DNA from: an uncultured virus (IMG/VR IMGVR_UViG_3300043773_001986)
Lineage: Duplodnaviria; Heunggongvirae; Uroviricota; Caudoviricetes
Strand: one strand, 5' to 3'
Virus record (IMG/VR): IMGVR_UViG_3300043773_001986
Length of the DNA stretch: 20,000 bases
Positions 1 through 20,000 of this stretch are shown here, one piece after another. Numbering within the stretch: position 1 is the stretch's first letter; every line of letters starts with the position of its first letter. The notes under the pieces are model-generated. The model had not been told where the DNA came from. It ran no database searches and saw nothing but the letters and a program-made list of their open reading frames with translations. The position numbers were made by a program, and so were the translations under genes.

Positions 1-1145
1 GTGAACGTATAAACCCTAGTTTTTTTATCAGTCAAAACTATAAAATTTTGTGTGTCCATATTTCTATTGAACCAAGATTGATTTCCTGCATAAAAATAAA
101 CATCACCATAGTATTCCGCTAAGTTAACTCTATAACTTTCACAATCACTCAATGGTTGTAAGTTTTCTTTTGCAAAAGTGTCCATTTTATTTTTAATAAA
201 AATGTCCAATCTATCTTTCATTTCCATCAACGTTAGTTCAGGAAAATCATCAGGTATGATACCTTTTGATTTATATTCACTATAAACTTCTTGAATCTTT
301 TGATACCCTCTAGTAACTGTTCTATCTTGTACGTTTGCTGACTGATTGGGGACACCACTTCTTTCTTGTATTCTAAGATTTGTTTTATACATATAAGGTG
401 TAGCTAATAGACCAGCCATTGTAATTTCAGTCATTACATTATATTTGTATGTATAAAATTGTAAGTCCACATCGAAGTTACCCGAACCAGTATTAAATGA
501 AGCACCAAATTTATACAACATCAATGGTAACCTGATTGCTTTACCTAGATACCCCTTTAGTGTTAGATAGAATAAAGGATATGGTAGGTTGAAGAAAACA
601 GCATATGGTGAACTATCACCTGATTCAAATAGAGCTTTACCTCTTATATCAATCATTTTTATTGATATAACTGGTTCAAATGCTGTGTTAATTGTGACAC
701 TAATTGACTTTATACCTAATAATCCAGTGTCAGTAGCACCAGGTTTACCACCAGTATTAATTGTTTGTCTTACATAGTAGTCATCACTTTTATTCGGATT
801 TTGAAATTGGTTTTTTATTGGTTGATTAATACCTTGACCTTTCAAAGAATCTTTCCCTGTTATTTCATCAGTCCATTTAGTATTAAGATAATCTTCTCCA
901 CCAGGTTGTAGAAAATTAAGAGATGCTACAGATACTGTTTGAATTGCATCATTAGCTGCAACACCCACGGCTAATTTAGTTCTTGGAACTACTTTACATT
1001 CCAAATTAGCATAATAAACCATATTCTCCATTCTGATGTGTCTGTCTTTTGCACGACCATCCTCATCAATAATTTTGTTTGGGTCAACTACTATAATGTT
1101 GTTATAGTCAAAATCGACTAATATATTTTCGGGTCTATCTACCAT
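1..1145 (-). CDS. Large virion/baseplate hub-like protein, truncated by the window edge (absent from ORF track)
   Basis: ATG at 1145 overlaps the end of the LysM-like gene; reads MVDRPENILVDFDYNNIIVVDPNK...GIKSISVTINTAFEPVISIKMIDIRGKALF...FFNLPYPLFYLTLKGYLG and continues off position 1. Hub call is from position after the LysM/gp53-like gene. Confidence 0.65.
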   Translation of the reverse strand, partial: MVDRPENILVDFDYNNIIVVDPNKIIDEDGRAKDRHIRMENMVYYANLECKVVPRTKLAVGVAANDAIQTVSVASLNFLQPGGEDYLNTKWTDEITGKDSLKGQGINQPIKNQFQNPNKSDDYYVRQTINTGGKPGATDTGLLGIKSISVTINTAFEPVISIKMIDIRGKALFESGDSSPYAVFFNLPYPLFYLTLKGYLGKAIRLPLMLYKFGASFNTGSGNFDVDLQFYTYKYNVMTEITMAGLLATPYMYKTNLRIQERSGVPNQSANVQDRTVTRGYQKIQEVYSEYKSKGIIPDDFPELTLMEMKDRLDIFIKNKMDTFAKENLQPLSDCESYRVNLAEYYGDVYFYAGNQSWFNRNMDTQNFIVLTDKKTRVYTF

Positions 1146-1458
1146 AATAGAAGAAATGATTGTTTAATTGGGATTTGTAATCTTGTAAAGAAGTTACTAA
1201 CGGATATGGTATTGTCAATATAGAACCATCAGGTATGTTCCATTCTTGTCCACCATATTGTGGATTAGCCATCAAGATTAACCAACCGAAAGTTGGAGAA
1301 CCATAATATTGTTGTGACACTTTATCCATTCTGGACATCCCAATTTTATAAATGTATCTTTTATCACTACTTTTGTTTGGTAGTTGAATATATGGAACAA
1401 TCGTTTGTTGTCCGTTTAAAAGAAAATCTGCGTATCTGTTATATGTTTGTCTTGCCAT
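1135..1458 (-). CDS. LysM-like baseplate wedge protein (T4 gp53 / P2 gpX-like)
   Basis: 107 aa; YIYKIGMSRMDKVSQQYYGSPTFGWLILMANP...IPDGSILTIP matches the LysM pattern; baseplate context. Confidence 0.8.
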   Translation of the reverse strand: MARQTYNRYADFLLNGQQTIVPYIQLPNKSSDKRYIYKIGMSRMDKVSQQYYGSPTFGWLILMANPQYGGQEWNIPDGSILTIPYPLVTSLQDYKSQLNNHFFYYGR

Positions 1459-1461
1459 AAT

Positions 1462-4400
1462 TTAACTATTGAATGAAACTTTTCCATCAAATGTTTGAGT
1501 ATCTTGATTAGTATTAGTGGTACTAAAAACATTTTTTATATTTGTTTCTTGTGTTGCATTAGTATTTTGGTTAGGTATCGTTGTATAATTAAATTTTCTT
1601 GTTTTACCTTTAGGATAAAGTTTTTCGTCAGGACTACTTAAGAAATTTTTTAAATATTTATCTTTTCTTAGTTCTTTGAACATTTTTTCCTCTTCCGCTA
1701 ATTCCTTATCATATTTATTAGCTAACTTATTTACTATCTGTGTAAATTGATTTTTTAAATTTAGTGGGTCTGAAATTTTAAGAAGTTCCCCTTTAATTAT
1801 ACTATTAATAAAACCATCCCTTTTATTTTTATCAGAGAATATTCTTGATATAACCATAAAGAAAAGAAGTTCAGAATTATCTTTAAATAAAGAATCATTC
1901 AATGGAAAAATTTCATCTAAACCTTCTTCTGTTGTTATAATTGTATATTTTGCCTCAGTTTCCAATCCTGACAAATAATCATTATAGTCAATCAATGCTT
2001 CGTAAACTTTCTCATAATCATAAGATAATTCCTCAGTAGTGTTAGTTGGTTTTGGACTACTTTCCAAACTTGATGCTGTTACTTCTGAAGTACCTGTTAA
2101 GTTATAAACTCTCGGTTTATTACCATTCAAAAGTTTTCCATCAGTATTTTCACTTATTAAATTTATTTGTCGTATTAAGTAAACAAAATCTTGTTCAAAC
2201 TTTATAAACTCTTGTGTTATAGTTGTAATACCATTCTCAAATTCAGATTGAAGTGTTTTAAAATACTCTTTCATATTTTGTTTAACTCCTTTAATTGCTG
2301 GTGAATCTAATCCAAATTTTTTAGCATTTAATTCTTCAATAATTATGTTAGCATCATCATCAATATCATCAGTTACATTTTTAAATAAAGTGGCCAATGT
2401 TTCACCAACACTAGATGGTGCACCCCAGATTGGTGTATCTTGGTTTGCCCAAGTTGCTCCTTTCATTAAACCAGTCGTATATAATCTTTTTTGATTCACC
2501 AATTGTAGAATTCCATAATTATAATTTAGTGTAATCTTTTCTAATGTATTAAGTGTGTTATTGAAATAACCTACACTTTGGTCTATTAATGTGTCCATTA
2601 CTTTTCCGTATGAGATTTCACCATTTTGACCATTAGGTACTGGTATATTTGTAATAATTTCACCTATAGTTGAACCACCAGGATTTGTCTGTGGTGGTGT
2701 TGAATTTTGAGTTGTCGCAGCTTCTTCTCCTGCGGTTAAAGAAGTAATAATTTCTTGGTCTACAACTTTATAACTTTCATCAGTAGGTGTTGCTCTTTCA
2801 TCATATATTTCTGTGTTAGCATAATAGTTGAATGATAAAGCATTCTGTAATTGTTCTACAGGACCTTTAAGACCCATACCACCAATAATGTCAAATCCCA
2901 TTTTTACTGAAACTATCATTGGTTGTAATCCAATACCTTCAGGATTCATATCAAATTGACCATCTTTTTCGTATGTAAAACTAACACTTTTAGGTATTAT
3001 CTTTGTATTGTAAAAATCTCCTATTCTAAGTATTAGAACTGGTGGTGCACCAAATGCAGTATTTTGAGCATCATTGTATCTTGGTTTACCATCAGGACCT
3101 ATTGTTGGTATCGTTTCACCAGGTTTTGTACATTGATTCAAGAAAGTTAGACGAGCATTTAAGCCTTCAGGTGTCATAGAATGGAAAGCCGGATTGAAAT
3201 ACTTTATTTTTTCAACAATTGAAGTATATACCATAGGATTTTCTTCCTTCAATACTTCAAAATAATCACATTCACTAAATAAGTTTCTCAATATTTTTTT
3301 ACCAATACCATCTTTAAGTTTTTTAACAATATCTACAGTTGGTTGAACTCTATCTACAGGTCTACTTGATACAACATCAACTTGTTGTGTTTTGACTTCT
3401 TTTTGTTCTTCAACATTCGGTTGTTCAATAGTTTCAATATCGGGTACATCAACAACAATTGATTTTATTATAACTCTTCTACAAGCCATTGCATTTACAG
3501 AATATACTTGTGATTGAAAAGTGATAGCACCAGTTGTACTTTTAATATCCTCAGTACAATTTACTTCAAAACCTGGTGTACCATCTGCCGATTTGGGAAC
3601 AACACTTTTAGCTTGTTCACCACTTGCAATTTCTTTAATTATTAGTTTTTTATCATCAATAAATTTTTGTAAATTAGCATCTCCGATTTTAAAAGATTTT
3701 AAGAAACTTTCAACTGAATCTATTCTTCTTTGTGACAATTTTTTATTGTAATCAACTGACGCAGTCGCTGAGGCAGCACCCTCCATTTCTATAGTAATAG
3801 TTCCTTTTTTATTATTCAATAAATCAAAGGCATCAGTAATAAAATTCTTTTGTCCACTTGAAACTTTTTCATAATTTGTTTTTACAACAGAATCGAAAAA
3901 CTCGTTGACATTTTTGGCTCTATTACAAAATTCAACATTTTGTTTACAATAAGTTCCACCTGAAGCAAAAGCTGATTCAGCATTCGTTTTATAAGTTTCT
4001 TTTTTTGAAATATAACCATCATAAGTACTATTATATGGAATATCACCAGATGATGGAATATCATTGTCAAAATAAAAACCTATACCTAAATAGGCATCAA
4101 CAAAAGCTTGTTTAGCTGGGTCTGGTGTAGTTTTTTTGACACCCTGAGGTGGAGTAACATTTCCTCCATCTTGTCCTCCAAGTGGTACATTTTCTTTTGA
4201 TATTTCTGTTATAACTTGACCAAGTTCTTCTTTGGTTAATCTTGGATTATTAATAACCTCTTGGTATGTATATAATTCAGACAATGGTATTGTATTAAAT
4301 TTTTTAGCTAATTCGTAAATGTCAAATTTTACACAACCTGCAAAAAATGAATCAACTATTGAATCAATTTTTTCTTTAGTTTGACCCTTAAGTTGTTTTT

Positions 4401-6501
4401 GAACAATTGTGTTCATAACAGAAGGATGGTCGACTATGATTTTCCAATTTACTGAACCACTTCTACTTGATTTTGAGTAAGTATATATAGGTTCAGGTCT
4501 ACCAATAAAAGTTGTTGCATCGAAGGATACATCAGCACTATCTTCAAATGTTAAATCATAGGGTGGGAACCACATAATTCTACCACCATTAGGTCCTCTT
4601 TCACATGCAGGTAAATCATCATATGTAAACCCAGGTTTACTTGATGTTCTCCAAGCAAGATTTTCAATTGAGAACATATATTTTTTAGCAACAACTTGAC
4701 CTTTTGCATTTGGTTGTAGATTTGTTGAACCAGGATTTTTGAGTGGTGCTATGTTTAAATTATAAGTGTTGTCCAATACAGAATAGTCAAATCTTCTACC
4801 TGATTTAGTAATACCATCTGATTTCTGTAAATCACCATAAGTGTAATAAGGTGTATCTTTTGCAAATACCCTACAATATTCAATACCCGCTTCAGCACCA
4901 GTAGTGTTATCTCTATATGATAAAACTCTTGAACCTTTTGTTAATTCTTTATATCCATCGTTGAAAACTTTACTAACTTGATTAATTGCATTTCCAACGT
5001 GTTTTAATCTCGAAATACCATTAACTAAATCCGCCGAATTAACAAGACGTTGAGTTGCATCTAAAATAGAACTTTCTTTGAATTGTAAATTTGTTGATTC
5101 GTTACTTGTATATTGTGAACTTATTAAATTAAATTCCTCATCTTGTGAACCAGTACCACCACCAGGTGTTGCTTTAAAACCAGCATCACTTTTATATTTA
5201 GGTGAAACCCACACAAATTGACCATCAATACCTCCACCATCAGATGATGATTTACCAGCCAAACCAAAATTTAATCGACCAATATTTCCTTCATATAAAC
5301 TACCCAACTCACTAGGTCCATAAACCGGTGTTTGTACTTGTCTTCCGAATGGGTCAATAGGTATTTGTAAAGGTGGTGATGTAATAGTCGATGGTTCAGA
5401 TGTTCTACTACCCACATAGTAACCACCATTCAAAGTACCATTTTGATTTATTGTACTTTCAGTTTGTGCAAATTGTGAAGTTCTTGTATATTGTGCTCTA
5501 TATCTATTATAATCAATATTAGCAAATAAAGCTGATTGTTGACCTGTACCAGTGTTATCAATGAAATTCTGTGATGGATTCGTTGTAATATTTAAGGTGA
5601 GTGGTAAACCTCCACCTCCAGTTGTTAAATTAGGTACGTTAAGAGCTAATGATATTTGTGTGGATGAACCAGCATTAAAAAGTACAGGGTCAAAATAATC
5701 ACCAGCAATAGGTGATACAGGAAAATATGCACCCCCCAAACTTTGTATAAATGGTGATTCATTAGTTGGTGTTGTTGGTACTGTAATAGTCCAATTTTTA
5801 GACCTCAAGGGTTCTTTACCCGCAATAATTAAAGAAATATCAAAAGGGTCACTTGTTGTATCAAGAGTCAAAGTGCCTTGTGTATTTCTTCTTGTATCAG
5901 CATCAACTCTGTCCTGAAAAAGTTTTTTTAAAGTTTGAGCCCCAAGCTTAGCTAAATATGAATCTTGTGATAATAATCCACTATCACCAGCGGGGTCAGG
6001 AGAAATTAGAATCTGATATGGACTATAGGAAGAGGGTACAAAAGTTGGGGGATTCCAATATGGTGTATATAACTTATTATTGTTTTGTATGTTATCAATA
6101 ATAACCATATCATTGAATCCTCCCACAGGACCATATCTGTTTTCGATATATGCTGCGTCAATAAAAAATTCATTAACTAAATCTAGTACTGTGTCGTTTG
6201 GACTATATTCACCTTGATTAGAACTATTAATTATTGGTGGGTTATTGTATGTGATTGTATAATTATATCCACCTTCAGGTCCATACTCATTCAACGGATA
6301 AAGTTGTCTTACAAATGGATTCTGTGAGATTAAATCATCAGGTGAATTAATAACATTGTAATCACTTAAACTTGTTTCATATGTTCTAGTACCAACAGGT
6401 GCTGTATAAACACCAGTCACTGCATAGGGGGGTAAATTCCTATTCAGTAAACTATTTCTAAAACTTGATGTTGATGCAAACGATAATGAACTTTCGGACA
6501 T
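1462..6501 (-). CDS. Large baseplate / tube-initiator-like protein with internal OmpA-like domain
   Basis: 1679 aa; tube-initiator-like segments (FPPYDLTF...FIGRPEPIYTYSKSSRSG; PPVLILRIGDFYNTKII...QPMIVSVKMGF) flank FYFDND...GAASATASVDYNKKLSQRRIDSV...CRRV; lies between the tape measure and LysM genes. Confidence 0.7.
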   Translation of the reverse strand: MSESSLSFASTSSFRNSLLNRNLPPYAVTGVYTAPVGTRTYETSLSDYNVINSPDDLISQNPFVRQLYPLNEYGPEGGYNYTITYNNPPIINSSNQGEYSPNDTVLDLVNEFFIDAAYIENRYGPVGGFNDMVIIDNIQNNNKLYTPYWNPPTFVPSSYSPYQILISPDPAGDSGLLSQDSYLAKLGAQTLKKLFQDRVDADTRRNTQGTLTLDTTSDPFDISLIIAGKEPLRSKNWTITVPTTPTNESPFIQSLGGAYFPVSPIAGDYFDPVLFNAGSSTQISLALNVPNLTTGGGGLPLTLNITTNPSQNFIDNTGTGQQSALFANIDYNRYRAQYTRTSQFAQTESTINQNGTLNGGYYVGSRTSEPSTITSPPLQIPIDPFGRQVQTPVYGPSELGSLYEGNIGRLNFGLAGKSSSDGGGIDGQFVWVSPKYKSDAGFKATPGGGTGSQDEEFNLISSQYTSNESTNLQFKESSILDATQRLVNSADLVNGISRLKHVGNAINQVSKVFNDGYKELTKGSRVLSYRDNTTGAEAGIEYCRVFAKDTPYYTYGDLQKSDGITKSGRRFDYSVLDNTYNLNIAPLKNPGSTNLQPNAKGQVVAKKYMFSIENLAWRTSSKPGFTYDDLPACERGPNGGRIMWFPPYDLTFEDSADVSFDATTFIGRPEPIYTYSKSSRSGSVNWKIIVDHPSVMNTIVQKQLKGQTKEKIDSIVDSFFAGCVKFDIYELAKKFNTIPLSELYTYQEVINNPRLTKEELGQVITEISKENVPLGGQDGGNVTPPQGVKKTTPDPAKQAFVDAYLGIGFYFDNDIPSSGDIPYNSTYDGYISKKETYKTNAESAFASGGTYCKQNVEFCNRAKNVNEFFDSVVKTNYEKVSSGQKNFITDAFDLLNNKKGTITIEMEGAASATASVDYNKKLSQRRIDSVESFLKSFKIGDANLQKFIDDKKLIIKEIASGEQAKSVVPKSADGTPGFEVNCTEDIKSTTGAITFQSQVYSVNAMACRRVIIKSIVVDVPDIETIEQPNVEEQKEVKTQQVDVVSSRPVDRVQPTVDIVKKLKDGIGKKILRNLFSECDYFEVLKEENPMVYTSIVEKIKYFNPAFHSMTPEGLNARLTFLNQCTKPGETIPTIGPDGKPRYNDAQNTAFGAPPVLILRIGDFYNTKIIPKSVSFTYEKDGQFDMNPEGIGLQPMIVSVKMGFDIIGGMGLKGPVEQLQNALSFNYYANTEIYDERATPTDESYKVVDQEIITSLTAGEEAATTQNSTPPQTNPGGSTIGEIITNIPVPNGQNGEISYGKVMDTLIDQSVGYFNNTLNTLEKITLNYNYGILQLVNQKRLYTTGLMKGATWANQDTPIWGAPSSVGETLATLFKNVTDDIDDDANIIIEELNAKKFGLDSPAIKGVKQNMKEYFKTLQSEFENGITTITQEFIKFEQDFVYLIRQINLISENTDGKLLNGNKPRVYNLTGTSEVTASSLESSPKPTNTTEELSYDYEKVYEALIDYNDYLSGLETEAKYTIITTEEGLDEIFPLNDSLFKDNSELLFFMVISRIFSDKNKRDGFINSIIKGELLKISDPLNLKNQFTQIVNKLANKYDKELAEEEKMFKELRKDKYLKNFLSSPDEKLYPKGKTRKFNYTTIPNQNTNATQETNIKNVFSTTNTNQDTQTFDGKVSFNS

Positions 6502-6539
6502 AATCTTATTTTAAAATAAATAGATGAATTTTTTTTTTA

Positions 6540-8351
6540 TCATCTACCAAAATTCATATTTTGTTGTGATGGAGTTTGTTTACCTGTTGGGTCTTTGGCC
6601 ATTTGAGCAATCATTTGAATAAACTCAGGTTTTTTCATAAGTTCATTCAACACTCTTTCGACCTCAGTGGTATTTACACCAGGTGGGGCTGAAAAAGTTA
6701 CATTTAAATTACCACTATAATTTAAGTTTTGAGTTGTTGGTGCTTGTACTTGTTTTTGTAATTTATCCAAATAACTCATTTCAGTTGTTTTCGGTGTTGT
6801 GGTAGTTGCTACTTGAGTTTTAGTTTTTTCATCCTCACCAGTCAAAATACTTCCAACTTTAGATTCTTTATACACAACACTAGCTTTTTCCATTTTTTCC
6901 TTAAACATATTGTAAAACTCGTTGGCCATATTACTGCCAGCCTCACCAGCTCCTTTGAAATCACCTTTGAATAAACTTTTAATCAAATCATCTGACTGAG
7001 TTCCAATACCTTGTCTAATTCCCTTTTCTGAAAATGTTTCTGTTTTTTCTTTACCTTCTTTATCCTTAGTTGTTCTCTTTAATACTTCGATACCATTTTT
7101 ATAAATTTCTATCTCAGCCCTACTTAATCTTTCACCACCTTTGGATGCTGCTAAACCATAACCCATAGTGTCAGCAATCATAGCCAACAATATTTCTTGG
7201 TTTTCTTGGACAGTAAGTTGTTCTTTTGCCAACTCTTCCATCGTTTTAGGTTCTTGGTCTTTCATAAATTTGTCTAAAGCATCTTTGTCTTTAGCAAAAG
7301 TTTCCATAGCTTTATCTATTCCCATTTGAGTACCATCAACGGTTAAAGTCATTTCACCACCAGGACCTATTTCTGATAAATTAGCTATGAAGTTTCTTTG
7401 TTCTTCAGTAAATGTTGCAGGAAATTTAATTTTACTCAATTTCATATCGAGTTCTTTTGAGCCAGTTGCCATTTTTGCTAATTCATCATAACTCATTCCC
7501 ATTTCTTTGGCAATCTCTCTTAGTTGTCTTTTTGCACCAGGCATAATTTCGAAACGACCATCTTTATTAAGCTGAACAAATTTTTCTGACATTTTGGACA
7601 TTTGATTCATCAATTCACCAGGGTCATTCTGTGCCATATCCATCAATCGAAGTGGGTCTAATAATTCAGATTGTGTAACACCTAATCTTTGTAATGCCGC
7701 CGACATTTCTATAGCTTTGTCAGGTTCGAATAAACTTTCGGATAATGTAAAAACTTCTTCCATATTTATTCTTAAAACTTTAGCCTGAGCTACCATTTTA
7801 GTTAACCCTTCTATACCACCTTTAAAATTAAATGTATTAAGTTTAGTTAAATTTTTTGCTACCTCATCTGAAACACCTTGAGCATTAACTCCCATTTTTC
7901 TTGAGATGTCAACTACTTTCTGCATTTGGTCTTGTACACCCATATATGAAACACCAACATCTTTGAATTTTTTTGCCATATCATCAACTTCCAAACCAGT
8001 AACCTTAGCTGTTGCTATTAATCCTTTATACGCTTGATTATTTAATATGACATTCCTACCCAAATCAGAGGATATTGATGTTTGAATAGCTGATATATCA
8101 GAAAATTTTCCACCCAATTCTTTAACATCACCAACAACATCTGTCATTGCTGCTTTTATGCTCAATATATTAGTTCTACCAACACCAAAAGATTTTGCGA
8201 CACCAATTGCAGCACCCTCTACTTCATCAAAAACTTTTTTTAAACTAGCAGGTTTTACATTTGATAATACAGCGTCACCAAAGTTTTCTCCAATTTCCTG
8301 AAATTGTTTTTCTATACCACTTAAGAGTGATTTACCATCGTCTCCACCCAT
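6540..8351 (-). CDS. Tape measure-like protein
   Basis: 603 aa, helical-looking A/K/E/M/Q-rich sequence directly downstream of tube and chaperone genes. Confidence 0.7.
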   Translation of the reverse strand: MGGDDGKSLLSGIEKQFQEIGENFGDAVLSNVKPASLKKVFDEVEGAAIGVAKSFGVGRTNILSIKAAMTDVVGDVKELGGKFSDISAIQTSISSDLGRNVILNNQAYKGLIATAKVTGLEVDDMAKKFKDVGVSYMGVQDQMQKVVDISRKMGVNAQGVSDEVAKNLTKLNTFNFKGGIEGLTKMVAQAKVLRINMEEVFTLSESLFEPDKAIEMSAALQRLGVTQSELLDPLRLMDMAQNDPGELMNQMSKMSEKFVQLNKDGRFEIMPGAKRQLREIAKEMGMSYDELAKMATGSKELDMKLSKIKFPATFTEEQRNFIANLSEIGPGGEMTLTVDGTQMGIDKAMETFAKDKDALDKFMKDQEPKTMEELAKEQLTVQENQEILLAMIADTMGYGLAASKGGERLSRAEIEIYKNGIEVLKRTTKDKEGKEKTETFSEKGIRQGIGTQSDDLIKSLFKGDFKGAGEAGSNMANEFYNMFKEKMEKASVVYKESKVGSILTGEDEKTKTQVATTTTPKTTEMSYLDKLQKQVQAPTTQNLNYSGNLNVTFSAPPGVNTTEVERVLNELMKKPEFIQMIAQMAKDPTGKQTPSQQNMNFGR

Positions 8352-8372
8352 ATTTAAATTGTTTTATAAATA

Positions 8373-8413
8373 AATACCACACACCTTTTTTTATTTTTCA
8401 GATGTGTGGTATT
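8373..8413 (-). terminator. Stem-loop, possible intrinsic terminator at the end of the chaperone extension ORF
   Basis: 11-bp perfect inverted repeat AATACCACACA (8373-8383) / TGTGTGGTATT (8403-8413), extendable to 14 bp with a G-U pair on the minus-strand RNA, followed by UAUUUAU. Confidence 0.55.
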
Positions 8414-8549
8414 CTATAATTTTATTGACTAAATATTTTCTTGAGTATGTTGGTAAATTTAAAAAATCGGTATATGATGTATGAAGAAATTTACCCAATA
8501 AAAAATACTCATCTAATAATACTTCTCTATACTTAGAAGAAAGGGCGAA
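8391..8549 (-). CDS. Chaperone C-terminal extension (lambda gpT / T4 gp51-like) in the +1 frame, no ATG
   Basis: Reads (F)ALSSKYREVLLDEYFLLGKFLHTSYTDFLNLPTYSRKYLVNKIIEYHTSEK*, stop at 8391-8393; fills the gap between chaperone and tape measure genes. Confidence 0.75.
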   Translation of the reverse strand, partial: FALSSKYREVLLDEYFLLGKFLHTSYTDFLNLPTYSRKYLVNKIIEYHTSEK

Positions 8550-9291
8550 AAAATTCAACACCAAAGGTGACCTCCAAATTCACCTGTTCACCTGATGGTG
8601 CTCTAACAACTCTTTTTAAATCCAAAGATGGTTCATTTTCTTTTATGAATTTTTTAATAAATTTTGAATCCATAATTGGAAGATTATTTACCATTTGTGA
8701 AATTTTTTCTCTATCTGTCTCACCATTAATTTCAACAATATGTTTCATTAATTTCCAAGTAACTCTTGGAGGTGTCATATTAGTAGGATAACTTTCAACC
8801 ATTTTATCTATTTCAATGATTTCACCATAAGTCAGTGGTTTAAGTTTTACATTCGCTTCACTACGTGGTAATTTTACATTGTAATGTCCGTTTTCATCAG
8901 GTGTTGAATTTGGTTTAACAATATTTAATTCATCCAAAACTATTGTAGCTTCGAATGGTTTGTTTGTTAATGGGTCAGTCAATGTGAGTGTGTATTCAGG
9001 ACCGAAAGATGTATTTCTCAAATAAATTAGAATTGCTTCAACATCACCCTCTAAAAGTTCTTCGGGTCTGATATCTGTTTCGTAAAGTTTACTTCGTATT
9101 AAAGTAGTAACAACATTTACATTAGGATTAGAAATTCCCCCTAAAATTATGTTTTCATCATTAGCTGTAAGGTAACCAACTTTTACAGATTTCTTTTTGT
9201 TCTTATAAAAAATACCACCCGATGGTAAAGGAACTACATCGTGTGGTAAATTAAAATTTTCAGTACCGGCTTTTAATATATTAGCATCCAT
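8533..9291 (-). CDS. Tail assembly / baseplate hub assembly chaperone (T4 gp26-like)
   Basis: 252 aa; VPLPSGG...VKVGYLTANDENII...GDVEAILIYLRNTSFG, VKLPRS..VKLKPLT, C-terminal VEFFRPFF; between tube and tape measure. Confidence 0.8.
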   Translation of the reverse strand: MDANILKAGTENFNLPHDVVPLPSGGIFYKNKKKSVKVGYLTANDENIILGGISNPNVNVVTTLIRSKLYETDIRPEELLEGDVEAILIYLRNTSFGPEYTLTLTDPLTNKPFEATIVLDELNIVKPNSTPDENGHYNVKLPRSEANVKLKPLTYGEIIEIDKMVESYPTNMTPPRVTWKLMKHIVEINGETDREKISQMVNNLPIMDSKFIKKFIKENEPSLDLKRVVRAPSGEQVNLEVTFGVEFFRPFF

Positions 9292-9344
9292 TGTTTTTTT
9301 TATTATTAAAATAAACTAATAATAAAAAAATTAAATACTTTTTT

Positions 9345-9833
9345 TTAGTATACTAATATACATCTATCCATTCTAAGGTTTGCTTGGATTGTTGCTATTT
9401 TGTCATCACTATATGATAGTCCTTGAAAATCAACGTTAGTTAAAAAACAACCCTCAAGTATCCATTTTTCAACAACTACACCAGTTGGGTCTAACATCTC
9501 CAAATCAACATTTTTCTTATATCCCGCAGCATACCCCATACGACCTGTTACAGATTCAGCATGAAGACGAACCCATTCCATAAGTGCTTGTGCTGCAGAT
9601 GGACCGATAGGGTCTCTAAAAGTAACAGAAATTTCTTCCCAGTTAAATCTACCTGCAACATATGTTGAAGTGTTTAAAAATGGGATTTCAACCGAGTTTA
9701 TCTTAACTTTTGGTCTAGATGTTGATTCCACGAACCATTCATTAATACCTAAAGAAGAAGGAAATCTCATAATAAACCTATTCTGTCTTTTAGGTTCATA
9801 AGGTATGGGCATTTTCATCAATAAATCAGCCAT
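9345..9833 (-). CDS. Tail tube protein (T4 gp19-like)
   Basis: 162 aa; YEPKRQNRF, YVAGRFNWEEISVTFRDPI, YKKNVDLEMLDPTGVVVEKWILEGCF are typical tube motifs. Confidence 0.92.
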   Translation of the reverse strand: MADLLMKMPIPYEPKRQNRFIMRFPSSLGINEWFVESTSRPKVKINSVEIPFLNTSTYVAGRFNWEEISVTFRDPIGPSAAQALMEWVRLHAESVTGRMGYAAGYKKNVDLEMLDPTGVVVEKWILEGCFLTNVDFQGLSYSDDKIATIQANLRMDRCILVY

Positions 9834-9899
9834 CGTATTTCAGTTTAAATTTTTATTCTTTTTTATTTTAAATATAAATATCTTATTATTTTTTTTCTA

Positions 9900-9928
9900 T
9901 TGACTTTATAAAATAAAAAAAGTATTAT
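9900..9928 (+). promoter_or_regulatory. Sigma70-like promoter, antisense to the tail module
   Basis: TTGACT (9900-9905), 17-nt spacer, TATTAT (9923-9928). Confidence 0.5.
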
Positions 9929-9930
9929 TA

Positions 9931-10009
9931 TACTAGAACTAGTTAAATATTATTAATATAATATTTTATATTAATTTATATAATATTCTTTTTATTCTAG
10001 TTTCTAGTT
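9931..10009. repeat. Inverted CTAG-containing boxes flanking a 45-bp pure A/T tract
   Basis: ACTAGAACTAG (9932-9942) and TTCTAGTTTCTAGT (9995-10008); no G or C in 9943-9987. Confidence 0.6.
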
Positions 10010-10847
10010 GTAATTCTTCTTCATCTGGTTTGTATTCCTTTTTAATACCTCCGTGTGTTGAAAATATTTTAACATCTTTTACCCCCTTACTCATAGCCTT
10101 AATATTTCTCGGGTCATCATCAGAAAATCCTATCATAGGAACAAATTTATTTCTTATTTCGTTTTCTATTTTTTTAGATAATCTTAAGTTTAATTTTTCA
10201 GCTTGACCTTGAACATATTGTTTGAATCTATTCATTGTTGTAATTTTAGCTACTTCAGGATTTGTTGCTGACCCTTCCCCATAAGAAACAGGATAATACC
10301 TATTCATTTTTAGGTACTTCATTATTTCAGTTTCTTTATCAGCTGGATTTTCACCAGAGTTAATTCTCATTTCTTTTAATGAATCATATAGAGAATCAGA
10401 ATCAATTCCACCTCTATTTGAATCTATAAGTTTTTTAACCCCCATCATTAGTGTTGATGGTCTATGTCCTCTTGCAGTAATAATTGCAAACAACGAACCA
10501 TTATTAATTGCTTCTACAAAATCAGGCCATGCAGCATCATTAGCTAATTCAGCACTCATTACATCCTTTAAGAATTTACCATCCCCAGTAACTCTAAAAT
10601 CTCTGAATGGGTCTGGTGCAAAATTTACGATAGTAAAACCCTCATATTCAAAAGGTTCTTTTCCTATCTGAGTTCTATATTCAGCAAAATCCTCAGTTCC
10701 CATACCAACTTCTTCTCCATCATCATCTAATAAGTAGATTTTTGTTGGCATATACATTAAGTTATCATCCCAATCAAAAGCATAATACTTCATTGGGATT
10801 TCTCTTTCTTCAAATTCTCTAAGTAATTTAATAATTGTATTTCTCAT
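9966..10847 (-). CDS. HAD-superfamily phosphatase
   Basis: 293 aa; motif I YAFDWDDNL, motif II IITARGH, candidate motif III Lys in PEVAK, motif IV GFSDDDPRN. Confidence 0.8.
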   Translation of the reverse strand: MRNTIIKLLREFEEREIPMKYYAFDWDDNLMYMPTKIYLLDDDGEEVGMGTEDFAEYRTQIGKEPFEYEGFTIVNFAPDPFRDFRVTGDGKFLKDVMSAELANDAAWPDFVEAINNGSLFAIITARGHRPSTLMMGVKKLIDSNRGGIDSDSLYDSLKEMRINSGENPADKETEIMKYLKMNRYYPVSYGEGSATNPEVAKITTMNRFKQYVQGQAEKLNLRLSKKIENEIRNKFVPMIGFSDDDPRNIKAMSKGVKDVKIFSTHGGIKKEYKPDEEELQLETRIKRILYKLI

Positions 10848-10868
10848 ACTAATAAATATGTCTTAATT

Positions 10869-10901
10869 AAAAAAAGGAAGATGGTTTATTATCTTCCTTT
10901 T
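10869..10901 (-). terminator. Intrinsic terminator after the endonuclease gene (possibly bidirectional)
   Basis: AAAAGGAAGAT (10872-10882) / ATCTTCCTTTT (10891-10901) stem with A/T tails. Confidence 0.75.
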
Positions 10902-10908
10902 GTTCAAT

Positions 10909-12432
10909 TTATCGTAATGATAGCTCAAATTTTAACGAACCACAATCCCAAATTCTATCATAACCTTTTAGTTTCATAATTTCCCACTCTGTCATATTTT
11001 TATCATAACCCTCCTTAACAAGTACATCCTTTCTAAACACAAATCTATGATGTCTATTTAGATATTTATCAGTTTTAATATACCAATAATTTGGTGGTGT
11101 TTTTGATGTATATTGAAAACCATTTTTGTGATAAACTGTGTTGTTTGGATTAATACCCGACCATCTGATATCTGCAAAAGTTTCTATTTTATGTGGATTG
11201 ATGTTATTGATAAAATATTTTAACAATTTAGAGAATCCTCCAACAATTGTAGTGAACTTTTTATTACTAAATCGGATTAATTCATATTCGTCAGAAATGA
11301 TATCTTTATTACCTAACGATTTTCTTTTTTTTCCAAAAGTCATTACAGATACTAATTCATTTTCAAAAAAAAGACCATATCTAAATTTATCAATAGTATA
11401 ACCTTGTAAATGATTTTCATTCAAAAATTCCATAGATTGTTTTTTTGTGATTTCTTGAGCATTACATTTTCTACCATAAATTTTACTATTTAAATTCAAT
11501 TTACTCGATAACTTAGATAATACGATATCTGTTTTTAACATAATTTCATCTTCATAGAATTGAATCAAATTAATATTTTTATCATTCGAAAGAATCGTTT
11601 TGTCAATATGATATAATTTTGTCTTTTCTCCACTTATTTCAGAATGAAAATAATTACCATTTACCTCAATTCCAAGATTGAAATCGGGTAAAAAAATATC
11701 AATTTCTTTACCATTTAATATTTTTCTGTCGGCATCAATATGTTTTATATTATTCGTATTTAAAAAATCTTTAATTTTTTGTTCTAAGTTGGAATTTTTG
11801 GTAATTGGGTAACATTTTCTACAGATTGGTATTTTACCACTACCTAATAATGTACTACTAAAAATGTTTTCACATTTAGTACACTCGAAAGTATAAGATT
11901 GTGAGGTATTACCATTTTTATTTTGTTTATAATCATCTAATAACTTCAAATTTTGTTCATCTAATTTGGGGAGTAGTTTGTCTAAATGTTTTATTTTAAT
12001 TGTGTTTTTTAATTTATCCACAAATTCTTGTAAATACATAGGACTCTTAACTCCATACTTCTCTATGAAAAGTTTATCTCTATTTTTTTTAAACTCATCT
12101 AATTTGAATAAAGAATCCTCACCATACTTTTCATATAACACTTGTTTCGACTTGTTAATTCTATTTTCTTTATTGACCTCTTTTTTATTCCAAATTGTTC
12201 TACATTCATTGGAACAAAGTTTTCTTTCGTGTTTTTTTCTTTCTGTAAAACTATTACCACATTGGATACAAGTTCTGTTTTCCCTCACGCTTTCATCTTT
12301 CTCCTTACCAAGTATCTTATTTTTTTTAGCATACTCAAAATAACAAGTTCTATCACAGAATTTTTTATCTCTATGTTTATAATCTGTAACAAACATATTC
12401 GTACAATTCATACATTTTAATTCAATTTTCAT
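10909..12432 (-). CDS. Free-standing Hef-like homing endonuclease: Zn-finger repeats, Vsr/PD-(D/E)XK-like nuclease, GNAT/Mom-like C-terminal domain
   Basis: ATG at 12432 (507 aa) preferred over the track's 12465 start; two CxxC...CxxxC repeats, EKYG repeats, another Zn ribbon, SNLE...EIDIFLPDFNLGIEVNGNYFHS, then FLNENHLQG...ELIRF...VGGFSKLL...FADIRWS. Confidence 0.75.
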   Translation of the reverse strand: MKIELKCMNCTNMFVTDYKHRDKKFCDRTCYFEYAKKNKILGKEKDESVRENRTCIQCGNSFTERKKHERKLCSNECRTIWNKKEVNKENRINKSKQVLYEKYGEDSLFKLDEFKKNRDKLFIEKYGVKSPMYLQEFVDKLKNTIKIKHLDKLLPKLDEQNLKLLDDYKQNKNGNTSQSYTFECTKCENIFSSTLLGSGKIPICRKCYPITKNSNLEQKIKDFLNTNNIKHIDADRKILNGKEIDIFLPDFNLGIEVNGNYFHSEISGEKTKLYHIDKTILSNDKNINLIQFYEDEIMLKTDIVLSKLSSKLNLNSKIYGRKCNAQEITKKQSMEFLNENHLQGYTIDKFRYGLFFENELVSVMTFGKKRKSLGNKDIISDEYELIRFSNKKFTTIVGGFSKLLKYFINNINPHKIETFADIRWSGINPNNTVYHKNGFQYTSKTPPNYWYIKTDKYLNRHHRFVFRKDVLVKEGYDKNMTEWEIMKLKGYDRIWDCGSLKFELSLR

Positions 12433-12492
12433 AGGTAAATTATTTTTTAATGTAACAAACACCAATCTACATATAAATATAGGATATTTAAT

Positions 12493-12529
12493 TAAAAAAC
12501 AAAAACCCTCCTTTAAATCAAGGAGGGTT
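12493..12529 (-). terminator. Intrinsic terminator after the tail sheath gene
   Basis: AACCCTCCTT (12504-12513) / AAGGAGGGTT (12520-12529) stem followed on the minus strand by UUUGUUUUUU. Confidence 0.85.
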
Positions 12530-12553
12530 AATTTTTTGTGGTATTAAAATATA

Positions 12554-15500
12554 TTAAATATTCTCAAACGAAGCACCTGTTGGGGTGATATAGAAAGTAA
12601 TATCTATAAATTCTAACGAACGAGTTGGTTTAATATATATTTTACCTGTCAATTGGTTTCTATCCAAATCTGCAGGGTCTGAAGAAACCGTTACACGGAA
12701 ATCATACAAACCTCTATCTCTTCTGATAGCATCTAATATTGGATTGACAGCATCTAAGAAATCTTGTCTTACTTTTTCGTCATTTTGTTCGAACAACAAT
12801 CTAACTGAAACTGCAGATATAAGTTTTCTTGCTTGTAATAACAATCTTCTTACGTTGATTCTATCAAGAGCAGATTCTCTAATTTGCATAGTTTTGTTAC
12901 CCCAAATAACTGTTCCTACATCAGAGAAAGTTGCGATTGGATTAATTCTACCTTTGTATAGAGTATCTCTTTCTTCTTGTGTAAGTTTTCTTCTCGCTTT
13001 GATTGCGTTAACAATACCTCTTGTATAACCTGCCGCAGCAAACCAAGGGAAAGCAATATTATCAGTTAAAGCTAAGTTTCTACAAACCTCAGCAGTTGGT
13101 GGTATATAGATTTGTGTATTGTTAACAGTATCTCTTGTTAATACCCAAGGATAGTAAGTTGCCGTGTAGTTAGAATCTATACCCGCAGTTTCTAAGTTAT
13201 CAACAGCTTCTTGTGGATAAATAACATCAGTTTGTTCACCCGTTGTTGGTACTAACATATTGTAGTCAGGTGTTGTTGTGATGTAAATTGAGTCAGCTCT
13301 ATCAAATTCTATCATTTCTATTGCTGCTTCTACAAGGTTACTATTGTTTACATAATCAATACCTGTTGTTACGAATACATTTATATTAACCGCTTCAGGA
13401 TTTTGGAATGTTTGTTGACCTAACAAGTAAGCGTAATAGTCAGTATTAGCATAATCTTGAGTTGTATTCCCAACTGTTATTGTTTTGAATGCACCCCATC
13501 CTGTTGCTGTTGGATATCTGAACGATGGACATGCACCTCTTAAATAACCACTTCTACCCAAAATAAAGTTATCGGCATTAGTTCTACGTTCTCTGTAGAT
13601 GTCCCAACCATCGAAACCACCTGAGCACAAGAAACTAAATTTACGTGCAAATATTCTGTAGTAAGGATTTGTTTCATCACTAGGGTCACTTGTGAATGTA
13701 CCACTACCAACATAAAACTCAGCAGTACCACTTGTAGTAAACGAGTTAGCAATAGTAATACCTGAAGCGTCTTTATCCATATGGAAACCTTTTGTTCTAT
13801 AAGACCAATCAGCCCCAGTAGTTGCATCACAGATACTTGAACCTGGTAAACGTTTTCCTTTGTAAGTGAAGAAATCAACATCGTAACCAACTGTATCAGA
13901 AATACCTAAATATGTTCTTCTAACATTGTCACCAGCACTTCTTAAAGCATCATCAGCACCTGAAGCTAACCCGAAAGGTGGATTGTATACAACTTCACCA
14001 GGGAAATCATATTTAGTTTTGTAAATTGGGAATGGTGATTTTGCACCAGCATATTCTCTCATATTGTAACCAACGAAACCACAAGGTAAAGCATCGATTG
14101 GTGCATCTTCATTAATCTCTAACATTACAAATTTGGAGTTCAAAGCATATTCACCATCTTTAGTTCCAATTTTTTTAGCTATGAAATTATTTTCATTAGG
14201 ATTCATTGAACAATTTGTAAATTTCTCTAATACAACAGGATTTGAATCACTATCAAAGAAATCTCTAATTTGAACATCAAAAGTACCATTATTGAATGAC
14301 ATATTTGCCATAGAAATTTTTACTTCTGTATTTGCAGCATCCCCATCAGCTATCGTTGTAAATCTGAATAGATTAAATACTTTGTTACCTCTAAGTTCAG
14401 AAACAACCCATGGAGAAACTGGTGATTGGTATCTTTCTAAGTAGAAAGCTATTGAAGTTGCGTCTACCTCTTGTCTTGCATTTGGTAATGCAATCAAGTC
14501 ACAATTCAAACCTCTAATGTAACCTTTTCTATAACCATAGTTTAATAATGATTGGAACCTTTCTTCTACAAACAATGGTGTTGTTGCTCTTGGTTTTGCA
14601 AAGTTACTTGAACCGAATACTTTAGCAATATACTTAGGGTCTGAATTAGTAAATGATGTTTCGAAAGTAAAGTTATCACCATCTTTATTAGTAACATTAA
14701 GTGCAAATGTTGAATATGGATTTTTAGTAACCGCTGAATATGTGCCAGTACAATCCATACTAACGTCAGTTAATCCACTGACCTCATATACGGCACCATT
14801 ATCTGTACCATAAGTTGCAATACCTCTTGAACGTAGTGTTGCTATTACCAAGTCATCATAATCTGTATATGCTGTACCACTATAAATGTATATGTTACCA
14901 GTTATACTACCACTATAACAATTAGTGATTGTACCTGTTTGAATTGTTCCTGTATTACCTGTTGTACAAACACCACATGGGTCTGTGAAAAGTAAATTAA
15001 CAGTCCAAGCTGAAGTTGCTGTCAAATCGTCAGATACTATTGTATATGATTTAGTCAAAGAACTAAAATTATAACCAACTGTTGTTGCCGATTGTACCAC
15101 ACCACCACTTGTTATACCACTTAATGCTGGGTTAGTACAAGCACTGAAATTAATAGTCATTGCAGTTACGTCAGCTGTAGTTGCTGTGGATGGAAGACAA
15201 ACATTAATTACATTTGTATTGTAATTGATTGCACCTGTAACTGTAGTGATAGTTGGAGAACTTACTGAGTAACTATAAAATGATGCACAATTTGATAACG
15301 ATGATGTTAGTGTTAAACTATTAACATAATCGTAAAAAGAATAACCCGAATATTGACCATTTCCAATATTATCAAAAGTTGCATAATACCAAGTATCATT
15401 AACGGCTGCAGTATAGTCGGCCAAATCCGAACTAATGTTATCAACACCAAACACATTATTTTGAGAAGTGTACCCTGATAATAATGTATCAATAGTTCCA

Positions 15501-16147
15501 CCTGATACTGTACCAAAATAGTTTATTGATGTTGCTGATGTTGATGGGGTGTTTAAAATATTGAATAACTGATTTTTTATATCAGAATCAATCGTTGAGG
15601 TTGACCCATTAAATAACTCATATGTACTATATAAGTCACCCGATAGAAGTGCCGGTATTGATGTTGTGTATGAAATAGAGTTAATACTATTTGTACAACC
15701 AGTAAAATTGATTGTATAACTACTAACTTTAAATTCAACACATTGTGTAATACAACTTACAGTTGAAGCACTTGAACAATCAAACCCAACAGTTGATTGG
15801 TCAACATTAGCAACCGTAGATATAGACCAAGAAGGTCCTGCATCATAACCTGATAACCCAAGAATTCTTGTTACGAATAATTGGTTAGATTGTTGTAAGT
15901 ATGCTTTGGCTACATAAGCGGCTTCATACTTTGGTATTTGAGTGTTTATAAATTTCTCAGGGGAAGTACCACCGAAATACGTTGTGAATTCGTCAAAGTT
16001 TGTAATAAAAATAGGTTCGAAGGCTGGACCTTTCAAGGTTTCACCAACAATACCAAGAGTTGTTACGCCCACACTTTGTGACACAAAACTTAAATCGACC
16101 TCAGAAGTATAGACACCAGGAGATACGAAAACTTTACTGTTTGACAT
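12554..16147 (-). CDS. Contractile tail sheath protein (T4 gp18-like) with insertion
   Basis: 1197 aa; N-terminal VSPGVYTSEVDLS; C-terminal ATYYPWV, PWFAAAGYTRG, RDTLYKGRINPIATF...IWGNKT...ALDRINVRRLL, FEQND, IKPTRSLEFIDITF. Confidence 0.97.
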   Translation of the reverse strand: MSNSKVFVSPGVYTSEVDLSFVSQSVGVTTLGIVGETLKGPAFEPIFITNFDEFTTYFGGTSPEKFINTQIPKYEAAYVAKAYLQQSNQLFVTRILGLSGYDAGPSWSISTVANVDQSTVGFDCSSASTVSCITQCVEFKVSSYTINFTGCTNSINSISYTTSIPALLSGDLYSTYELFNGSTSTIDSDIKNQLFNILNTPSTSATSINYFGTVSGGTIDTLLSGYTSQNNVFGVDNISSDLADYTAAVNDTWYYATFDNIGNGQYSGYSFYDYVNSLTLTSSLSNCASFYSYSVSSPTITTVTGAINYNTNVINVCLPSTATTADVTAMTINFSACTNPALSGITSGGVVQSATTVGYNFSSLTKSYTIVSDDLTATSAWTVNLLFTDPCGVCTTGNTGTIQTGTITNCYSGSITGNIYIYSGTAYTDYDDLVIATLRSRGIATYGTDNGAVYEVSGLTDVSMDCTGTYSAVTKNPYSTFALNVTNKDGDNFTFETSFTNSDPKYIAKVFGSSNFAKPRATTPLFVEERFQSLLNYGYRKGYIRGLNCDLIALPNARQEVDATSIAFYLERYQSPVSPWVVSELRGNKVFNLFRFTTIADGDAANTEVKISMANMSFNNGTFDVQIRDFFDSDSNPVVLEKFTNCSMNPNENNFIAKKIGTKDGEYALNSKFVMLEINEDAPIDALPCGFVGYNMREYAGAKSPFPIYKTKYDFPGEVVYNPPFGLASGADDALRSAGDNVRRTYLGISDTVGYDVDFFTYKGKRLPGSSICDATTGADWSYRTKGFHMDKDASGITIANSFTTSGTAEFYVGSGTFTSDPSDETNPYYRIFARKFSFLCSGGFDGWDIYRERRTNADNFILGRSGYLRGACPSFRYPTATGWGAFKTITVGNTTQDYANTDYYAYLLGQQTFQNPEAVNINVFVTTGIDYVNNSNLVEAAIEMIEFDRADSIYITTTPDYNMLVPTTGEQTDVIYPQEAVDNLETAGIDSNYTATYYPWVLTRDTVNNTQIYIPPTAEVCRNLALTDNIAFPWFAAAGYTRGIVNAIKARRKLTQEERDTLYKGRINPIATFSDVGTVIWGNKTMQIRESALDRINVRRLLLQARKLISAVSVRLLFEQNDEKVRQDFLDAVNPILDAIRRDRGLYDFRVTVSSDPADLDRNQLTGKIYIKPTRSLEFIDITFYITPTGASFENI

Positions 16148-16236
16148 TGATAAGGATGTTTAATAATTTATTTTATAAATAAATATTAGTATCAACCCTA
16201 AAAAACTTTACTTCATTATATGTATTGATAAATTGA

Positions 16237-16263
16237 GTAGAATAAATTCTACCTTTTTTCTAC
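16237..16263. promoter_or_regulatory. Palindromic operator-like site upstream of the RHH gene
   Basis: GTAGAAT-aa-ATTCTAC (16237-16252) plus a third TTCTAC half-site (16258-16263) just before the ATG at 16265. Confidence 0.5.
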
Positions 16264-16264
16264 T

Positions 16265-16429
16265 ATGTCTAAAACAGAGAAAAAAATAAAGAATTTGAAG
16301 ATATCTATTGAGGTACACGATATATTAAAAACATATTGTGATAAGAATGGTATAAAAATGTATCGTTTTTTGGAAAGATTGATAGTTGAAAAGTGTAAAG
16401 AAAAAAAAGATATATATGGTGATTCTTAA
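16265..16429 (+). CDS. Small ribbon-helix-helix-like DNA-binding protein (absent from ORF track)
   Basis: 54 aa MSKTEKKIKNLKISIEVHDILKTYCDKNGIKMYRFLERLIVEKCKEKKDIYGDS*; strand KNLKIS, helix, NG turn, helix; stop overlaps the convergent gene's stop in TTAA (16426-16429). Confidence 0.8.
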   Translation: MSKTEKKIKNLKISIEVHDILKTYCDKNGIKMYRFLERLIVEKCKEKKDIYGDS

Positions 16430-17463
16430 AGTAAGAAGCCACTCAAAACCATAGAAGATACTTCAGAGACATTTAATCTAACTACTTCAATCCTTACAAT
16501 ATCATTAGTGTTAATTTGTACTTGTGAAACATTAGTTCCATAATAATCATTATTAATATAAACATCATAGGTATTGACATTAACAATATCTAATATACTA
16601 AGATTAGTTGTGTAATTGAATGTTTGAGATAATGTATCGTTACCCACATTATAAATCAAATTGAAATTATTTGATTGTTCAATAGATTCCATTTTTTTTC
16701 TTCTTCTTGTTGTACGAGTATCAACTTCGGTAACTTGTAAAACTCTACTTACTGCAGGACTTACCTCAAACTCGTTTTCATCAATTAGAAAACCTAACAT
16801 AGTAAAACTATAACTTTGGATATAATATTTTCTTTTGTTCAAATCTAAGACACTTTCATCCGAAATATCACCCATTACAATTGGAATATAATGCCCTTTA
16901 ATAACTTGATACGCTTGACGAGATGCAAATTTCTCCAAAATAATTTTATTAAATTGGTTTAGTTCACGCATTCTATTACAAATTATTTTTACATCAAAAG
17001 ATATATCCACAGGAACTGGTTGTGGTATTTTGTAAACATCCATACCCATCCTTTGTCCATCCCACGTTGGAACTTGAGCATAAAAAAATAACCTTCTATT
17101 TGGAATATTATATAGTGTTGATGGGTTGGTTCCAAATTTGACTTCAGGTTTTCTTACAACTGTTACAAAAGGGGGCTCAACATTTTTATCGATATTTTGT
17201 ATCTCCCAAGTTTCAACAAACTGAGTCCAATTTTGTGTTGTAACTAAAATATCAATTGTTGGTATTAATTTTCCATCTACAATAAGTTTCAATTCTTCTT
17301 TTACAAAATCTAAAAATCCACCATCCAAATCAGCATGTAAAATTGATTTAGGCAAATAAGTTCCATCCTTATTTATCTTTTCTAATAATTCCTCTCTTCT
17401 CCCCAAACCTACCTTGGATTCGGTTAATGGTAAATATTTTTTTATTTTTTTAGGTAGTGGCAT
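16426..17463 (-). CDS. Tail terminator / sheath stabiliser-like protein (T4 gp15-like)
   Basis: 345 aa; IPQPVPVDISFDVKIICNRMRELNQF resembles the gp15-type PVPxDIxF segment; lies between neck and sheath genes. Confidence 0.6.
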   Translation of the reverse strand: MPLPKKIKKYLPLTESKVGLGRREELLEKINKDGTYLPKSILHADLDGGFLDFVKEELKLIVDGKLIPTIDILVTTQNWTQFVETWEIQNIDKNVEPPFVTVVRKPEVKFGTNPSTLYNIPNRRLFFYAQVPTWDGQRMGMDVYKIPQPVPVDISFDVKIICNRMRELNQFNKIILEKFASRQAYQVIKGHYIPIVMGDISDESVLDLNKRKYYIQSYSFTMLGFLIDENEFEVSPAVSRVLQVTEVDTRTTRRRKKMESIEQSNNFNLIYNVGNDTLSQTFNYTTNLSILDIVNVNTYDVYINNDYYGTNVSQVQINTNDIVRIEVVRLNVSEVSSMVLSGFLL

Positions 17464-17465
17464 TT

Positions 17466-17978
17466 TTATAATCCTCTAAATTCATCATCAACAACAGCTG
17501 ATGCTATTATAGTACGATAGAATGGTTTATATCCAGCATATGTATGTTTATTATCTGATATTACCCTTCCATCATCTGTTACTGTATAGAATCTAATTCT
17601 ATCTTCAGTTTCGTAGTAACCAATGTAATCACCAAAACTAACATCAACACCCAATTCATCTAATTGTCTTTGGTATACAGAAACTTTAAGATTACCTGGT
17701 TCAGTTTGATTAATTCTACTATTTCCATAGTTTTTGTTTTCAGGTTCTGAAATTTGAACTAATCCTTTAAATTCTACTGGTGGTAAAAATTTAACCCCAT
17801 CCTTTAAAGTTTCGCCATATACGTCATCTGTCTTGGTTTTCATCCTATCAATTCGGTATAACACCAATGTAAAATTCATATCACCATGTAACCATTCTGA
17901 CCCCATATTAATATCAAGGTCATAGTCGTTTTGGTCGAAAAACTTACCGAGTCTAGTAATTGGTACTCTATTATTCAT
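17466..17978 (-). CDS. Neck / head-closure protein (T4 gp14-like)
   Basis: 170 aa; LYRID...DDVYGE...FLPPVEF and GDYIGY pattern; first gene of the neck-tail unit. Confidence 0.6.
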   Translation of the reverse strand: MNNRVPITRLGKFFDQNDYDLDINMGSEWLHGDMNFTLVLYRIDRMKTKTDDVYGETLKDGVKFLPPVEFKGLVQISEPENKNYGNSRINQTEPGNLKVSVYQRQLDELGVDVSFGDYIGYYETEDRIRFYTVTDDGRVISDNKHTYAGYKPFYRTIIASAVVDDEFRGL

Positions 17979-18025
17979 ATTGATAAATATAAACTTATTG
18001 ACTATTTTTATGTTAAAATACGATT

Positions 18026-19792
18026 TTGAATATATCAGGTAACACCTCTAATCTTATTGAATTAAAAGCACTCGACATATTAGATAATTATTCGGGAACA
18101 AATAACTATATTCAAAAATTAAAATACCTAAAGGAATCCAATAAAAAGTTTTACCCCACTCGTTCCCAAGCTGAATATATTATCAACTATCATTCTGTTG
18201 AACCAAAGGTTGCAAAGAAGTGGGTTAATATGGAACCATATTTTGCAAACAAGATTGCTGATGAAAAAAATATGTTATCAGTACCAACTGATATTTGGGT
18301 TGAAAAGTTATTGGTTGATAAAGATAAATCATACCATATTTGGGGTAAATTTAATACTGGTGACACTCTAACAGATATGTGGTTACCTAAGGCAGCATTA
18401 TTAAAAACCCATAATACAATAGAAGTTAAAATTGATTATACAAAATATAGTCACAGACCACCACTTGAACACCAAAAAACCGCAATAGAAAAATTGGTGG
18501 GTAGTAAAAGATTTATTTTAGCTGACGATATGGGACTTGGTAAAACGACTAGTACTATAATCGCAGCATTAGAAACTGATATTAAAAAGATTTTAATTAT
18601 CTGTCCTGCATCCCTTAAGATAAATTGGGAAAGGGAAATTAAAAACTACACAGATAGAAGTGTATATATTTGTGAAGGTAAAAACTTCTCAACTGAACAC
18701 GACTTTGTTATTGTAAATTATGATATCATTAAAAATTTTTATGATTTAAAAAACAAAGAAAACTCCCCAATCACAAAAGGTAACTTTGATTTGGTTATTA
18801 TAGACGAAGCTCATTACATATCCAATCCCCAAGCTCAAAGAACAAAATTAATTAATAGTTTTGTTAAGGATGTTGAATATCTTTGGTTATTAACTGGTAC
18901 TCCAATGACATCAAGACCAATTAACTATTATAATTTATTGAATCTAATTGAAAGTCCTGTTGCTCAAAATTGGATGGCTTATGTTATCCGTTATTGTCAA
19001 GGATATCAATTTAAGGCGGGTAATAGAAAGGTTTGGAATGTGAATGGGGCGTCAAACTTGGAAGAGTTAAGAGATAGGACATCAAGACAAGTTTTAAGAA
19101 GATTAAAAGAGGATGTACTAGATTTACCTGAAAAGATTATTACCCCAATCTATCTTAGATTAAAATCTAAAATGTATGAAGAGTTAATGGGTGAGTATTA
19201 CGAATGGTATAATAAACATCCTGATGAATCGAGGTCTTTAACAGTTCAGTTTAATAAGTTGATGAAAGTTAGACAAGTAATTGCTGAAGAAAAAATATTG
19301 AATACAATTGAGGTTGTTGAAAATATTTTGGAACTTGGTAAAAAAGTTATCATATTCACAAACTTTACAGATACTCTACATAAGATTCATTCTCACTTTG
19401 GAAAGAAAGCTGTTTATTTGGATGGAACTTGCTCAAAGGTTCAAAGACAATACGCTGTTGACCAATTCCAAGATAACGATAAGGTTAAAGTTTTTGTTGG
19501 GAACTTACAAGCTGCAGGAGTTGGTATTACATTAACTGCAGGTGAAGCTGTTGTATTTAATGACTTATCTTTTGTCCCCGCACATCACCAACAAGCTGAG
19601 GATAGAGCCTATAGATATGGTCAAAAGAATTGTGTTTCAGTCTATTATCCATTATTTGATAATACGATTGAAGGTGTTATCTATGATATGTTGATTAATA
19701 AAAAGAATGTTATTGATACTGTTATGGGTGATAATATTGATAGAGCGGAGTTCATTGAGCAAATTATGAACAAGATTAATTCTGTTCGTTAA
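18026..19792 (+). CDS. SNF2-family (SMARCAL1/HARP-like) ATP-dependent helicase
   Basis: 588 aa, TTG start; LADDMGLGKT, ICPASLKINW, IIDEAH, LLTGTP, AAGVGITLT, QAEDRAYRYGQ. Confidence 0.93.
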   Translation: MNISGNTSNLIELKALDILDNYSGTNNYIQKLKYLKESNKKFYPTRSQAEYIINYHSVEPKVAKKWVNMEPYFANKIADEKNMLSVPTDIWVEKLLVDKDKSYHIWGKFNTGDTLTDMWLPKAALLKTHNTIEVKIDYTKYSHRPPLEHQKTAIEKLVGSKRFILADDMGLGKTTSTIIAALETDIKKILIICPASLKINWEREIKNYTDRSVYICEGKNFSTEHDFVIVNYDIIKNFYDLKNKENSPITKGNFDLVIIDEAHYISNPQAQRTKLINSFVKDVEYLWLLTGTPMTSRPINYYNLLNLIESPVAQNWMAYVIRYCQGYQFKAGNRKVWNVNGASNLEELRDRTSRQVLRRLKEDVLDLPEKIITPIYLRLKSKMYEELMGEYYEWYNKHPDESRSLTVQFNKLMKVRQVIAEEKILNTIEVVENILELGKKVIIFTNFTDTLHKIHSHFGKKAVYLDGTCSKVQRQYAVDQFQDNDKVKVFVGNLQAAGVGITLTAGEAVVFNDLSFVPAHHQQAEDRAYRYGQKNCVSVYYPLFDNTIEGVIYDMLINKKNVIDTVMGDNIDRAEFIEQIMNKINSVR

Positions 19793-19803
19793 TATTTATG
19801 AGA

Positions 19804-19810
19804 TATTTAT
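19804..19810 (+). promoter_or_regulatory. TATTTAT putative late promoter motif (one of 8 gene-proximal sites)
   Basis: GATATTTATAT 5 nt before the SOD ATG; the same coding-strand motif precedes seven minus-strand genes (see findings). Confidence 0.6.
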
Positions 19811-19815
19811 ATCTT

Positions 19816-20000
19816 ATGGAAAGAGCAGCAAATTTACTTAAAGAAATAATATTAACTAAAGAAGATATATTATCTGAAGCAAAAAAAATTGGTATTGATA
19901 AATTACCATTTGGATATCGTTCAATTAGTAGTTTCATCGATGGAAAAACGATGGATATACATTACAACAAACATTATAAAGGTTATGTTGATAAATTGAA
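19816..20000 (+). CDS. sod: Fe/Mn superoxide dismutase, 5' part (truncated by the window edge)
   Basis: MERAANLLKEIILTKEDILSEAKKIGIDKLPFGYRSISSFIDGKTMDIHYNKHYKGYVDKL matches the Fe/Mn-SOD N-terminus LPY...I...TMxxHxxKHxxxYVxxLN. Confidence 0.85.
   Translation, partial: MERAANLLKEIILTKEDILSEAKKIGIDKLPFGYRSISSFIDGKTMDIHYNKHYKGYVDKL

Follow-up and report, generated by a model that had tools for sequence, protein, structure and literature searches.

An OmpA_C-like domain nested within a probable tail tube initiator of an uncultured contractile-tailed virus and its relatives

The 1679-aa baseplate protein P0001, encoded by an uncultured caudoviricete (IMG/VR IMGVR_UViG_3300043773_001986), carries an OmpA_C-like domain that is nested within a tube-initiator-like fold. 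This architecture is real and widespread, and the function proposed for it appears better grounded. New here are the nesting itself, a Ser-type pocket that links the phage domain to a subfamily in Bacteroidota, the conservation of that pocket, and the occurrence of forms without the OmpA domain at three places in the family tree.

The window, meaning the whole 20,000-nucleotide stretch that was analysed, has a G+C content of about 31% and is part of a 35.8-kb virus record. The tail genes lie on the minus strand in the order sheath, homing endonuclease, 293-aa ORF, tube, T4-type baseplate protein, 603-aa protein, P0001, 107-aa gp53-like protein and a very large ORF. Family matches identify the tail sheath protein of a contractile tail (12554..16147; phrog_23 E 2e-54, PF17482 E 4e-9), the tail tube protein (9345..9833; phrog_4542, E 8e-27) and the T4-type baseplate protein (8533..9291; PF12322, E 1e-9). 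The 603-aa gene (6540..8351) has no family match and occupies the tape-measure position, whereas the gene directly after P0001 (1462..6501) encodes a 107-aa gp53/LysM-like baseplate protein (1135..1458; phrog_7145 E 1.4e-5, PF11246 E 0.029). Only the start of the hub-position protein lies in the window (1..1145; 2349–2450 aa in the closest contigs), and a Pfam search of this protein gave no match; the hub role of the large gene and the tape-measure role of the 603-aa gene are assigned by position only. Related loci repeat the order, with a 600–690 aa gene, the initiator gene, a 107–108 aa gene and a gene of mostly 2100–2500 aa, and the gp53/LysM-like gene directly follows the initiator gene in all related loci compared. 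Among the 12 window ORFs scanned against Pfam and PHROG the families found are those of phage tails, endonucleases and helicases, with no T6SS membrane-complex cluster. Pfam scans of 22 longer homologues and four hub-position proteins found no further wall-acting domain. One far relative has a weak CHAP match.

A preliminary description had picked out a series of motifs from the letters of the sequence, and all of them lie where it had put them, in one open minus-strand frame (6501→1462). FPPYDLTF begins at nt 4569 (aa 645), FYFDND is at nt 4077 (aa 809), GAAS-x6-YNKKLSQRRIDSV spans aa 908–930, the CRRV end is at nt 3472 (aa 1010), PPVLILRIGDF begins at nt 3045 (aa 1153) and QPMIVSVKMGF ends at nt 2893 (aa 1203). 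The N-terminal region (aa 1–606, 4684..6501), of which the structural model covers only aa 601–606, has no Pfam or PHROG match, nor has the C-terminal region (aa 1208–1679, 1465..2880), and an Atlas search with aa 1280–1679 gave no usable match. The identical full-length protein is present on six other IMG/VR contigs. With aa 480–1260 as query, 5956 of 7999 scored candidates matched, an automatic OmpA-like name being attached to 8 of the 120 hits listed; the number of 50%-identity clusters matched by aa 601–1260 was 1808. The insert is read in frame and has an OmpA_C fold, and for this reason an intein or intron was rejected.

The AlphaFold model of aa 601–1260 (660 residues, built from 80 sequences) has a mean pLDDT of 71.6 and a pTM of 0.45. 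Its pLDDT is high over the OmpA insert (10-residue blocks mostly 90–98), about 80 in the first tube half, and 60–80 in parts of the second half, whereas the linkers and some stretches of the helical insert stay below 50. Searched against 48,161 chains, the model returned two interleaved sets of matches, one of OmpA/Pal/MotB domains aligned to the insert, the other of baseplate or tube chains aligned to the flanks taken together. The flanks had been proposed to form one tube-initiator fold, and aa ~607–690 and ~1110–1207 do align jointly with the PVC baseplate chain 9qgl_7A (Z 9.9, 4.2 Å, 154 residues aligned, model residues 1..617); other baseplate chains follow, 9g8s_T at Z 9.7 and 9gtp_P at Z 9.4. 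The first half (4432..4683), delimited by the model strands E10-14 to E72-90 and by the alignment to initiator chains, consists of strands and a long hairpin ending KIIVD. It had been placed at ~4420-4580, and the half is present there, but it starts nearer aa 607, upstream of 4580. The second half (2881..3174), delimited by the model and the structure alignment, is made up of the helix TPEGLNARL and then three strands, with many invariant columns. The same baseplate set comes out on top (Z 9.9–8.2) for P0167, a homologue that lacks the OmpA domain (499-residue part, mean pLDDT 60.4), the best match having Z 9.9 and 4.0 Å over 139 aligned residues. With the 660-residue model as query, Foldseek returned nothing at E ≤0.001. 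The Z values alone are only middling; the case for an initiator fold is made by the consistency of the matches and the gene position. As to subclass, the top rows for eCIS-type, gp48 and gp54 initiators are within 1 Z of each other. P0001 is probably the tube initiator of a large contractile-tailed phage.

The tube-like fold is shared, at Z 8.4–9.9, with the known tube initiators of PVC (9qgl_7A), Streptomyces CIS (9gtp_P), diffocin (8v3w_G), phiCD508 (9g8s_T), P1 (9ay5_G), AlgoCIS (7aeb_M) and Mu (9ki1_0); these chains are Pvc7, Alg7, gp43 and the like. Also shared, as far as the available descriptions of these systems go, are an equivalent gene position and the presence of accessory domains on the tube domain. 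The extra domains of the known initiators (LysM, helix-rich, handle) are described there as separate or C-terminal, whereas the OmpA_C domain of P0001 is nested inside the fold; the size of P0001, 1679 aa, also sets it apart from them.

An OmpA_C fold had been suggested for ~aa 805-1012, and structure comparison of the model confirms it for aa 791–1019 (3445..4131), which align with Acinetobacter baumannii OmpA (3td3_A) at Z 10.2 and 2.3 Å over 120 of 120 residues. Family profiles compared with solved structures likewise rank OmpA/Pal/PorE domains first (best E 8e-7 and 6e-8). Single sequences score less well: the Pfam OmpA profile (PF00691) scores 18.9 bits (E 0.002) with P0001 and 23.7 bits in the genome search, both below the gathering score of 27.2, and a single-sequence search of solved structures reached only E 0.45 at best, with nothing useful for the inserts of the far relatives L168 and L169. 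In the Atlas, an OmpA cluster matched at 0.87 and three clusters without a name matched at 0.91–0.93, Bacteroidota being the most frequent taxon among their 4–7 members apiece; these matches serve as leads only. When stand-alone copies of the domain were sought among proteins of 129–413 aa, six turned up, all on contigs of 0.6–3.3 kb and probably gene fragments. In the OmpA_C domain of PorE (6TOP) and in OmpA/Pal/MotB domains (3TD3, 4PWT, TagL 5M38), the fold and the Tyr, Asn, Leu/Ile and Arg of the DAP pocket are in register with P0001, which differs from the PorE domain in Asp576→Ser, Phe541→Asn, extra helices after strand 1 and a Cys pair. OmpA/Pal/MotB-type domains are borne by cell envelope proteins, whereas that of P0001 is borne by a phage tail protein. 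PorE is described as having a TPR, a beta-propeller and a CRD before its OmpA domain (PMC7192894), and P0001 has no Pfam match to such an architecture.

The domain had been described as apparently inserted within a split tube fold. The fold is indeed split, but the domain sits in a helical insert, some 420 residues separating the strand at aa ~690 from the helix at aa ~1110. In order, these comprise part A of the helical insert (aa ~693–767, 4201..4425; pLDDT 40–60), linker 1 (aa ~768–790, 4132..4200; pLDDT <50 for aa 720–785), the Ser-type OmpA_C-like domain with a helical insert of its own after strand 1, linker 2 (aa ~1020–1055, 3337..3444; pLDDT <50 for aa 1029–1075) and the well-conserved part B of the helical insert (aa ~1056–1106, 3184..3336). 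A Pro/Glu/Val-rich composition, claimed for both linkers, fits the second (Pro/Glu/Val/Gln-rich) and not the first, which is Gly/Pro/Thr-rich. In family members without the OmpA domain only the middle is missing and the helical parts, including part A, are kept, and the fold of two cultured phages is uninterrupted; hence the layout is a tube fold enclosing a helical insert, which in turn encloses the OmpA domain on two linkers. The helix after the insertion point presumably faces the outside of the tube rings.

The two cultured phages, Flavobacterium phage vB_FspM_immuto_2-6A and Microcystis phage Mel-JY01, were found via the tube gene only and have an order equivalent to that of the P0001 locus: sheath, tube, hub-subunit-like gene, tape measure, initiator gene, ~105-aa gene and large gene. 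The first-half profile matches gp35 of immuto_2-6A (716 aa, E 3e-9) and WWT39329 of Mel-JY01 (2255 aa, E 7e-9), neither of which has an OmpA profile match, and the hhalign probability in the comparison at the initiator position was 76%. By eye, the strand runs straight into the helix and then the next strands, without part A or any other helical insert; the second tube half falls below a significant profile score in these phages, its correspondence being judged by eye. Searches by tblastn of the cultured phages gave no match with whole P0001 (E 1e-3) or with aa 1066–1240 (E 10). Both gp35 and WWT39329 also have long N-terminal extensions before the initiator domain.

Both tube halves could be found in 140 of a set of 151 proteins (the 150 best representatives and P0001). 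An OmpA profile match lies between the halves in 130 of the 140; four have a short gap (75–129 aa) and no OmpA domain, a number that is an undercount because the representatives were ranked by an insert-containing query, and six have a long gap without a profile match, the motif still being present in five of these. In the fetched loci, near-copies counted, the domain is present in 131 of the 132 ORFs that contain both halves. L084, which lies on a 102.8-kb contig, is the one without it, and the neighbouring genes, of 107 aa and 2261 aa, are kept. In an unrooted FastTree of the tube halves alone, the short OmpA-less forms amount to three changes at three separate places, and so the domain seems not to be needed for tail building. 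For instance, P0167 groups with nine OmpA-bearing rows at a support of 98 and P0235 with 25 such rows at 99, and on this placement we read the two short forms as losses of the domain. Far relatives in genome bins (L167, L168 and L169) have more compact or diverged inserts, in which the motif can be seen by eye below the profile threshold.

The stem-peptide contacts of PorE are given as Phe541, Asp542, Asp576, Tyr583, Asn584, Ile587 and Arg591 (PMC7192894), and these map, in order, to N813, D814, S911, Y918, N919, L922 and R926 of P0001; S911 was placed on Asp576 by profile alignment to 6TOP, and the strand-1 register was taken from a primer in the methods of the PorE paper. TagL is reported to use the equivalent Asp, Asn, Leu and Arg (PMC8253398), mDAP binding by PapS is reported to require the Arg (PMC11369160), and SiiA is described as binding peptidoglycan with only the Leu and Arg of the motif (bioRxiv 10.1101/641415). 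Among 42 diverse inserts, the mean frequency of the top residue is 0.91 at the seven pocket positions versus 0.44 over the whole domain, and none of 200,000 random position sets was as conserved. This test is not specific for ligand binding, as residues of the pocket also serve to hold the fold together and loop positions were part of the permutation set. Identity to relatives is 25% in the insert, compared with 59% and 62% in the tube halves. In the 130 representatives with the domain, S911 is kept in 106, Y918 in 89, N919 in 110, L922 in 109 and R926 in 121, and all five together in 85. That the usual Asp is replaced, as had been noticed in the GAAS motif, thus holds across the family, with Asp at this position in a single representative. 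C982 and C1007 are both present in 101 of the 130, both absent in 21 and present singly in eight (counts not corrected for relatedness), a pattern from which a C982–C1007 disulfide may be inferred.

The same pocket is found in cells. Altered ligand binding had been suggested as an effect of the Asp replacement, and it may be one, but the replacement also occurs in a cellular subfamily and is no peculiarity of the phage. A profile made from the 42 phage inserts gave 11 matches in nine of 151 genomes of Bacteroidota (the phylum of the Paludibacteraceae bin), at E 4e-27 to 5e-17 and followed by a gap to E 1.7e-9, and in the order of the best of these genomes 29 of 101 matched at E ≤1e-11, five genomes overlapping with the nine. 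The other two phyla covered by this search were Pseudomonadota (the phylum of the Polynucleobacter bin), where the Ser-type domain was not found in 251 genomes (best E 1.6e-9), and Cyanobacteriota (the phylum of the Prochlorococcus genome), where none of 101 genomes gave a match at 1e-8. All 34 parsed cellular domains, of 35 that scored highly, have the Ser, Tyr, Asn, Leu and both Arg, and the 35th is alike by eye, although two features bias these counts towards agreement, namely a parsing pattern in which Asn, Leu and the first Arg were obligatory and a profile with a preference for Ser; Asn-Asp occupies the strand-1 loop in 33 of the 34. The cellular subfamily (L211–L219, L245–L269) and the phage domain have in common the YFxNDxP loop, the helical insert, G[YF][ATC]S, YN..L..RR and an end like YS..A..RRV. 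They differ in that a conserved Cys pair is absent from the cellular proteins, which come with TPR/PD40 or a PorP barrel, whereas the phage has the OmpA domain alone: 26 of the 34 carriers have PD40 and/or TPR and are PorE-like, seven are PorP/SprF-barrel fusions and one is without a match. The neighbours of the carriers (25 of 40 scanned) are ordinary chromosomal genes. Searching three Bacteroidota genomes by way of Pfam OmpA gave no Ser-type domain among 25 motifs from the best 30 loci, 20 of them with Asp. In the literature searched, no description of the Ser-type OmpA_C subfamily of Bacteroidota was found, and no solved Ser-type domain was seen among the structure alignments shown, so that peptidoglycan binding by the cellular domains is likewise a matter of inference.

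A quick tree was built over 102 columns from subsamples of the phage domains (23 of 42), the Ser-type domains (18 of 34) and the Asp-type domains (19 of 37). A branch with SH-aLRT 96 separates phage and Ser-type domains together from the Asp-type ones. Support for the grouping of 21 phage rows is only 83, and the two others, which are long, lie among the cellular domains. Because the closest cellular matches carry the same Ser, Asn-Asp loop and helical insert, the absence of the Asp looks inherited rather than decayed, a shift from the reading that its loss would otherwise invite. From the role of the domain in cells, the transfer would have run from cell to phage.

The match to a Bacteroidota subfamily is in addition an independent clue to the host. 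In one relative (G599), a bS21 gene lies on the opposite strand between the portal and prohead protease genes, a layout also described for bS21-encoding freshwater phages predicted to infect freshwater Bacteroidetes (Chen et al. 2022; PMC9723584). Matches to bS21 were found in two of the four records searched and not in G602, the closest contig, which is 27% complete; the 35.8-kb fragment was outside that search. The host phylum is probably Bacteroidota. The tables of the bS21 paper also have an OmpA-labelled family near bS21 (four rows) and two further OmpA-labelled genes, any of which might correspond to P0001.

A likeness to the TagL/TssL anchors of the T6SS had been drawn. It holds in that an OmpA-family domain (TagL, 5m38, Z 7.8 against the P0001 domain) is combined with a contractile tail-like machine, but is otherwise loose: TagL and TssL are described as residing in the inner membrane and fastening the machine to the wall of the very cell that produces it (PMC8253398), whereas P0001 belongs to the tail module of a phage and would approach peptidoglycan from the outside only. 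An OmpA domain nested in a tube initiator was not found in the literature searched, which was mostly open-access and took in preprints without their supplements. The huge-phage envelope preprint concerns, in its available text, beta-barrel OMPs, and its supplements could list P0001.

We give about even odds to the proposal that a captured periplasmic wall-binding domain holds the tip of the injected tube on peptidoglycan. Six copies of P0001 would ring the tube tip; upon contraction, tube and initiator ring would cross the outer membrane together, the tethered OmpA domains would bind stem peptides of the peptidoglycan, and the bound domains would keep the tube in the periplasm during wall crossing and DNA passage. 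As some relatives are without the domain, it would be an accessory grip and not a building block. There are precedents for such a journey, in that phage 812 is depicted with its tube, initiator and hub being driven across the wall (PMC13433997), gp43 of Mu is said to enter the host (PMC11915804), and for P2 it is suggested that attachment after contraction is mainly via the tube–initiator complex (bioRxiv 10.64898/2026.09.14.750843). If the initiators of these phages travel, enter or attach in this way, an OmpA domain on the ring could reach the periplasm.

Anchoring to the host wall, as first suggested for this protein, is made plausible by the conservation of the pocket and the match to envelope proteins of Bacteroidota. 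The grip is further favoured by the position of the gene between tape-measure-like and gp53/LysM-like genes, also seen in the two cultured phages, by the binding of stem peptide by PorE, which has the PD40/TPR architecture of most of the cellular carriers, and by SiiA, which suggests that a reduced motif may still bind. Set against it are the replacement of the conserved Asp by Ser and of Phe541 by Asn, the need for six 25-kDa domains to pass the breach in the outer membrane, the description of LysM, another wall-binding fold, as a structural baseplate part (PMC11915804; bioRxiv 10.64898/2026.09.14.750843), the missed Pfam gathering score, and the absence of the domain in 4 of the 140 representatives.

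Structural co-option, a rather unlikely but serious alternative, would have the domain bind baseplate proteins (wedge, gp53-like or hub) and steady the extended baseplate or time its contraction, without a role on peptidoglycan, comparable to the LysM and ripcord domains of other initiators. The LysM and helix-rich domains of initiators are described as contacting wedges in Mu and related systems (PMC11915804; bioRxiv 10.64898/2026.09.14.750843), and the missing Asp and the co-varying Cys pair, which the cellular subfamily does not conserve, would also fit such a role. Yet relatives without the domain keep neighbours of normal length, as in L084, and conservation is focused on the ligand pocket and matches the cellular pocket, while most other positions vary.

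It is less likely still that the Ser-type pocket binds a non-standard ligand in both host and phage, whether a stem peptide of variant type or a protein of the type IX secretion/gliding machinery located in the periplasm or outer membrane, the phage domain then being a secondary receptor-binding or host-range module. The changes Asp→Ser and Phe→Asn have become fixed jointly, in phage and cellular members alike, and the cellular carriers have type IX-associated architectures in genomes that also hold many weaker, short OmpA-like matches. Against this, the remaining DAP contacts (Arg, Asn, Tyr and Leu/Ile) are all kept, and the literature searched offered no alternative ligand. A decaying passenger, tolerated in a loop without function, would be in keeping with the low overall identity of the insert and with OmpA-less forms at three places in the tree, but is very improbable given a domain present in 130 of 140 representatives, the motif in five of six further long inserts, near-invariant pocket and Cys residues, and a motif still visible in L167–L169. 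An assembly chimera or chance motif, suggested only by the weak single-sequence Pfam score, can practically be dismissed in view of the single open frame, the identical protein on six other contigs, the 1808 matching clusters and the structure match at Z 10.2, and passenger and artefact remain improbable even when taken jointly.

For the problem of how a contracted tail keeps its place in the periplasm during DNA passage, the recent work on P2 proposes that the particle is held by the tube–initiator complex. The proteins for a test of the proposed peptidoglycan grip are at hand, namely the 230-residue domain, its cellular counterparts and natural OmpA-less forms. A more far-reaching version, which we put forward tentatively and consider possible but on balance doubtful, is that a very large clade of Bacteroidota phages took a wall anchor associated with host type IX secretion and made of it a six-armed tube-tip grapple which, once the tail has contracted, seizes peptidoglycan from within the periplasm; the Ser/Asn pocket, which a so far undescribed host subfamily shares, would then be a second way to read the stem peptide and might tune host range. 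If the grip is true, a wall-binding initiator domain would provide a direct molecular handle on that step of infection in a very common family of aquatic phages.

Between the sheath and tube genes, the minus strand encodes a 518-aa homing endonuclease (window 10909-12465; phrog_3339, E 2e-102), which is absent from the corresponding site in the OmpA-less relative L084. A 293-aa ORF with an FDWDDN motif, presumably HAD-like, also lies on the minus strand between these genes (window 9966-10847), and was without a family match in Pfam and PHROG scans; an ORF of this type is found between the sheath and tube genes of L084 as well. On the window's own contig, a cluster of glycosyltransferase-like ORFs, labelled by eye, is situated upstream (G000:C1:614-5104).

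The initiator gene is split over two ORFs in the loci L051 (8246-13157) and L095 (1455-6440), which may reflect a sequencing error, a frameshift or an insertion. The hub-position protein, so named from gene position only, contains a variable segment, being 2450 aa in L001, L003 and L008 versus 2349 aa in L005 and L007 (L001:7856-15205 compared with L005:5344-12390), despite identical initiator proteins across these loci. Possible wall-cutting C-terminal domains occur on two hub-position proteins, that of Flavobacterium phage immuto_2-6A (L083:22315-25131), annotated as a carboxypeptidase, and that of a rumen contig (L167:8635-13944), with a weak CHAP match (E 0.059).

Bacteroidota chromosomes encode a subfamily of OmpA_C domains with Ser at the usual ligand-binding Asp (L211–L219, L245–L269), carried by PorE-like proteins or PorP/SprF barrel fusions. 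Most score below the Pfam cut-off, and no description of the subfamily was found in the literature searched.

Initiator family members are also present in nine genome bins (L162-L170) from at least six unrelated taxa. Because the taxa are unrelated and the contigs mostly low-GC or short, these members are probably mis-binned phage DNA, and the bin taxa therefore give no reliable host. Microcystis phage Mel-JY01 (L082) shares the tail gene order of the window phage family and encodes ribosomal protein S21, and its 2255-aa initiator carries long tandem repeats N-terminal to the tube domain. Its listed cyanobacterial host sits oddly with the Bacteroidetes host prediction for bS21 phages.

Follow-up and report, generated by a model that had tools for sequence, protein, structure and literature searches.

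Closest described systems

Frameshifting in the tail assembly chaperone (TAC) genes of tailed phages is already known, as are +1 chaperone shifts and UUU_C shift sites in bacteria. Chaperone frameshifts are widespread and may be −1, −2 or +1 (PMC5009743). The locus analysed here lies in a 20,000-nucleotide stretch of DNA from an uncultured virus (IMGVR_UViG_3300043773_001986; Caudoviricetes), hereafter the window. It shares with lambda gpG/gpGT (Levin 1993; Xu, Hendrix and Duda 2004; via PMC5009743) a short and a long chaperone predicted from one gene, which is placed between the tail tube gene and, by position, the tape measure gene. In lambda, however, the shift is −1 on X XXY YYZ with a structure 3′ of the site, whereas the window carries a putative +1 site at a single-tRNA UUU_C with a structure 5′ of it. 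The chaperone of the archaeal myovirus HSTV-2, with a ‘very likely’ +1 shift (PMC5009743), has the same direction but an archaeal host. A preliminary description of this DNA had regarded the mechanism as unusual for a gp26/gp51-like pair; +1 chaperone shifts have already been reported (HSTV-2). The window gene, from an uncultured giant bacterial virus, very probably yields its two proteins by an uncommon version of the short/long-protein trick used by many tailed phages.

The T4-like TAC genes belong to the same Pfam family as the window gene (PF12322), and the family likewise has a poly-U shift at the end of the short product (TAC-N) and genes in which the long product (TAC-NC) is encoded in frame. 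Vladimirov et al. 2022 (Virology 566:9) reportedly identified these T4-like TAC genes and is said to name gp26 and gp51 as the short/fused pair. Two later articles cite that work, one for poly-T chaperone signals of T4-like phages given as −1 (PMC12846349) and the other for separate short and fused TAC genes (PMC10885494).

The UUU_Y sequence is prone to +1 shifting in bacteria (PMC5009743), and a UUUC site in FseA of a Mesorhizobium ICE (msi172-msi171) gives a +1 shift of 4–13% (PMC4755241). FseA shares with the window the proposed slip of a bacterial tRNA-Phe from UUU to UUC with a sense codon in the A site, a G-rich stretch about four codons upstream, and the coexistence of fused and split forms. 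FseA is a transcription activator, whereas the window gene encodes a chaperone, and its upstream G's are interpreted either as a G-rich region or as the signal of a Trp-Gly peptide, whereas those of the window pair in a covarying stem (PMC4755241). Influenza PA-X (UCC_UUU_CGU) and related eukaryotic-virus sites have in common with the window a P-site UUU_C slip and a CGN codon in the A site. However, PA-X is translated by a eukaryotic ribosome with UCC in the E site and CGU in the A site, whereas in the window family the E-site codon is UUU and CGC and CGG dominate; in the accessible portion of that article no 5′ hairpin is described (PMC3498833). Besides PA-X, a precedent named in the preliminary description, there is the bacterial UUU_Y/UUUC +1 site of FseA, which is the best precedent.

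In yeast and 70S systems, +1 shifting is stimulated by engineered upstream hairpins, which are regarded as mimicking the Shine-Dalgarno (SD) duplex (PMC3639245, PMC6321510). Such hairpins, and those of SARS-CoV, which attenuate −1 and stimulate +1 shifting, share with the window a stem-loop a few nucleotides 5′ of the site and a proposed role as SD-duplex mimic; their +1 effects come from synthetic constructs, whereas the hairpin of the window is a natural, conserved candidate stimulator (PMC3639245, PMC6321510). The window did not match the RF2 (prfB)-type +1 shift: its A site holds a sense codon, with the stop four codons further on, and its G-run, which ends 8 nt upstream of the P codon, is paired within a stem. 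A literature search with little coverage of subscription journals turned up no paper that describes this +1 site or its hairpin.

Genomic context and identity of the chaperone gene

The window carries a myophage tail module on the minus strand, in the order sheath, tube, a 252-aa PF12322/phrog_150 gene and a 603-aa gene. The 252-aa protein (8533..9291, minus strand), the product of normal decoding, is a T4 gp26-like tail assembly chaperone by its matches to PF12322 (Pfam, E 1e-9) and phrog_150 (E 5e-14), and is called TAC-N below. Its upstream neighbour (9345..9833, minus strand) is a tail tube gene (phrog_4542 tail tube, E 8e-27). For its downstream neighbour (603 aa, 6540..8351, minus strand), a family search of Pfam/PHROG type gave no significant match. 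The gene in the same position is annotated as tape measure in LIS04, HSE3, SP-15 and immuto_3-5A, and by position the 603-aa gene is probably the tape measure gene. The chaperone gene is thus flanked by tail tube and (by position) tape measure genes, as in G/GT-type loci.

The AlphaFold model of TAC-N had a pLDDT of 86. Its top three matches among 48,161 chains were 3FGX (Z 6.5), 2OB9 (HK97 TAC, Z 5.7) and 3KLU (Z 5.7), with rmsd values of 3.1–4.7 and Z scores that are all middling (5.7–6.5); 3FGX and 3KLU we take to be tail assembly chaperones as well. Foldseek compared the model with 2OB9 at a probability of 0.82 and an E of 0.41, and returned nothing at E 0.001. On these middling scores, the model is consistent with a TAC fold, and the TAC-like fold of 2OB9 would be shared with the conserved TAC frameshift systems. 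The protein may hold two TAC-fold repeats, residues 8–105 resembling 3FGX and residues 134–222 resembling 2OB9. T4 gp26 could be aligned with TAC-N end to end, with a probability of only 4.4%, and has the same terminal FF. No match was obtained between TAC-N and T4 gp51, and no second PF12322 gene was found among the 10 window proteins scanned.

Two other genes of the region were noted. A 518-aa Cys-rich ORF (10909–12465, minus strand), located between the sheath and tube region genes, resembles by eye a free-standing homing endonuclease. A 1679-aa tail-region protein (1462–6501, minus strand) contains a weak OmpA-like (peptidoglycan-binding) domain at residues 886–944 (E 0.002).

Homologue sets and the +1 frame

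Homologous loci were collected by a protein scan of viral contigs (the best 80 of 369), by a DNA pattern search open to either Phe codon, every Arg codon and all Gly codons (at least 120 loci), and by a metagenome scan (63 loci). From the 200 loci of the protein scan and DNA pattern search, 48 with short flanks were removed; the remaining 152 contained 108 unique sequences, 83 of them below 90% identity. Addition of 30 sequences from L208–L262 gave 113 non-redundant homologues. A wider set of 86 loci (74 scan loci and 12 named phage records) was examined apart.

It was found that the +1 frame of the window continues, as previously described, for 51 codons, from 8546 to a TAA at 8393–8391. This extension (TAC-C; 8391..8546, minus strand) corresponds to the T domain of G/GT systems, and a shift after F248 gives 248 + 51 = 299 aa, the fusion length of ∼299 aa proposed earlier. 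The +1 frame was open in all 113 homologues, whereas the other two frames had stops in 112 and 113 of 113. Its length in the 83-sequence set was 48–61 codons. In 35 close pairs, 322 synonymous versus 114 non-synonymous changes were counted, and on the evidence of these counts the +1 frame is coding and under purifying selection. The reported lack of an ATG in this ORF held for the window but not for the homologues, in which 76/83 have an ATG inside, scattered from codon 9 on. Comparison of the homologues thus brought out a conserved, out-of-frame overlapping ORF that lacks a conserved start of its own, as in G/GT-type pairs. The −1 frame closes early in the window as stated, although after 11 codons instead of about 12; the median in the 83-sequence set was also 11 codons, and 112/113 homologues have stops in this frame.

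Family matches of TAC-C were weak (DUF6760 in 6/61 members, phrog_634 in 1/61), and T4 gp51 gave no significant match to the TAC-C profile. Among 60 proteins related to P0254, 31 matched the same profile at the C-terminus, in one frame with TAC-N. In 29 of the 31 in-frame fusions, there was a Phe two places before the boundary together with the spacing of the +1 product, and in most of the 31 the junction reads F-hydrophobic-x-L-x-x-x-Y/H, which is the +1 spacing. P0254-type fusions are known as proteins only, because no DNA locus was found for P0254. Many members of this in-frame TAC-NC clade (31; P0254, P0273–P0304) have CxxC pairs. P0271 was left out of consideration, as was P0272, whose in-frame junction comes from one contig with a truncated start; both are probably errors of assembly.

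The GenBank records of LIS04 (L083, 2202–2433) and Slickus01 (L275, 1923–2126) carry no annotation for the TAC-C ORF, and those of SP-15 and immuto start it at an internal ATG.

Conservation of the shift site

The chaperone gene ends on the minus strand with GAA UUU UUU CGC CCU UUC UUC UAA, which confirmed the sequence given earlier, and the shift site UUU UUU CGC occupies 8545..8553 (P-site UUU 8550–8548, A-site CGC 8547–8545). The second Phe codon was TTT in 113/113 homologues, compared with a TTT share of 79% elsewhere in the gene; the first was TTT in 110/113, and the base after the second UUU was C in 113/113. All 85 wider loci scored, two −1 loci included, had UUU followed by C or U. An in-frame UUU followed by a pyrimidine, the UUU_Y arrangement of FseA, is therefore invariant.

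The codon after UUU UUU was CGC in 44, CGG in 37, CGT in 28, CGA in 3 and CTC in 1 of the 113 homologues. Where Arg occurs at the site it was encoded by CGN in 112/112 and never by AGR, whereas elsewhere in the gene AGR accounted for 653/760 Arg codons and CGN for 107/760. CGG and CGC together made up 81/112 codons at the site versus 7/760 elsewhere in the gene. On the tree, the third base of the Arg codon changed 37 times and its first-base C not once. Among 144 columns tested, the three strongest synonymous biases were at Arg, Gly(−3) and Ala(−16) (G of 759, 503 and 405; median 7.7). This pattern of constraint points to a real, conserved recoding site.

The preliminary description had CGC, a seemingly rare codon, waiting in the A site. 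Its rarity was borne out. In a 194-kb record with 99.9% identity to the window, the 143 ORFs contain 53,461 codons, among which CGC and CGG are the least used, at 4 each, and one of these 4 CGC codons is that of the shift site. As a cause, a hungry codon is only partly supported, because the third base of the Arg codon also sets the first +1-frame residue (A, G, V or D) and this residue (G/A/V) also constrains the codon; the enrichment of CGC and CGG may reflect the +1-frame residue (A/G). CGC and CGU are read by one shared tRNA (PMC3498833). The 66%-complete record encodes 15 phage tRNAs, including Arg(UCU); Arg(ACG/CCG) and Phe tRNAs are not among these 15, which is weak evidence in an incomplete record.

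Stem-loop upstream of the shift site

The preliminary description recognised the slip motif but missed a conserved stem-loop upstream of it (8557..8602, minus strand). This RNA stem-loop, predicted by folding and covariation and proposed as the +1 stimulator, ends 3 nt before the U-run in the window, and the distance between hairpin end and U-run was 3–5 nt overall. The window hairpin had a predicted energy of −16.1 kcal/mol, and only 7 of 1000 synonymous variants were as stable; against dinucleotide shuffles the effect was modest (z −1.7, 11/200). In 38/113 sequences, the mean synonymous-shuffle z was −2.7 in the 51-nt segment with the hairpin versus −0.9 to +0.3 in the 12 other segments of the gene.

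The 144-column codon scan showed synonymous bias within the stem-loop region, with Ala231 as GCC in 89/91, Gly234 as GGA in 111/113 and Gly244 as GGG in 110/113. CCCC (−47 to −44) was paired with GGGG (−9 to −6) in 110/113 single-sequence folds, and the window itself has an A-U pair where 110/113 have C-G. In a model with a 6-pair outer and a 9-pair inner helix, itself derived from the sequences used to score covariation, 84.7% of cells were paired versus 35–57% in slid controls. Changes on both sides of the stem numbered 175 versus 72 ± 7 in shuffles (0/500 as high), and 28 compensatory events were placed on the tree, of which the inner helix had 23 versus 1–7 in slid registers; relatedness and the codon patterns of beta-hairpins inflate these covariation counts. 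The outer stem is mostly invariant, 2/6 pairs never varying, and 16S rRNA is another possible partner of its GGGG.

In L014, a close relative of the window, one outer pair is broken and the fold is different. The hairpin was weak or absent in several distant +1 loci, e.g. L265, L267, L328 and LIS04; therefore it is not needed across the family. We consider the stem-loop the likely stimulator of the shift, standing in for the SD duplex. A natural 5′ stem-loop before a sense-codon +1 site, as predicted here, would be the most interesting part of the system.

Several other elements were considered for the site. An internal SD was no longer the main reading of the conserved GGGG after its partner, CCCC, had come to light, paired with it in 110/113 folds. 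A hairpin pairing GGGG with CCUU across the site proved to be an artefact of an alignment whose start lay too far downstream, and it showed no both-side changes. The 5′ bulge UCAGGAGAA (8595–8587, minus strand; homologue positions −42 to −34) is conserved in sequence and SD-like; its Gly is GGA in 111/113, and GGT in the window. It is complementary, without covariation, to UUCUUCUGA at the stop, and a long-range pairing of the two was rejected, being broken in 42/113 at one position and uncompensated. A downstream stimulator was also rejected, the 3′ fold of the window being unremarkable (z −0.9). At the site there was no terminator-like match, and 6 promoter-like matches were found versus 7.3 expected.

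Host and translation context

The 194-kb record showed A-rich leaders and SD-free starts (143 ATG starts). A ribosomal protein bS21 is encoded on record G001, 99.9% identical to the window (E 1e-12). Phage-encoded bS21 and SD-free, A-rich starts are shared with the bS21-encoding Bacteroidetes jumbo myophages of Chen et al. 2022. Phages that encode bS21 are predicted to infect Bacteroidetes (PMC9723584, in which the word ‘frameshift’ has 0 occurrences), and the ribosomes of Bacteroidia do not recognise SD sequences (PMC10798248). From bS21 and the SD-free starts, a Bacteroidota host is probable. The bS21 gene (L271, G001:C1:161457-161615) has a Tyr near the C-terminus of its product that resembles the Tyr54 discussed in PMC9723584.

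Alternative origins of the second product

According to the preliminary description, the small ORF might instead be a separate gene, started independently at TTG 8564 (or GTG 8561 or TTG 8558) after GGAGG. These elements are present where it placed them (8558..8575, minus strand; GGAGG at 8575–8571), with GGAGG 6 nt before the 8564 TTG, and the small ORF is annotated as its own gene in some cultured phages. A TTG is found at that position, four codons upstream of the site, in 70/83 homologues, because the Phe-Gly codons (TTT GGN) create it; GGAG or GAGG, however, precedes it in only 3/83, and GTG(−3) occurs in 1/83, so that the arrangement in the window is not conserved. The 8564 TTG is partly inside the predicted stem. 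Comparison further showed that 10/113 homologues have no ATG, GTG or TTG up to the conserved Tyr, which amounts to 8 independent losses when placed on a tree that excluded this region, and that in 6/113 a stop interrupts the +1 frame one codon upstream of the U-run, so that the shift is also confined to the run. The phage has no SD at its starts, and since GGAGG precedes none of the 143 ATG starts of the 194-kb record (99.9% identical to the window), separate initiation is unlikely. It would also leave the invariant UUU-C unexplained. The preliminary description had expected that, with a separate gene, homologues would lose UUU-CG and keep a start; the alignment showed the opposite, UUU-C being kept in 113/113 while the alternative starts get lost. 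We regard a separate gene as highly improbable, although such a start could provide an accessory route within the sub-lineage of the window.

The same description left the direction as +1 (or −2), and both re-pairings are possible on the U6 run of the window. A −2 ribosomal slip of the P-site tRNA-Phe, such as the Mu chaperone uses (PMC3498833), would add one Phe, and with a TTT first codon it is feasible in 110/113. It is not feasible in relatives with a single TTT: the sequence is TTC TTT C in 3/113 homologues of 3 separate origins, TTC TTT CGT in GXN1 and HSE3, CTG TTT CGC in BRock and AAC TTT CTA in LR756508, and re-pairing of tRNA-Phe at −2 is impossible on any of these. (The +1 ORF was confirmed by the TAC-C profile for HSE3 and LR756508; for GXN1, BRock and QdP_Psa3 it was assigned by position only, the profile score not being significant.) Moreover, −2 re-pairing does not need the invariant C after UUU, the extra Phe is missing from the natural in-frame fusions, and a longer U-run is avoided: just before the run GAT was found 2 times versus 39 for GAC, where 72% GAT was expected, and in one of the two GAT cases the run is broken by TTC. 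The three-U relatives and the 31 same-register fusions therefore favour +1 over −2, and with the avoided extra U the question leans to +1; a −2 slip is the least probable of the readings weighed here. The fusion register does not discriminate a ribosomal shift from programmed transcriptional realignment, in which a nascent hairpin beside the RNA–DNA hybrid over U6 would make RNA polymerase skip one U, since the resulting 299-aa protein is identical. Its geometry would be close to that of Roseiflexus IS630, where a nascent stem-loop next to U5C5 yields transcripts minus one base (PMC5009743), and a hairpin end 3–5 nt before the run suits it. However, 3/113 hairpin-keeping homologues, as well as GXN1, HSE3 and BRock, have only three U's. 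Context-free slippage needs about 9 A/T (PMC5009743). Selection acts against a seventh U, the run keeps to the codon phase throughout, and the bias of the next codon to the rare CGG and CGC is easier to explain at the ribosome. One 151-nt RNA contig of a relative spans the site without an indel (two runs, contigs not reads, 6–9% of words), which is uninformative on this point. Realignment during transcription, the best placed of these three alternatives, is still quite unlikely.

Proposed mechanism and significance

Weighing these observations, we think it probable that programmed +1 ribosomal frameshifting produces a lambda G/GT-type chaperone pair from one gene, through a single-tRNA slip from UUU to UUC that a slow CGN codon and the hairpin would assist. 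Most ribosomes would stop at 8535–8533 and release the 252-aa TAC-N. In a minority, peptidyl-tRNA-Phe would sit on the second UUU with a slowly read CGC in the A site; the tRNA would slide by one base to pair with UUC, and 51 more codons would be translated to give the 299-aa TAC-NC. The stem-loop at 8602–8557 might refold on leaving the ribosome, in the space taken by an SD duplex, and so push the shift forward; refolded, it would also damp −1 slips on the U-run. By analogy, an efficiency of a few percent may be expected. Their roles would follow lambda, with TAC-N covering the tape measure protein and TAC-NC, the scarcer form, bringing in subunits of the tail tube.

A broader proposal is put forward tentatively, with somewhat more doubt than confidence: that a 5′ stem-loop, by refolding where the mRNA leaves the bacterial ribosome, is a natural, widespread substitute for the SD duplex in stimulating a sense-codon +1 shift, that it was selected since the anti-SD of the hosts is sequestered, and that the same family switches between +1 shift, −1 shift and in-frame fusion at one homologous FF. 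Within the literature searched, upstream hairpins that push ribosomes to +1 were shown only in engineered constructs. More than 100 divergent natural copies with compensatory changes would provide a test set for the hairpin mechanism in bacteria, and for what makes SD-blind Bacteroidota ribosomes shift frame. The results also suggest a change of annotation: in these jumbo phages, the small ORF that follows the ‘baseplate hub’ gene, at present ‘hypothetical’ or unannotated, should be labelled as the C-terminal portion of a chaperone, and the same probably applies to the cultured phages SP-15 and Flavobacterium phage immuto.

Shift direction within the family

In the window, the extension lies in the +1 frame and not in the −1 frame of a lambda-type X XXY YYZ shift. 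Searched by frame in the 86 wider loci, the TAC-C match was in +1 in 77, in −1 in 1 (LR756511) and weak or absent in 8, whereas the signals of T4-like chaperone genes are described as −1 (PMC12846349). The direction of the chaperone shift thus appears to be evolutionarily flexible at a single site in this family.

At the homologous FF, LR756511 (L274) and Xanthomonas phage XacN1 (L276) have T TTT TTC and T TTT TTT, respectively, and use the −1 frame, in which XacN1 has its long ORF; the TAC-C profile confirmed this frame for LR756511 (E 4e-10) and only weakly for XacN1. In the FFWP subgroup (L278–L324), the +1 frame is open 15–51 codons upstream of the stop region, and many members share TTT CTT CCN CTT about 6 codons before the FF; therefore the shift may lie further upstream there.
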